This document shows, in pieces, positions 1-64,000 of a DNA stretch of 64,000 nucleotides. Position numbers and translations under genes: made by a program. The stretch comes from Rebecca billardiae RCC1528 (taxonomy: Eukaryota; Protista; Haptophyta). Location of the stretch: NCBI GenBank assembly GCA_965240325.2, contig OZ251238.1, forward strand, positions 1,240,001-1,304,000, given 5' to 3'. The notes beneath the pieces are model-generated. The model ran no database searches, was not told where the DNA came from, and worked only from the letters and a program-made list of their open reading frames with translations. Numbering within the stretch: position 1 is the stretch's first letter; each line of letters opens with the position of its first letter.

Positions 1-2
1 CC

Positions 3-749
3 GGCTGCCTCGCTCGCGGGAAGCAGCAAGGCGCGGAGGGCGCAGAGAGCAGCGGAGGCGGCGCCGAGCGCCCGGTGCCCTGGTCCACCCTCCTCTCCCG
101 CCGGCCGCTCCGCCCCATCCTCGCCGCCGCCTGCCTGTTCGGGCTGGGTAGCTGGATCCCCATTGTGCACCTCGTGCAGCAGCTGCTCGACCTGGGGTTC
201 GCGCCCGCGCGCGCGTACGGCGTGCTGCTCTGGGTCGCGATCGGGAACGTGGTGCTGCGCGTGCCGGCGAACGCGCTGGCCGACGTGATCGGCCGGCGGC
301 ACATGTGGGCCGCCTCGTGCGTCCTCTTCGCCTGCGCCGACCTCGCGCTGCTCGCACCCGCCGTGGCCGCGTCGTACGCCGCGCTCTGCGCGTATGGCGT
401 GCTGGCGGGTGGCTGCCTCGGCACTTGCAACTCGCTGATGCCCGCGTTCACGCCCGACGCGGTGGAGGCAGGGGAGATGAGCCAGGCCGTCTCGCTCGCC
501 ATCTCGGCGATGGGCGTGGGCGTGAGCACCGGGCCCGCCATCGCCGGCGCGCTGTACGACGCGCGCGGCACGTATCGGGAGGCGTGGGTGTTTGCGGCCG
601 TGATGCTGCTCGCAGCCGCGGCGCTCCTCGAGGCGTCCACCCTCTGGGCGTTGCGCGCCGCGAGCGAGGACCGCTCGGGGGAGCGCGCGTGCTGCCGCCA
701 GGCTCGAGGCACAGCGGCGGATGCTGAGAGCGATGGTGCCGAGCAGTGA
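3..749 (+). CDS. MFS transporter (monocarboxylate/SLC16-like), C-terminal half; 5' part lies outside the window
   Basis: Frame is open from position 3. About six hydrophobic helices, the MFS loop motif 'LADVIGRR', and 'GPAIAGALYDARGTY' typical of MCT-like C-termini. Confidence 0.8.
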   Translation, partial: GCLARGKQQGAEGAESSGGGAERPVPWSTLLSRRPLRPILAAACLFGLGSWIPIVHLVQQLLDLGFAPARAYGVLLWVAIGNVVLRVPANALADVIGRRHMWAASCVLFACADLALLAPAVAASYAALCAYGVLAGGCLGTCNSLMPAFTPDAVEAGEMSQAVSLAISAMGVGVSTGPAIAGALYDARGTYREAWVFAAVMLLAAAALLEASTLWALRAASEDRSGERACCRQARGTAADAESDGAEQ

Positions 750-1126
750 CGTTCTGTCGGCATCTGACGTCCGGATGGGGCTGGCCAGGGTAGGGCTGGA
801 GGCTGAGTCGGCCGTCGGTCTGATCACCCGGAGCCCGTTATTATAAAGGGGTATTTATACGGGTCCGTACCTCTATAGCTAACTACCTATCTGCTGATAT
901 ATAGCTGACGATAATATATATATGACCGCGTTCCGCGGTCCTTTTTCCGTAGAACGAACGTAGTTCAGGGCCCGCGGTGGCGGTGCACCCTCCGTCGCAG
1001 TCGTCTATTGACAGACCAGTTGCATATGCCCGTACAACTAGACTCCAGCGGCGCGCCGCCGCCCGCCGCGCCGGGCGGGCCCATTGCAGCCGCCGGCGCG
1101 GCGCCGATTGTGTACAGGCGGATGCG

Positions 1127-1430
1127 ACGAGGCGTGATCGACGCATGAGCGCGACTCCACGTGCACACCAGGCCACGCGGAGCTGACAGCCAGGGAGCAC
1201 GGTGCGGGGCCGCGGATTCGTTCGGGCCGCTGCTGCTGACCGCTGTCCCCGGGGTCACTCCCCGCGCCGGCAGCGCCCGGGAGTAGGGCTGGAGGAGTAG
1301 GGTCCGAGTAGGGTTCGACCAGCGCCTGCGCGACGGCCGACAGGCGGGCGCGAGGCGTGATCGACGCATGAGCGCAACTCTACGTGCACGCCAGGCCACG
1401 CGGAGCTGACAGCCCGAGGGAGCACGGTGC
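1127..1430 (+). repeat. Imperfect direct repeat of ~80 bp (copies ~1127-1205 and ~1351-1430)
   Basis: Both copies read cgaggcgtgatcgacgcatgagcgc...gtgcac.ccaggccacgcggagctgacagcc..gggagcacggtgc. Confidence 0.85.
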
Positions 1431-2145
1431 CGAGGTGCGAGGGACCCGTTGCAAGCGTGAGCGCCGAAAAAACGACACTTCGGCGGCCTAGAGTGACGAT
1501 ACAGTCTTGCAGGCGGCGGCGGCGGCGGCGGGAGCGTGACAGTGCGTCTACCATCACCTTCCGTCTAGCGCGCTACGCCGCGCGTGCCGGGTAGTGCCCC
1601 CGGCCCGCCGCAGCAGCAGCCTCGACAAGTGAAGAGACGATGACCGCGGACGCAGTGCCGCCGAGTACAGCCTGCATCCACTTGCCGCGCGGCGCGCACT
1701 GTAGTTGCACTTGCAGCGCTCGCGCTCGGCGAGCATGGGCGTGCGCTCAGGCGTGTCAAGTGCTGTCTCGTCGGCGCGCTTTCGCCTGCCACCTCGTGCA
1801 CCCGTGCACGCAGCTTCATCGTCTTCATGAGGACTGCTGTGCTGCTGTCGCCATCACCCGAGTCCGAGTCGCGCGCGGCGCGCGCGGTGGCAGCTGTGCA
1901 CCGCAGAGTGTCACCGCTGCTGCTTCGCAGCAGTCATCAGCAGCTGCGTCGTCATCCTCCTCGTCGTCGGCTTCCACTGCCGCAAGAGGGAACGCTGCCA
2001 AAGCTGCAGTTGGGAGGCAAGCCCTTCTCTCTTCCCACCGCGGCGCGCGCGCTGCGACAGCCCTCCCCGTTTCCTTCTCTTGACCACCTGCTGAGGGGTT
2101 TGCAGCTCGATCTCGGCAACGGCAGCACCTGGCGACGAACGGATT

Positions 2146-2186
2146 GGATTGGTGCACGGGGAATTGGATTCCCCGTGCACCAATCC
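2146..2186. repeat. Perfect 19-bp inverted repeat with 3-nt loop
   Basis: ggattggtgcacggggaat-tgg-attccccgtgcaccaatcc. Confidence 0.9.
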
Positions 2187-3457
2187 GCTCGGCTCGTCGC
2201 GCCCGGCAGCCATCGCCCAGCGCTAGTTGCAAAACCGTATTTTCACCGGTACGTCGCATTTTCACCGCCCTACGGTCACTCACCCGTGCAACGGGTCGAG
2301 GGCACCGGTGATCCGGTTCGCGCAAGTCGCCGCGCGTGCACGGGCAGCTGACACACCTCGATCAGGCTCGGCACGCGTTGCAGAGGCACGGCCAGCTCTG
2401 GGGACGTCACGCACCACCGTCGCCCGCGCAGCTCGTCCTCCTCGTAGAGTACCGTTCAGTTCCGAGGCGTAGCCCTCGCTCAGAGTCGACCGACGATGGA
2501 CTCGGATCGTCGGCGCGCCTGCTCTCTCTCAATCAAGAAGAGTTCTGGGAGACCCCGGAAAGGCATGGCAAGGGCGGCGCGTGGTGAAGTCGAAGGCTCA
2601 GAGATCGATCAGTCCGGCATCAGGCGCCGCTGCCCCCGAGCTTGCGAGAGCCCGAACACAGGGCGGCGGCTGCGGCGCCGGCTCGCGGACGCGCCGGGGC
2701 CGCGCAAGGCCGCGCCGAGGCATCGACAGGGCGGCAGGGCCAGGGGCGGCGGGGGCGCGCGGAGTGAGCGGGGGCACGACGAACGCGATGTCGACGGCAG
2801 TCGGGACCCGCCGCAGCCGCGCGCTCCAGGCGCCATTCGCCGCGCGCACCTGCCCATCGCCGTCCTCACCCGTCGGTCGCTCGTGAGCCTCGTGCCCGTG
2901 GCTCGCCTCCAAACGCGGGCCGCCTCTGGTGGGCCGCCGCCCGGGGCCACGCGCGCGCCCAACCAAGTCCGTTCGCGTCAGATAGTATTGAGATATACGC
3001 CGAGCTTGGGCCCTCTGCTACTGACCCTTGCCTTGTCGGCTCCTGATACAGATAGGGCGCGATTGAATAGTTGATCAACTGATTCAAGGGACGTAGACAT
3101 TGTCACATCGGTTCGCGGCAATCTCACTATCAAACTAAATCGCTCGTAACGAACCGTTACGTTAAAGTCACGGCCGCTCACGTCCCGTCCATCGATTGAA
3201 TAGGGAATGTCGTGGACGCGGTTATTTCCGTCCGTAATGCATGTGTAGAGAGGGTCTCAAAAATCGAAACTCGGTCACCGCCAGCCCTAAAAATCGCCCC
3301 CCGTCCCTTTTTTCTTGATCAAAGATCTTTTTGAAACGTGGTTAGGGCCCACGGAGCGGGCTCCACGCTGCGCGTTCCGCCCTGCACCGCGGGCCATAAT
3401 ATACTTATTATAATATATATATGAATAAATATATCATATATATATGTCTAGCCACTC

Positions 3458-4384
3458 CTGTGTGCGAATCAAGCCTCGACGGGCGTCGGCCAACCCGTCG
3501 GCCACAGGATGCCCACTTTTGCCCGTTCATCGGCCAGTGGCCGACTACGACGAATAAATGAATATATATATATAGTATATATTCATTCATCCCTTTTTCT
3601 TTTTCGGCAAAAGATTATTCACCACTCGGGCAGAACGCCAATGGTACCCCAACGAGGTCGGCTTGACTCTGTCTGGCGGGCATGATCTCGTCGCAGAAGC
3701 TGCTTGCAGCCGACTACTGTGCCGCGGCGCTCGTCCGCTCGCCGCGAGGCTGCCGCAGTCGCCGCGTCGGCAGACGTGGTCTGCGTGAGACGATGCCGCA
3801 GCGCTGCTGGCAGTGCAAGCGCGAGCCGTGGCAGAAGTAGGGGTCGTGGGCGCGGGCGTGGGCGCGGTCGCGGTCGCGGGTGCGGCCGCTGACTCGCCCT
3901 CGGAGAGTCTCGCCGGGCTCGCCGCCTGCTGCACCTCGCGTCCTTCACTCGCCGGGCCGGCGCGCAGAATCGGCAAATACATCGCAATAGACATAGTCGC
4001 CTGTAACTGATATAGTATATCAGATTAACACACACAGGCACACACACACACCTGCCAAGCTCGGTCGAGACCGCCACTGGGGCTCAACAAGTCCACCAGT
4101 TGGGTCGGCCGAGCCCCGGGGCCGCCCTCTCGAACTACGACCGTGCAGAGTCGGACAGTGCTGCAGCCCGCGCGGCGTGCTCACGCGGCCATCACGCGCC
4201 GGCGCCGTGGCCGTGCCGTCCGGCGCGGCCTACAGTACGAGTACGGCGGTCCGGCCGCCGGACGGCCATCGGCCAATACCCATCGGCCAGAGATGGATGG
4301 TCGACCGCTAACCATCGGCCATGGCCGCCTAGCGGCCAATATCATCGGTCATGGCCGGCCATATAGGCCTTGATTCGCACATAG
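3458..4384. mobile_element. Non-autonomous TIR DNA transposon, hAT-like (927 bp)
   Basis: TIR ctgtgtgcgaatcaag / cttgattcgcacatag (16 bp, 1 mismatch). Perfect 8-bp TSD agccactc at 3450-3457 and 4385-4392. Subterminal tcggcca repeats. No transposase. Confidence 0.8.
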
Positions 4385-5951
4385 AGCCACTCCGCCATGC
4401 CCGGCTCGTACAAGGCGTCGGGTACGAGGCCTGTTTTATTTCTACGAGAGCCCAAAGGCGACATTCGCCAAAACGCGGAACAATGGCGGCTTGCCCGCTG
4501 GTGCGGGCGCCGGAGCTAGTCCGGAGTAGTGATGGCACGTCATTCGCGCATTCTCGTGTTGATGCGCTGCGCTGTAGCGAAGAATGTTGTCAGACATGCT
4601 GCCTCGCCTTGCCGTGGTGCTTCGCCTTGACACAGGGGTCACTCGCGGTGCACGGCAGTGTGTACGATGCAGCCGGCGAGCGGCGGGCAAACCGCCGCAG
4701 CTGCAGGCCCTCTGCAAGCTGCAAGCACTCTGCCTTGGCTGCATCGCACCCGTGTCAGTTAGCGACCAGTTCACAGCCAGATGGACTGCAATCGCCACCA
4801 GCTCTAAACGCTCCGCCGCCACTACCTTGTCGAGCTTGAGATGCTTCCGTTCGGCGTGCGCTTGCATGCAGCTTGCCGCCTGCATTTGAACGTGAGCGCG
4901 GAAGGTTGGTAGGCCGGATACTCAGGCCTCCTCGGCGTAAAATATGACAAGGTGCGTGCCACGCGCACCCATGACGCGCGGAAAGGCGTGCACACGTCTC
5001 CTGGCGCATCTGGCAGGCTGCAGTCTTGGCCAAGATGATGAGAACAAGCCTGCAATCGCTCGCCGCGCGGGCGCAGAGCGCGCGGAGAGTTTTGGGATAC
5101 GACCCATGGTGTTGGATGTACCTCGTGTGCGACAACGACGAGGCGGACGAGCGCCGCAACTGGATTCCTGCACTCACCGGTCACCGAGGAGTGCAGGAAT
5201 CGCGTTCCTCGCGCACGTGGGGGCCGCCATCGGCCGTGAGAGGTACATCCAACGGGGCGTGACACCGATTCCCACTGGCGGGCAGGGGTTTGTCGCCGTG
5301 ACATAGGAAATGGAATCTGGTAGAAATAAAACAGGCCACGAATGGACTCTGGAGCTGGATGGTCGCGGCGCGCGGCGTCGTGGAGTAGACAGACCACAAT
5401 GATCAATCATGGAACGATCAGGTTAGCTATGTTATTGGGATTTGAGCAACGAACGACGGCGGGCGCTGGCAGCGGCGTGGCGGTTGAGCTGCTGCCCGAG
5501 GTCGAGAGGGCGCCCGCGAGTTCCCTATAACGCCACATATATATAGTGTGCTGTATGTAGCATATTGTCATCACTATACGACAGTGTCGTGTCATCACAG
5601 TAGTGTCATCGTAGGTCGCAGCGCGGTGCCGCCCTGACGGCATCACGGGCTCACAGCGGTGCGCAGCGCTCGGCAGCACGCCTCGGTCGCGGCCCGCGGG
5701 CCCGCCGCCGGGCCGCGCGGGCCGCGGCGTCGCGGCCTCCGCGACGGTCAGCCACTGCACTGCCCCGCCGTGATGATCGGCTCATACCGCGAATTTTCCT
5801 GCCGGACGTCATCGCGGGAGTCTGCGCAAGGCAACCGACAGAGACACCCGCCGCCAGCCCCACCGGGCCGCGGCTGCAACGGTGCGACATCGCCCCTTTC
5901 GGGCGCTGCGTGTGCGCCTGGTGCCATGGCATCGCGACTGAGCTGAGTGGC

Positions 5952-6653
5952 TCAGTCCGAGTCTGATCCGCGCCGCTTGCTCTTCTTGGGTGCGCGCTCG
6001 TCGTCCGAGTCGGGGCCGTCGGCGTCGCGCTCGGCGCGGCGGCGCCGGCGCTCCTCCTTGCGCGCGGCCTTCTCCTCCTTTCGCCGTCGACGCTCCTCCT
6101 CACGCGCCGCGCGCTCGAGCTCTCGCTCGGCGGCCGCCTGCTGCTCCGCCAGGGCGCGTTCCTCCTCCTCACGGCGCTGCTGGCGCTCGTGCTTCTTTTG
6201 AGCCTGCAGCTCGCGGTCGAAAGCAGAGCCCACCACATGCGTCTCGCCGATCCGCAGCGCGCGCCGCATCTGCGCGTCCTCCGCCTGCTTCGCCGCGGCC
6301 TGCTGATGCGTCTCGTCTGGCCGGCCGGCGGGCGGCTTGCGCGCACCAGCGGGCTGCGCGATAAGCGCCGAGCGGCGCTTCTCGAGACGGGCGTCGATCT
6401 CTTCGGCGCTGAGTGGCGGCTCTCGCCGCTCGAGCTCCTCGCGCAGCTCGCACAGCTTCACCTCCACCTGCCGCTTGCGCTCGTGCTCGAGCATCTCCTC
6501 GTTGGGCTTGCGCGGCGCGATCGGGCCGGCGCCCGGCGCCCACGGCTTCGCCTCAGAGCGCGAGCGGCGCGCGGGCACGTGCGACAGGTTGCGCTGCACG
6601 TAGCCATTCGTGCCCGAGCCGCGGACGGTCTGCAGTCCGATGCCGTTGTACAT
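5952..6653 (-). CDS. CWC21: Pre-mRNA splicing factor CWC21 (cwf21/SRRM2 N-terminal family), 233 aa
   Basis: Starts with the diagnostic MYNGIGLQTVRGSGTNGYVQRNL. Cwf21 domain 'EMLEHERKRQVEVK' and 'GSAFDRELQ'. ATG is at 6653; the upstream ORF extension runs into a transposon. Confidence 0.93.
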   Translation of the reverse strand: MYNGIGLQTVRGSGTNGYVQRNLSHVPARRSRSEAKPWAPGAGPIAPRKPNEEMLEHERKRQVEVKLCELREELERREPPLSAEEIDARLEKRRSALIAQPAGARKPPAGRPDETHQQAAAKQAEDAQMRRALRIGETHVVGSAFDRELQAQKKHERQQRREEEERALAEQQAAAERELERAAREEERRRRKEEKAARKEERRRRRAERDADGPDSDDERAPKKSKRRGSDSD

Positions 6654-6746
6654 CTCGCGTCGACCCGCCCCTTCCTTCCGCCTCGCGAGCAGAGCCAAGG
6701 AAGGCACTCGCTCTGCTGCAACACTTTCAGCCATCTGGATCCCTGC

Positions 6747-7852
6747 CAAGGGTAGTAAGGGTGAGCAACTCCGCTGGCGACAGCCGCGAAGGTCGGCAGC
6801 CCTCTCGGTTGCCGCGAGCGGAGCGGAGCGAGTGCTATCAGCGGCGGAGGGCGCTGAGGCCGCGCACGGCGTGAGGCGCGGCGTCGGCCGAGTCGGTCCG
6901 CGGAGGATGCGCGGCGCTCGGCCCGCTGCGCAGCGGCAGTGCGCCTCACTTTGCCCCGAGCACCGTCCTCCGCGTCGCCTCCTTCCCGCCTTGGAGCAGC
7001 ACGCATGTGCGCGCCGCCACCTTGAAGGCGGCACGGGCTTGCTCAGACGACCGCGCGCGCGTGGCGCGCGACTTGGTCGGCTGCGCGCGCGCGCCGCCGC
7101 GGTGCAAGGTAGCGCCGCCGCATGCGCGCGCCGTGCCCGCGCGAGCCTTTGCTCACGGCCATCTCATGAGCGTAGTGCTCGCTTGTCTGCTTGCTCTCAC
7201 GAATGATTTGCTGTGCCTCACGCTGGCACTCGTCGGGTCGATCAGCGAGGTGTTGAGTGACATTGGATACCCAGGACGAAGGCCTAGTCTTGTCTATTCC
7301 TTCTCAGCACGAATGCAAGTGGACGCTAAGGCTCCGCATCGATGGTACCAACACTCACGCCGCTGTCTTTTCCAGCTTCCCGTCAGTCCGCAAGTCGGAT
7401 GCCAAGCAGCATTCGACATGTGTGTGAGGTCGCACTCAGGTCCGCGCACACGCTCTCGCGCTGGCACGGCGCGCGCATGCGGCGGCGCTACCTTGCACCG
7501 CGGCGGCGCGCGCGCGCAGCCGACCAAGTCGCGCGCCACGCGCGCGCGGTCGTCTGAGCAAGCCCGTGCCGCCTTCAAGGTGGCGGCGCGCACATGCGTG
7601 CTGCTCCAAGGCGGGAAGGAGGCGACGCGGAGGACGGCGCTCGGGGCAAAGTGAGGCGCACTGCCGCTGCGCAGCGTGCCGAGCGCCGCGCATCCTCCGC
7701 GGACCGACTCGGCCGACGCCGCGCCTCACGCCGTGCGCGGCCTCAGCGCCCTCCGCCGCTGATAGCACTCGCTCCGCTCCGCTCGCGGCAAACAGAGGGC
7801 TGCCGACCTTCGCGGCTGTCGCCAGCGGAGTTGCTCACCCTTACTACCCTTG
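6747..7852. mobile_element. Foldback-type non-autonomous transposon (P/Galileo-like) with ~398-bp TIRs
   Basis: Near-identical inverted arms 6747-7145 and 7455-7852 with a 309-bp spacer. Termini CAAGGGTAGTAAGGG...CCCTTACTACCCTTG. 7-bp TSD tccctgc at 6740-6746 and 7853-7859. Confidence 0.85.
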
Positions 7853-8095
7853 TCCCTGCCACTGGAGAGCTGGTCAGGGAGCGAAGACGTGAAGCGTCCA
7901 CCTGAGCACCGTCCACGATGCCGGTCGCCTGAAAGGTCAGAAACTTCAGAAGACAGTCCGCGTGACTGCGACCGGGGCGGGGAACCGCAAACGCCCCGTA
8001 GGGTTTCCTACGTCGGCCGTCGGGCGGTCGGGGTGATGGCGGCAGCCGGCTCATCGGCGTCGTCTCGCGTGTCTCGGCTCTCGCGCTACCGCGCA

Positions 8096-9013
8096 ATGTC
8101 GGCGGTGGTGCTATTGTTGTGCGCGCCGGCGAGTACGCTGCCCGACAAAGTGTTCTTCCTTGGGGCCGGCTCAACTGGCACACGCGCACTCCACACGTTC
8201 ATGAAGAGCCCCAAGATGGGATACCGCTCGGCTCATCTCGCGTGCGCGAACGCCACCGAGCGGAGACGACCGGACGTGAGCGAGCTCAGGAGAAGCTGGG
8301 CACACTGGGCAAGTGACGCAGGACAGCACATCTCCGATTCAGTCTGCTGGTCCCAGTTCGACGCCTTCACAGACCAAGGCGACCAGGCCGACTTTGAGTG
8401 GCTTGACGCGCGCTTTGCGGGTGCGCGCTTCGTGCTCAACACGCGGCCGCTGCTCCCCTTCCTCGTCAGCCGGCTTGACCACCGAAGGCGTGCGTATGCC
8501 AGGCGTTTCATCCGCGATGCGCATGGCGAGGAGACTCGCGAGTGGCACGAGCTGCCTCTCCCTCCGGACACGACCGAGTGGATCGTACAGCTCATCTCGA
8601 CAAATGCGGCGCACCAGCAGCGGGTCCTGTGCTACTTCAGCTCGAGCTGGGAGCGCATGCAGCGCTTCGTCGTCGTGTCCGTGCAGACCATGGAGGCGTG
8701 CGAGCTGGGCGAGCTGCTCAGGTGGGTGACGCGGCCCGACTGGCGGGGCGCCCGCACGACACGCGAGCTCGTGGACGACCCAGCCAAGCTGCCAGCGCCC
8801 GCCCCGCCGCTCACCTCGAGTGATCGACTGTGTCTCCCGCCAGCGAAGCATGCCGGCGTCGAGGGATCGATGCATCCCTCGTCCTCGGGTGACGCCGTGA
8901 GGTCCGTCTTGAGGGACACGCTCGGGTGTCGAGCAGTCGACCAGCTCGTGTACAGGCGCTGTGCGCGGCTCGCGCAGCTGTGCGCAGCAAGGAATGGCTC
9001 CATCATGGTCTGA
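8096..9013 (+). CDS. Putative secreted sulfotransferase-family (P-loop-like) protein
   Basis: Signal-like MSAVVLLLCAPAS, PAPS-binding-like 'KVFFLGAGSTGTRALH', plus 'FDAFTD' and 'ARFVLNTRP...SRLDH'. Alternative in-frame ATG at 8036. Confidence 0.65.
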   Translation: MSAVVLLLCAPASTLPDKVFFLGAGSTGTRALHTFMKSPKMGYRSAHLACANATERRRPDVSELRRSWAHWASDAGQHISDSVCWSQFDAFTDQGDQADFEWLDARFAGARFVLNTRPLLPFLVSRLDHRRRAYARRFIRDAHGEETREWHELPLPPDTTEWIVQLISTNAAHQQRVLCYFSSSWERMQRFVVVSVQTMEACELGELLRWVTRPDWRGARTTRELVDDPAKLPAPAPPLTSSDRLCLPPAKHAGVEGSMHPSSSGDAVRSVLRDTLGCRAVDQLVYRRCARLAQLCAARNGSIMV

Positions 9014-9779
9014 CGGATGGTGCCTCCACTGTCCAGCACGGATGCCCCCGACCATCCGCCTGCGGCCTCAGAGTTCGACGCCGCGGCGGCCCCGCGGCCC
9101 CCGCGCGACCGGACTCGCGCTCGATCGCCTGCTGATCGCCTCGTAGTCGTAAGTAGAGCCAGGGCAAGGGCAAGGTGCACGCCAGCTCCTGAGTCCTGGC
9201 CATTCTAGGATTTATAACGCCACAGCTAGGACGGCGCATGCCTCCCGCTGATTCACGTTGGTGGCAGTATGCCAGTATGCTGCCCAGCTCGGCAGCTGGC
9301 GCTGCCCGATTACGTCCGGACCTCAGTATGAGCAGTCGGCATGGGTGGCAGAGCACCGCCTGCGGCGCCTGCCGCCGCGCCCGTCGATGCCCGATCGAAC
9401 ATCGTCATGTCATATATATATTGGCTTGACCGCTTGAGGCCTGAGGGCCGTGAAGAACTTGGCTTGAGCAGGACCTGACAATGGCAGTGCGCCTGTAAAT
9501 CCGCCGGCGCCTTAGGCGGGATGCGCTTGTTGTGGAATGTGGAGCAGCCTGCCCAGCCGGCCAGGCCGGTGGCGCCCGGTGAGCACCCGAGTGCCTTCCG
9601 GAGTGACGCGCACAGTGCCGCCCGTCCCGGCCGCCTTGGCTGGTACTCTCCGCCATCGCACTCCGCCGAGTTATTGTACGCGCGATGGCGCCGCGCGCAG
9701 TCCGGCGGAGAGTATTGTACCAGAGACTGCCAGATGCGGTACACCGCCAGCCGGCCGCGTGCCCGGGCCACGCGCTACT

Positions 9780-10012
9780 GTTCGGACGACGAAGTTTTGT
9801 GGACGACGGTGGGGCGAGGACGACGGGCGCTGGCGCGTCGCGAGGCGGCCGCCGCCCTCATCCAGGCCTCGCAGGCGGACGACTGAATGAATCTTCCGGC
9901 GGCGCTACCATCGGCGACGGCTTCATGGGCGGTGACAGTTGGCGGGCGTCAATCTCGCCTGCCTGAGCTACTGTGTGCGTCTCTTATTCTGAGTAAACTG
10001 CTGTACAGTTTA
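9780..10012 (+). repeat. Interspersed repeat family R1, long copy
   Basis: Aligns over ~230 bp with 54908-55132; ends in ctcttattct.agtaaactg..tac. Confidence 0.8.
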
Positions 10013-10083
10013 CTAATGTACTGTATGTTTTAACGTGCACACTATCACGCTGCTTAACTAACTGAGTGTGCACGTTAAAACAT

Positions 10084-10185
10084 AGTAAACTGTACAGTTT
10101 GTAACTGCTAAGAATAAGAGACGCACACAGCTCAGGCAGGCGAGATTGACGCCCGCCAACTGTCACCGCCCATGAAGCCGTCGCC
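10084..10185 (-). repeat. Repeat R1, inverted 5'-truncated copy, tail-to-tail with the preceding copy
   Basis: agaataagagacgcacacagctcaggcaggcgagattgacgcccgccaactgtcaccgcccatgaagccgtcgcc is the near-exact reverse complement of 9913-9990. Confidence 0.85.
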
Positions 10186-10836
10186 TCGTCACAGTACAGT
10201 AGCCCGACCGAGGCTCAGGCTGCGCGGCTTGCCGCTGAGAATCTCATAACAGCGCGCGCGTCGCGCTCCTTATCACTGCCCGGACCGGGCGGGAGGCGGT
10301 GGAGACTGGAGTGCAGACTCGCGGGCTGTCCGTACGGGTAGCTGGCGCCGTTGGCCGGCCACACTGGCCACTGGGTCGGCGCGGCGGCGCGGACGGGCGG
10401 TAGCTGCGGCGACGGTCGGGCAGGACGCGTCGGCGAGGGCAGCGCGGGCTGGAAGCGGAGAGCTGCACTCACGGCGTGCGTCCCCCCGCCTCCCCCGGCC
10501 AATCCGCAATCGAATGCAGTCCGAGGGCCCCGGCGCAAACGTGACCCGACTGGCACGGCTCCCACTTTCCTGCGGCGCCGCGCCGCGCCGCAAACGTGAG
10601 CTGCTCGAGGCACGCCGACCAATACACTCAGCGGGGGGGGGGGCAGCGAGCGCCGGCACCGAGTCCGGGGAGGCGCGCGCGGGGGAGAGTCCGGGAGGGA
10701 GTCCGGGCCTGTGCGGAGCGGCGCCGGCAGTCATAACGCGATAACCGCCGGACTGCCAAACCAGCCAAACCCACTGCACTCCCGTCGCGTCGGCCATCGC
10801 CCCAAATCTCCGCGAGCGCTGCCTCCCAACGGGACG

Positions 10837-11688
10837 ATGCCGTCGTCCGCACATTCGTTGGTCTGGGCGGTGCTCGCCTGGAGCGGCCAGCGCCACCTCC
10901 GGGCTGGGCCGACGGAGCGGATTGGGCCACGAGCCGCGCGTATGCGCGTCTTCGTGACGGCCACCGCGGACGGCGACGGTGGCCGGCGGCCACGCCTGCT
11001 CGTGGTCGACGACGACGACCCGCTACGCCACGCTGTCACTTCCTACCTCGAGGGGAGCGGCTTCGACGTGGCGCAGGCGGCGTCGGCGAAGGAGGCGTAC
11101 GACATGATGGTGGAGGATACGCCGGAGCTCGTCGTGCTCGACGTGATGATGCCCGGCACCGACGGCCTCGAGCTGCTGCGCCAGGTGCGCGGGACGGCAC
11201 AGCTCCGCACCCTCCCGGTCGTACTGCTCACCGCGCGCGGCTTCACGCGCGACCGGATCAGCGGGTACGAGGCGGGATGCAACGCGTATATCACCAAACC
11301 GTTCGATGCGGATGAGCTCGTCGCAGTCGTCCGCTCGGCGCTCGCAACCGATGCGCGGTACGCCGCGGCAGCGCAGAGCGTGCACGCGATGCCTGCGGGG
11401 ACGGTGGGCGGCGCGCTCATGACGGCTGGCGCCGCCGGAGGCACGCTGATGGGGGCCGCGCGGCTCGCTGAGCATGAGCCGCCCGCTTGGCTCGACGGGC
11501 TGACGAGCCGAGAGCGCGAGGTCCTCCAGCTCGTGTCGCGGGGGCGCATGAACAAGGAGATCGCGCGTGCCCTCGACATCGGCCCGCGCATGGTCGAGAA
11601 GTACGTCTCCCGGCTGCTCGCCAAGACGGGCACGGCCACGCGCACAGAGCTCGCGCGGCTGGCGGTGGAGAACAGGATCGCGGACTAG
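10837..11688 (+). CDS. ycf29: NarL/LuxR-type response regulator, Ycf29/Rre1-like, with putative plastid-targeting presequence
   Basis: Receiver domain (LLVVDDD, LVVLDVMMP phospho-acceptor Asp, LLTARG, DRISGY, ITKPFD). LuxR HTH (LTSREREVLQLVSRGRMNKEIA...VEKYVSRLLAKTG..TRTEL). ~50-aa N-terminal extension. Confidence 0.85.
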   Translation: MPSSAHSLVWAVLAWSGQRHLRAGPTERIGPRAARMRVFVTATADGDGGRRPRLLVVDDDDPLRHAVTSYLEGSGFDVAQAASAKEAYDMMVEDTPELVVLDVMMPGTDGLELLRQVRGTAQLRTLPVVLLTARGFTRDRISGYEAGCNAYITKPFDADELVAVVRSALATDARYAAAAQSVHAMPAGTVGGALMTAGAAGGTLMGAARLAEHEPPAWLDGLTSREREVLQLVSRGRMNKEIARALDIGPRMVEKYVSRLLAKTGTATRTELARLAVENRIAD

Positions 11689-12041
11689 GGCGCGGGTCGG
11701 GGCGCGCGCACGGCTCGCGCTACGCTGCGGATCGGCCGCGTCGGCGCGCACCCGACGTGCTGTCTACTGCTGCAGCGCAGTGTGAGTAACACGACGGACA
11801 AACTAGCAGTGCGTTCAGCGGCCCGCCGGGCGCGGCGGGACTCGGCTTCGGAGGCAGTCAGCACATGTGCCCAGCTCGCGCCACATGGTGCCGAGCAGCG
11901 CGCGCGATATATTTTTATATATAATAAATGTGATGAATACATCGATGATGTGACATATATGATCGATGATCCGTCCTAGAACGAGGCCCTACGGCTACCA
12001 CGGGGCCTCCGGGCGTCCTCGATTGTCGCAGACGTCACTCG

Positions 12042-12627
12042 TCAGCACGGGTCGAGCTTCCAGCGCCGCTCGCCGGCGGCGCCCGTCCAAGAGGCGGGCT
12101 TGCAGCCCTTGTACGGCCAGCCCTCGAGCCAGGGCGCGCTCCAGCCGCCGAGCAGCCCGTACCGCCCGCCGTAAGACCGCTCCTTCACCGCGGCCGGCCA
12201 GGGGAACGGCTCTGGCGCGGGCATGCCGAGTGCGAACAGCAGCACGCAGCGCACCGCGTGCAGCAGCCACGCGAGCCGCAGCCGCACGAGCTCGTCGGGC
12301 GTCGGGTCGGGGTGCTTGAAGGCGGACCTGTCCTTCGCGCGGACGCCGACCGGCGGGAGCAGCTCGGTGCCACCGAGCCACCGCCCCGCGTTCAGCGCGA
12401 GCCGCTGCAGCCGGCGTGAGACGTACACGGCCACGCGCGCGTCCAGCAGCAGCATGCGCAGCAGCGGCTCACAGCGCACGTCCTCAGCCACCATGCTGCC
12501 GATGGCCTGCAGCGCGCCCAGCCCGTGCTCCTCGTAGTTGTCCACGGTGAGGCGCGCGTCGACGGCGGCCGCCGCGTCGGCGGGCGCCGCGCCCGACCCC
12601 GCGCCCGACTCCTCGCCGTCCGCGTCA

Positions 12628-12668
<41 letters not shown>

Positions 12669-13480
12669 AACCGCGTCCGCGCCGCCGCCCTCGCCCGCCG
12701 CGCGCCGTCGGCGCCTGGCGACCTTGGCATCCTTGGGCGGCGCCCAGTCGGTCATCAGGTCGATGTTGTCGATCCAGACGGCTCGGCCCCGCGACGAGTC
12801 CGCCCGCCGATCGGGGCGCGAGGTGACGCTGATCACGTCCACCTGCGTGCGCGCCGCGGTGTGGGGCGGGCGTGCACGCGCGTCAGCCGTGCGCGCGGCC
12901 GCGCGCGCCGCGCGCGCGCTGCGGCCGCGCGCACCTTGTACACCGTGGGGCCGTCGCGCAGCTCGATGGTGGTGCCGTTCGTCAGCGCGGCGAAGCCCTC
13001 GAGCGTACTGGTGAGCATCGCCTCGAGCTCGGGGTGCTCTGCCAGCTTGGACGAGTGCGCCTGGAAGCGCGCGGTGGCCGCCTTGGGCATGTGCGCGGAC
13101 TGCACGCCCACCGTCTGACCCTCCTCCACGCCGAGCGAGGCGAGGACGAAGGCGGGCGCGCAGATGGTGCCCTCGGGGCAGTGCGAGGGTATCGCCTCCG
13201 TGAAGAATTGCCGCGTCGGGTCGGCGCGGTTGTACACGCGGAAGCCGCGCGGCGGCACGCCGCGCCGCCGGAGCGCCTCGAACGCGGAGCGCGGCACGAT
13301 GATGCGGTCGCCCGCGGCGATGCTCGCGGGGGCGCCGAGCTCGCGAAGGACCGCGGGCTCGAGGAGACGTGCTCTCAGGCTCGTCGAGAGCGCCGGCGCG
13401 CCCCCATCGCGCTCGGCCGCCGCCGCGAAGCCGGCGACGGAGAGGAGACTCGCCGCGACGATTGCGCGCACGCGCGGCAT
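12042..13480 (-). CDS. Ufd1-like protein with signal peptide (candidate SELMA sUfd1); exons 13480-12935 and 12842-12042
   Basis: Ufd1 N-domain motifs GDRIIVP, EGTICAP, LGVEEG, MPKAATARFQAHS, FAALTNG, AVWIDNIDLMTDWAPP. A 92-bp GT-AG intron (12843-12934) joins the two ORFs in frame, giving 448 aa. Confidence 0.75.
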
Positions 13481-13623
13481 CGTGCCGGCCCTGCAGTGCA
13501 GCTGTGCTGACCCTGTTCGTCGCCTGGGTCGACGACGACGGGGCAGCCGGACCGGATTTTCCTCGACGTTTCTCGACAACAATGGCGTCACCGAGGCACG
13601 TGTAACGAGAAGCGCCCGGCCCG

Positions 13624-14795
13624 ATGCAGCAGTTCGGCCGGTCGCGCGTGACGAACCGGCTGATGCCGGTGGCGAACCGCTCTTCGGAGGAGCGCTGGGT
13701 GCAGCACTGCCAGGACCTCCACGTCAAGAAGCTGCGCGAGATGAAGCCCGTCGTGCGCACGGACTGGGAGGCGGACCTCAAGCAGCCCACGTACGCGCAC
13801 CTCACGCACAACTGGAAGCGGCTGCAGCAAGACGACCAGCGCTTCGAGGCGATCGAGCACGAGAACATGCGGCTCCTCGCGCGCATGTACAAGCTCTCCG
13901 AGCGCGGCGAGGGCGGCCGCTCCGTCCTGTTTGCGCCGGGCGTGAAGCTGAACGCAAACATGGTGCCGATGCTCGACGACAGGCTCGCGCCCTCGCCCAT
14001 GCCGGGCACGGCGACGCTGCCGAGGCGGCGCACGCCGGTGCGGCGGCGGCGTGAGCTCGAGCGGATCACCCACGAGAACCTCGCCCTCGCCCGCCGCCTC
14101 GCCCACCAGCCGCCCGTGTACGAGCGCGCGCAGTTTGAGCAGCACGCCGCGCGCAGCCGCTCCTACCTGCGCCTCATCTCAGACTTCCCGCCGTACAAGC
14201 AGGTGCGCGCCGCGCGCGCGCGAGGGCGGGGGCGCGCGGCGCGGCGGGTCGCGAGGAGGCACGCGCCGCGCGGCCGAGCGCCGCGCCGCCCGCGCGCCGC
14301 GCGCTCATGCCCCCCCGCTGCGCGCGCGCGCCGCGCGCCGCGGTGCGTGCGCGCGCGCAGCCGAGCCTCCGCGATGAGACGGCCCGCGCGCCGCCGCAGC
14401 TCTCGGGCCCGGCAAAGCAGCTGTGGCTCGCGTACACGCCCGCGAAGGGCGACGCGTCGCCGACCGCGCATTCGGACCACGGCGGCGGCGCGGGCGCTGG
14501 TGCCGCCGGGGCGCGCGCCAAGGCGCCGCTGCCACCGATACCGGTGCACGGCAAGGCTGGAGCTGCCCGCCGCTCCGCAGCAGCGCACGGCGAGCATGCC
14601 AGCCGCGGGGCCGTCGGGGCAGCTGGCGCAGCGAGCAGCGAGCCCGCGCCGCCGCACGGCAGCGGCGCGGCGGCGGCGGCAACGGACACGGCGGCCGACA
14701 GCGCGCGCGTGGTGCGTGCGCAGCTCGAGCTCGAGCGTGTCGCGGGCGAGCCGTACCCGCTCGTGCGCATGCAGCTCATGCCGGGCGCGGTGTGA
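13624..14795 (+). CDS. CFAP97 (KIAA1430)-domain cilia/flagella-associated protein; exons 13624-14202 and 14361-14795
   Basis: 'HVKKLREMKPVV', 'RFEAIEHENMRLLARM' and 'RRRELERITHENLALARRL' are typical of this family. Phase-0 intron 14203-14360. The second exon is less certain. Confidence 0.7.
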
Positions 14796-15247
14796 GCGGC
14801 GGCGGCGTCGCAGCGCCGTCTCGTCGCCTCGGCGGCGGCGAGCGTCGCTGGCAGCACGTCGATGTGCCGCGCGCGCGGTGTGGCATATCGCATTGCGCAT
14901 CGGGATCGTGCCGCAGTGCTGCGCATCACCACTCATCCGTCATCCCGCACTGATGACGATGCGAATCGGAACGCCCGTGGCCCGCAGGACTCTGTCTGGA
15001 CTGACGCCGGTGACGGCGGTGGGCGCCCAGGCTTCCGCCCGGGTCGCGTCTCGCACCCTCCACTCCAGATCGCATCTGCTGTACGCAGCCTCAGTATGCG
15101 ATTTGATGACATGACGGCATTGATATGACCATGATGCGCCGCGCCATCGACAACAACAATATAATATATATATATATTAATATATTAATATTTAATGCAT
15201 ATATATCATATATCATCGGCGATATTGGCCAGTGATGGGCGACTAGT

Positions 15248-15690
15248 GGGGTCAGAGCTCCGACCGTTACACTCCCGAGTGACACAATCTCCCGAAATAT
15301 ATATCGAAATATGAAATATCTCCTCGGTTTGTAACTGTTTGCGTCCGTTTAAGTTCGTTTAGGGGCTTTAGGCTGAATTCCAGGGTGTAGAATCCGCCTG
15401 TGCAAATTTCAGACTGCCAAAATGTGATCTAGACGGTGCGATTCTGGTGCAAACAGCGAGATCACCTTGGAGATCGTGTATATCTCCCCTACTAATGTTG
15501 CCGAGATCGCGTCGAGATTGAGGTCGTATATCTCCAGTATGTCGGACATTTTCGCAAAACTTGTCAGCGTGACCCCAGCTCATTTCAGGCGAATATTGAC
15601 ATCCCGAAGTTTGAGAGCCTCATCTCAAGACGACAGGAAGTTGGATTTTGGGCCACGCACCCCCCAGTGGGGCTCTCCGGCTCTGACCCC
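15248..15690. mobile_element. Possible MITE-like AT-richer insertion
   Basis: 11-bp inverted ends ggggtcagagc / gctctgacccc and lower GC than the flanks. Direct repeat atgggcgacta at 15235-15245 and 15710-15720, but not flush with the ends. Confidence 0.4.
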
Positions 15691-15932
15691 TCGGCCTCTA
15701 TTGGCTCTAATGGGCGACTACGTGAGTGAGGGGGGGGGGACGACGGCGAGGACTAGGAGCGCTGATCCTGGTGTTTATCAGTGTCTCTGCTGCTCGATCT
15801 GCTGCTACAGCTTGCTGACTCTGACGCCTGCCCGTTGCATGCCACGTCGTTAATATATCATCGATATCGTCAATAATTATATATATATTATTATATAATA
15901 ATATAATGTATATATATAATTATACAGCGCAC

Positions 15933-15938
<6 letters not shown>

Positions 15939-15990
<52 letters not shown>
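15939..15990. repeat. (TA)n microsatellite, ~26 units
   Basis: Read directly from the sequence. Confidence 0.95.
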
Positions 15991-15992
<2 letters not shown>

Positions 15993-16083
15993 CAGCAGGA
16001 GATGAGTACCCGGTCTGGCGATGCCGAGACCGGAGACGACGACCCGCGTCGTCACGGCGGGCTATACTAGAAACAATCAAGTC

Positions 16084-18144
16084 TTAGTACGAATCACTTC
16101 GCGACGGGCGTAGCTTGCTGGGGACGCGCGGGGACGGCGTGATGCCACCGCCGATGACGGACCTGCCGCCGGCCGCTGCTGCGATGCCTGGCAGAGACGT
16201 TGAGCAGCGCGACAGGGAGGGCACTGGCGATGCCGTTGACGATGACACCGTTGATACCGAGGATGACGACCCTGCCGTTGTGCCCGCCGCAGATGAGTAG
16301 CCGCCATACCCGCGGCCAGTGGCCCGCGGCGACGCCACACGCAGCCACCTCGCCGAAAGCCCGGCGGAGCGCTGACGTCCCGGAGGGAGGGGGGATGGCT
16401 TCGCGGGCAGGCCGCCGCCGTCCCGCGGGCGGGCGTCTGCTTCGCTCTCGCCCGCATGAGCGGGCATCCACCAACCAAGCATGGCGCCCGCCGTGGCGCG
16501 TTGGCGCTCGAGCCAGCCCTGCCAGCCCTTGGCGTGCGCGTCGGCTCCATCCCTGTCGGTGTCCGTGTCGGCACTGCTTCCCAGCTCGACCAAGCTGGCC
16601 TCGTCCGGCTCCACCAACAAGTCCTGCCCAAGCACAGAGGACTGCAGCGCTTGGAAGCGCTGGCGCTGCTGCTCCACCCGCGCGAGGAGAGACTTTGCAC
16701 GCCGCCGCAGAATGCGCGTGAGCAGCGCGACCAGCCCCACGCACAGCGCCAGCGGCAGCGCAAGCAGTGACTTGGCGCGCTCGAGTCCGAGCGGCTGGCG
16801 CGGCCGCGGCACGCAAACGGGCGGGCCCAAGTTGGCCTGCGGGTCGCAGCTGGGGTAGAGTGTGTTGAGCGCATCGAGGTCGTCCTGACCGATGCACGGG
16901 TACGCGGGGAACTGGTGCACCGACGCCATCAGCGGCGGCTCCGAGGGGCTGTCTGCAGCCGCACGCGGCCCCTGATGGCTGCCGACGTGCAGCGCGCCCT
17001 CGAGCGCGCGCGCGCACGCCACGTCCTCGCGGGCGTGCTCAGCGGGCTCGTTGAGCACGAGCGTCGGCGCCTGCGTCGTGTGCCCGACGCCGAGCGCGTG
17101 CCCGATCTCGTGTGCGACCGCCGCCTCAAAGTCGTAGCACCGCACGCACGGCACGATCATCGATTGCCACACGATGGCCGAGCTGAGCAGCACGCAGAGC
17201 GCCACGCACAGCCTCGCGGCGTGCACGCGCGAGAACGCCAGCAGCGCGCGCTCGCTCCACTCGAGCGCCTCGCGCGCGAGCGGCGCCTCGTCGGTCGGCG
17301 CCGCACCGCACGCGCCCACCGCACACCCGCCGCCCCCGACGAGCGCGCGCACGAGCGAGCTGAAGAGCCACATCGCGATGAGCGCCCACGAGAGGCCGAG
17401 GATGACGGTCGCCGTCATCGCCGGGCCTTCTTCGTCGACGAGGCGCCACCTGTTCAGCGGCGCGCACGCGGCGGAGTCGAGGTACCAGCACACATCGCTG
17501 TCGAAGCGGAGAGAGACGCTCTCGAGCCGCACGCCATGCGCCTCGCCCGGGACGAGCGTGCCGTTGGGCCCGGCCGTGGCCATCAGCGTGCGCGCTGGCG
17601 CGTGCGAGAAGCGCTCGACGTGCGCAAACGCGATGGCGTCGACGGGCTCTGCACCCGGCGGGAGGAGATCGCGCGCGCCCTCGGAGAAGGTGGAGATGAG
17701 GAGCTCCGTCGGCTCGCACCCGCGCTCGCCCGCGCACGGCGAGTTGTCGGGGGTGAACTTGAGGTGCGGGTGGTTGAGCGACCACGTCGCCATGGCGCGC
17801 TCGATCGCGCCGACAAGCTGCTCACAGCCGGCGCGCCCCTCGGGGGCAGTCGGGTCGAGGCGATCCCATGCCATCGCATCTTGCTCGGCCCAGAAGCGGG
17901 GGAGCATCTCCTCGCAGAAGAGCGGGTCGATCGCATACGCGATTCCGCCGCCCAAGCCCGCCGTTGAGCCGAAGCGCTCGGCTGCCGGCCAGCGGCGCGC
18001 GGAGGCGAGGATGGAGGCCACCTCGGCCTCGGGGGGGTTGGTTGGATCCGTGAGCAGCGAAAAGCCCGCCGCGAGACGGGGCGCGGCCGCCATCGCGAGC
18101 GCGAGCGCGAGCGGAGCCGCGCGCTCCATGCGCACGGGCGACAT
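16084..18144 (-). CDS. Membrane-anchored matrixin-like (peptidase M10, metzincin) zinc metalloprotease
   Basis: Signal peptide, 'IERAMATWS', zinc motif HEIGHALGVGH, Met-turn 'PLMAS', 'DDLDALNTLYP' and three hydrophobic TM segments. Start at 18144 or 18129. Confidence 0.82.
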   Translation of the reverse strand: MSPVRMERAAPLALALAMAAAPRLAAGFSLLTDPTNPPEAEVASILASARRWPAAERFGSTAGLGGGIAYAIDPLFCEEMLPRFWAEQDAMAWDRLDPTAPEGRAGCEQLVGAIERAMATWSLNHPHLKFTPDNSPCAGERGCEPTELLISTFSEGARDLLPPGAEPVDAIAFAHVERFSHAPARTLMATAGPNGTLVPGEAHGVRLESVSLRFDSDVCWYLDSAACAPLNRWRLVDEEGPAMTATVILGLSWALIAMWLFSSLVRALVGGGGCAVGACGAAPTDEAPLAREALEWSERALLAFSRVHAARLCVALCVLLSSAIVWQSMIVPCVRCYDFEAAVAHEIGHALGVGHTTQAPTLVLNEPAEHAREDVACARALEGALHVGSHQGPRAAADSPSEPPLMASVHQFPAYPCIGQDDLDALNTLYPSCDPQANLGPPVCVPRPRQPLGLERAKSLLALPLALCVGLVALLTRILRRRAKSLLARVEQQRQRFQALQSSVLGQDLLVEPDEASLVELGSSADTDTDRDGADAHAKGWQGWLERQRATAGAMLGWWMPAHAGESEADARPRDGGGLPAKPSPLPPGRQRSAGLSARWLRVASPRATGRGYGGYSSAAGTTAGSSSSVSTVSSSTASPVPSLSRCSTSLPGIAAAAGGRSVIGGGITPSPRVPSKLRPSRSDSY

Positions 18145-19046
18145 CTCGCTTCCACGTGTGTGTGTGTGTGCGTGTGTGTGTGTGCGAGGAAGGGGTTTGT
18201 GTGAGCTCGGGTTCCTGAGGTTCTCCGGTTCTTCACACGATTTCACTATTTCAGATTCCGCCGCGGCAAGAGGAATATCCCCCTTTGACGAAGTGCCCGG
18301 TGATTAATACGTGAAGCGCACCCATTACGCACCGGCTTGTGACCCGGGAGTAACGCACATGGGAGCAAAGCTACCCCGCACACTTTCAAATGTGAATTGG
18401 GGTAAAGTATTGTATCCACTGCGCCATTACATTATGGTATTGCGATTATCATCTAGCAAGGAATCTGCCCTTTTTCAACGCTCGTGAGCTTGCGATCTCC
18501 CCAAGCGATTGCCCCAAGCGTCAGACGAGCGACCAGTGCTCACCAGTGGTGAGCAGCGGATAGTAGTGACACTACTTTTACGACGTCGGCTCCCGCCGTG
18601 CGCTGGCCGGGCCGTGGGCGCCCGTGCGGGTCGGCGCTCTCGGTCCTGACGCTGGCTGTCTGCCGGCTCAGTCCGAGCCCTTGCGTGCGCAGCGTCATGC
18701 TCGGACCATGGCCCATCGATGCAATCATGCATGCCACCAGCGCCCGCCCGTGGCCGTGCCCGCGGCCCGTGCCGTACCGCAGCGTCCCGGGCGAATCATT
18801 ATATGGCACTGCATGAAGGTGCGGCCGCGGGAGCGCGCAGCACGCTGCTCGTTGCGCCTTGCGGCGTGGAAGTCGGGCCGCTCCCCCGCCGTTCCGAGAG
18901 CGCCCGATTGGGCGACCGGCTGGCCCGGGGCGATTGCTTCCGATCCGTGCAGGCTGACGGGCGCACACCGTCACCGGCTAGACACACCGGCCACAGGTGC
19001 AGCAATTCGCTGCGGCCGTCGACACATCCCGTCTCGTGGGCACGCC

Positions 19047-20327
19047 TCACAAGTCGTCGTCGTCGTCGGCTCGGCTGCGGTAGTAGAGCTGCTGCCGCTG
19101 CTGATACTGCTGCAGCTGGTAGAACTGCAGACTGTGCGGCGGGGGCTGCCGCTGCTGTGGGTGCGGCTGCAGTCCGTCCGCGCCGCCGCCGGACCGAGCG
19201 ACCGCCGCCGCACTGCTGCTCGGCGTCCCCGGCGCGGGCGCGCTGCTGGCGGCGAATCCGTTCCGCCAGTGCGACACGTGGTGCGCGAGCCCACCGCCTT
19301 TCACACTCGGCTCGAGCGCCGTCGAGGCGGGCGTGTCCACGAACATGGCGCCGATGCTCGGCGCGCTCGACGCGCGCACCACGTGTGGGCGCGCGCCCTC
19401 CTCCGCTGCCGGCGCCGCGGCCGCGGGCAAGGCCGAGGGCGTCATGTAGAGCGCGTGCGCATCGATCGGCGGGCCGGGCCCCACCATGTGCCGAGCGAGC
19501 TCGAGATCCGCGGCCCCCTTGCAGGACGCGTGCGCGTGGCCGCACCGCGGCGGCGTGTCCGACCGCCACCCAGCGCCGAGCGCGGGCGGTGCGGCCGCGG
19601 CCGCGGCCGCGGCCGCGGCCGCACGCCCGGGCTCTGCTGCCGCGCCGGCGGCGTCGTGGTGCGCATGGCGCTCGGCGTCGTGCGCCGCCGGGTGGGCCGG
19701 CCGCGGCTGCTGCGGCTGCTGCCCGTACACCTGCATCAGGAGCGCGTTCGACACCGCCACCTCCTCCTTGAGCCGCAGCTCGACGGCGCGGCGCGCGCCC
19801 AGCTCGGCGCCGTCCGATTCCATGCGCACGCGCGCGCACGCGAGCTCGCGCTCCGCGTCCACGAGCCGGTGGCCCAGGCGGGACATCTCGTCGTGCAGCC
19901 GCCCCACCTCGGTGGCGAGCGCGTCCGAGCGCGCGATCGCCAGCTGCGCCGCCCAGCGCGCGTACGCCACGTGCTGCACGTACTGCCAGTGCAGCCGGCG
20001 CCGGCTGAGCGCGTCGAGAGCGCTCAGCTCGGGCACGCGCCGCGCGAGCTCGGCCTCGGTGAGGTCGAGCGTGTCCGTGCGACGCGCGTCGATCGACTCC
20101 TGCGCCGACTGCGCGGCCACGTCCCACACCGCGCGCTCGAGCGCCTCGTACTCGCCCTCGCGCGGCGCGCGCGTGCCCCACCAGCGGCCGAGGAAGCGAG
20201 CGGCGGCCGCGTTGGCCGGGTGGTGGTAGATGGCGTAGTGCAGGGCCGCGGCGTCGTCGTCTGGCTGCACGACCCGCTGCCGCTTCTGACGGAGGGCCTC
20301 GTCAGGCGCCGCTGGGCGCGACCACAT
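19047..20327 (-). CDS. Hypothetical protein with central coiled coil and low-complexity C-terminus
   Basis: Protein-like composition and a heptad-like segment 'LATEVGRLHDEMSRLGHRLVDAERELA'. No family recognised. Confidence 0.6.
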   Translation of the reverse strand: MWSRPAAPDEALRQKRQRVVQPDDDAAALHYAIYHHPANAAAARFLGRWWGTRAPREGEYEALERAVWDVAAQSAQESIDARRTDTLDLTEAELARRVPELSALDALSRRRLHWQYVQHVAYARWAAQLAIARSDALATEVGRLHDEMSRLGHRLVDAERELACARVRMESDGAELGARRAVELRLKEEVAVSNALLMQVYGQQPQQPRPAHPAAHDAERHAHHDAAGAAAEPGRAAAAAAAAAAAPPALGAGWRSDTPPRCGHAHASCKGAADLELARHMVGPGPPIDAHALYMTPSALPAAAAPAAEEGARPHVVRASSAPSIGAMFVDTPASTALEPSVKGGGLAHHVSHWRNGFAASSAPAPGTPSSSAAAVARSGGGADGLQPHPQQRQPPPHSLQFYQLQQYQQRQQLYYRSRADDDDDL

Positions 20328-20522
20328 CGTGACGCCCGGCTGCCGTCGCGGCCCTGCCCCGCGAATCCGAGGCACGTGCCGTCACTGCCGTGCCGAGGCC
20401 GATGACGCCCGACCTGCAGCACTCGTCCGTGTGCGGCAGCGCCGCTGACTCTACAGAGGCCATGTAACGGCGGTAGTAACGCTGTCCACCAGGCACCACC
20501 ACGCGGTAGCGCTTAGCTACAG

Positions 20523-20614
20523 GTACAGTTTACTAAGAATAAGAGACGCACACAGCCCAGGCAGGCGAGAGTTGCCGCCCGCCCACTGTCACCCCCATGA
20601 AGCCGTCACCGATG
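20523..20614 (-). repeat. Repeat R1, 5'-truncated copy
   Basis: gtacagtttactaagaataagagacgcacacagcccaggcaggcgag...catgaagccgtcaccgatg. Confidence 0.85.
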
Positions 20615-21279
20615 ATGAGCTCCCACTCGTTGGCCACTGGGGTCGGGGACGCTCGGCCGTGAAAACAAGTGCCCGATGGCGCGGAGCGCGTGGGCGGCGC
20701 GCGCCAGATCCAACGCCGGCGCGGACATCGCGCGAGAACCCCCGAGGGGGGTTTTGGCCCGATTCGCGATTGCTGCCCTCGTCGTCTCGCGTGCAGGTCG
20801 AACGGGTGCCAAAGTCGACGCGTAGTTGGAGCGGTACGCTCGGCGCGTCGACACGATCGTGCGACCTGGGGCGGTCCTCGCCCGACTTGCACGTCGAGCG
20901 CTCGCACGGGCCATAGTATCAAGCGCTGCGCAAGACAACCAACTCGCGCGATCCACCGCCGCGCGTCGGGCTCGGTGCGGAAAGGCCTTCATCACGAGGT
21001 GTCTCGCGGGCGGGAAGCGCCATCGCACGCGACGCAAGATTTCAGATTTGGCGCGGCCTTCTGAACTCGATCGCCGGAATCCTCGCGCACCGGACTGTCG
21101 CTCGCGGTCCCGGTCAGCCGAAGCCCACGTCCGGCGTGCATGGCGTCGACGGTGACCAATGCGACGGAAGCGCAGCGCCAACGGCGTACGACGCGCAGCG
21201 GACGCACCTCCCGGGTCTGTCGCCGTGGCAGCAACCGCGTCATCGCGAGTTGGCGACCCTCGCCGCAGCGCGACACAGA

Positions 21280-21946
21280 CAAGCCAGTGATGCCATCCGC
21301 AGAGAGATGAAACGTCGAGCATGCAACATCGCCGCGCCATCCTCGTCCATGGCGCAGGCGCTGCGGGACGAGGCGGAAGTCGTCACGCCGGTGACGGATG
21401 CGCTGCGATTCCTGTGCCTGCGTGAGCAGCTCGTGCCCACTTTCGATCGCGAGTGGCACAGGCTGTCGCTGTGCGCGCGCGCGCGCACAACCAACAGCTC
21501 CTCGTGCCGCCCGAACACGCGGGCGCCAGACCTGTCGAAGAGGCGAAGAGCGACGACCGCGTGAACGTCAACGCGCTGGTGCTCAGCGTGGCGGCAGTGT
21601 ACGATGTCAACGCGACCTGCGCCGAGCCCATCGTGCCCGGAGCGGACATCGGCAAGCGTCTTCGCGACGACCGCTCTCGGCTGGCGGCATGCACATGATC
21701 TACTCTGGCGGCTTCGTCGGCGGCGAGGCGCTCGATTACGCCATCGCGGTCGAGATGGGGCACATACAGCGCGTACCCGCGCTCGCGCGGAGCAACGGGC
21801 TACCCGCCCCGCCCCGCGTGCTGCAAATTATTCCCTCGTGGTTGTGGGCCTCGCTGATGCGCACAAACATGTACACGTGGGAGAACTTCAGGTGTCACTG
21901 GTCCTCGCCCTCTGACTGTCCGTCCCACGGCCACGAGCGAATGTGA
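21280..21946 (+). pseudogene. Possible frameshifted gene relic of unknown family
   Basis: Protein-like stretches continue across three frames (EAEVVTPVTDALRFL; DDRVNVNALVLSVAAVYDV; MIYSGGFVGGEALDYAIAVEMG) with no intact ORF. Confidence 0.3.
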
Positions 21947-22182
21947 GAACTACACGCGAACCCGCAGAGGAAACATTGCGACAGCACTGGCACGGCCCGC
22001 CGCCCCCCCCGCCCGCCAGGGCACAGTTTAATATAACGCGGCATCATCATCAGTGTCAGCAGTGCTGACGAACGTCGCACTCCGGGCGCGACTCGGCCGT
22101 GCAATACTTATATTAACTACTTATAATAATACTGCTAAACGACCGAACGACTGCGCTATTACGACGACGGACGATCGATACA

Positions 22183-22664
22183 TGGCTCTGGCTTCGGTTG
22201 ACCCCTGCCAGAGACGGGCACTGTGAGCTCCTTCGTCATCATGAAGTCACTCGTCGTGAAAACTGCACAGGAGGACCTCAATGGATGCCTAGATGATGAC
22301 TTCAGTCTTCAGAGCGATATATTGATGGGCCAACAAGCACTTCCTCTATAGTTCAGACTCTATTTTTACTATGTATTTACCCATTTCAGACTCTGGTCAG
22401 AACACGGTCCGGGAGCGATCCGGATGCACCCGTAGCTATTGGAAATATGTCACGGGACTGGGTAAATAGCTATGAAAAATAGAGTCTGAAGTACTCACAA
22501 ACTGAGTTTCACACCCTGGGCACTTATTGGCCATCCATAGTAACCCTACTTGGAGCTCTGTGGGACACTTCGGGCGTTCATTCGGCCGCAGGAATGCGAA
22601 GATCATTTTCGGTACGCCCGGTTTCTATGACCGGACTGGCAGGGGTCAACCGGAGCCAGAGCCA
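22183..22664. mobile_element. MITE-like element with 29-bp TIRs
   Basis: tggctctggcttcggttgacccctgccag / ctggcaggggtcaaccggagccagagcca (1 mismatch). AT-rich interior with a second inverted repeat at 22352-22381 / 22461-22490. TSD ambiguous. Confidence 0.75.
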
Positions 22665-22926
22665 CACTTATAATCAGTATAAATAAATAAATAAATATAA
22701 ATATATATATATATATATATATATTTACAAGCGCAGTCGTCGTATACTGAGTACAACACGAAAAAACATGACTCGCGCGAAGTCGCGAGTCAGTAGAGTG
22801 GCCGCCACTCGCGAAGCAGTCGCGAGTGGCCGACTCGAGTGCCGGCACAGGCTTCGGGCATGCCGTGGCCGGGCGGGCGTCGGGTTCAGCGCGCTCGGGC
22901 CGAGACGAATGCGCGTGTGCCCCTCA

Positions 22927-24954
22927 CTACCGGCCCGAGCTCGCGCCGAACGCGGGCTGGCGCGAGAGCGTGGGTGCGATGCGCGGGCTGTCTGAGCGCT
23001 GCAGGCTGAGCGAGGTGTGCAGCTGCACGCTCACGTCCGCGCTCAGCGAGCTCTGCGTGCTCGGCCCGCGGTACACGGCTGGCGAGCTCGAGGCCTCGTC
23101 GGCGTCCCTGCGGATGGTGTCTGTGCAGGCGCGGCGCGCGGAGGAGGGGCGTGCGTGGGTGAGCGGCGCGGAGCGACGGGGCGTGCGCCACAGTGTGGCG
23201 CACGGGCGCGAGACGATGCGCGGCGGCGGGCGCGCGCGCGCACCGAGCAGCGCGGGCGTCAGCCCTCCGACCGAGCGGTACACTGGCCCGTCACCGCCCA
23301 CGCCCGGCCGGCGGCTCGCCGCGGCGCGCGTGCGCGGGCCCTGCCGCGCCTCCGCCGCGGTGCTCCCCGAGTCCATCGGCTGGATCGCGCTCGCGCCGCT
23401 CGAGTCGACGCGCTCGACGTCCGACTCCGCGTCGGCCATCACTGCGGACATCTCGCGCGCGCCCGACGCGTGCAGCTCGGCGATGGTCGCGGCGCTCGTC
23501 GGCGGCGTGCGCGGCGGGCGGCGCTTGCGCGAGTCGCGCTCGCGCGGCGGCGCGGCCACGGGCGGGTCCGGCACCGTCGGCGTCGTGCGGCCGCGCGCCC
23601 CGACGCCCGAGCCACCGCGCGCCGCCTGCCGCAGCGTCGCGTGCGCCCCGGCCTCGGGCGCGACCGGCGTGCGCGCGTGCGGGGCGACCACGGCGGCAAA
23701 GGCGGCGTACGCGCGCTCGAGGTTGGTGTGCAGGCTGGAGGGCGCGTGCGCCGGCTGCGGCTGCGGCTGCGGCTGCGGCTGCGGCCGCGGCTGCGGCTGC
23801 GCCCGCCGCGCGGCCGCAGCGGCGGCCGCTGCGGCCGCGTTGGCGTGCGCGTGCGCGTGCGCCTGCGCGTGCGATGGCGGCGTGAGCGGCTGGCGCGTCG
23901 CCGCGGCGGGCACGCGGCTGTTGTGCGAGACGGGGGCGGAGTGCGGGCGGAGGAGCTCCTCGAGGCGCTCGCGGTTGGCGAGCGCGAGCGGCAGCGGGTT
24001 GAGCGTGAGCTCGATCATCGCGCGCACGCGCGGCGCTGCGTGCGCGCGCAGCCAGGGCGAGGCGAGCAGTTCGTCCACGCGCAGCCGCTCAAACGGGTTG
24101 GCGCGCAGCATCGTCTCGAGCAGCTCGGTCGCGCCGGCGGAGAAGGGGCACGAGCGGTTGTAGAAGGAGAAGATCGTCGCGCACGCCGACTCCCCCGCCG
24201 CCTCCGCGCGCACGAACCGGCGGAACCGCCAGTCCACCTCCTTGGCCTCGTCGAGCGGGAAGAAGCCGGCGAGCATCGCAAACAGGCAGATGCCGCACGA
24301 CCACACGTCCGCGGCGAAGCCGTTGTACCCCTTGCCCGTGTTCACCTCGGGCGCGGCGTACGACTTGGAGCCGCACTTGTCCTTGAGCACGCGCGGCACC
24401 GGCCGGCCGTTGAGCACGTCGTGCAGCGCCGCCAGCCCGAAGTCGATCAGCTTGAGCTGGCCGCTCGGCTGCAGCAGCACGTTCTCCAGCTTGATGTCGC
24501 GGTGGGCGACGCCCTTGGCGTGGCAGTGGTGCACGGCGAGGAGCAGCTGGCCGAAGTGCGTCGCCGCCTCGCCCTCCGACATCACGCCCAGCTGGATCAC
24601 GCGGTCGAACAGCTCGCCGCCCTTCACAAGCTCCATCACGACGCAGAAGTGCTCGCCCTCCTTGTACGAGTCGAGCACGCGCGCGATGTTGGGGTGGTTG
24701 AGCTCGCGGCCGATGCGCACCTCGCGCTGCAGGCTCTCCTCCTTCACGCGCGTCAGCGGGATCTTCTTCACTGCGACGCGCATGTGCGGGTGCCCGTCGA
24801 CGCTCGCCTCGTACACCTTGCCGTACCCGCCCTCGCCGAGCGGCGTCTCGCTCAGCCGGTACGTGGGCGGGCCCGAGAGCGCGGGCTTCTTGCTCGTCTG
24901 CTGCTCGTGCGGCTTGGGCGAGAGCGCCTTGCTGATGATCTGCCGCAGCTTCAT
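22927..24954 (-). CDS. Ser/Thr protein kinase, CAMK/SNF1-like group; probable in-frame intron 23121-23243
   Basis: GEGGYG, VAVKKI, HPNI, GGELFD, HRDIKLEN, DFG, CGSKSYAAPE, DVWSCG. Confidence 0.92.
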   Translation of the reverse strand: MKLRQIISKALSPKPHEQQTSKKPALSGPPTYRLSETPLGEGGYGKVYEASVDGHPHMRVAVKKIPLTRVKEESLQREVRIGRELNHPNIARVLDSYKEGEHFCVVMELVKGGELFDRVIQLGVMSEGEAATHFGQLLLAVHHCHAKGVAHRDIKLENVLLQPSGQLKLIDFGLAALHDVLNGRPVPRVLKDKCGSKSYAAPEVNTGKGYNGFAADVWSCGICLFAMLAGFFPLDEAKEVDWRFRRFVRAEAAGESACATIFSFYNRSCPFSAGATELLETMLRANPFERLRVDELLASPWLRAHAAPRVRAMIELTLNPLPLALANRERLEELLRPHSAPVSHNSRVPAAATRQPLTPPSHAQAHAHAHANAAAAAAAAAARRAQPQPRPQPQPQPQPQPAHAPSSLHTNLERAYAAFAAVVAPHARTPVAPEAGAHATLRQAARGGSGVGARGRTTPTVPDPPVAAPPRERDSRKRRPPRTPPTSAATIAELHASGAREMSAVMADAESDVERVDSSGASAIQPMDSGSTAAEARQGPRTRAAASRRPGVGGDGPVYRSVGGLTPALLGARARPPPRIVSRPCATLWRTPRRSAPLTHARPSSARRACTDTIRRDADEASSSPAVYRGPSTQSSLSADVSVQLHTSLSLQRSDSPRIAPTLSRQPAFGASSGR

Positions 24955-27218
24955 GCCGGTCGCGCGCGAGTTGCTGTGCGCTGCGAGTGCGCTGCCGTCC
25001 ACTCCCTGCAGTTGCTCACCGCGGGGACGGCCAGGCACGTTTGTTGTCGGCCAAGAACCCGGCGGCACTCCTAATAAGGAAGCCGCGGAAGCGGGTACTC
25101 TGCTAGTAGGAGACGTCCCAAAAAGCGGCGCTGCTTAGGGGAAAGGCTGACGCGCACAGGAAACTTCGATCCAACTTCCGGTGCCGCCCGTGCGTCCGCC
25201 GTCCTCAGTCCTGGGCGCGCGCCCAGGACCGGAAGCACTGCTGTGCTGCGGAGCGAGGCTGGACAGCTGCGCGCGTCGCGTCCCCGCCCGTCGCGCCTCC
25301 GTGCCTCCGTGCACGGGATGACCGGGAATCCGCACCTGGCCATGTGCCAGGTGCCTGCCATTTCGTCGAGGGCCTGAAGCTCGCGAGCTCGTTCAGATTA
25401 ACAGGGCTGTGCTCCTCATCGGAATCACGGATGAGTGACGGTCGGCCGCCTCTGCGGGATCGCCCTTGCACTGACGCGCGGCGCCGAAGACCACAGCAGC
25501 GGTGCTGCTAGGAGCCTTGGTGTCTGCTGTCTACCCGGACGAGTGAGCTCGAGTAGGCGTCATCAGTGTGACCTCCGTCAGCGATGAGCCGAGTGTGAGT
25601 AGCGCTCGAGCCTCGACGACATGGCGCAAGGAAATCATCACTGCCTCGGATGGCGCCTGAGGCTTGCAAACCACGCCCTCCGAATCCCTGCTCGACCGAG
25701 AGGCACCATCCGTCAGGACCTGATGACTTCCGGGAGCGTGTTTGAATACGGGTTGCGTATCCCCCCCGCCCCTTGCCCGCGCGGACAGCTGCAGCCAAGA
25801 AGGCCAGGCAATTAGTTTAGCGCGCCCTCCCCGATAATCGTCCCGCGCCGTGCGGGCATGGCCGGCGCGTGCGGACTGCGGCGTGGAGGCGCATGGCGGC
25901 TGTTGTCGTGCCAGCCGTGCCCACTGTGATAACGGTTCACGCACGCCCCACGCGACCAAGATGCCTGTGAAGCGTGCCCTCCTTTCGCTGGCGCACTGGC
26001 CGCGGTCTCTGATCGAGTCTCTGCTGCGTCAACACTCGACAGCCAATTTTCGCGGTGATATGAATCACTGAATAATGTGATCACCACACACCACGCTCGG
26101 ACGGTGGACGCTGCGGCCGGCGTTTCGACCGGGTGCTGGCCTCAGCCAGAGCCAGTTCAGCAACCTCCAGTACGACACGCTGACGCTGACGAGAAACCGG
26201 ACGTGAGGCGGCGGCTGCCGCCCGTACCGGGTCGACTCGGCATCTTTGACTTGCCCCCACGCCCCAGACAGTGCTGCCATCACACGGCTGCCAACCCGCA
26301 TGCGGGCTTGGGAGGTTCCCGGCATTCGGACACTGTGCCGGCATGCATGAGTCTCAGCGGCTGTCCTGACGCACGCGCAGGGTGGGCTGCTCAACACAGA
26401 GCGCTAGCTCCATTATTATGATGATATGGTGGTATTGCAGCGAATCAGCGATGAGTGGAGAGTACCAAGTTTTGAAATATAGAACCATATAAGTTGGCGT
26501 AAGTGCTGATCACCATAATGATACAGCATCGCAGTGCTTCCGCACCCGTTCTGTTGAACATTCTTCTGTCAACCGACGTTCTACTGTTCACATAATCAGG
26601 CCTGGCCGCCTGATTGGTGGTGCCACATGGGTTGAGTATGCAGGTCGTAACTTTGTAAACGTATTCCTTTTCGCATATCCAGCTGATGCATGTATGTGTG
26701 ATTGACGAACGCTCGAACAGCCCCAATTCATGATTGGCTGCCGGAGCTCGCGAACAATGCAAGACGTGCTTTCGAACACGCATTGGGGGCACCCCCACCC
26801 GTGCTTTCATATTGAATGTTGAGATTGGCGCCTTGCGAGAGCTGATTTGAGCATGATCTCCAAGCTCACGACGTCCTAAATGCTCTCCTGAGAAGCCATG
26901 ATGAGAAGAATAGGGGACTTTCCAAGGGGTATGCCAGGCGCATTTGAGCTTGGCGTGTTCGTCAAGGTCAGCTAGGCCAATGCAATTGATTTCGGGTGGG
27001 TGCCGAAGTTTCACGCACGCCCATTCCTGCTTGATCATAGCGCGGCGAGTCAAGGACAGGCTCGTGACGGAACTCCGGGTAAAAGCGGTACTCATCAGTC
27101 CTGAGCCAGGGCTGTCATGGGTAATGCAGAGCTCGCGCGTTGCGACCAAAACATCCGCAAGCTTTCACCCGCACCGTGTCCGCACGATCTCACGTGCGCG
27201 GCCGACCGTAACCGCGCG

Positions 27219-30200
27219 ATGCCGCTCCTCGACTCAGCCAAGGCGATAGCCTTCGGCGTACGCCTCGGCGGGTCCTCTGCGCCCAAAAGCATCCTTCACG
27301 CAAACGAGCGCGGCCAGAACCGCGCGAATGACAAGCACATCCGCTGGCGCCAAGTGCTCACAGCCGACAACGACAAGGAGGCCGAGGAATTCAACAAGGA
27401 GATCGAGCGCGAGCTCCTTGACAAGTGGTCCTCCACCTACAAGCTGCTGCACCTGCTCATGCTCATGTATGAGGAGCTCGCAGTCCCCGTGCGCCTCGCG
27501 TACCCCCTGTGGGTCATCCTCAACCCGGGCTTCATCCTCATCGACGTGATCACAGACGTGCGCGCATGCGCCGCGCGCCGGCCGCCGCGCTGCGCGCGCG
27601 CGCGCGCAGCGCACGCTCGCACACGCGGCGGTGGCTGAGGCGCGCTCGACCGTGCGCGCGCTCGTGCGCCCGCACAGATGTTCGAGGTCGTTTGGATCTG
27701 GAGCGAGGTGCGCTTGGCGTACAAGAACAACCACCCGAAAGACGGCGTGGCCGGTGCGGCCACGCCCGTGCAGCACTGGCGGTACACGCCGCGCTGGCTC
27801 GTCGTCGACCTGCTCGCGATCATCGGGCTGTACGCGACGCGCGCACTGTACCTCGCGCTCGGCATGTACTACCCGTTCGAGATCGTCCAGGCCCTGCGGC
27901 TGCTGCGCGTGTACGACCTCACCATCGCGATGGAGGACATCAACCAGGACCTCTCGACCAACGTCACGTTCCTGAGCGTCTTCAAGTTCACGCTCGTGCT
28001 CGTCTCCGTGCCGCACTGGGTCGGGTGCGCGTGGTGGTTCATCGCGGAGAAGGACCAGCACGACCACGCGTCGCTCGACCTGCCGGCGTGGCCCGCGCAG
28101 CTCATGCTCATGGCGGGCAACGACGAGTTCGAGCCGCACCAGGCGACGGGCTTTGAGCGCTACCTGATGTCGTCCTTCATGGCGTGGGGCGGCGTCACGG
28201 CGATGGGCTACGCCGGCGTGATGATCGCCAACGAGTACGAGATCCTGATGGCGGTGCTGATCGCGGTGATCCAGATCGTGTTCTACGCCTTCGTGCTCGG
28301 TACCCTCTTCCACTACCTCGTGCGCACCGACGAGAACGTCGTGCACTACAAGGCGCTCGTGAAGACGCTCGACACGTACATCGAGCTCAAGGCGCTGCCG
28401 GAGGAGGTCGCCGAGACGATGCGCGACTACTTCGAGTACCGGCAGAAGAAGCAGGCGTCGGGCGCGCTGCGCGTGATCGCGATGATGCCGCACGCGCTGC
28501 GCTCGCGCTTCGCCTCCGAGCAGTACATGAAGGAGATCAAGGCGGCGTGGTGCTTCTTCGGCACGACCGAGCAGCTGCTCTCCGCCATCTCGATGGCGCT
28601 GATGGAGCGGTACGTGATGCCGCGCGAGCAGGTGCTGCTGCGCGGCGACGGCTCGCACGAGCTGCTGTGGTGCGTGGTCGGCGCGCTCAACGTGATGAAG
28701 GGCGACCAGCACATCTCCACGATCCGCTCCGACCTCGGCGAGGGCATGCTCACCGGCGAGACCGCCTTCTTCCTCGGCGTGCCGCAGCCGTACACGGTGC
28801 GCGCGACGCCCGACTCGGACGTGAAGCTGCTCGTGCTCTCGCACGACGACTACGAGGAGATCATCAAGACGTACCCGGAGCAGTCCGACCTGATCGTGCG
28901 CAACGTGCTGCGCAAGTTCGGGCTGAGCAAGAGCGGCGAGGAGCTCCAGGCCGAGGGCACCGGTGACCTCGACGAGGACGAGGCGAAGGAGCTCGCCGAG
29001 ATCAAGGCGGTGATCCGGCTCGCCATCCTGGAGCGGCAGGTGAACGCGCTGCAGCAGATGTTCACCGCGGCGGTCACGGGCGACGTGAAGACGGTGGCGG
29101 CGCTCACGGCGCGCGGGTTCGACCTCAACACCGGCGACTTCGACGGCCGCACCACGCTCCACCTCGCCGCCTCCGCGGGCCACACCGCCGTGGTCACGCA
29201 GCTCTGCCAGCTCGGCGCCAACTCGGAGGCGCGAGACCGCTGGGGCATGACGCCGATCGCCGACGCGGTCTCGGGCCGGCACACTGCGGTCGCGGAGGAG
29301 CTGCAGCGCAACGGCTCGGTGCTCGAGATCGCCGAGGCGGCGGCGCGCATGCACGAGGCCGCGGTCACGGGCGACCTGAACTACATGTCGCTGCTCGTCT
29401 CGCAGGGCATCGGCATCAACGTGTCCAACCACGACAGCGTGACGGCGCTCCACCTCGCGTCGGCGGTCGGCAACGTGCGCGTCGTCGACTACCTGCTCAC
29501 CAAGCTCGCCGACGTGAACATGAAGGACCGCTGGGGCATGACGGCGATCGACGACGCGATCGCGAACGAGCAGAAGATCGTGACGCAGCTGCTCGCCGTC
29601 AACATGGCGATCCCCGACCCGGAGCGCATGGCGAAGAAGATGCGCGCCGCCGCGAACGAGGGCGACGCGGAGAACCTGCAGTTCCTCGTCGAGGTCGGCG
29701 CGTCGCTCGAGGCGCGCGACTACGACAAGCGCACGCCGCTCCACCTCGTGGTCGCGTCGGGCTCGCTCGCCGCGACGCACTACCTCGTGGGCAAGGCGGC
29801 CAACGTCAACGCCATCGACCGCTGGGGCAACACGCCGCTCGTCGACGCGCTCAAGACCAACATCGAGGCGGCGGCCATCCTCGTGAAGCACAACGACGCG
29901 ACGCTGCCCAAGTCGCGCCAGGACGACGAGGTGCTGGTCGGCCTGTACAAGACGTGCTTGACGCTGCCGATGTACGAGATGATCAACAAGCTGCACTCGC
30001 TGCAGGAGGAGCGGCGCGCGCTCACCGTCACCAAGTACGCCAAGCGGCGCGGCGTCGGCCTCGCCTTCAACGGGCTGAACGAGCAGATGCACAAGCTGCA
30101 GAAGCTGCACGCCTCGCTGTACAAGGCCATCTTCCGGCACACCGACCACTGGATCGCCTCGTACGGCGTCGACGACGAGGAGGAGGCCGACGGGAACGAG

Positions 30201-33200
30201 GACGAGGAGGACGAGGAGGAGGACCCGGCCCTCGCCGCCGACCCCGAGCGCGCCGCGCTCGCGTCGCTCGCGATCTCGACCGGCGCCGCCGCCGCCGCCG
30301 GCGCGGACGGCGCCGAGCCGGAGGAGGAGCACGCGCAGGCCAAGGAGTTTGTGCGGCTCGTGCTGCGGCTGCCCAAGGCGGAGGAGGGGCTGAGCGTGCT
30401 CAAGGCGGACTTCGACGACATCGTCGGCGCGGCGGGCGCAAAGGCGTCGGGTGAGGCCGCGCGGCGGCAGGCCGAACACGAGGCGACCAAGCGGATGATC
30501 GTCTCGTGCGGCCTCACCGCCGACGAGGCGGCGGGCGCCGTCGAGGAGCTGTACAAGGAGCTGCGCGGCATGCTCGGCGACGTCTCGCCGTGCTCGCCCG
30601 AGACCTTCGAGAAGGAGGCGGCGGCGTTCGCGCAGAAGCTGCGCGAGAAGGGCGCCAAGGACCGCGCCGAGCGCGCCGCCGCCGACGAGATGGCGGCCGC
30701 GGTGGCCGACGGCGCCGTCGCGCCCGGCGAGCTGGCCGACATCGTGGCCGCGGAGGGCGCGCCGGGCGCTGCGCCGCCGCCGCCGTCCAAGGTGCTGCCA
30801 GAGGCGACGGCGGCGGGCGCGACGGTGCTCGACGGCACGCGCAAGGGCGCGAAGGGGCCGCCGCTCGAGCCGAACACCGACCCGAGGCGGCGCGGCTCGC
30901 TCTCCCTCGGCGTGAACACGCGCCGGCTCTACCTCTCGGAGGTGGGCCACGTCGCGCTCTTCTGCTCGAAGCGGATGGTCGAGGCGCTCGCGCAGAAGCG
31001 CGCGCGCACCGTGCGGCAGTCGATGACGTACACCGGGCCCGCCGAGGGCGCGGGCGGCGAGGCGGCGGGCGCGGCGGAGGCGGAGGCGGAGGCGGACGAC
31101 GAGCTCGACACGCCGGTGGGCCGGCGGCACCGCAACCGCACGAGCAACTCCAATTTCGCCTCGGGCCAGAGCCAGAGCTCGCCGGGGCCGAGCCCGCCGT
31201 CCTCGCCCGCGCCGGGCGGCAGCCGGTGGCGGCGCTCGCAGAAGATCACGCCCGGCGCGGACGGGCAGCTGCACGCCGAGGGCGACGAGGCGGCGCAGGC
31301 GGCCAACGCGCGCGCCAAGAAGGTGGACACGGCCGAGGCCGCCGCCGAGGCGGCGTACGTGATCAGCCGCATGTTCCGCGTCTTTGACCGCCACCGGCGC
31401 GGCGCGATCAAGCTCTCGGACGTGCGGCGCGTGCAGCTCGACCTCGGCGAGATGGGCGGCCCCGAGATCAAGGCGCTGCTCAACTCGCTGCGCGAGGCGA
31501 CGAGCGAGGTCGAGGCGCTGCGGCTCAAGGTCATCCGCGCGGCGGCCGCCGCCGAGGCCGAGATGCCCGAGGACGCCGACGCGCTCAACAACCCCGCCGC
31601 CGCCAAGAAGTACCCCAAGTCGTTCACGCGCACGCACTTTGCGATCGGCGTCTCGCACTGGATCCTCGCGAGCGCGGACGCCGAGGCGGGCGGCGGCGCG
31701 CCCGCGGCGGACGGCTCCGAGGTCGCCGAGGACGCCGAGGACGACGCCGCCATCGGCGCCGACGCCGCGCTCGCCTCCGACTCGCCGCTCAAGCTCAAGC
31801 TCGGCTCGGCGGGCATCGTCGAGAAGCAGGAGAAGAACTCGCGCCTCTCGGCCGCGTCGCCGCTCAAGCTCGGCAAGAAGGCGACGGCGGCGAGCAAGCT
31901 GCACGACTCGATCGCGGACGACGAGCTGCAGAAGAGCAGCCTGTACGCCGCCCTCTCCTCCTGGGCCGCGTACATCGCGCTCGCCGACCTCATCGACCAG
32001 CGCATCGACACGGGCCGTCTGGTCGCGCACGAGCTCACGGACGCGGGCACGCTGCTCGGCTTCGCCTCGCACACGGTCACGCTCGTGCTCGGGCCTAACT
32101 CGCCGACGCACCTGTGCACGTGGGCGGAGGACAAGCTCGACCTCAAGCTCGCGCCGCCGGGCCACGTCGCCGCCAGCGCCGCACAGGCCGCGGACAACGG
32201 CGTCGACACGTGGGCGGGCGCGGCGATGACGGCCGAGACGGAGGGCTACGTGTCGTGGATGCACGTCGCCGAGGAGCTGCGCGACCGCGGCAACAAGCTG
32301 CGCATCGCGAGCATCGGCGTGGCCGAGCAGGGCGTGGTGCAGACGCCGTACCAGCGCATGCGCAACCACCTCGTGGCGCGCAAGCAGCGGCTGCGCGAGA
32401 TGACCTCGGGCGGCGACGGCGTGCGCGTCGAGATCCGGCCGTGGTACGTGGTCGACCACACGTCGCGGGTGTACACCAACATGCACCGCCTCTTCATCAT
32501 GGCGGTGGCGTACGACGCGCTGGTCGTGCCGATGATGCTCGCGTTCCTCGACGAGACCTCGCGCATGGCGTGGATGCCCGTGCTCAACGGCGCGATCGAC
32601 GTGCTCTACTGGCTGCGCATCGTGATGATGTTTGTGACGTCGTACGTGAACGAGTCGTCCGTCACGGTCGTCGACCCAAAGATGATCCGCGGCCGCTACC
32701 TGATGACCGACTGCATGCCCGACATGGTCGCGGCGCTGCCGCAGGACTCGATCGCGCTGATCTTTCACGAGCCCTTCGTCGTCGTCTACGGCCTGCGCCT
32801 CATGCGGCTGATCAACCTGCGGCACGCGCGCCGCGCGCACGCAAAGTGGCTCTCGTCGCTCGGCGACGACGACATGACGCTCTGGCTGTGGCACTACATC
32901 TCGGTGCTGCTGCTCGCCGCGCACTACACGTCGTGCATCTGGAACGCGCTCTCGAGCCACGCGTGGGCCGAGCGCACCTGGCTCGACGCGTACACCGCCG
33001 ACGCCGCGGCGGTGGGCAAGGTGGTCGACTTTGTGCACGTGCCGGCCGAGCAGGCCTTTGTGACGCGCTACCTGATCTCCGTCTACTTTGTGATGAGCAT
33101 GATCACCACGCTCGGCATCACGCAGGTGCCGATCAACTACAGCGAGATCGTCTTCTTCCTGTTCCTCATGGTCTGCAACCTCACTATCTGTGCGTCCCGC

Positions 33201-35940
33201 GCCGCCGCGCGCGCCGCCGCGCGCGCCGCCGCGCGCGCCGCCGCGCGCTCGCCGCCGCTGCGAGCGCCGAGCCGCCGCCGTGCCGCGGCTGTCTGACGCG
33301 CCGCCGCCCACCTGCCGCCCACTCGGACGCGCGCAGACGCGTGGTGCGTCGGCCAGATCTCGACGCTGGTGATGAACCAGGACGCCGAGCTGGTGGGCAA
33401 GCGCGCGCAGATCGAGACGGTGCAGGAGTTCCTCAGGCACGCGATCATCTCGACCAAGCTCAAGGAGGACATCGAGTCCTTCTTCCGCGCGCACGTCACC
33501 GAGTCGTCCGGCTCGTCCGTCAAGGCGGAGGACATGTTCGCCGCGATGCCGGTGGCGCTGCAGATCGACGTGTCGGTGTACATGTACCGCGCGATCGTGG
33601 GCCAGGCGGCGCTGCTCGAGAACACCTCGAACGGCTTCCTCAACCGCCTCGCCGCCACCCTTCGCGAGCGGATCCTCGAGGAGGAGGCGTTCCTCTTCCG
33701 CGCGGGCGAGGCGTGCAAGGAGCTGTGCATCGTGTGGACGGGCTCGCTCGAGATCTCGAACGAGGCGGAGGTTGCGGACGCCGAGCCCGAGCCCGCGGGC
33801 AACGCCGGCCCCGGCGACACGCTCGGCGAGGTGCCCTTCGTCTTCGGCATCCGCCACTTCCAGAACGCGCGCGCCGTGTCCGGCATGGAGTCCAAGGTGA
33901 TCATTGTGCAGCGCGTGGACTATGTCGAGCTGCTCAAGGCCTTCCCCGACGACGAGGACAACATCATGGACAACGCGATCCGCCAGTATGACGGTGTGCG
34001 CCGCCACCGCCGCCGCCGCCGCCGCGCCCGCTCGTCCGCCCGCCGCTCCGCCGCAGCTGCGCGCTGCACCGCACCGCACCGTTCCGTCCGTTCTGTGCTC
34101 ACCGCCCGCCCCGCCCTGCCCCCGCCCATTCGCGCGCAGGCGCGATGACGGCGCGCTCCGGCCGCTCGAAGACGTCGGCGCACTCGAGCAAGTACTCCGC
34201 GTCGCGCTCGTCCTCGCACTCGTCGACGACGATGAGCAACTCCCTGACGGACGCGTCGTCGGACGTCTCCTCCCACCTGGACAACGTGCGCAACATGATC
34301 AAGGACATCAAGCACAAGCGCGAGGACCTGATGCTCACCAAGCTGTGCGCGGCGTGCGCGAACGGCGAGTTGGACAAGGCGCGGCGGATCATCTCCGCCT
34401 CCGGCGTGAGCGTGAACCACGCCAACGTCAACGGCCGCCGGCCCCTCCACCTCGCATCGTGCTTCGGCCACCTCGGCGTGATCCAGTTCCTGATCGGCCA
34501 CCGCGCGGACGTGAACGTGGTCGACCGGTACGGCGGCACGCCGCTCGAGGAGGCGCTGCGCGAGAAGCACATGGAGGCGGCCAAGGTGCTCGAGGCCGCG
34601 GGCGCAAAGCGCATGATGAAGGACCCGGTCGAGAAGCTGTGCGCGGCCGCGGGCAAGAAGGACGGGTACGACACGCTCACCTACATCCTGCGGTACGACA
34701 CGGTGCACGAGGTTGACTGCCGCGACGCCAACAAGCGCACGCCGCTGCACGTGGCCGCGGCGGAGGGGATCATCGAGAACGTCAAGCTGCTGCTCTCGCT
34801 CAAGGCCGACATCAACGTCGTCGACCGGTACGGCGTGACGCCGCTGCAGGACGCCGTGCACGCCAGGCGCGAGGACGTGTGCGACCTGCTGCTCGCGCGC
34901 AACGCCAACCTCGGCGCCACGTTCGACAGCGCCGCGTACATGTGCACGGCGGGCGCGAGCGGCGACGTGCCGCAGCTCGAGCGGCTGGTCAAGTACAAGT
35001 GCGACGTGAACATCCAGGACCACCAGGGCCGCACCGCGCTGCACCTCGCCGCGGCGAACGGGCACGTCGGCGCGTGCCACTACCTGCTCGACTGCAAGGA
35101 CATCGACGTGAACGTCGAGGACTTTTACGGCAACTCGTCGCTCGACGACACGGAGCGCGAGGAGTCCAACGAGGTGCAGCTCACGCGCATGCTGCTCAAC
35201 CTCAAGGGCGCGAAGCGCGGCACGCACGAGCGGAAGCGGCGCGACCTCTCGGAGCACGCGGCGAAGAAGCACGCGGCGGACATGGCGACCGTCAAGCAGC
35301 GCGAGGAGATCTGTGACATCGCCACCGGGCTGCAGAAGTGGGTGCGGCACCAGCGCAAGCTCGCGTACAAGTTCAAGAAGCGCGTCGACGAGATCTCAAA
35401 GCTCGAGGTCGAGGAGGGGTCCGACGGCGTCAAGCAGAAGCAGGCGCACTTCTGGGTCGAGGTCAAGCAGTTCGCCGCGCGCAATGGACTGCGCATCGAC
35501 TTCCTGCGCGGCTCGATCGGCAGGGGCCTCGACACGACCGCAGAGTCGGCCGACGACCTCGACATCATCCCGCTCACCGAGCTGCGCGGACGGGTGCGCG
35601 CGCCGCGCGAGCGAGCGAGCGAGAGCGCGCGAGCGAGCGAGCGAGAGCGCGCGAGCGAGCGAGCGAGAGCGCGCGAGCGAGCGCGCGTCGCCCTTGCACT
35701 CGGCGCTCCGCGCTCTGACGCCACGCCACGCGCCGTGCGCTGCCTCCGTGCCCGCAGGCCACCGACCTCATCGCGATGCAAGAGTCCGTCGCACTCACCT
35801 TCTCGAGGCTGGGCGAGGTCGACTTCTCGTCGCTCAAGAAGACGGGCCTCACGCCCGAGGAGGTGCACATCCTCAAGTTCGGCATCAACATCGCGGAGCT
35901 CTCGGGCAACAGCGACGGGAACAGCTCAGACACCGACTAG
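27219..35940 (+). CDS. Tandem two-repeat Shaker-like cation channel, 2x[6TM-CNBD-ankyrin], ~2714 aa; exons 27219-27557, 27678-33189, 33337-33993, 34140-35593, 35758-35940
   Basis: Four GT-AG introns join the ORFs in frame (8145 nt). Two pore modules (VTAMGYA; ITTLGIT), two CNBDs (GETAFF...PQPYTVRA; GEVPFVFG) and two ankyrin arrays (GRTTLHLAA, KRTPLH, GRTALHLAA). Confidence 0.88.
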
Positions 35941-36303
35941 GGACCCCACGCAGGCATTGACTGGCCCGTGGGACGAACAGACGGCGGCCGCGACGGGCAG
36001 CTGGCGGGCGCGAGTGGTTGGCGCCGCACCAGGCGGCGCCGACTGCGAGCGGGCTCGCTGGCGCCCCTCGTCGGCAGGAGCGCTGGCAACCGCCGTGCTG
36101 GGAGGCGAGCCTGGGCACGACGCGGCGCAGCAGCGGCGCGTGCAAGGCAGCCCTTGGCTTGGCGGCGGCGCTCATCATCAGCATCAGGATCATCACATAT
36201 ATCAGCGCATCATACGACGACGAGTACCGAGCAGCATACAGCAGTATTAATATCGTCGTATCACTTACTATTTAATATATATATATATATATATATATCA
36301 TAA

Positions 36304-38010
36304 GAGATAATGTCAGCTGTATTGCCGTTTTGGAAAGTGTGGTCAGGTGTATTGCCAAACGCACGTTTTGACTACCGTGGTCAGTTGTATTGCCGTTTTC
36401 CATGTTTGGGAATCACATGTCAATCTTGTTGCCAACGTCGAATACTTGTGTCAGGTGTATTGCCGTGGATGATGGCCCAATACTTTGTCCAGCTGTATTG
36501 CCGTCGCGTAGTGTGGGTCAGTTGTATTGCCGTTTGCGCATCTTTGATCAGGTTTGTTGCCGCGATCGCGCACGCGCTGATGATGGCGCTGGCGCCCACG
36601 CGCCGCCGGCGTGCGCGGCGTGCCCTTGAGCAGGCCTAGCTGATCCCAGGCCAGAAGAGTGACGTTCAACGACGACGATCTCTGCCGGGGTAGCGCCGTG
36701 TTCCTCGACATCATCAAGCCGAACGACGACCTGAACCGTGGACCGGAATCTGCACAAACGCTGCCGCATGCGCGCGCAGTGCAACACGCGCGTGCACCTC
36801 GGGCCACTCGCCGTCTACGCGGAGACGGGCGAGAATCCGTCGCGACTTCTATCGAATCGGCGTTGCTCCGTGCTCACATCGACTCCGGGACCGTCAAGCG
36901 CGCAGTCGATGACATTGCGACGGCAGCGCATGCAGGTGCATGCGTGAAGCAGGGTGAGCATGTGTTGCTGCGCCCCGATTCGCGGGAGTCGAACGTGCAC
37001 GACGGGCGTGTGCTCTTCAACGGCCTCAAGGAGCTTGACCAACGCGACGCGCGTCCCCCTCACTGCCTGCCATCGACTGTCATTCACACCGTGGCGATCA
37101 ACCAACGCGCGTCGCTCTCGCTCGTGCAACACTGCTGGCGCGTGCCTTTTTGCGATTGTCATCACTCCAACAGCAGACTGCCCTGTGGCCAACCGTGTGC
37201 AGGTGGCTGACCGTGCGCCAGTCGCACTCGTCAACGCAGGCTGATTGGCCCGTGGAGGAGGAAGTCCAAGGCGTACTGCCAGCTGGGACACAACGCACCG
37301 ACCGGCGGGCGGTGCGCCGCGCGCGCCTCGACGAGCCAGCAAGCAGGAGGGGCAGGCGACGCTTCCTGCTGCTGCTGGAACCCGAGTGGCAGGCTTGGCG
37401 AGCGCGGTCGCAGCTTGAGGCGGCGCGTGCAGCGGCATGGGACGTGATGCGGCTCACGTGGCCGCTGAAGTAGCAGCAGTCCCGATGGCGCTGGCGGCCG
37501 GCCGCCGGCGGGCGGCAAGCGCGACGGCGACGGGAAGCGCCGACTACTACTCACTCATACTGGAAGTCAAGATGAGCTACGCAGGCCGCATGATGATGGC
37601 ATGTCGGTTGGTTGCAGTCGCGTATCCTGCATGCCGCGCGCAGGCAGTCGCAGCTCTGCACGCACGCGCACACGGGCTGCGCGAGTCTCTTGTGAGTGCG
37701 AGTTGTGCCCCAGCCATGAGCTGCTGGCGGCAATACAACTGACACATAGTTATGGAAAGGGCAATATTTCTGAGCAGACTATGTTCAAGCTCGAAAACGG
37801 CAATATTCGTGAACCAAGTACTGTGAAAGGGTCATTGGTTTGAAACCAGTATTTGAGGGGCAATATTGTTGACACACTATCCAAAAGCGGCAATATTCTT
37901 GACCCATACTACTGAAAACGGCAATAATACAACTGAGTCATGTAACGTGCTTTTGGCAATACAATAACTGACCACACTATCCAAAGCGGCAATACAACTG
38001 ACGTCGGCTC
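36304..38010. mobile_element. Non-autonomous Mutator-like element (MULE) with long repeat-built TIRs
   Basis: Ends GAG...CTC. About 8 copies of a tcagNtgtattgccg motif on the left (36312-36562) and ~8 inverted copies on the right (37728-38002). 9-bp TSD atatcataa / atataataa (1 mismatch). Confidence 0.75.
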
Positions 38011-38088
38011 ATATAATAATAATAAAAGCAGCGGCCCGCCGGCTGCCCTCGGTGGCTCGCGAGGCCCATCAGTGCCGAGGCGAACGGC

Positions 38089-39012
38089 TCACGCGGGGAG
38101 CGGGACCCAGGGTGACGGCTCGGACCGGCGGTCCTCGACGCGGCAGACGAGGTCGAGCACGTCGGTGACAAACTGCGGGCGCAGCGACAGCTGCGCGGCG
38201 AGGTCGGCGGAGAAGTTGACCTCGAGGAGCAGCGGCTGCGGCACAGGCACGCCGTGCACGGCGCGTTCGCCCGGCGGTGCCGTGCCGTCCGCGCGTGCGT
38301 GTGTGTCGAGCAGCACGTCGACGCCGTACAGCCCAAAGCACCGGCCTGCGCGCCACGCGCTGTCGCGCACGCTCGCGCACAGCGTGCGGCCGAGGGCGGC
38401 GAGCGGCCCGTCGCGGATCGCGCCGACCACCGCGTCGGCCCACGCGTCCGCGTGCGCGTTCGTACGCGCGCCCGCCTGCGCGCGCTCGGCGAACGCCTCG
38501 CGCAGCAGCGCGCGCCCCTCGCGCACCTCCTGCGCTGCGGCCGAGCGGTACTTGTGCACGGGCAGGTGCGCGTCCTGCGCCCACAGCGGCGCCTCGCGCC
38601 CCGCGGGGTCGAACAGCGGCACGCGCGCGACGCGCGCGTAGAAGGTGGCGTGCACGTGCGCGCGCAGCGGCTCGAGCGCGCTCACGCACACGTACAGCCG
38701 CAGGTCCACCTTCCGAGAGCCGACGCTCAGCGGCGCGCGCGCGCACGCGGACGCGACGAGCGGCGGCGCGAGCGGGTGGCGCGCCGCCGCGAGCGCGCAC
38801 GCCAGGCTGCGCGTGAGCAGTACGCCGCGGCTGCGCGAGGACGCCCATGGCCGCAGCACCCACGCGCGCGCGAGCTCTGACGACGCCGACGCCGCCGCAA
38901 GCGCCGCCTCGGCGTGCGAGCCGCCCTCCGCGCCCTCCGCGCCGCCCTCCGCGCCGCCGCCCTGGGCCGCGCCCTCGCACGCCGGCGCCGCCGCTACCGC
39001 CGCCGCCGCTGC

Positions 39013-39072
<60 letters not shown>

Positions 39073-40275
39073 GTACTCGTCGAGCTGCGTCGCCACGTTC
39101 CACGTGCGCGGCAGCCAGTCGGGGCACTCGGCGGGTGCGCACGCGTGCGCGGCGCGCACGGCGTCGCACAGCAGCGCCTTCGACGTGAGCACCGACTCGT
39201 TCGGGAACTGGCTGAGCAGCGCGTGCCCCAGCCCGCGCGCGCTGAAGTCGTGCACGCGCGAGCCCAGCCAGCGCACGTGCGCGCGCGCGGGCTGAGCGCA
39301 CGCCTCGTACACGCACGGGGACGGGGGCGGCGGCGGAGCGGCGGCGGGCGCGGCGGCGGCCGGCGGGGCGGGCGCCGAGCTCGCCGCCGCGGGCGCCGCC
39401 GCGGGCGCCAGCGCCGCGCCCACCTGCGGGCAGTCCGTGTGCACGCGCACGACGCGCACGCCCGCGCCCGCGCACCCGCCGCCGCCCGCCAGCGCCGGCA
39501 GCGCCGCCTCCGCCGCCGCGCGCTCCAGCGGCGCGTTCGCCGAGACCCAGCCGAGGAAGACCTGGCGGGCGGTGCGCGGCGGCGCGGGCGGCGGCGCGCG
39601 CGCCCCCGCCGCACGGCCGTGCCCCGCCTCTCGCCCGCCGCCCGCCGCGCCGAGCAGCGCGCGCGCGCGCTCGGCCGCGGCCGCGCGCTCGGCCGAGTCT
39701 GCCCAGCGCGCCTCGCCCAGCCCGAGCCACGGCAGGTCGTGGGCGAGCGCGTCGGCGGGGAGGGCGGACTCGGCGCGGGCCGAGTAGTCGCGCGTCACCT
39801 CCACCCAGCCCGCCGCGCCCGCCGCGCCGCCGTGCGCCGCCGCGCCCGCCGCGCACCACAGCGCGCACACGGCGCGCGGCGCGCGCGCGCCGCCCTCGGC
39901 CGCCAGCCACAGCGCGCGGCAACGGAAGGACGGGCGCGCCGAGTGCCGCGCGCGCGCGCCGACCGGATCGAGCAGCGCGAAGAGACACGCCTCGTCCGCC
40001 TCGGCGCGCGCGTCCGCCGGCACGAGCGCCGCCCAGTCCACGTCGCGCTCGGCGCCCGCGCGCGCGCGCACCTCGCACAGGGTGCCGCTCCACTCGGCGC
40101 GCCGCGCGCGCACGAGGCCGGCCGCGCAGTCCGCCGCGCGCACGCGCACGCGCCCATCCGACGTGGTGCTGAAGCAGTCGCCCGCCTCGCCCTCCGCCCA
40201 CACCACGCGCGTCTCTGCCGGCAGCTCGAGCGCCAAGAGCAGCCGCTGCGTCTCGGCCGCCATCTTGGCTGCCAT
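38089..40275 (-). CDS. Tubulin-tyrosine ligase-like protein, TTLL12-like
   Basis: 'QFPNESVLTSKALL', 'WLPRTWN', 'KVDLRLYV', 'YGVDVLL', 'PLLLEVNFSAD'. N-terminal 'EVTRDY' resembles the TTLL12 SET-like region. Confidence 0.8.
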
Positions 40276-40476
40276 CGTGGCGGCGCAAAAGCTCGAGGCG
40301 GTGAGGCGGTCAAGAGGCGGCCCGCGATTCGGAGCTTCGCCGTCTCGCCGACGCCATCCTCGCCGGCCGGACGCCGACGCGCCGTTCAGCAGCGCGCCAT
40401 CAGCGCGCCAGGCTGCAGACTGCAACGGAAGCCAGCCAGCCCAGCCGCGAGCGTCATCACCTCTCATCGCGCTCGC

Positions 40477-42093
40477 ATGGCCCTCGGCACCTCGCGCATC
40501 TGGGCTGCACGCGCGGCCCCGCTGCTCGTGCTCGCGCTCGCGTGCGTGCCCGCGCCGCTCCTCGCCCTGCCGCTCGGCGATGCGGCGGCTGCGCGCTCTG
40601 CGCACACGCACGTGCGAGCGCGCGCCCTGCTCGCGGCGGCCGCGGCTGACGAGCTTCACGACGGCACGGCTTCACCGCCGTGCTACGGCGGCGCGTGCGC
40701 CACGCATGCGACGGCTGCTTCCACGCCCCAAGACGGCGGCGCGATGACACCCGACAACACCACTGAGCACGCGGCTGCGCCTGCAACGCCGCCGCCGCCC
40801 AATCGCACGGCGCGCGAGCCGAGCGCCCCTGCGGCTGCAGACGAGACGCTGCCGACGGAGGGCGATGCGGGCGAGCCCGAGGCGCACGACGAGCGGCTGG
40901 AGACGGCGCTGTGCCTCCAGCGCCTAGGCGGGGAGGACAAGCACTTCCTCTTCTCGCCAGAGACGGTGCTCGAGAAGGTCGGGCTTGCGGCGGTGGTGCT
41001 CCTGGCCGTGGTGGGCGCGGCGTTAATGGCGGGGCTGGTGGCCAGGGCGTATCGCCGCGGCGGTTGGAAGCCCTCCAAGAAGGCGGTGATGATGCTCGGC
41101 GGCGCGCTGCTCGCAACCACAGACGGCGTGACGGACGTGCTGCTTGCGACCGAGTGGCTCCGGTGCGGCCACCACGTCTGGGCGGCGATCGCGCTCACCT
41201 GCGTCGGGCTGAACACGCTGGCGGCGCTCGTCTTCGGCGTGGATGACGGCTACATCACTGGCCACGGCGCGAGCTGCAGCGAGCGCGCCGGGGCGGTCTT
41301 GTCGAGCGTGCTGCAGCTTGGCGCCGTCCACGCGGTGGTGCTGCGCGTTTGGCGCGACCAGCACGTCGACCCTGACCAGGCAACGGATCTGCTCCGTCTC
41401 AAGCAGTTGGAGGTGGGGCTCGAGGCGGCCCCGCAGGTGTTCCTGCAGGGGTACGTGCTGCTGTGGTTGGGTGCGGAGCGCGCGTCGGCGCTGTCGTGGG
41501 TCTCGCTCGCTGTCTCCGTCGTTGGCATGGGCCTCGTGCTCGGCGACGTCTATGCGGACACGATGCGCATGAAAAACTATCCAGGCGCACGCGAGGACAG
41601 CGTAGAGGACGGCGGCGGCGCGCGACGGGCAGCGCGCGCGCTCGGTCCGTTCGGCGTAGTGAGCCGCGCGCTGCCGATCGCACTTTTCGCCTGCGTGTTC
41701 GGCAATTGGCTCGCACTGCCGCTGTTCGGCGCGTTCACCGTGCTCGTCATCCTCGCACGCTTCGCGCGAAGGAATGATGAGGGGTGTGGGGCGTGGGCGG
41801 GTGCCGTGTTTACCACCCTCCTCTTCTACGCGGCCACACCCTTTGTGCAGCTAGAGGACATCACCAGTGCGCGGGGCGAGGCGCGCATCGTCGCGTGGAC
41901 GGCGGCGGTCGAGCTCGCGCTCGGCGCCGCCGCGCTGGGCGCGCCGTCGCGCTGGCGCGCAGCGCAGCCCACCGGCTTGCTGGTGGGCGCCGCGTTTCTG
42001 TTGGGCGTGTGCTGGCTGGGCCGGCTGGGCGCAGCTGCCGTGCTGCTGCGCGCCAAGGCGAAGCGGTTCAAGGAGAGGCAGGTGCTGCTCTGA
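40477..42093 (+). CDS. XK-related (Xkr scramblase family) membrane protein with N-terminal signal/extracellular extension, 538 aa
   Basis: XK-family motifs 'DGVTDVLLA' and 'LEVGLEAAPQVFLQGY', with multiple TM helices. Confidence 0.72.
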   Translation: MALGTSRIWAARAAPLLVLALACVPAPLLALPLGDAAAARSAHTHVRARALLAAAAADELHDGTASPPCYGGACATHATAASTPQDGGAMTPDNTTEHAAAPATPPPPNRTAREPSAPAAADETLPTEGDAGEPEAHDERLETALCLQRLGGEDKHFLFSPETVLEKVGLAAVVLLAVVGAALMAGLVARAYRRGGWKPSKKAVMMLGGALLATTDGVTDVLLATEWLRCGHHVWAAIALTCVGLNTLAALVFGVDDGYITGHGASCSERAGAVLSSVLQLGAVHAVVLRVWRDQHVDPDQATDLLRLKQLEVGLEAAPQVFLQGYVLLWLGAERASALSWVSLAVSVVGMGLVLGDVYADTMRMKNYPGAREDSVEDGGGARRAARALGPFGVVSRALPIALFACVFGNWLALPLFGAFTVLVILARFARRNDEGCGAWAGAVFTTLLFYAATPFVQLEDITSARGEARIVAWTAAVELALGAAALGAPSRWRAAQPTGLLVGAAFLLGVCWLGRLGAAAVLLRAKAKRFKERQVLL

Positions 42094-42519
42094 GCACGCG
42101 CCTGGCTGCGTGCCGTAGGGGCAGCCGTGCGCATGCCGCAGCCTGCAATCGGCGCGCAGCTATGGGGCCGTCGGGCTGTTCGCCGCATACCGATGTACGA
42201 CACGTCGCCGCCGTCACGCCGTTGCATCTACCCAGTTGGACGCGACCTGAGGCTTGTTTGGTAACCACACACCCCAATATGGGACTCGGGCATTGGGAGG
42301 GCCCGCCCGCCTGCGCAGCGCTCCCAAGGCCGCATGCGGGCTTGACAGCCGTGTGCGGGCGCTTTGTGCGGGCAAGACACCCACTTATCCGCAGGCAGCA
42401 TCGTGCCGCCTCTTCAACGCCCTCGCCGCCCTCTCTCCGCGCAGAGACCTGCTGAGTGAATGGTAGGCGCATCGAGAACGCCTGTCCGACGAACATGCTT
42501 GACGCGCGTGCACCGCTGA

Positions 42520-43080
42520 GGCATGCAACGGTCGGCTTTTTCGCTTCTGTGCGATGGGGGGAGAGTACTCAATATCACCGCTTCGCCGTCAGCCATGCCA
42601 ACATTCAACATCGGCCAGACCGCACACGCGCGCGCGCGACAGCTGGCAGGAGAGCAACCGCTGTCAAGCTTGAGGTGGCTGCGCGCTATCACAAGAAGGC
42701 TGTCGACGAGGAGACCGCAGTTCGAGCAAAAGCAGGGCACCTGTACATGCGCATCGGTCGCGGGGCGTGCATTGAACCGTGAGCACGGGCACGACTGTCA
42801 CGACGACAACTGGGCATGCGCCTCGACGGGCAGACGGACGACCCCTAAGAAGGCTAGCCTTCTTGGCGGCGGCTGTCAAGGAGTGCCCCCGCGCACCGCA
42901 AGCCATGTATCAATCGCACCCGGACGGACCCCCGGACGGGCATCTACTCCTTGTGGACGGTGTCCACTCGCCTCACGAGGGGTTTCGGGCGCATGGTTCA
43001 CAAGCGTGTGGACGACGCCCCCTCCCACCCTGGCATATCATCCCACGTTTTCCCGGATTCAGCTGGCATTCGACTCCGCC
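42520..43080 (+). pseudogene. Degenerate pogo/Fot1-like (DDE_1) transposase relic
   Basis: Ordered, frameshifted motifs: FFASVRW..RF (CENP-B HTH-like), AVDEET (DETG-like), ADGRPL..LAF, LLLVDGVHSPH (LLxxDGHxSH-like), ISSHVF. Confidence 0.45.
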
Positions 43081-43450
43081 CCACGGCATTCGATCGGCTG
43101 AATCCGCTGCCAGCAGCGCCCCAAGCGCGAGTACTTGACTAAGCCTGCTGTATCTACGCTGGCGTTGCACATTAGCACATATACCCCTTCTATGATTACG
43201 ACACGCCTGAGATAACCTAGCTTCAATCGAGTTGCTGAAAAGAAATACAGCTGCGTGCATTCTGAGTGGCGACTCCCCACGCACGACACACGGCACGCCA
43301 GGCGAAGAGTGACGAGGCTATCCATGAGCACTATAACCGGATCATCTGGCATGGATAACTCCACACCCGGCTGCCCAACGGAGTCTTGCTCATCGCCACC
43401 ACTATCAGAGCATCCGCCCCAGCAGACATCCAGGGCGCATGCATGAGCTT

Positions 43451-44215
43451 CCCAAGACGTCATGGTAAGATGACTATGCGTTTTGCCGCTGCGCCACCAG
43501 AGTCGACTCTGGTGGCGCAGCGGCAATACAACGAAGCGCTGCGCCGCCAGGGTCCACGCTGGTGGCGCAGCGGTAAAACGCTTCATCATCATACCACCAA
43601 CGTTCACCGCGCAGGCATGGCCAGCAAGGTGGGCAAGATACACCTGCTTGGCCGAATTGCTGGCGACGTCACGCTCGGAACCGTGTGTGGTAAGATGACG
43701 AAGCGTTTTACCGCTGCGCCACCAGAGTCGACTCTGGTGGCGCAGCGGTAAAACGCTTCGTCATCTTACGACTCTGGTGGCGCAGCGGTAAAACGCTTCG
43801 TCATCTTACCATGACGTCCTGGGTTCGAATCCGCTGCGGTGCGCTTCTTTCACTCTTTCACAGCAGCCGCTGCGGCTTTCGTGTCTCGCAGGAGGGTCGC
43901 CCACGACCAGGGATTCCGGACACATTTCCGAATGTCCGGCCCCCGGGCGGCTCCCAGGGTCGGCTCTCCCCGGATTCCCTCCCAGGGGGCCCCGCCAGAG
44001 GGGCATGGGACGCGGAGCCAACCGCGAGAACAAACCGTACCCGGCAGGCGACCGGCCCCACACCCAGGGGGGTGTGGCTCAGAGTTGCAGCGGCAAATTG
44101 GCACCGCGCGCGGATGAGACCCAGTACGTTATGGTAAGATGACGAAGCGTTTTACCGCTGCGCCACCAGAGTCGACTCTGGTGGCGCAGCGGTAAAACGC
44201 TTCGTCATCTTACCA
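43451..44215. repeat. Array of tRNA-like inverted termini joined through long palindromes
   Basis: 42-bp unit gactctggtggcgcagcggtaaaacgcttcgtcatcttacca. Perfect palindromes at 44132-44215 (84 bp) and 43690-43769 (80 bp), decayed ones centred at 43504/5 and 43554/5. Pol III A box at 43778-43788 and B box at 43822-43832. Confidence 0.9.
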
Positions 44216-44300
44216 GTGTGGCCAATTATGGCGGATGAGACCACCGGGGCGAGCAGAGCGGGGCGTGCTCAACATCGGACCGGGCACCGGACCCCCTCAC

Positions 44301-44850
44301 CAAGGGGATTCGGGGTGTACAACAGCACGTCCAGTTGGGCTGCAGCTGGAGCTTGGGTCCAAAAGCTTCCCGCGGCGCAGCGGCACTCGCCGCCGCCGCC
44401 GCCGTCGATGGGCGGTTGTGGCGCGCACGGCGTGAGCCGCTGCGGGCGCTGAGATGCTCGCGACGGCGGCGCTCCCGGCGACGCTGCTGTAGTAGGCCAC
44501 TACCCTCCTCTCTGCTTCGCGCGCGTCGATCGTCGTCGCCGTCTCCGCGCCTGCGACCATCACGCACGCAAGCGCCGCACCGCCCTGCAGCCGGGCCAAT
44601 TTCAGCCGTGACTGCGAATTTGCGTCGCGACCTTGTCGGCCCAGCGCGCGAGGCGCGTGCGGGCGTGGTAGGGCCAGTGTGGTCGCGCGCCATGCCGCCT
44701 CAAGTAAGCCAATCAGAGCGTACAGCAGGGAACGGGGCACGTGTGTTTGGCCGCTTGGACTGTGTTCAAGCAATGCACGGGCTATCGTCGAGGCGATCTC
44801 GAGGCACTCGGTCAAAACGTCAGTTCAAGCGCTCACACGACCTGGGCGAG
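44301..44850 (+). mobile_element. Partial, diverged copy of the foldback element at 62924 (left arm plus part of spacer)
   Basis: Begins caagggga and aligns with 62924-~63470. No right arm is visible. Confidence 0.8.
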
Positions 44851-45552
44851 AGACAAGGGCACACGGCGTCTGACAGCGAACGTGGTGGGCAACGCAAGAA
44901 GATCGTGTCACGTTAGATTATGGCCAACGACATGCGGTCTGTGGAGCCGCGCACGCTCATCGCGGAGCTGCCGACCGTCCGAACGAAGTAGTTTGGACGT
45001 CCGACCCAGCGATGGTCATGCCGGCGTGCTGTCCCCGCACGCTCACGCACCAGCGTCGCCATTCAAGACCGTCATCAACTATATGCGCCGCCTCTGAATG
45101 ACAAGTGCGTCGCGGATTCTCAGGGCCTGCGGCATCGCGCTCCTGAATGACCAGCCCTGGTCCGCGCTTGGCCTTTCGCAGAGTGCGAACCAACGTCCAC
45201 AATCGCGCTGCGGACATCTCCGACAACATACGCCATCCACGTGACGTCCATCCGCCCTGGCAACTAACCGCAGTTATATGCGTATGGGATCCACATGGCC
45301 TCGGATGGCGAGTTTGTATCTATCAGCTACTGCGGTGCACGTGCAGCCCTGACTTGCCGCATGATGATGCATCATCAACGATTGGCCCACCGAGGCTGCC
45401 TACTTCTACCGGCCCGACCTTGAACATCCGCACGGCTGGAGCGACATGTCATAAGAGACCCTACCGTAGCACTTTCTGGGAGCGAGGGTCCGGAGTGACG
45501 CCCAGCACCCGCCGGGTGTGCAGAGCAGTGGCGCAGGCGCCGATCCGCGGCT

Positions 45553-47721
45553 TCAAGTGGCCTCCTTCAGGTGCATGTCCACGTCGTACCGCGCTCTGCG
45601 CTCTGGATCCGAGAGCACCTCGAACGCGGCGGCGATCGCCTTGAAGCGCTCCTCGGCCTCGATGCGCGCGGGCTCGCCCGCGTGCGCCTGGCGATCCGGG
45701 TGGTGGCGCAGCGCGAGGACGTGGTACGCCCGACGAAGCTCGGCGTCGCTAGCGCCCACTGGCACCCCCAGCGTGGCATACAGCCCGGCGGTCTCGCGCA
45801 GCCGCAGCGCCCGCTCCGCTGCGTGCAGCCCGCGCCGCGCCGCGGTGTGCGCCGGGTCGAGCGCGAGGGCCTGCCTGTAGTGCGCCGCCGCTTGCGCGTG
45901 CTCGGCGAGCTGAGCGGCGCAGAGCCCCGCACGCAGGTGCAGCGCCTTGCGCGCGGCAGCGCCCTCGCCGGCGGCGGCACGGCGCGCGCTCGCGCGCAGC
46001 CCGGCCTCGCACGCCGCGAGCCCGGCGCGGTAGTCGCGCCCATCCGCATGGACGGCCGCCACGCGCGCCTGGAGCCCCGCCTCGGTCGCCCCGCCGGGCT
46101 CGCACGCGCGGAGCGCGTCCTCTAGGGCGGCGAGCGCCGCGGCGCGCGCGTCGTCGTCGGTGAGCGCGGCCTCGAGCTCGCGCGCGCGCGCGTCGGCCGC
46201 GTCGAGCGCGAGCACGCGCTCGCACGCATGCGCAAGGCGCGCGAGGCCGCGCGTGTCCTCCGCCTCGCGCTGTGACATGGCGTCGTCGTCGCAGGCCTCC
46301 TTCGCCGCGCCGTCCTCCTCCTCGTCGTCGCCGTCGCTCCACGCCTCGGCGCGGCCGAGCGGAGGCTGGGCGCGCGCGAGCGCGAGCGCCTGGCTGCGCG
46401 GGCCGTCGCGCGCGAGGCAGAGAAGCCGCTCGGCGCGCAACGCCGGGCCGCGCGCGCCGCGCTCGCGCGCGCGCACGCACGCGAGCGCCGCCTCGTCGAG
46501 CTCGGCGGCGGCGCAGAGCGCGCGCGCGTGCGCGGCCGCCAGCCGGCCGTCGAGCGGCGCGCTCGCGAGCAGCAGCTCGGCGTGCGCGCGCACGTCGGCA
46601 AAGGCAGCGGCGCGCGCGGCGTCGGTGGGCGCGGCGTCGGCGTCGTCGGCCATCACCGCGACCTCGGCGGAGCGCTCCTCGAGCTGGCGCGCCTCGTCGA
46701 GCAGGCCGAGCGCCGCGCTGCTCGAGGGCGACGCGTCGAGCGCGCGCAGGCAGAAGGCGCGCGCGCGCGCGTACCGGCCGGCGCGCAGCGCGCACAGCGC
46801 GGCGCGCAGGTTGCCCTTGAGGTAGGCGGGCTGGAGCCGCGCGGCGCGCCACGCGTCGCGCGCGGCGCTCCGGTGCCGCCCGAGCGCGAGGTACGCCGCC
46901 GCGCGGTTCGACAGGCACACCGCGTCGGCGGGCGCCTCTGCGAGCGCGTGCGTGTACCACGCGACCGCCTGCCCAAACTCGCGCTCGCGGTACGCGCCGT
47001 TGGCGCGCGCGCGGCAGTGCTCGACGTACGCGCGGCCCTCGAGCGCGGGGGCGGCCGGGTCCGCGGCGGGCGTGGCCTGCGCGCCGCCGTGCCCCGCGCC
47101 CGCGCCCTCGCCCTCGCCGCAGTCGGGGCCGCCGCCGCCGCCGTCGTCCGCGCCGGCGTCGAGCTGCGCGGCGGCCGCGGCCGCCTCCGAGCCTCCGCCG
47201 GCCGGGTCGGCGCCGGCGGGCTGCGCGCGCTGCGCGGGCTCGGCGCTGCAGGCGAGCGCCGCTGCGGCCAGCTCCGCGCAGTCGGCCCGCGCCACGGCGT
47301 CCCCAGAGGCGTCGGCGCCCGCGGCGACGGCGGTGCGCAGCAGCTCGCGCAGCTGCACGTGCGCCGACCCGCGCGCGCGCACGCCGCGGAGGGCGCGCGC
47401 GCACACGGCGACGACGGCGTCCCAGTGGCCGAGCTCGGCGAGCGCCTGCGCCTGGCGGTAGAGCACCTTGGGCGGCGCGTCCGCGCCGTCGCCGCCGACC
47501 GACGCGCGCGCGGCGCGCTCGGCCGCCTCTGCGTCGCGCAGCGCGTCCGCCGCGCCGCCCGCGCGCAGCAGCGCGGCGGAGCGGTTGCACAGCAGGGCGA
47601 CGTGGTCGGGCTCGAGCGCGAGGGCGCGCGAGAAGTCGCGCACGGCGGCGCCGTACTCGGCCCGCGCGAACGACGCCGCGCCCGAGCGGCGGAGCTCGTC
47701 GACCGCCGTCGGTGCCGCCAT
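45553..47721 (-). CDS. TPR-repeat protein with C-terminal J-domain (DNAJC7-like co-chaperone), 722 aa
   Basis: TPR motifs (LLCNRSAA, CLSNRAAAY) and J-domain 'LYATLGV...RRAYHVLALRHHPDR...RFKAIAAAFEVLSDPERRARYD'. Confidence 0.88.
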   Translation of the reverse strand: MAAPTAVDELRRSGAASFARAEYGAAVRDFSRALALEPDHVALLCNRSAALLRAGGAADALRDAEAAERAARASVGGDGADAPPKVLYRQAQALAELGHWDAVVAVCARALRGVRARGSAHVQLRELLRTAVAAGADASGDAVARADCAELAAAALACSAEPAQRAQPAGADPAGGGSEAAAAAAQLDAGADDGGGGGPDCGEGEGAGAGHGGAQATPAADPAAPALEGRAYVEHCRARANGAYREREFGQAVAWYTHALAEAPADAVCLSNRAAAYLALGRHRSAARDAWRAARLQPAYLKGNLRAALCALRAGRYARARAFCLRALDASPSSSAALGLLDEARQLEERSAEVAVMADDADAAPTDAARAAAFADVRAHAELLLASAPLDGRLAAAHARALCAAAELDEAALACVRARERGARGPALRAERLLCLARDGPRSQALALARAQPPLGRAEAWSDGDDEEEDGAAKEACDDDAMSQREAEDTRGLARLAHACERVLALDAADARARELEAALTDDDARAAALAALEDALRACEPGGATEAGLQARVAAVHADGRDYRAGLAACEAGLRASARRAAAGEGAAARKALHLRAGLCAAQLAEHAQAAAHYRQALALDPAHTAARRGLHAAERALRLRETAGLYATLGVPVGASDAELRRAYHVLALRHHPDRQAHAGEPARIEAEERFKAIAAAFEVLSDPERRARYDVDMHLKEAT

Positions 47722-48164
47722 GACGATGGTTACAACGGCTCCCGTGCCGCCCAGCGCGCCAAGCGTCGCCCTGGTCCGGACTGCCGCCCGGAACTGCCCG
47801 TTCGTCAGAGGGGTCGCAGCCGCTGCCCACGGAGGAGCGCTCAGAACAAGGGGGTTCCTCAGAACCAGCACGGGCCGGCGACAGGCAGCGTACGGCCCTG
47901 CCCGCTTCGGCTCAAGGGCGCGGCGTTTTCACGGATGCGCCTCCGCCCTGATGAACCCGCGCCCGCCGCTCGTCCCTTGCCGCCTTCTCACGTCCACTTT
48001 CATCCGAACTCGCGCTGCGCGGCGGGTGGCCAGCAGACAGAACACGCTGCGCCTGGCGGCGTGGGGCAGCCCTGCCCAGTGCCCACCAGCCTGCTTGCTT
48101 GCTGGGGCGCGGCCGCCACTTGGACGCGCCGCGGCCCGGCGCAGCGCGCGCAGAGCTCGGGAGC

Positions 48165-50069
48165 ATGGCGGCGGCGCGGCGGCGCGCGCCCGCGCGCGGC
48201 GCGGCGCTCGCGCTGCTGCTCGGCGCGCTGCCCACGGCGCACGCCGCGCACTGCGCCGTCACGACGCCCGGCGAGTGCGTCGCGCAGAACGCGTCGGCGG
48301 ACGGCACGGCGTGCGGCTTCTGCGGCGAGACGTGGACGTGCCTGCCGGGCGGGCGGCGCGGGCCGGTGCGCGGCACGCTGGGCTGCCCCGCCGAGGCGTG
48401 GGCGCCCGACCACGCCGCGCTCGCGCGGCACAAGTGGCTCCGCCGCCGCTACCCGCCCGCGGGCCGCTGGCGCGCGCCCGTGTGCCGTGCGGGCGGCGAG
48501 CTGCACTGGGAGGCGCCGAACGCGCGCGGCGCGAGCCGCGCGACGCTGTGGGGCGGGCAGACGTGCGACTGCCCAGCCGAGCGCGCCGGGCTCGAGTGCA
48601 CCGCGTGCGCCACCTCCGCCGGCTGCGCGTCGGCGAACGCGTCGTGCCACACGGAGCTTGCGCTCGAGCGCGCGCGGCTGCAGTGCTCGGTGCGCGCGTC
48701 GATGCCGGACAACGCGGTGTTCCAGATCCTCAACGACTTCGCGCCGGGCGCGGTGCTCCACCTCCGCGTCGACGGCGACAAGGCCGCCCTCGACCTCATC
48801 AAGCCCGTCGAGCACCCGGCGCGCGGCCCGTCGGGCTCGGAGCGCGGCGCGGTCGACGCCTTCTACTCGCCCTACGTCTTCCGCGCGCACGCGGCGGCGC
48901 TGGACGCGAGCGCGGACGAGCTGTGCCCGGCGCACAAGGAGAAGGACGTGGCGTACCCGTGGCCCGCCGACGGCGCCGCGCGCTGCATGCGCTGGACCAT
49001 CACGTCCGACTTTGGCGTCGACTGCCCGCCGGCCGACGCGGCGTACCCGGCGGGCTGGTCTCGGTTTGGCGGCGCGTGCCCGCAGGTGAAGGGCTTCTTC
49101 GCGCCGCCGTTCTCGGTGGCGTGCGCGAAGGAGCCGGCGCGCGGGCGCGGCGCGGGCGAGCGCGTCTCGTACGGCTGCGTCGCGTGGGGCGGGCAGAGCG
49201 GCCAGTTCACCTTCGCGCTCGCGTGCGAGGCGGAGGGCGTGTGCGTCGACGACGGCGGCGCGCCACGCCCGACGCCGCCGCCGTCGCCGCCGCCGCCCGC
49301 GCGGTACTGCTACGCGCACCCGCAGCTGTGCGACAAGATGAAGGTGACGGCGGTGTTCATCTCGCCGCTGCTCGGCGCGCTCGTCGGCCTCGTCGCGTGG
49401 AAGCTCGCCGCGTGCCTCTCCCGCCGCGCGCAGGCCGACGCGCGGCTGCGCGCCGCGCTCGCAAGCGGGGGCGGCGGCCGCGGCGCGCGGCTGCCGCTGC
49501 CCGCGTACGGCGGCGGCGGCGGGAGCGGCGCGGGGCAGTCGCGCGCGAACGGCAACGGCGCGAGCTCGTCGCTGCTCGCCGCGGGCGGCGCCGACTTTGA
49601 GTGCACGCCGCTCCCGACGGCGCACGACGACGCGCTCGGCACGGTGCGCGGCGCGCGCGCGCGCCGCCGTTCCGCGCGCCGCCGTTGGGCGCGCCCCGCC
49701 GCGCCGTGCGCCGCCGCCGCCGCGCGCCGCGCTCACGCCGCGTGCGCGCACCGCGCGCCGCCGCTCGCCGCGGCAGGAGCCGCTGCGGATCAGCGAGGCC
49801 GCCGGCGCGTGCGCCGCCGCGCCCGCCGCCGCCGCGCCGCCGCCGCCCGGCCGCGCCCCCAAGCCCGCGGCCGGCTCGCGCGCGTCGCCGCCCTCCCTCC
49901 CGCCAGCCGGGCAGCAGCAGTGCGCGCACGACGAGCGCCGCGCGCGCTCCGAGTACGGCGGCGCGACCATCACGTTCCAGCGCGTGAGCTACCAGCCGCC
50001 GGTGCGGCTGACGTGGGCGCGCGCCAAGTCGGACGCCTCGCGCCGCGCGCGCGCGCTGCTCGCCAGCGC

Positions 50070-50117
<48 letters not shown>

Positions 50118-50177
50118 GTCCCCGGCCGGCGGCGGCGGCGGCGCCGGCCTGCTCGGCGCGCGCGCGCCGCGCTCCGA

Positions 50178-50208
<31 letters not shown>

Positions 50209-52332
50209 TCGGGCGTCGGCGTCGAGAGCGGCGAGCGCGGCGCCGCCGCCGGCGCCGCCGCTGGCGGCGGCGGCGCGGCGGGCCCGCCCACCCTCCTCTC
50301 CGTCGCGCGCGGCGTCGTGCCCCGCGGCGTGTGCGCGATGCTCGGCCCGTCCGGCGCGGGCAAGTCGACGCTGCTCGACATCCTGGCGGGGCGCAAGGAG
50401 GCGGGCGCGGTGCAGGCGAGCGTGCAGCTCGACGGCACGCCCGCCGGCGCGGCGGAGCGGCGGCGCGTGATCGGGTACGTGACGCAGGAGGACGTGCTGC
50501 ACGGCACCTCGACGGTGAGCGAGTACCTCCGCTTCCACGCGGCGCTCCGGCTGCGGCCGCGCGGGGGGCAGAGCGCGCACGACGCGGCGGAGGCGCGCGA
50601 GGCCGCGGTCGGCTCGACGCTCGACACGCTCGGGCTCGCGCACCGCGCGGACGCGCGCATCGGCGACGCGTTCGTGCGCGGGCTGTCGGGCGGCGAGCGC
50701 CGGCGCGTCTCGATCGCGGTGGAGCTCCTCGCGTGCGCCTCTGGCATCCTCCTGCTGGACGAGCCGCTCTCCGGCCTCGACTCGTCGTCCGCGGCCGCGG
50801 TCGTGTCCGCGCTGGTCGGGCTGGGGCGGGGCGGCGCGACCGTGTGCTTCTCGGTGCACCAGCCGTCGTGGCGGCTGTTCGCGCAGGCGAGCCACGTGCT
50901 GCTGATGGCGCCGGGCGGCAGCCTGGTGTACTGCGGCCCGCGCGTCGAGCTGCACGGCTGGTTTGAGCAGCGGGCCGTCTCCCTCGCCGAGCTCTCGCCC
51001 AACCCGGCGGAGGCGCTGCTCGACCTGGTGAGCGGCGCGCCGCCCGCGCAGCTGGCCGAGCTGGCGCGCGAGGCGGCGGAGAGCGCGGGCGAGCTGGCGG
51101 CCGAGCTGACCGCGGCGCAGCGCGCGAGCGGCCGCGCGCGCGTCGTCTCGGACGCCGAGCCCGCCGGCTCGGCCGCGGCCGCGTGGAGCGACGCGCTCGG
51201 CTCCGGGCGCGTGGGCGGCCTCTCGACCGGCCTCACCGCGCTCGCGTCCGCGGGCAACCTCGGCGGCGGCGGCGGGAGCAGCGCGCGGCCGGAGCGCGCG
51301 CCGTTCCTCGAGCAGTTCCTCCGGCTGTGCGCGCGCCAGATGCGGCAGACGGTGCGCCACCCGCTCGTCGTGACGCTCAACTTCCTGGTGGTGGGCGGTG
51401 CCGCGCTCGTGCTGGGCGTGCTGTTCAGAGACGTGAGCGACGACCTGCCGGGCGTGCTCAACCGCTCGGGGATGGTCTTCTTCATCACCAACTTCTTCAT
51501 GCTCACCGCGCTCGTCTCGCTCTCGATGTGGCAGCACGAGCGGCTGCTCTACTTTGCGGTGCGCACCGCGCGCGCCGCGCGCCGCCGCCGAGCGCGCCGA
51601 CCCGCCCCGCCGCTCACGCGCGCCGCCCCGCGCCGCGCCCGTCCCTCGGCGCGCTGGTCCGCCCGCCCGCCGCCGCGGCCGCCCCTGCTCGCGGTCCGTC
51701 TGCCTGCCTGCCCGCCCGCCCGCCCGCCCGCCCGCCCGCCCGGCGTGCAGGAGCACTCGTCCGGCTGCTACGGCCCGGGCGCGTACGTGCTCTCCAAGGC
51801 GCTGTGCGAGCTGCTGCCGCTGCGCGTGCTGCCCGTCTTCCTGTTCGGCGCGATCGCGTACCCGCTGATCGGCCTCAAGCCGACCGCGGAGGCGGCGGCG
51901 TGGTTCGCCGCGCTCATGTGCCTCGCGAACGCGAACGCGTCGGCCATGTTCAACATCATCGGCGTGGGCTGCGCCAACACCGCGCTGGGCACGCTGCTCG
52001 CCGTGGCGGTGGCGCTCGTCACGCAGCTCTTCTCGGGCTTCATCCTCAACAAGAACTCGCTGGACGGGCCGGGGCTGGCGCTCACGCGCGTCTCCTTCCT
52101 CTCGTACGCGTGCGAGGCGCTGATGGTGAACGAGCTGGCCGGCGCGGCCATCACGATTAAGCCGGAGGGGATGAACGTCTCGCTGCCCACCACGGGCGAG
52201 GTGATCCTCGACCAGATCGGCATGGACGGCGCCAACTTCACGTACGACGTCAGTGTGCTCGTCGCGTGGCTCTGCTCGTGCGTGGGCCTGTCGTACGTCG
52301 TGCTCAAGTGGTGCGTCAAGGAGAAGCGCTGA
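48165..52332 (+). CDS. ABCG half-transporter with Cys-rich extracellular N-terminus (Adp1-like), ~1280 aa; exons 48165-49643, 49777-51558, 51751-52332
   Basis: Signal peptide, Cys-rich region and TM helix, then Walker A GPSGAGKST, signature LSGGERRRVSI, LLLDEP, SVHQP and an ABC2 membrane domain. Two phase-0 introns. Confidence 0.9.
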
Positions 52333-52694
52333 CGACTCCGACGCTGCGCCCGGCCGGGCGCGCCCGCTCCGAAGCAGCGGTTAGTGCGCCTTGCTGGCAG
52401 GCGCTGCCACGCAGTCGAGCTGCGGCTGGCTGAGCGGCGCGCGCGCGGGGCGGTCAAGTAGTTGGAAGTAAACGACGTGGCATCCTCAGAGTCATGTATC
52501 CGTCTGATGCCCGGGGCCGCTGTCTGTCTGACTGATGCCATCACTAGTCGTGATGCCATCATCATCACGACGATGATATAGTAGATGATCGCGTCGCGAT
52601 GCGGATGACTCAGCCGCTGACACAGTGACGATTGCCGCGCGCGCGCAGCCGGGCGCCGTCAAAACCCCGCCGCCGCCTGCATCAATAATTCTGC

Positions 52695-52700
<6 letters not shown>

Positions 52701-52788
<88 letters not shown>
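52701..52788. repeat. (TA)n microsatellite, ~44 units
   Basis: Read directly from the sequence. Confidence 0.95.
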
Positions 52789-52793
<5 letters not shown>

Positions 52794-53498
52794 CATCTAG
52801 GCGGCGCGCTCACTCTCCAAGCCCCTCTATTTGCAGCTGCGCGCCGCTTGGCCGGGCGCGCGGCGACGCGTCAGTGACTACGACCTCATCCTCATCCAGG
52901 CGCCCGCACGCGGGCGCACGGTGACGGGGTGACGGGGGCCGGCGACAGCCGGCGGCTGCCGTCTGCCGCAGGCTCGGCTCGCCGCTAGGTCCGTACTAGG
53001 TCGGCGGGCGGCGACATTGTGATTTAGACCGTACGACCTTACCCAGTATTCCCTCATCCATTATTCATCCGCGATCCAAGTGCTCCGGAAGGCGCTCGGT
53101 CGCGGCGGCATCTGCCGCCGCCGCCGCGTGCCCCAGGCCGAGGCGGTGCTCCATCCTGCATCCAGGCCCTGCTCCCTCAGAGGGGCAGGGCCCGTGCGGG
53201 TGGCGCACTGCCTGACCTCACAGTCAGTGTCCGATACTCCGATTCTGATAGTGTCATCGGCTACCCGTCCCCGCTGAGGCGGGCGCCTTCCCCCTGCACT
53301 GGGTCAGCAGTATCGTCGTCAGTAGTAGCACTACGACTCGTCATCTGTCATCAACTACGACTACGGTGCCGCACCGCCCGTCGCCACTGTCACTCACCGT
53401 TGTCGTGACTGCCAGCGTCAGTCAGTGCGGCCCGCCGCCGCCGCCGGCGCCGGCCGGCCGCTCGCCCGCTGCGCAAAAGCGCGTGCCCGCGGGCGCGG

Positions 53499-54215
53499 CT
53501 ACGCGGCGCCGTCGACCTTGACGGGCAGGAAGGAGAGCACCTTGCGCAGCAGCGCCGCCGACTTCTCCACCTCGGCCTTCGAGCGGTCGAGGTACTTCTT
53601 GACCGCGTCCCTGCCGCCGCCCGGGTTGGCCTCGCCCCAGCTGGACGTGTACGACATCACGTTGGCGTTCTCCGCGCGCTGCGCCCACTCCTCGATGGCG
53701 GCGTCGTACGCCTCGAAGTCGGCGTCGGGCGCGAGCAGCGGCTGCGCGCGGATCATCACCTGGTCGGCGAGGTACAGCGGGTGCTTCGTCGACTTGAAGC
53801 CCATCACCTCCTGCACGCGCGCCGGGTCAAAGTCGCACGAGCACTTGGCCATGTTGGACGAGGCGGCCTGCCGCCGCGCCTCGGAGCTCTTGCAGCTGGC
53901 GGAGGACTCGTCGGCGTAGCACTTGATCGTCTCCAAGTCCCAGTTCTCCAGCAGCTTGCGGATCCCGTTGTACCCCACCACGAGCCGGTCGAGCTCCGCC
54001 TGCGACGCGACCGCGGCCGCGTGCGCGGCCGGCGGCGCCGCCGGGAGCAGAGAGAGCGCGGCGACGGCGGAGGAGGCCTGGAGCAGGGCCGAGCGGCGAC
54101 TCGCGAGCGCGCGCGCCCGCTCCACGCGCGGCAGCTCGCGCACGCCCACCGCCACCTCGGCGATGAGCACGGCCGCCATCATCACCGCGAGCGGGCGCGA
54201 CGCGGGCGGAGCCAT
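53499..54215 (-). CDS. Putative thylakoid-lumen protein with tripartite targeting (signal, transit, Tat); helical mature domain
   Basis: Hydrophobic N-terminus, then twin-arginine 'SRRSALL', a hydrophobic stretch and an 'AHA' cleavage site. Mature part contains 'SYTSSWGEANPGGG'. Confidence 0.72.
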   Translation of the reverse strand: MAPPASRPLAVMMAAVLIAEVAVGVRELPRVERARALASRRSALLQASSAVAALSLLPAAPPAAHAAAVASQAELDRLVVGYNGIRKLLENWDLETIKCYADESSASCKSSEARRQAASSNMAKCSCDFDPARVQEVMGFKSTKHPLYLADQVMIRAQPLLAPDADFEAYDAAIEEWAQRAENANVMSYTSSWGEANPGGGRDAVKKYLDRSKAEVEKSAALLRKVLSFLPVKVDGAA

Positions 54216-54907
54216 GATGGTTCTGCAGTACAGTAGTGCAGTCTGCACGCACTTTGGACCAGGTTGGTGGTGGGCGTTAGGCTGTCCGACTCTACACTGC
54301 TGTGCGGACAGGCTAGGTGGGCGTCATTCAGGCCGGAGTGTGATGATGACGATGGTGGTGAGGTTCGACGACGACGGATTGACGGCGGAAGTTGACTCCG
54401 GCGCTGGGCAAGGGAGTGAGTCGCGCTGGGCGAAGACGAGATGAAGCAAGCATCCGACTGCTGTGCCAGCGCCGCACGCGCGGAGCGGGCGCCACTGCAG
54501 CTCCTCACCAGCGAGACGACGCTTCGCGCGCACCCGGCGTGCAGGCACAGCCCGCCCTGGAGCAGCCCGCCGAGGCGGACCTTGGGCAGCAGCCCTACAT
54601 GCAGGCCGGCACACGCGGTGGGGTGGCACCTATGCCGGCCCCAGCCCGCAAGCGCAAACAGCCGGACGCCCCGGCCCTCGCCGCTGGTGAGCCAGCGAAC
54701 CCTCCGGGCAACAGAACCCTGCCGCCGGCCTTGAGGCCGACACGCCATACCGGGGCACATATCACCTGAGGGCCAGGCCTTCTGTGTGATAAGCTACCCC
54801 AGTCATGCCGCTTGATACACGCCTTCCCCAACCGACAGTGGGGCTCCACGTTCCTTACTACATCCTCATCCTGTCGGCGCGCTGTTGCATCGGCGCCTAG
54901 TCGGCGA

Positions 54908-55132
54908 GTTCGGACGACGACGTTTTGTGGACGACGGTGGGGCGAGGACGACGGGCGCTGGCGCGCCGCGAGGCGGCCGCAGCCCTCATCCAGGCCTCGC
55001 AGGCGGACGGCTGAACGATTTTTCCGGCGGCGCTGCCATCGGCGACGGCTTCATGGGCGGTGACCGTTGGCGGGCCGCGTCAATCTCGCCTTAGCCTGAG
55101 CTGTGTGCGTCTCTTATTCTTAGTACACTGTA
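54908..55132 (+). repeat. Repeat R1, long copy (a further decayed 3' fragment lies at ~55186-55258)
   Basis: Matches 9780-10012; ends ctcttattcttagtacactgtac. Confidence 0.85.
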
Positions 55133-55479
55133 CCCCGCCATACGGTCATTGAATCCGAAAGTATGTACATCACAGTAGTACTGTTCTCGCCTGCTGCCTG
55201 AGCTGTGTGCGTGCCTGTGCAGCTGTGTGCGCGCGTCTCTTATTCTAAGTCAACTGTCGTAGTACTACCGTATATACGACTATGGCCACGGGCGGAAGAA
55301 CTGCGTGCTGCGGTAGATTGGAGCGTCGGCATGCGCGCGCGCACCGCGCCGCTGCAACGCGCACCGCGGCACCACACTCTGTCCACAGCAGACACAGTGA
55401 CAGCTCCTCGTCGATGCGTGGCGGCCAGCTCGGCCGCCCGAGCGCGGCGGCGCGCGCGCGCGCGCGCGAGGCCCGGCCG

Positions 55480-56817
55480 TCAGCACCCCTCGATGCACCC
55501 CTCGACCGCGAGCGCACGCACCGCGCGGTGCAGCTGGCCGCCGGGGTCGTGCCGCGCCCACCACGCGTCGTCCAGCTCGGCGAGGTGCGCCACCAGCCAG
55601 CGCCCGACCGCGCCGACGAGCGCGTCGCCCGCCGCGCCGCCCGTCTCGTGCCCCGCGCGCAGGCAGCCGAGCGCCGCCGCCGGGCTCAGCGCCGCCGCCG
55701 CGCACTGCGCGAGCGCGGCCGCGGCGTCGTCGCAGCCCCACAGCTGCGCGAGCGCGCACGCGCGCGCGCACTCGAGCGCGCCCAGCCGCCGCGCGTCCGC
55801 GCGCAGGCGGCCGAGCAGCGCCGCGCGCTCGGCGCCGCGGCGCGCGCGCTCGCAGCGCGCGGCGCTCTCCGCCGCGCCGCCCGCCGCCTCCGTGCCCGCG
55901 CCGCCGCCCTCCGCGCGCGCGCCGGGCGGCGGCAGCGCGCCGCCGCCGTACACGAAGCGGAGCAGGCCGAGCAGCGCCGCGCGCGTGCGCACGCACGGCA
56001 CGCGCACGCGCGCGGCGCGCGCCTCCGCCCACCGCGGCGCCGCGCCGCCCGAGCCGCCGCCCGCGCGTCCGAACATGAGCGCAAAGTAGGGGCAGAGCGC
56101 GGACAGCACGCGCCGGTGTGCGGGCACGGCCGCGCCCGCCTCCTCCGCCTCCGCGCCCGCCCCCTCCGCCCCCTCCGCCCCCTCCGCCTCGAGTCGCCCG
56201 GCCGGCAGCAGCAGCACATCTGCACCGCACGCGTCGCCCGCGCGCCCGGCCAGCGCGGCGGCGAGGGGCTCGAGCGCGGGCGCGGGCGGCGAGGCGCGCG
56301 CGCCGCCGTCGGCGGCCGTCGGCGGCTCCTCCGCGCCCGCCTCGTCGTCATCGCTCTCCACCCCCGCGCGCGCGAGCGCGGGCACCGCCGCCGCCGCGCC
56401 GACCGCGCGGATGGCTGCGCTGAGGCGCGCCCCCGCGCAGCCGCCGGGCGCGCCGGTGCGGGCGGCGCACGCGCGATCGTCGGCGCCCTCGCAGCCGCAC
56501 GGCAGCGGCAGCCACACCGTGCCGCGCGCCGCCCACGCCCACAGCGCGCGGTACGCCGCGGGCGCGTCCGCGCCGCCGCACTCGGCGCGGACGCGCAGGG
56601 CGCCGCCGCGCGCGGGGCGCGCGCCGTCCGCGGCCGCGCGCGCCGCGAGAGCGGCCGCCCACTGCGGCGCCCGCGCGCGCAGCACGGCGGAGAGCATGCG
56701 CACGCGCACCACGGCTGCGCGTGCGCCCTCGCCCTCGCCCGTCGGCACGAGCAGCACGAGCCGAGGCGGCAGCGGCGCGCCATCCGCGCGCGCGGCCGCG
56801 CGCCACGGCTGCGCGCC

Positions 56818-56850
<33 letters not shown>

Positions 56851-58737
56851 CTCGTCGTCGTCGTCGTTGTCGCTGTGCTCGCGCGCGAGCGCGTCGCCCA
56901 CGTCCGACGGCGCGCCGACCACGCCGAGCAGGCGCAGGCACGCCGCGGCGGCGGAGGCGGCGCGCGCGTCCGCGCCGTCCGCGCGCGCCGCCCAGCCGCG
57001 CAGCGCGGCCACCAGCGGCGCACTGCGCACGCGGCACGGCGCGTGCGCGGCCGCGGCGCGCAGCAGCGCGCCGCCCGCGTCCGACGCGCCCGTGCCCGCC
57101 CCGAGCGCTCGCACGGCGGCGCGCGCGCACTCGCGCGCGAGCGCCGCGCGCGCTGCCGGGCCGAGCGCGCGCGCCGGCGCCACCGCCGCCGCCGCCTCCG
57201 CCGCCTCCGCCGCCTCCGCCGCCACGCCCGCGCGCGCGGCCGCGGCCGCGGGCGCGGGCGCGGGCGCGGGGCACGCGGCCGCGGGCACGAGCGCGGCCAG
57301 CAGCTCACAGAGCGAGGCGCGCACGCCGCGGTTGGGGTGCTCGCGCGCGCCGTCGGCGGCGCGCGCGGCGAGCGCGGCGCCGCCGCCCGCGCGCACCAGC
57401 GCCTCCGCCCACGCCACCGCCTCCGCGCGCGCGCAGCCCGCGCGCGCGCGCGCGAGGCCGGCGAGCGCGCGCGCGGCGCCCTGCTGCGCGCGGAAGGGCA
57501 AGGCGGAGGCGGAGGGGGGCGCGGCCGGCGCGCCCTCCGGCGCGGCGGACGGCGGCGCGTGCGCGAGCGCGGCGCAGAGCGCGCGCGGCAGCGCGCCCGC
57601 GTGCGCCGCCCATGCGCGCGCGCGCGCGCCGGGTGGCAGCGCGCGCAGCTCGAGCACCGCCGACAGCGCCGCCGCGCACGCGCCGCCGGGGCCGCGCGCG
57701 CGCGCGCCGCCGCGCGAGCGCGCGCCGCCCAGCGGCGCCGGGCTCGCCGCCGCCGCGCCGTGCGCGTCGGCGTCGTCGGCGTCGGCGCGCGCGCGTGCGG
57801 CGGCGTCGATCGTGGACGCGAGGAGGCGGAGCACGTCCCATGCCCACGCCGGAGGCTCCGCCGCCGCCGCCTCCAACCCGCCGCCTCCGCCGCCGAGCTC
57901 GGCGGCGGCGCTCGCGGCGGCGGCGGCGCCGCCGCCGCCGCCGCCGTCGGCCGCGGGCGCGTCGCGCGCGCACCACAGGCGGCACAGCGCGGCGGCGGCG
58001 GCGAGCGCGTCCTCGGACGGCGCGCCGGCGCCGCCGTGCGCGCTCGCGCGCGCCAGCGCACCGCGCACCAGCCCCGCCAGCGCGCCCTCGACGCCCGCCT
58101 CGCGCAGCGCGGCCGCGCAGCCGTCGCAGCGCGCGAGCGCAGACGCGAGCGCAGCGCCCTCGGCCGAGGCGGCGCGCGGCGGCGGCTCGGCGCCGGCGGG
58201 GTGGGCGCGCGGGCTGCGCGCGGGCGCGCCGGCGGGCGCGTCGCTCTGCTGCGCGAGCAGCGTGCGCGCCGTGCCCGCGAGCTCCGCGCACAGCTCGCGC
58301 GCGCAGCGCCGGGCCGCCGCCTCGGCCTCGGCCCGGGCCGCGGCCTCGGCCGCGGCCGGCGCGGCCGCGCCGGCGCGCGCGGCCGCGCTCGCGTCGCGCG
58401 CGCCGCCGAGCGCGAGTGCGAGCTGGCACCAGACGGCCGCGTCGGCGCGGCTCGGCGCGCACCCGGCGGGCACGAGCCAGCGGTGCACCCCGCGCTCGCA
58501 CAGCGCCACCGCCTGCGCCGCGCTGCAGCTGCCGACGAGCGCGCGCAGTACGGACAGCGCGCACACGCGCAGCGCGCCGGGCGCGCAACCGCCGCCGCCG
58601 CCGTTGCCGCCGCCCGCGCCGCCGCCGCCGGGGAGGACGAGCGGCCTGAGCGCGCACAGCGTGCCGTCGAGGTCGGCGAACGCCACCTCGCGCACCGCCT
58701 CGAACAGCCGCGAGCCCGCCGTCGCCCCGCCCCGCCC

Positions 58738-58786
<49 letters not shown>

Positions 58787-59364
58787 GGTGCCAGGGGCGC
58801 GGGCAGAGGCGCGGCGCGCTGCCCGTCCACGGCGAGCGCTTGCTCGAGGAGGAGGCCGAGGGTGAGCACGGCGTTGGCGCGCACGACGTGCGAGCCGACG
58901 CGGCGCATGCTCGCCGCGAGCACGCGCACGCTCGGCTCGTGCTCCGCGAGCGCGAGCGCGAGGCGCGGCGCGAGCGCGAGCACGGCCACCGCGCTCGACG
59001 CTCGCACCGCGACCGTGTCTGCGGCGCGCGCGGTGTCGCCGAGGAGCACGGGCAGCAGCCGGCCGTCGAGCGCGCGGGTGAAGGCGTCGATCACGCTCGC
59101 GCCCGCGCGCAGCCGCACCGTGAGCCACGAGAAGCGCTCGAGGTGCTCGGCGGCGTGCGCGCGCTGCCCGCGCGCCGCCAGCTGCGCGGCCGCGCGCAGC
59201 AGCGCGGCGGCCTCCTGCGCGTGCATGCCGGGGAACGTGCCGCCGTGCGTGCTCGACGCCTCGCGCTCGAGCGCGCAGCGGCAGCGGAACGCGCCGGCGA
59301 CGCCGCCCACGCCGCACGCGCGGCAGCTCTCACCCGCCACCTCCGCCGCAAGGCCGGGCGCCAT
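55480..59364 (-). CDS. Large Ala-rich helical (ARM-like) protein with C-terminal BTB/POZ domain, ~1294 aa
   Basis: BTB motifs 'ADVLL...VPAHRRVLSALCPYFALMF' and 'LLRFVYGG', followed by BACK-like helices. Confidence 0.72.
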
Positions 59365-59474
59365 GGCACAGATTCTCGCGCGAGAAGCGTGGCACTGTGA
59401 CTGAGTCTCCTGGTCGCGGCGTCGTAGGTCGTTGGCCAACCAAACTCGACGACGAGCGATTTGGGTCGCCTGCC

Positions 59475-60098
59475 ATGGCTCTGGGCAGGGCGGCGGCGTG
59501 GAAGCCCTGGCACAGCCACCTGGGTCACAAGCCGGAGTGGTGGGCAACGCGTGCCGCTCTGCCAGGAGGGGGCGGCCCCGCCACGCAGCCGGCGGCCTCG
59601 ACGGCGGCGCGCTCGGCGGCGCGCGGCCGGCGCGCGTGCCCGATGCCCGCCCCGAACGCCCCGCCGCCCGCCGCGCCCGCCTCCGGCCTCGACACGCTCA
59701 ACCGCCGGCTGGTGGGCATGGGGTACGACATGCACGCGGTGTGCGCGGTGCTCGAGGGGCTCGAGCTGGGCAGCACGATCTTCAACTACACGGACGAGGA
59801 CCTGGGGCGCGCGGTGCAGGCGCTTGACGAGCACGCCGCGCCGCACGCCGCACCTCGCGAGCGCGCGCCCCGCGCACACCACGCCGCCGCGCCGCCGCCG
59901 CCGCCGCCGCCGCGCGCGGCGCTGCCGCACCTGCGGGACAAACTCGCCGAGCTCGGCTGCGAGGCGGAGGCGGCGGAGCGCGCGGTGAGGATCCTGGAGC
60001 TGCGCAGCCCGCACGAGTACACGGAGGAGGACGTGGTCCGCGCGTTCGAGTTTGTGCAGGCCCTGCGCGCCGCGGACGCGGCGGACGACGCGGCGGCC

Positions 60099-60136
<38 letters not shown>

Positions 60137-61553
60137 CGAGCCGCGGCTGCAGACGCTGAACGCGGTGCTCGTGTCGTACGGGTACAGCGCGGACGACGTG
60201 TACGACGCGCTCAGCGCCATGGGCCACCGCAACCCGTTCGCGTACTCGGACGCAGACGTGGAGGCGGCGGTGCAGCAGCTGCAGCGCATGCGCGCCGCGG
60301 GCGCGCGCCCGCCCGGGCTGGGCGGCGGGTCGGGCGCGCCGCCGGCGGAGCCCGCGGCGGCTCATCGCGGCGCCCCCGCGCCCCCCGCCGCCCCCGCCGC
60401 GCCGCCGAGCCTCGCCTCCACCCTCGTCGAGCTCGGCTTCAGCGCCGCGCGCGCCGAGGAGGCGGTGGGCGCGCTCGGCCTGCCGGGCGCGGGCTGCGCG
60501 TGGGAGCACGAGCAGCTGAACGCGGCCGTGTCCTTCCTCACCGCGTCGCCCGCGCTGCGCACGGCGGGCTCGGCGACGCCGCCGCGCGCGGGCTTCGACG
60601 GCCTCGGCCCCGCCGCCCTCGACCCCGCCCACCACCCGCTCGCCCCCGAGCCGCTGCCGCCCTCCCCGCCGCTCGAGCCGCAGAGCGCGCGCGCCGCCCG
60701 GCTGTACGAGCCGGCGGGCGCGATGGGCAGCGGCGCGCAGAGCGACCACGACCTCTCGCTCTCGCTCTCGCTCGCGTTCGACCTGCAGGAGCGGGAGGAG
60801 GCGGAGCGGAGGCGAGAGGAGGAGGAGCGGGACGCCGAGGCGGCGCGCCGGCTGCAGCAGGAGGAGAGCGAGGCCGAGGCGCAGCGCCTCCTCAGCCAGC
60901 GCCGCGCGCGCGAGCTCGAGCTCGCCGCGCAGTTTCGGCTGCCCCCGCACTCGGAGCTGACCGCGGGCGCCGACGACTCGCTGTTCGACGGCGAGCCCGT
61001 GCGGCGGGGGGCGGCGTCGGGCGGGGCGCACGCGACGGCGCACGCGCCGCACCCGCGCCCGCTCCCCGCGCCCCGCGCGCCGCACCCGCCCGCGCGGCCC
61101 AACGCCGACGCGGGCGTCGTCGTGATCGATGGCGCCAACGTCGGGTTTGCGTACGCGGACGCGCGCGGCTCGCGCGCCGCGCGCGGCGTGCCCGACTTTG
61201 CGGGCGTGCGCATCGTCGCGGAGTGGCTGCGGCAGAAGGGGTGGGAGCCGCAGGCGGTGATCCACGAGCAGTGGGACGGGTACAAGCGCGAGCAGCTCAG
61301 CGAGGACTCCCGCCAGGCCATCCGCTGGCTGCGCGAGCAGCGCATCCTCGCCATCACGCCCGCGCGCGTCGACGACGACCGCTTTGCGCTGCGGATCGCG
61401 TACGACCGCAACGGCTACATCGTGACCAACGACAACTACGACGTGCACGTGCAGGCCAAGCTGATCAGCGCGGAGTTCGTGCGCAAGCGCTGCTGCAAGT
61501 ACGCCTTCGTCGGCGAGAGCTTCTACCCGGAGATGGGCTCGCCGCTCGGCTGA
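59475..61553 (+). CDS. Zc3h12a/Regnase-like PIN (NYN) ribonuclease with four UBA-like repeats and MIU-like helices
   Basis: C-terminal 'VVIDGANVG', 'DDDRFAL' and 'GYIVTNDNY'. Four repeats of pattern LxxxG(Y/F/C)....A. Start at 59475 or 59643. Confidence 0.8.
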
Positions 61554-62618
61554 CGCGCGCGCGGCAGCGAGCGGCGGCGAGCGGCGGCGAGCGGCGGCGT
61601 AACGGCAGGCCGCGGCTGGGCGTCGGGCCAGGCGACATCCGCGGCTGCAGCTGCTGCTCACGCGAGCGGGGTTTGGGTCGACTCTGTGCGCAGCTCTCGG
61701 GCGCTGCACGCCCACGATGAGGGCGGCGCGCAGCGGCGCCTTGTGCCGGGCCAGACTGGCGGCAGCCGGACGGCCCGATGGCCTCCGCTCCCCGACGCGG
61801 CCGACGACGCAGGCGCAACTGCGGCGGTGGCGGGCGCAGGCTCGGAGCTGCGGCCCCGACGATACCACGAAGACGTCACCCCGCACACGACGCACGGATG
61901 GATCATCGTCGCGGCGCTTTGGAGTCATGCAAAGTCCACGGCCGCATGCACGTCGGACCGCGGCGGTACGGATTGAGACTACTGAGAGACTGCGCGTCTC
62001 ACGCCTGCGGCGCGGCCTGCGGCACTGCTGGCAGCTGCCTGAGCTGGTGCTGATGGCACCACCCTCAGTCTGACCCTCGAGGCGTTTCTGATACAGTCGA
62101 CGATCGTAGTATATATTATATTATTACGTCGTCGCATCAGTGACTATCCGCGAGAGTTGACACCAGCATATGACTATCTGACAAAGGCGGGCATCATCAA
62201 GCCTGGCAGCGGTGGCCGTGGGGGCCGGTGGCAGCAGCCTGGCAGCGCAGCGGCCGCAGGCGCAGCGCGCGAGCGCGGGCGCCGTAGACGTAGTCGCCGA
62301 TATATAGCGCGACGACACCGCTGCCTGCAGTGTCGTCGTGCGGCATCAGGCTTCGGCCGCCGCCATCATCAGCGACCGGGTGATCCGAACCGCCCGACGG
62401 CGACGACGTTCTCATCGCCAGTTGCTGATGCTCGCGACAGCACGCACGGCTGTCACACGCGCGGATGAGCAAGCATTGAGCCGGTCGTCACTCCGTCGTG
62501 TGCAGTCATTCGCCGGCCTGACAGGGCGGCGTCAGCGTGCGCAGGCCATCCAACCCACCTTGATGGTCATAGCCCTCGCGCCTGCCACTCGTAGTCGCGA
62601 CTGTGCCGCGAGGCGCGC

Positions 62619-62870
62619 TCACATCGCCGCCAGCTCGAGCTTGGCCCTCTCGAGCGCGTGCAGCAGGGTGAAGAACTGGCTCAGCTCGAGCTCGACCACG
62701 TGCTCCTGCAGCGCCGCGGGGTCGTCCGCCGACGGTGCGCCCTCTGCGACGAGTCTTAAGCGGACGTACGTCGCGCCACTCACCTGCAGTTCCGAGGTGC
62801 TCGCCGTCACGCCGAACGCGTACTCCATGTCTACAAGGCGCGCTCGCGCCGAAGACGCCGGCACCGCCAT
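62619..62870 (-). CDS. COMM-domain protein (COMMD7-like domain only, 83 aa)
   Basis: 'LVDMEYAFGVTASTSELQVSGATYVRLRL...VELELSQFFTLLHALERAK' matches the COMMD7-type COMM domain. The longer ORF upstream reads into a transposon arm. Confidence 0.75.
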   Translation of the reverse strand: MAVPASSARARLVDMEYAFGVTASTSELQVSGATYVRLRLVAEGAPSADDPAALQEHVVELELSQFFTLLHALERAKLELAAM

Positions 62871-62923
62871 GCTGGGCGTGCCAACTTCTCTTCCGCTCCC
62901 GCACGCGCTGCAGCCTGCAGGCC

Positions 62924-64000
62924 CAAGGGGAGTCAGGGTACAGCACGTCCAGTTGGGCTGCAGCTGGAGCTTGGGTCCAAAAGCTTCCCGCGGCGCAGCG
63001 GCACTCGCCGCCGCCGCCGCCGTCGAGGGGCGGTTGTGGCGCGCACGGCGTGAGCCGCTGCGGGCGCTGAGGTGCGCGCGACGGCGGCGCGCCCGGCGGC
63101 GCTGCTGTAGGAGGCCTCTGCCCTCCTCTCTGCCCCGCGCGCTTCGCTCGTCGTCGCCGTCTCCGCGCCTGCGACTCAGCGCGCACGCGAGCGCCGCACC
63201 GCCCGGCCGCCGGGGCAATCTCAGCCGTGACTGCGCATGTGCGTCGCGACCTGGTCGGCCCAGCGCGCGAGGCGCGTGTGGGCGAGGTAGGGCCAGTATG
63301 GGCGCGCGCCATGCCGCCTCTAGTAACCATCAGAGCGTACATCAGGAGACTGAGCACGCGTGTCTGGTTGGCCGCTTGGACTGTGTTCAAGCAATGCACG
63401 GGCCATCGTCGAGGCGATTTCGAGGCACTCAGTCAAAACGTCAGTTCCGCGCGCAGACGACCTGGACGAGAGCCACTGACGATGTATGTTTCGAACGATC
63501 ACAAAAGGCTCTGCAACTATGGCGTCTGTACGCCTACTGCCTCGATCGTGCACACTGACGTCTGCGCTTGGGTGCCACATGTTTGTCAACGTTGTCGACA
63601 GAGGTGCAAGGCCCGCGACATGCCCACCGGCGCAAGGTCGAGGCGGCATGGCGCGCGCCCATACTGGCCCTACCTCGCCCACACGCGCCTCGCGCGCTGG
63701 GCCGACCAGGTCGCGACGCACATGCGCAGTCACGGCTGAGATTGCCCCGGCGGCCGGGCGGTGCCGCGCTCGCGTGCGCGCTGAGTCGCAGGCGCGGAGA
63801 CGGCGACGACGAGCGAAGCGCGCGGGGCAGAGAGGAGGGCAGTGGCCTCCTACAGCAGCGCCGCCGGGCGCGCCGCCGTCGCGCGCACCTCAGCGCCCGC
63901 AGCGGCTCACGCCGTGCGCGCCACAACCGCCCCTCGACGGCGGCGGCGGCGGCGAGTGCCGCTGCGCCGCGGGAAGCTTTTGGACCCAAGCTCCAGCTGC
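62924..64000. mobile_element. Foldback-type non-autonomous transposon, second subfamily; right end just beyond the window
   Basis: Left arm 62924-63320 (397 bp, starts caaggggagtcagggt), spacer 63321-63639, near-identical inverted arm from 63640 to the window end. Confidence 0.85.

Follow-up and report, generated by a model that had tools for sequence, protein, structure and literature searches.

The window, a stretch of 64,000 nucleotides (C21:1240001-1304000) from a 72-Mb assembly of 41 contigs with roughly 70% G+C, contains two or three adjacent insertions of one small, non-coding family of mobile elements, the standard copy of which bears a perfect 84-bp palindrome at each end. We regard this family, with a probability of about 0.6, as a TRIMp3/Helenus-like non-autonomous element that is inserted by the integrase of an LTR retrotransposon. 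Exact 5-bp duplications at the element ends, empty sites, ends resembling those of a resident LTR family (R3), a chimeric insertion on C13 and the precedent of Helenus all argue for this reading. No prior description of a palindromic, tRNA-like terminal-repeat structure was found.

Anatomy of the insertions in the window

In the following, a denotes a 42-nt unit, a' its mirror image and U the segment 43770-44173 (404 bp). The features of the region are as follows.

43451..43504, minus strand: decayed older copy, consisting of b' (12 nt of tRNA-like extension) and the reverse 42-nt unit (a') with 3 mismatches
43505..43554, no strand: older copy, forward unit cut after about 22-25 nt and joined to a partly deleted reverse unit; collapsed interior between the decayed axes
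43555..43596, plus strand: older copy, forward unit whose end CATACCA is the right terminus of the old insertion
43683..43687, no strand: the 5-bp GTGTG that borders the young element on the left (target-site duplication)
43688..43729, minus strand: young element, outer left arm a' (mirror of the unit); the terminus begins TGGTAAG
43730..43769, plus strand: extra partial forward unit of 40 nt; counted as 42 nt, it has a C-to-G variant and shares GA with the next unit
43770..43811, plus strand: forward unit a, which includes box A (43778-43788) and begins at the palindrome axis, where Pol III would be expected to initiate
43812..43842, plus strand: b, in which the tRNA-like sequence continues and box B (43822-43832) is located; outside the terminal repeat
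43843..44100, plus strand: X, non-coding interior
44101..44131, minus strand: b', decayed mirror of b in which box B is lost
44132..44173, minus strand: inner right arm a' with TTTT at 44150-44153, a possible Pol III stop
44174..44215, plus strand: outer right arm a; the terminus ends CTTACCA
44216..44220, no strand: right copy of the target-site duplication GTGTG

The initial annotation had described the region as a concatemer of tRNA-like units joined head-to-head around a GTC|GAC axis, and the underlying repeats were recovered on reanalysis. With up to 3 mismatches allowed, the window has six occurrences of the 42-nt unit, as against 0 in 100 shuffles. The palindrome at 44132-44215 has arms of 42+42 nt that are 100% complementary around an axis at 44173/4, and the one at 43690-43769 is likewise perfect, the wider segment 43688-43771 having arms of 43+43 nt at 98% and its axis at 43729/30. 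Decayed head-to-head axes lie at 43504/5 (25-nt arms, 96%) and 43554/5, an extra direct copy of the unit starts at 43770, and the inverted ends of the segment 43770-44173, given earlier as about 72 bp, measure 73 nt at 90.5%.

The interpretation placed on these repeats changes, however, once the outer ends are considered. Since several loci in the genome consist of one 84-bp palindrome alone, the palindrome was taken as the unit and its outer ends were inspected. On this basis, no end-to-end junction is present at the GTC|GAC axis, which marks the middle of a terminal repeat of 84 bp, the termini of the element being TGGTAAG...CTTACCA (TG...CA). Being palindromic, the terminal repeat is a direct and an inverted repeat simultaneously. 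The earlier statement that neither bases nor a target-site duplication lie at the junctions thus holds for the axes, which have no spacer and no duplication because they are not element ends, whereas 5-bp duplications do occur at the outer TGG...CCA ends. What had been read as a concatemer comprises two or three neighbouring insertions and one internal 40-nt duplication.

The young copy spans 43688-44215 (528 bp) with GTGTG on both sides, and its a'a repeats at 43688-43771 and 44132-44215 are bounded by TGG...CCA. Older decayed remains, which may represent one or two events, lie 91 bp to the left at 43451-43596; they have kept the right terminus CATACCA and lost the left one. The suggestion of a non-autonomous mobile element with repeated insertion events of differing age is therefore borne out. 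The left repeat of the young copy contains the extra partial unit, which the right repeat does not, and the joint of this unit (43730-43769) is also found in an older copy on C19. Such an asymmetric end seems to be heritable, and textbook LTR replication would erase the asymmetry.

An open reading frame of 108 codons in the interior (43811-44137), rich in Arg, Pro and Gly, is frame-shifted in the C18 copy, and no conservation of it was observed between the family copies compared. The insertion site is intergenic, with an XK-related gene (plus strand) on one side and a TPR-DnaJ gene (minus strand) on the other; the neighbouring genes at 38089-42093 and 45553-47721 of the window are tubulin-tyrosine-ligase-like (minus), XK-related (plus) and single-exon TPR-DnaJ (minus). 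Next to the insertions, at about 44298-44826, is part of a fold-back MITE that is unrelated to them. As for the flanks of the young copy being old family sequence, the overall resemblance was not significant, and one exact 12-mer is common to both.

Distribution and forms of the family

When the genome was searched for an 81-nt probe, a 25-mer and a 14-mer, about 19 elements at 18 loci on 15 contigs were recovered, none of them coding; reversed-pattern controls gave zero. The palindromes are constant at the 18 loci and hence not peculiar to the window, a' being directly followed by a in almost every locus. The standard copy can be written as a'-a-b-X-b'-a'-a, or a' + U + a with U = a-b-X-b'-a', and has an interior of 320 bp. 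Besides this form, there are solo repeats (a'a, 84 bp), centre-deleted minis (42 bp on C38 and 33 bp at C11:968451), internally deleted copies (C5-b, C18-b and C22-a) and a 900-bp head-to-head dimer on C5 (a'-rc(U)-U-a) with a single duplication around the whole, which was inserted as one unit. Deletion derivatives, 33-124 bp long, have been reduced to the ends and the duplication. Long copies encoding a tyrosine recombinase, reverse transcriptase or HUH protein were looked for; no copy encodes any of these, and the largest is the 900-bp form.

Rearrangement joints fall exactly at position 1 of a in C22-a, C18-b, C1-b and the centre of the C5 dimer. As many joints coincide with this position, the axis behaves like a physical nucleic-acid end at some stage. 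To this extent, and with a changed meaning, one element of the first proposal is retained. The C5 form corresponds to the product expected if a single-stranded monomer were to fold back on its 3' palindrome and copy itself.

In identity to other copies, the U of the window ranges from 100% (C15 copy) and 98.5% (C5) to 83-93% for the remaining ones, indicating that activity has been both old and very recent. In old copies, each arm has acquired independent mutations. At 7 of the 18 loci at least two copies lie within 1.5 kb, which looks like local hopping or sequence-directed targeting, and the C19 cluster includes one abutted CCA|TGG tail-to-tail joint.

Searches of the genome for a partner with matching 25-nt or 14-nt ends returned only short copies of the family itself. 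The palindrome core has no match in metagenome and viral collections, and a 22-mer of the unit gave three matches only, to bacterial-looking coding stretches and by chance. No real tRNA genes occur near the copies, either in the window or in 34 loci.

Target-site duplications and empty sites

Perfect 5-bp duplications at the TGG...CCA ends were found for 11 of 19 copies, counting the C13 chimera with its boundaries redrawn, and 4 of 5 bases agree in two more. When the right 5-mer was shifted by 1-6 bases, 0-1 matches remained, and random pairing of flanks averages 0.15. The perfect duplications are:

window, 43688-44215: GTGTG
C11 copy: CGAGG
C1 copy: GTGTG
C5 dimer: GAATT
C5-b: GAGTC
C18-b: TGGCG
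C15 copy: AGCGA
C22 copy: CAGAT
C37 copy: CGCAC
C38 copy: CGCAC
C13 chimera: TAGAC

Solo repeats in C11, C1 and C37 also retain their target-site duplications.

Two of the insertions, the C5 dimer and C18-b, could be validated by paralogous empty sites in a dispersed repeat of roughly 500 bp, here called H, for which at least 89 candidate copies were counted in the genome. Uninterrupted copies of H occur on C18 (L037:4233-4691), C32 (L046:4215-4725) and C11 (L031:1539-2038), whereas the one on C5 (L035:4972-5260 and 6168-6397) is broken in two by the 900-bp element, each side of which has GAATT. Similarly, removal of C18-b together with one TGGCG restores, in an alignment, the H sequence of C32 and C5. 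It follows from these empty sites that whole palindrome-bounded units are inserted.

At least three family insertions lie in H, one in the middle of the repeat and two 14 bp apart near the end of different H copies; with three copies inside a repeat that makes up less than 0.1% of the genome, targeting must be strongly non-random. H itself has no Rfam match. A possible ending of H in unit-like sequence was considered and discarded, the resemblance not being significant against shuffles.

tRNA likeness and the candidate Pol III promoter

When the box A and box B consensus is applied, box A (TGGCGCAGCGG) is located at 43778-43788 and box B (GGTTCGAATCC) at 43822-43832, corresponding to unit positions 9-19 and 53-63, a tRNA-like spacing. 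Box A lies within the terminal repeat and box B 11 nt past its end. The tRNA likeness claimed in the initial annotation is nevertheless partial, for the arm receives no tRNA call from ARAGORN at default settings and no match to the Rfam tRNA model; at a relaxed threshold, ARAGORN reports a poor fold of Lys-CTT-like type, beginning one base away from the axis. As box B is kept in the left a-b alone, the element has a polarity. Judged from these motifs, the inner half of the left palindrome together with b would constitute a tRNA-derived Pol III promoter, with transcription expected to start at the axis, and the TTTT at 44150-44153 in the right a' is likely to be the Pol III stop. The predicted RNA (43770-44154) folds into a long panhandle (z = -8.6) with a recessed 3' end and a 20-nt 5' overhang.

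Relationship to LTR retrotransposons

The LTR-bearing sequences compared with the family are the following.

L039:1489-3821 (C22:852488-854820): R3 element, LTR - 1.1 kb - LTR, with LTRs of about 600-612 bp that are about 96% alike
L040:3880-4498: C13 chimera, 619 bp, an R3 LTR minus its last 29-30 bases fused to one 84-bp a'a palindrome
loci L047-L058: copia family A 3' LTR, a GAGGAGGAG tract, then TGTCGGGC...GTCTC(TC)A, about 450 bp
loci L047-L058: copia family B 3' LTR, a GGGTGGGGG tract, then TGTCAAGATCC...CCCTTTGACA, about 335 bp

R3 is a low-copy, non-autonomous LTR family with five loci, three of which lie no more than 371 bp from copies of the palindromic family. The C22 element has a TATTC duplication, confirmed by uninterrupted copies of the target repeat. 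The sense strand of R3 starts with TGGTAAGTTGG, in which 7 of 7 and 10 of 14 bases are as in the ends of the family. R3 contains an open reading frame of 454 aa with a coiled-coil-like stretch and Gly/Ala-rich repeats, for which no Pfam match was obtained. The C13 chimera is surrounded as a whole by the duplication TAGAC and was inserted as one unit. A palindrome is thus able to take the place of an LTR end in a unit bearing integrase-type insertion marks.

Copia elements are abundant and intact in the genome (133 RVT_2 matches, many in open frames near 2000 aa). In the two copia families whose 3' LTRs were read, these start with TGTC and end with CA and are preceded by G-rich tracts. These two are not obvious partners, as their TGTC starts differ from the TGGT of the family. 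The end of the family B LTR followed by TG-NNNN-CA occurs nowhere in the genome, and when multi-copy elements with TGGTAAGNTG after a G-rich tract were sought in the genome, two single matches came up. The near-palindrome TGACGTCC after the repeat was also considered as a feature of copia 5' ends and rejected, CATGACGTCA being only about 1.8-fold enriched and at the expected offset from no reverse-transcriptase match.

Proposed mode of propagation

According to the integrase reading, the element would parasitise LTR retrotransposons. Transcription by Pol III would begin at the palindrome axis and end at the TTTT of the right a', the RNA would presumably be reverse transcribed, and a retroviral-type integrase, probably one supplied by an LTR retrotransposon, would recognise the TG...CA ends common to the element and the resident LTR family and insert the DNA. 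The solos, minis, internal deletions and the head-to-head dimer could then have arisen by recombination between palindromes or by fold-back of a single-stranded palindrome.

Certain features of the element depart from a conventional LTR retrotransposon. There is no canonical primer-binding site after the left repeat, the sequence following CTTACCA being TGACGTCCTGGGTTCGAATCC, which is the sense strand of the tRNA-like arm and not the complement of a tRNA end. Nor does a polypurine tract directly precede the right repeat; the 20 nt before 44132 end in CCCAGTACGTTA, with a short GGATGAGA run 12 nt upstream. Moreover, TTTT would end a Pol III RNA before the repeat is copied again, so that standard LTR strand transfer could not regenerate the ends, and from a transcript starting at the dyad such transfer could not rebuild the palindromic repeat either. 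The position of box B outside the repeat also speaks against the integrase reading, as does the outcome of the end searches of the genome, in which no autonomous partner with the ends of the family was found.

A variant would be a 'hairpin-LTR' retroelement, in which Pol III would start at the dyad and the terminal palindrome would serve as a fold-back primer, with no tRNA primer or R-mediated transfer; head-to-head dimers would occasionally be made in the style of a rolling hairpin and inserted as units by integrase. We put this variant forward tentatively and consider it rather doubtful. If true, it would amount to a replication route undescribed for LTR-type elements.

If, on the other hand, the integrase reading is true, DNA whose two ends are identical and mirror-image can parasitise a retroviral-type integrase, and a palindromic terminal repeat, which textbook LTR replication is unable to regenerate, can incorporate a Pol III promoter. 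The ends might be copied by fold-back priming, by a template jump at the 5' end of the RNA or by a DNA route, and as the family is recently active and of low copy number, the question of end copying is then testable.

Alternative explanations

A fold-back or MITE-type DNA transposon would account for the family by a DDE transposase that binds the TGGTAAG ends and moves the element by cut-and-paste with a 5-bp stagger, the tRNA-like part being only the historical source of the inverted repeat. We think this somewhat unlikely, and still it stays a serious rival on account of the heritable asymmetry of the ends, the clustering of copies within 1.5 kb at 7 of the 18 loci and the C13 chimera, which gives the impression that a movable unit is defined by whichever two suitable ends enclose it. 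Such a transposon would also agree with the length of the terminal inverted repeats (at least 97 bp), with derivatives of 33-124 bp that have nothing but ends and duplication, and with a genome rich in fold-back elements. No copy exceeds 900 bp, however, no partner with even 14-nt ends was detected, and the combination of TG...CA ends with 5-bp duplications matches no DNA superfamily with such ends. Transib makes a 5-bp duplication as here, but its ends are of the CAC type and not TGGTAAG. The explanation also requires a coincidence, namely that tRNA position 1 coincides with the axis and that boxes A and B are both intact and oriented towards the interior. It further leaves the match of the ends to those of a bona fide LTR element aside, and insertion of the head-to-head dimer as a unit would be hard by cut-and-paste.

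The initial annotation had instead inclined to an element that forms circles or recombines at the axis, and a DIRS- or Crypton-type tyrosine recombinase or a protelomerase-like enzyme would, on such a model, join copies head-to-head without duplication and build arrays. Perfect axes without a spacer, the abutted CCA|TGG joint in the C19 cluster and the many rearrangement joints at the axis could be understood in this way, and DIRS, Crypton and protelomerase sites do share inverted repeats and perfect dyads with the family. Those systems, however, depend on a tyrosine recombinase or telomere resolvase and operate without target-site duplication, while here 5-bp duplications are present at the outer ends of 11 of the 19 copies, empty sites show the insertion of entire palindrome-bounded units, and neither a recombinase nor any other gene is present in any copy. 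The TG...CA ends with 5-bp duplications thus constitute evidence against mechanisms of the DIRS, Crypton or protelomerase type; the earlier proposal is contradicted by the duplications and by the lack of an associated gene, and we deem it highly improbable. Exceedingly unlikely is a fold-back assembly artefact, in which the palindromes would be chimeric long-read errors: perfect palindromes are a known class of artefact in long-read assemblies, but the structure recurs at 18 loci, spread over 15 contigs, where the flanks are unique and the duplications specific to the site, and the arms of its old copies have mutated independently.

Comparison with known elements

Helenus TRIMs have tRNA-like LTRs, make 5-bp duplications and leave solo LTRs (Kojima 2024, PMC10886601). 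The family resembles Helenus/TRIMp3 and also Cassandra, which is 5S-like, in being about 0.5 kb long and non-coding, and shares with Helenus/TRIMp3 the tRNA-derived box A and box B, the TG...CA ends, the 5-bp duplications and the solo terminal repeats that keep their duplication. Unlike any described LTR, however, its terminal repeat is a perfect palindrome, and only box A is inside this repeat, whereas the Helenus LTR holds the whole promoter. In addition, the family differs from Helenus/TRIMp3 in having neither a tRNA-complementary primer-binding site nor a polypurine tract, and in an interior that also has inverted ends. Cassandra forms multimer arrays (PMC7215508), and multimeric forms occur here as well, although the multimer of the family is head-to-head and not tandem.

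With fold-back elements and MITEs the family has in common long inverted ends, a short non-coding interior, deletion derivatives, a duplication of fixed length and local clustering. It differs from them in that no transposase-bearing relative was found, the ends match the first bases of an LTR, and the repeat is built from a putative Pol III promoter whose start would be the dyad. Like tRNA-derived SINEs, it has a tRNA-like head with promoter boxes and a boundary, here the axis, at tRNA position 1, but it lacks a LINE-type tail or A-rich end, both its ends are mirror-image arms, and its duplications are fixed at 5 bp and not variable.

In the fungal GalEa copia elements, a Conserved Hairpin Site replaces the primer-binding site (PMC5445492). 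A palindrome or hairpin across the end of the 5' repeat, where the tRNA site is expected, is a point of likeness, the anticodon-stem-like hairpin of the family spanning CTTACCA|TGACG, and so is the 5-bp duplication. GalEa is, however, autonomous, its palindrome is only 9-10 bp long and its LTRs are ordinary.

Parvoviruses replicate through rolling-hairpin intermediates. The C5 900-bp form, with mirror monomers between the usual outer arms, resembles such intermediates, as if a strand had primed itself on its 3' palindrome; the family differs in having no Rep/HUH gene and in showing integrase-type marks of integration.

Other repeats

Copies of the kind described here escape tRNA, SINE, LTR and MITE finders, and their perfect palindromes will probably be taken for errors of assembly. 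Several other repeats were noted in the course of the analysis. A solo repeat on C25 (L032:2930-3170) lies 9 bp past the end of another repeat, the last bases of which are ...TTAGTAAACTGTA; in place of a 5-bp duplication, the solo has on its two sides diverged direct copies of about 40 bp from the end of that repeat. The R3 element on C22 sits in the same short region of another copy of the TTAGTAAACTGTA-ended repeat.

Fold-back copies or arms unrelated to the family occur in the window at 44298-44826, 62940-63447, 63640-64000 and 6809-7791. One fold-back family with ends of the CAAGGGG type has 361-nt arms that are 99% complementary (62960-64000), and another has 337-nt arms at 6809-7791 with inverted homology extending into the flanks. 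A 12-bp palindrome, CATGACGTCATG, was observed in pairs exactly 444 bp apart at three loci (C12:1476611/1477055, C22:458584/459028 and C22:478343/478787), which suggests another small repeat family with palindromic landmarks.
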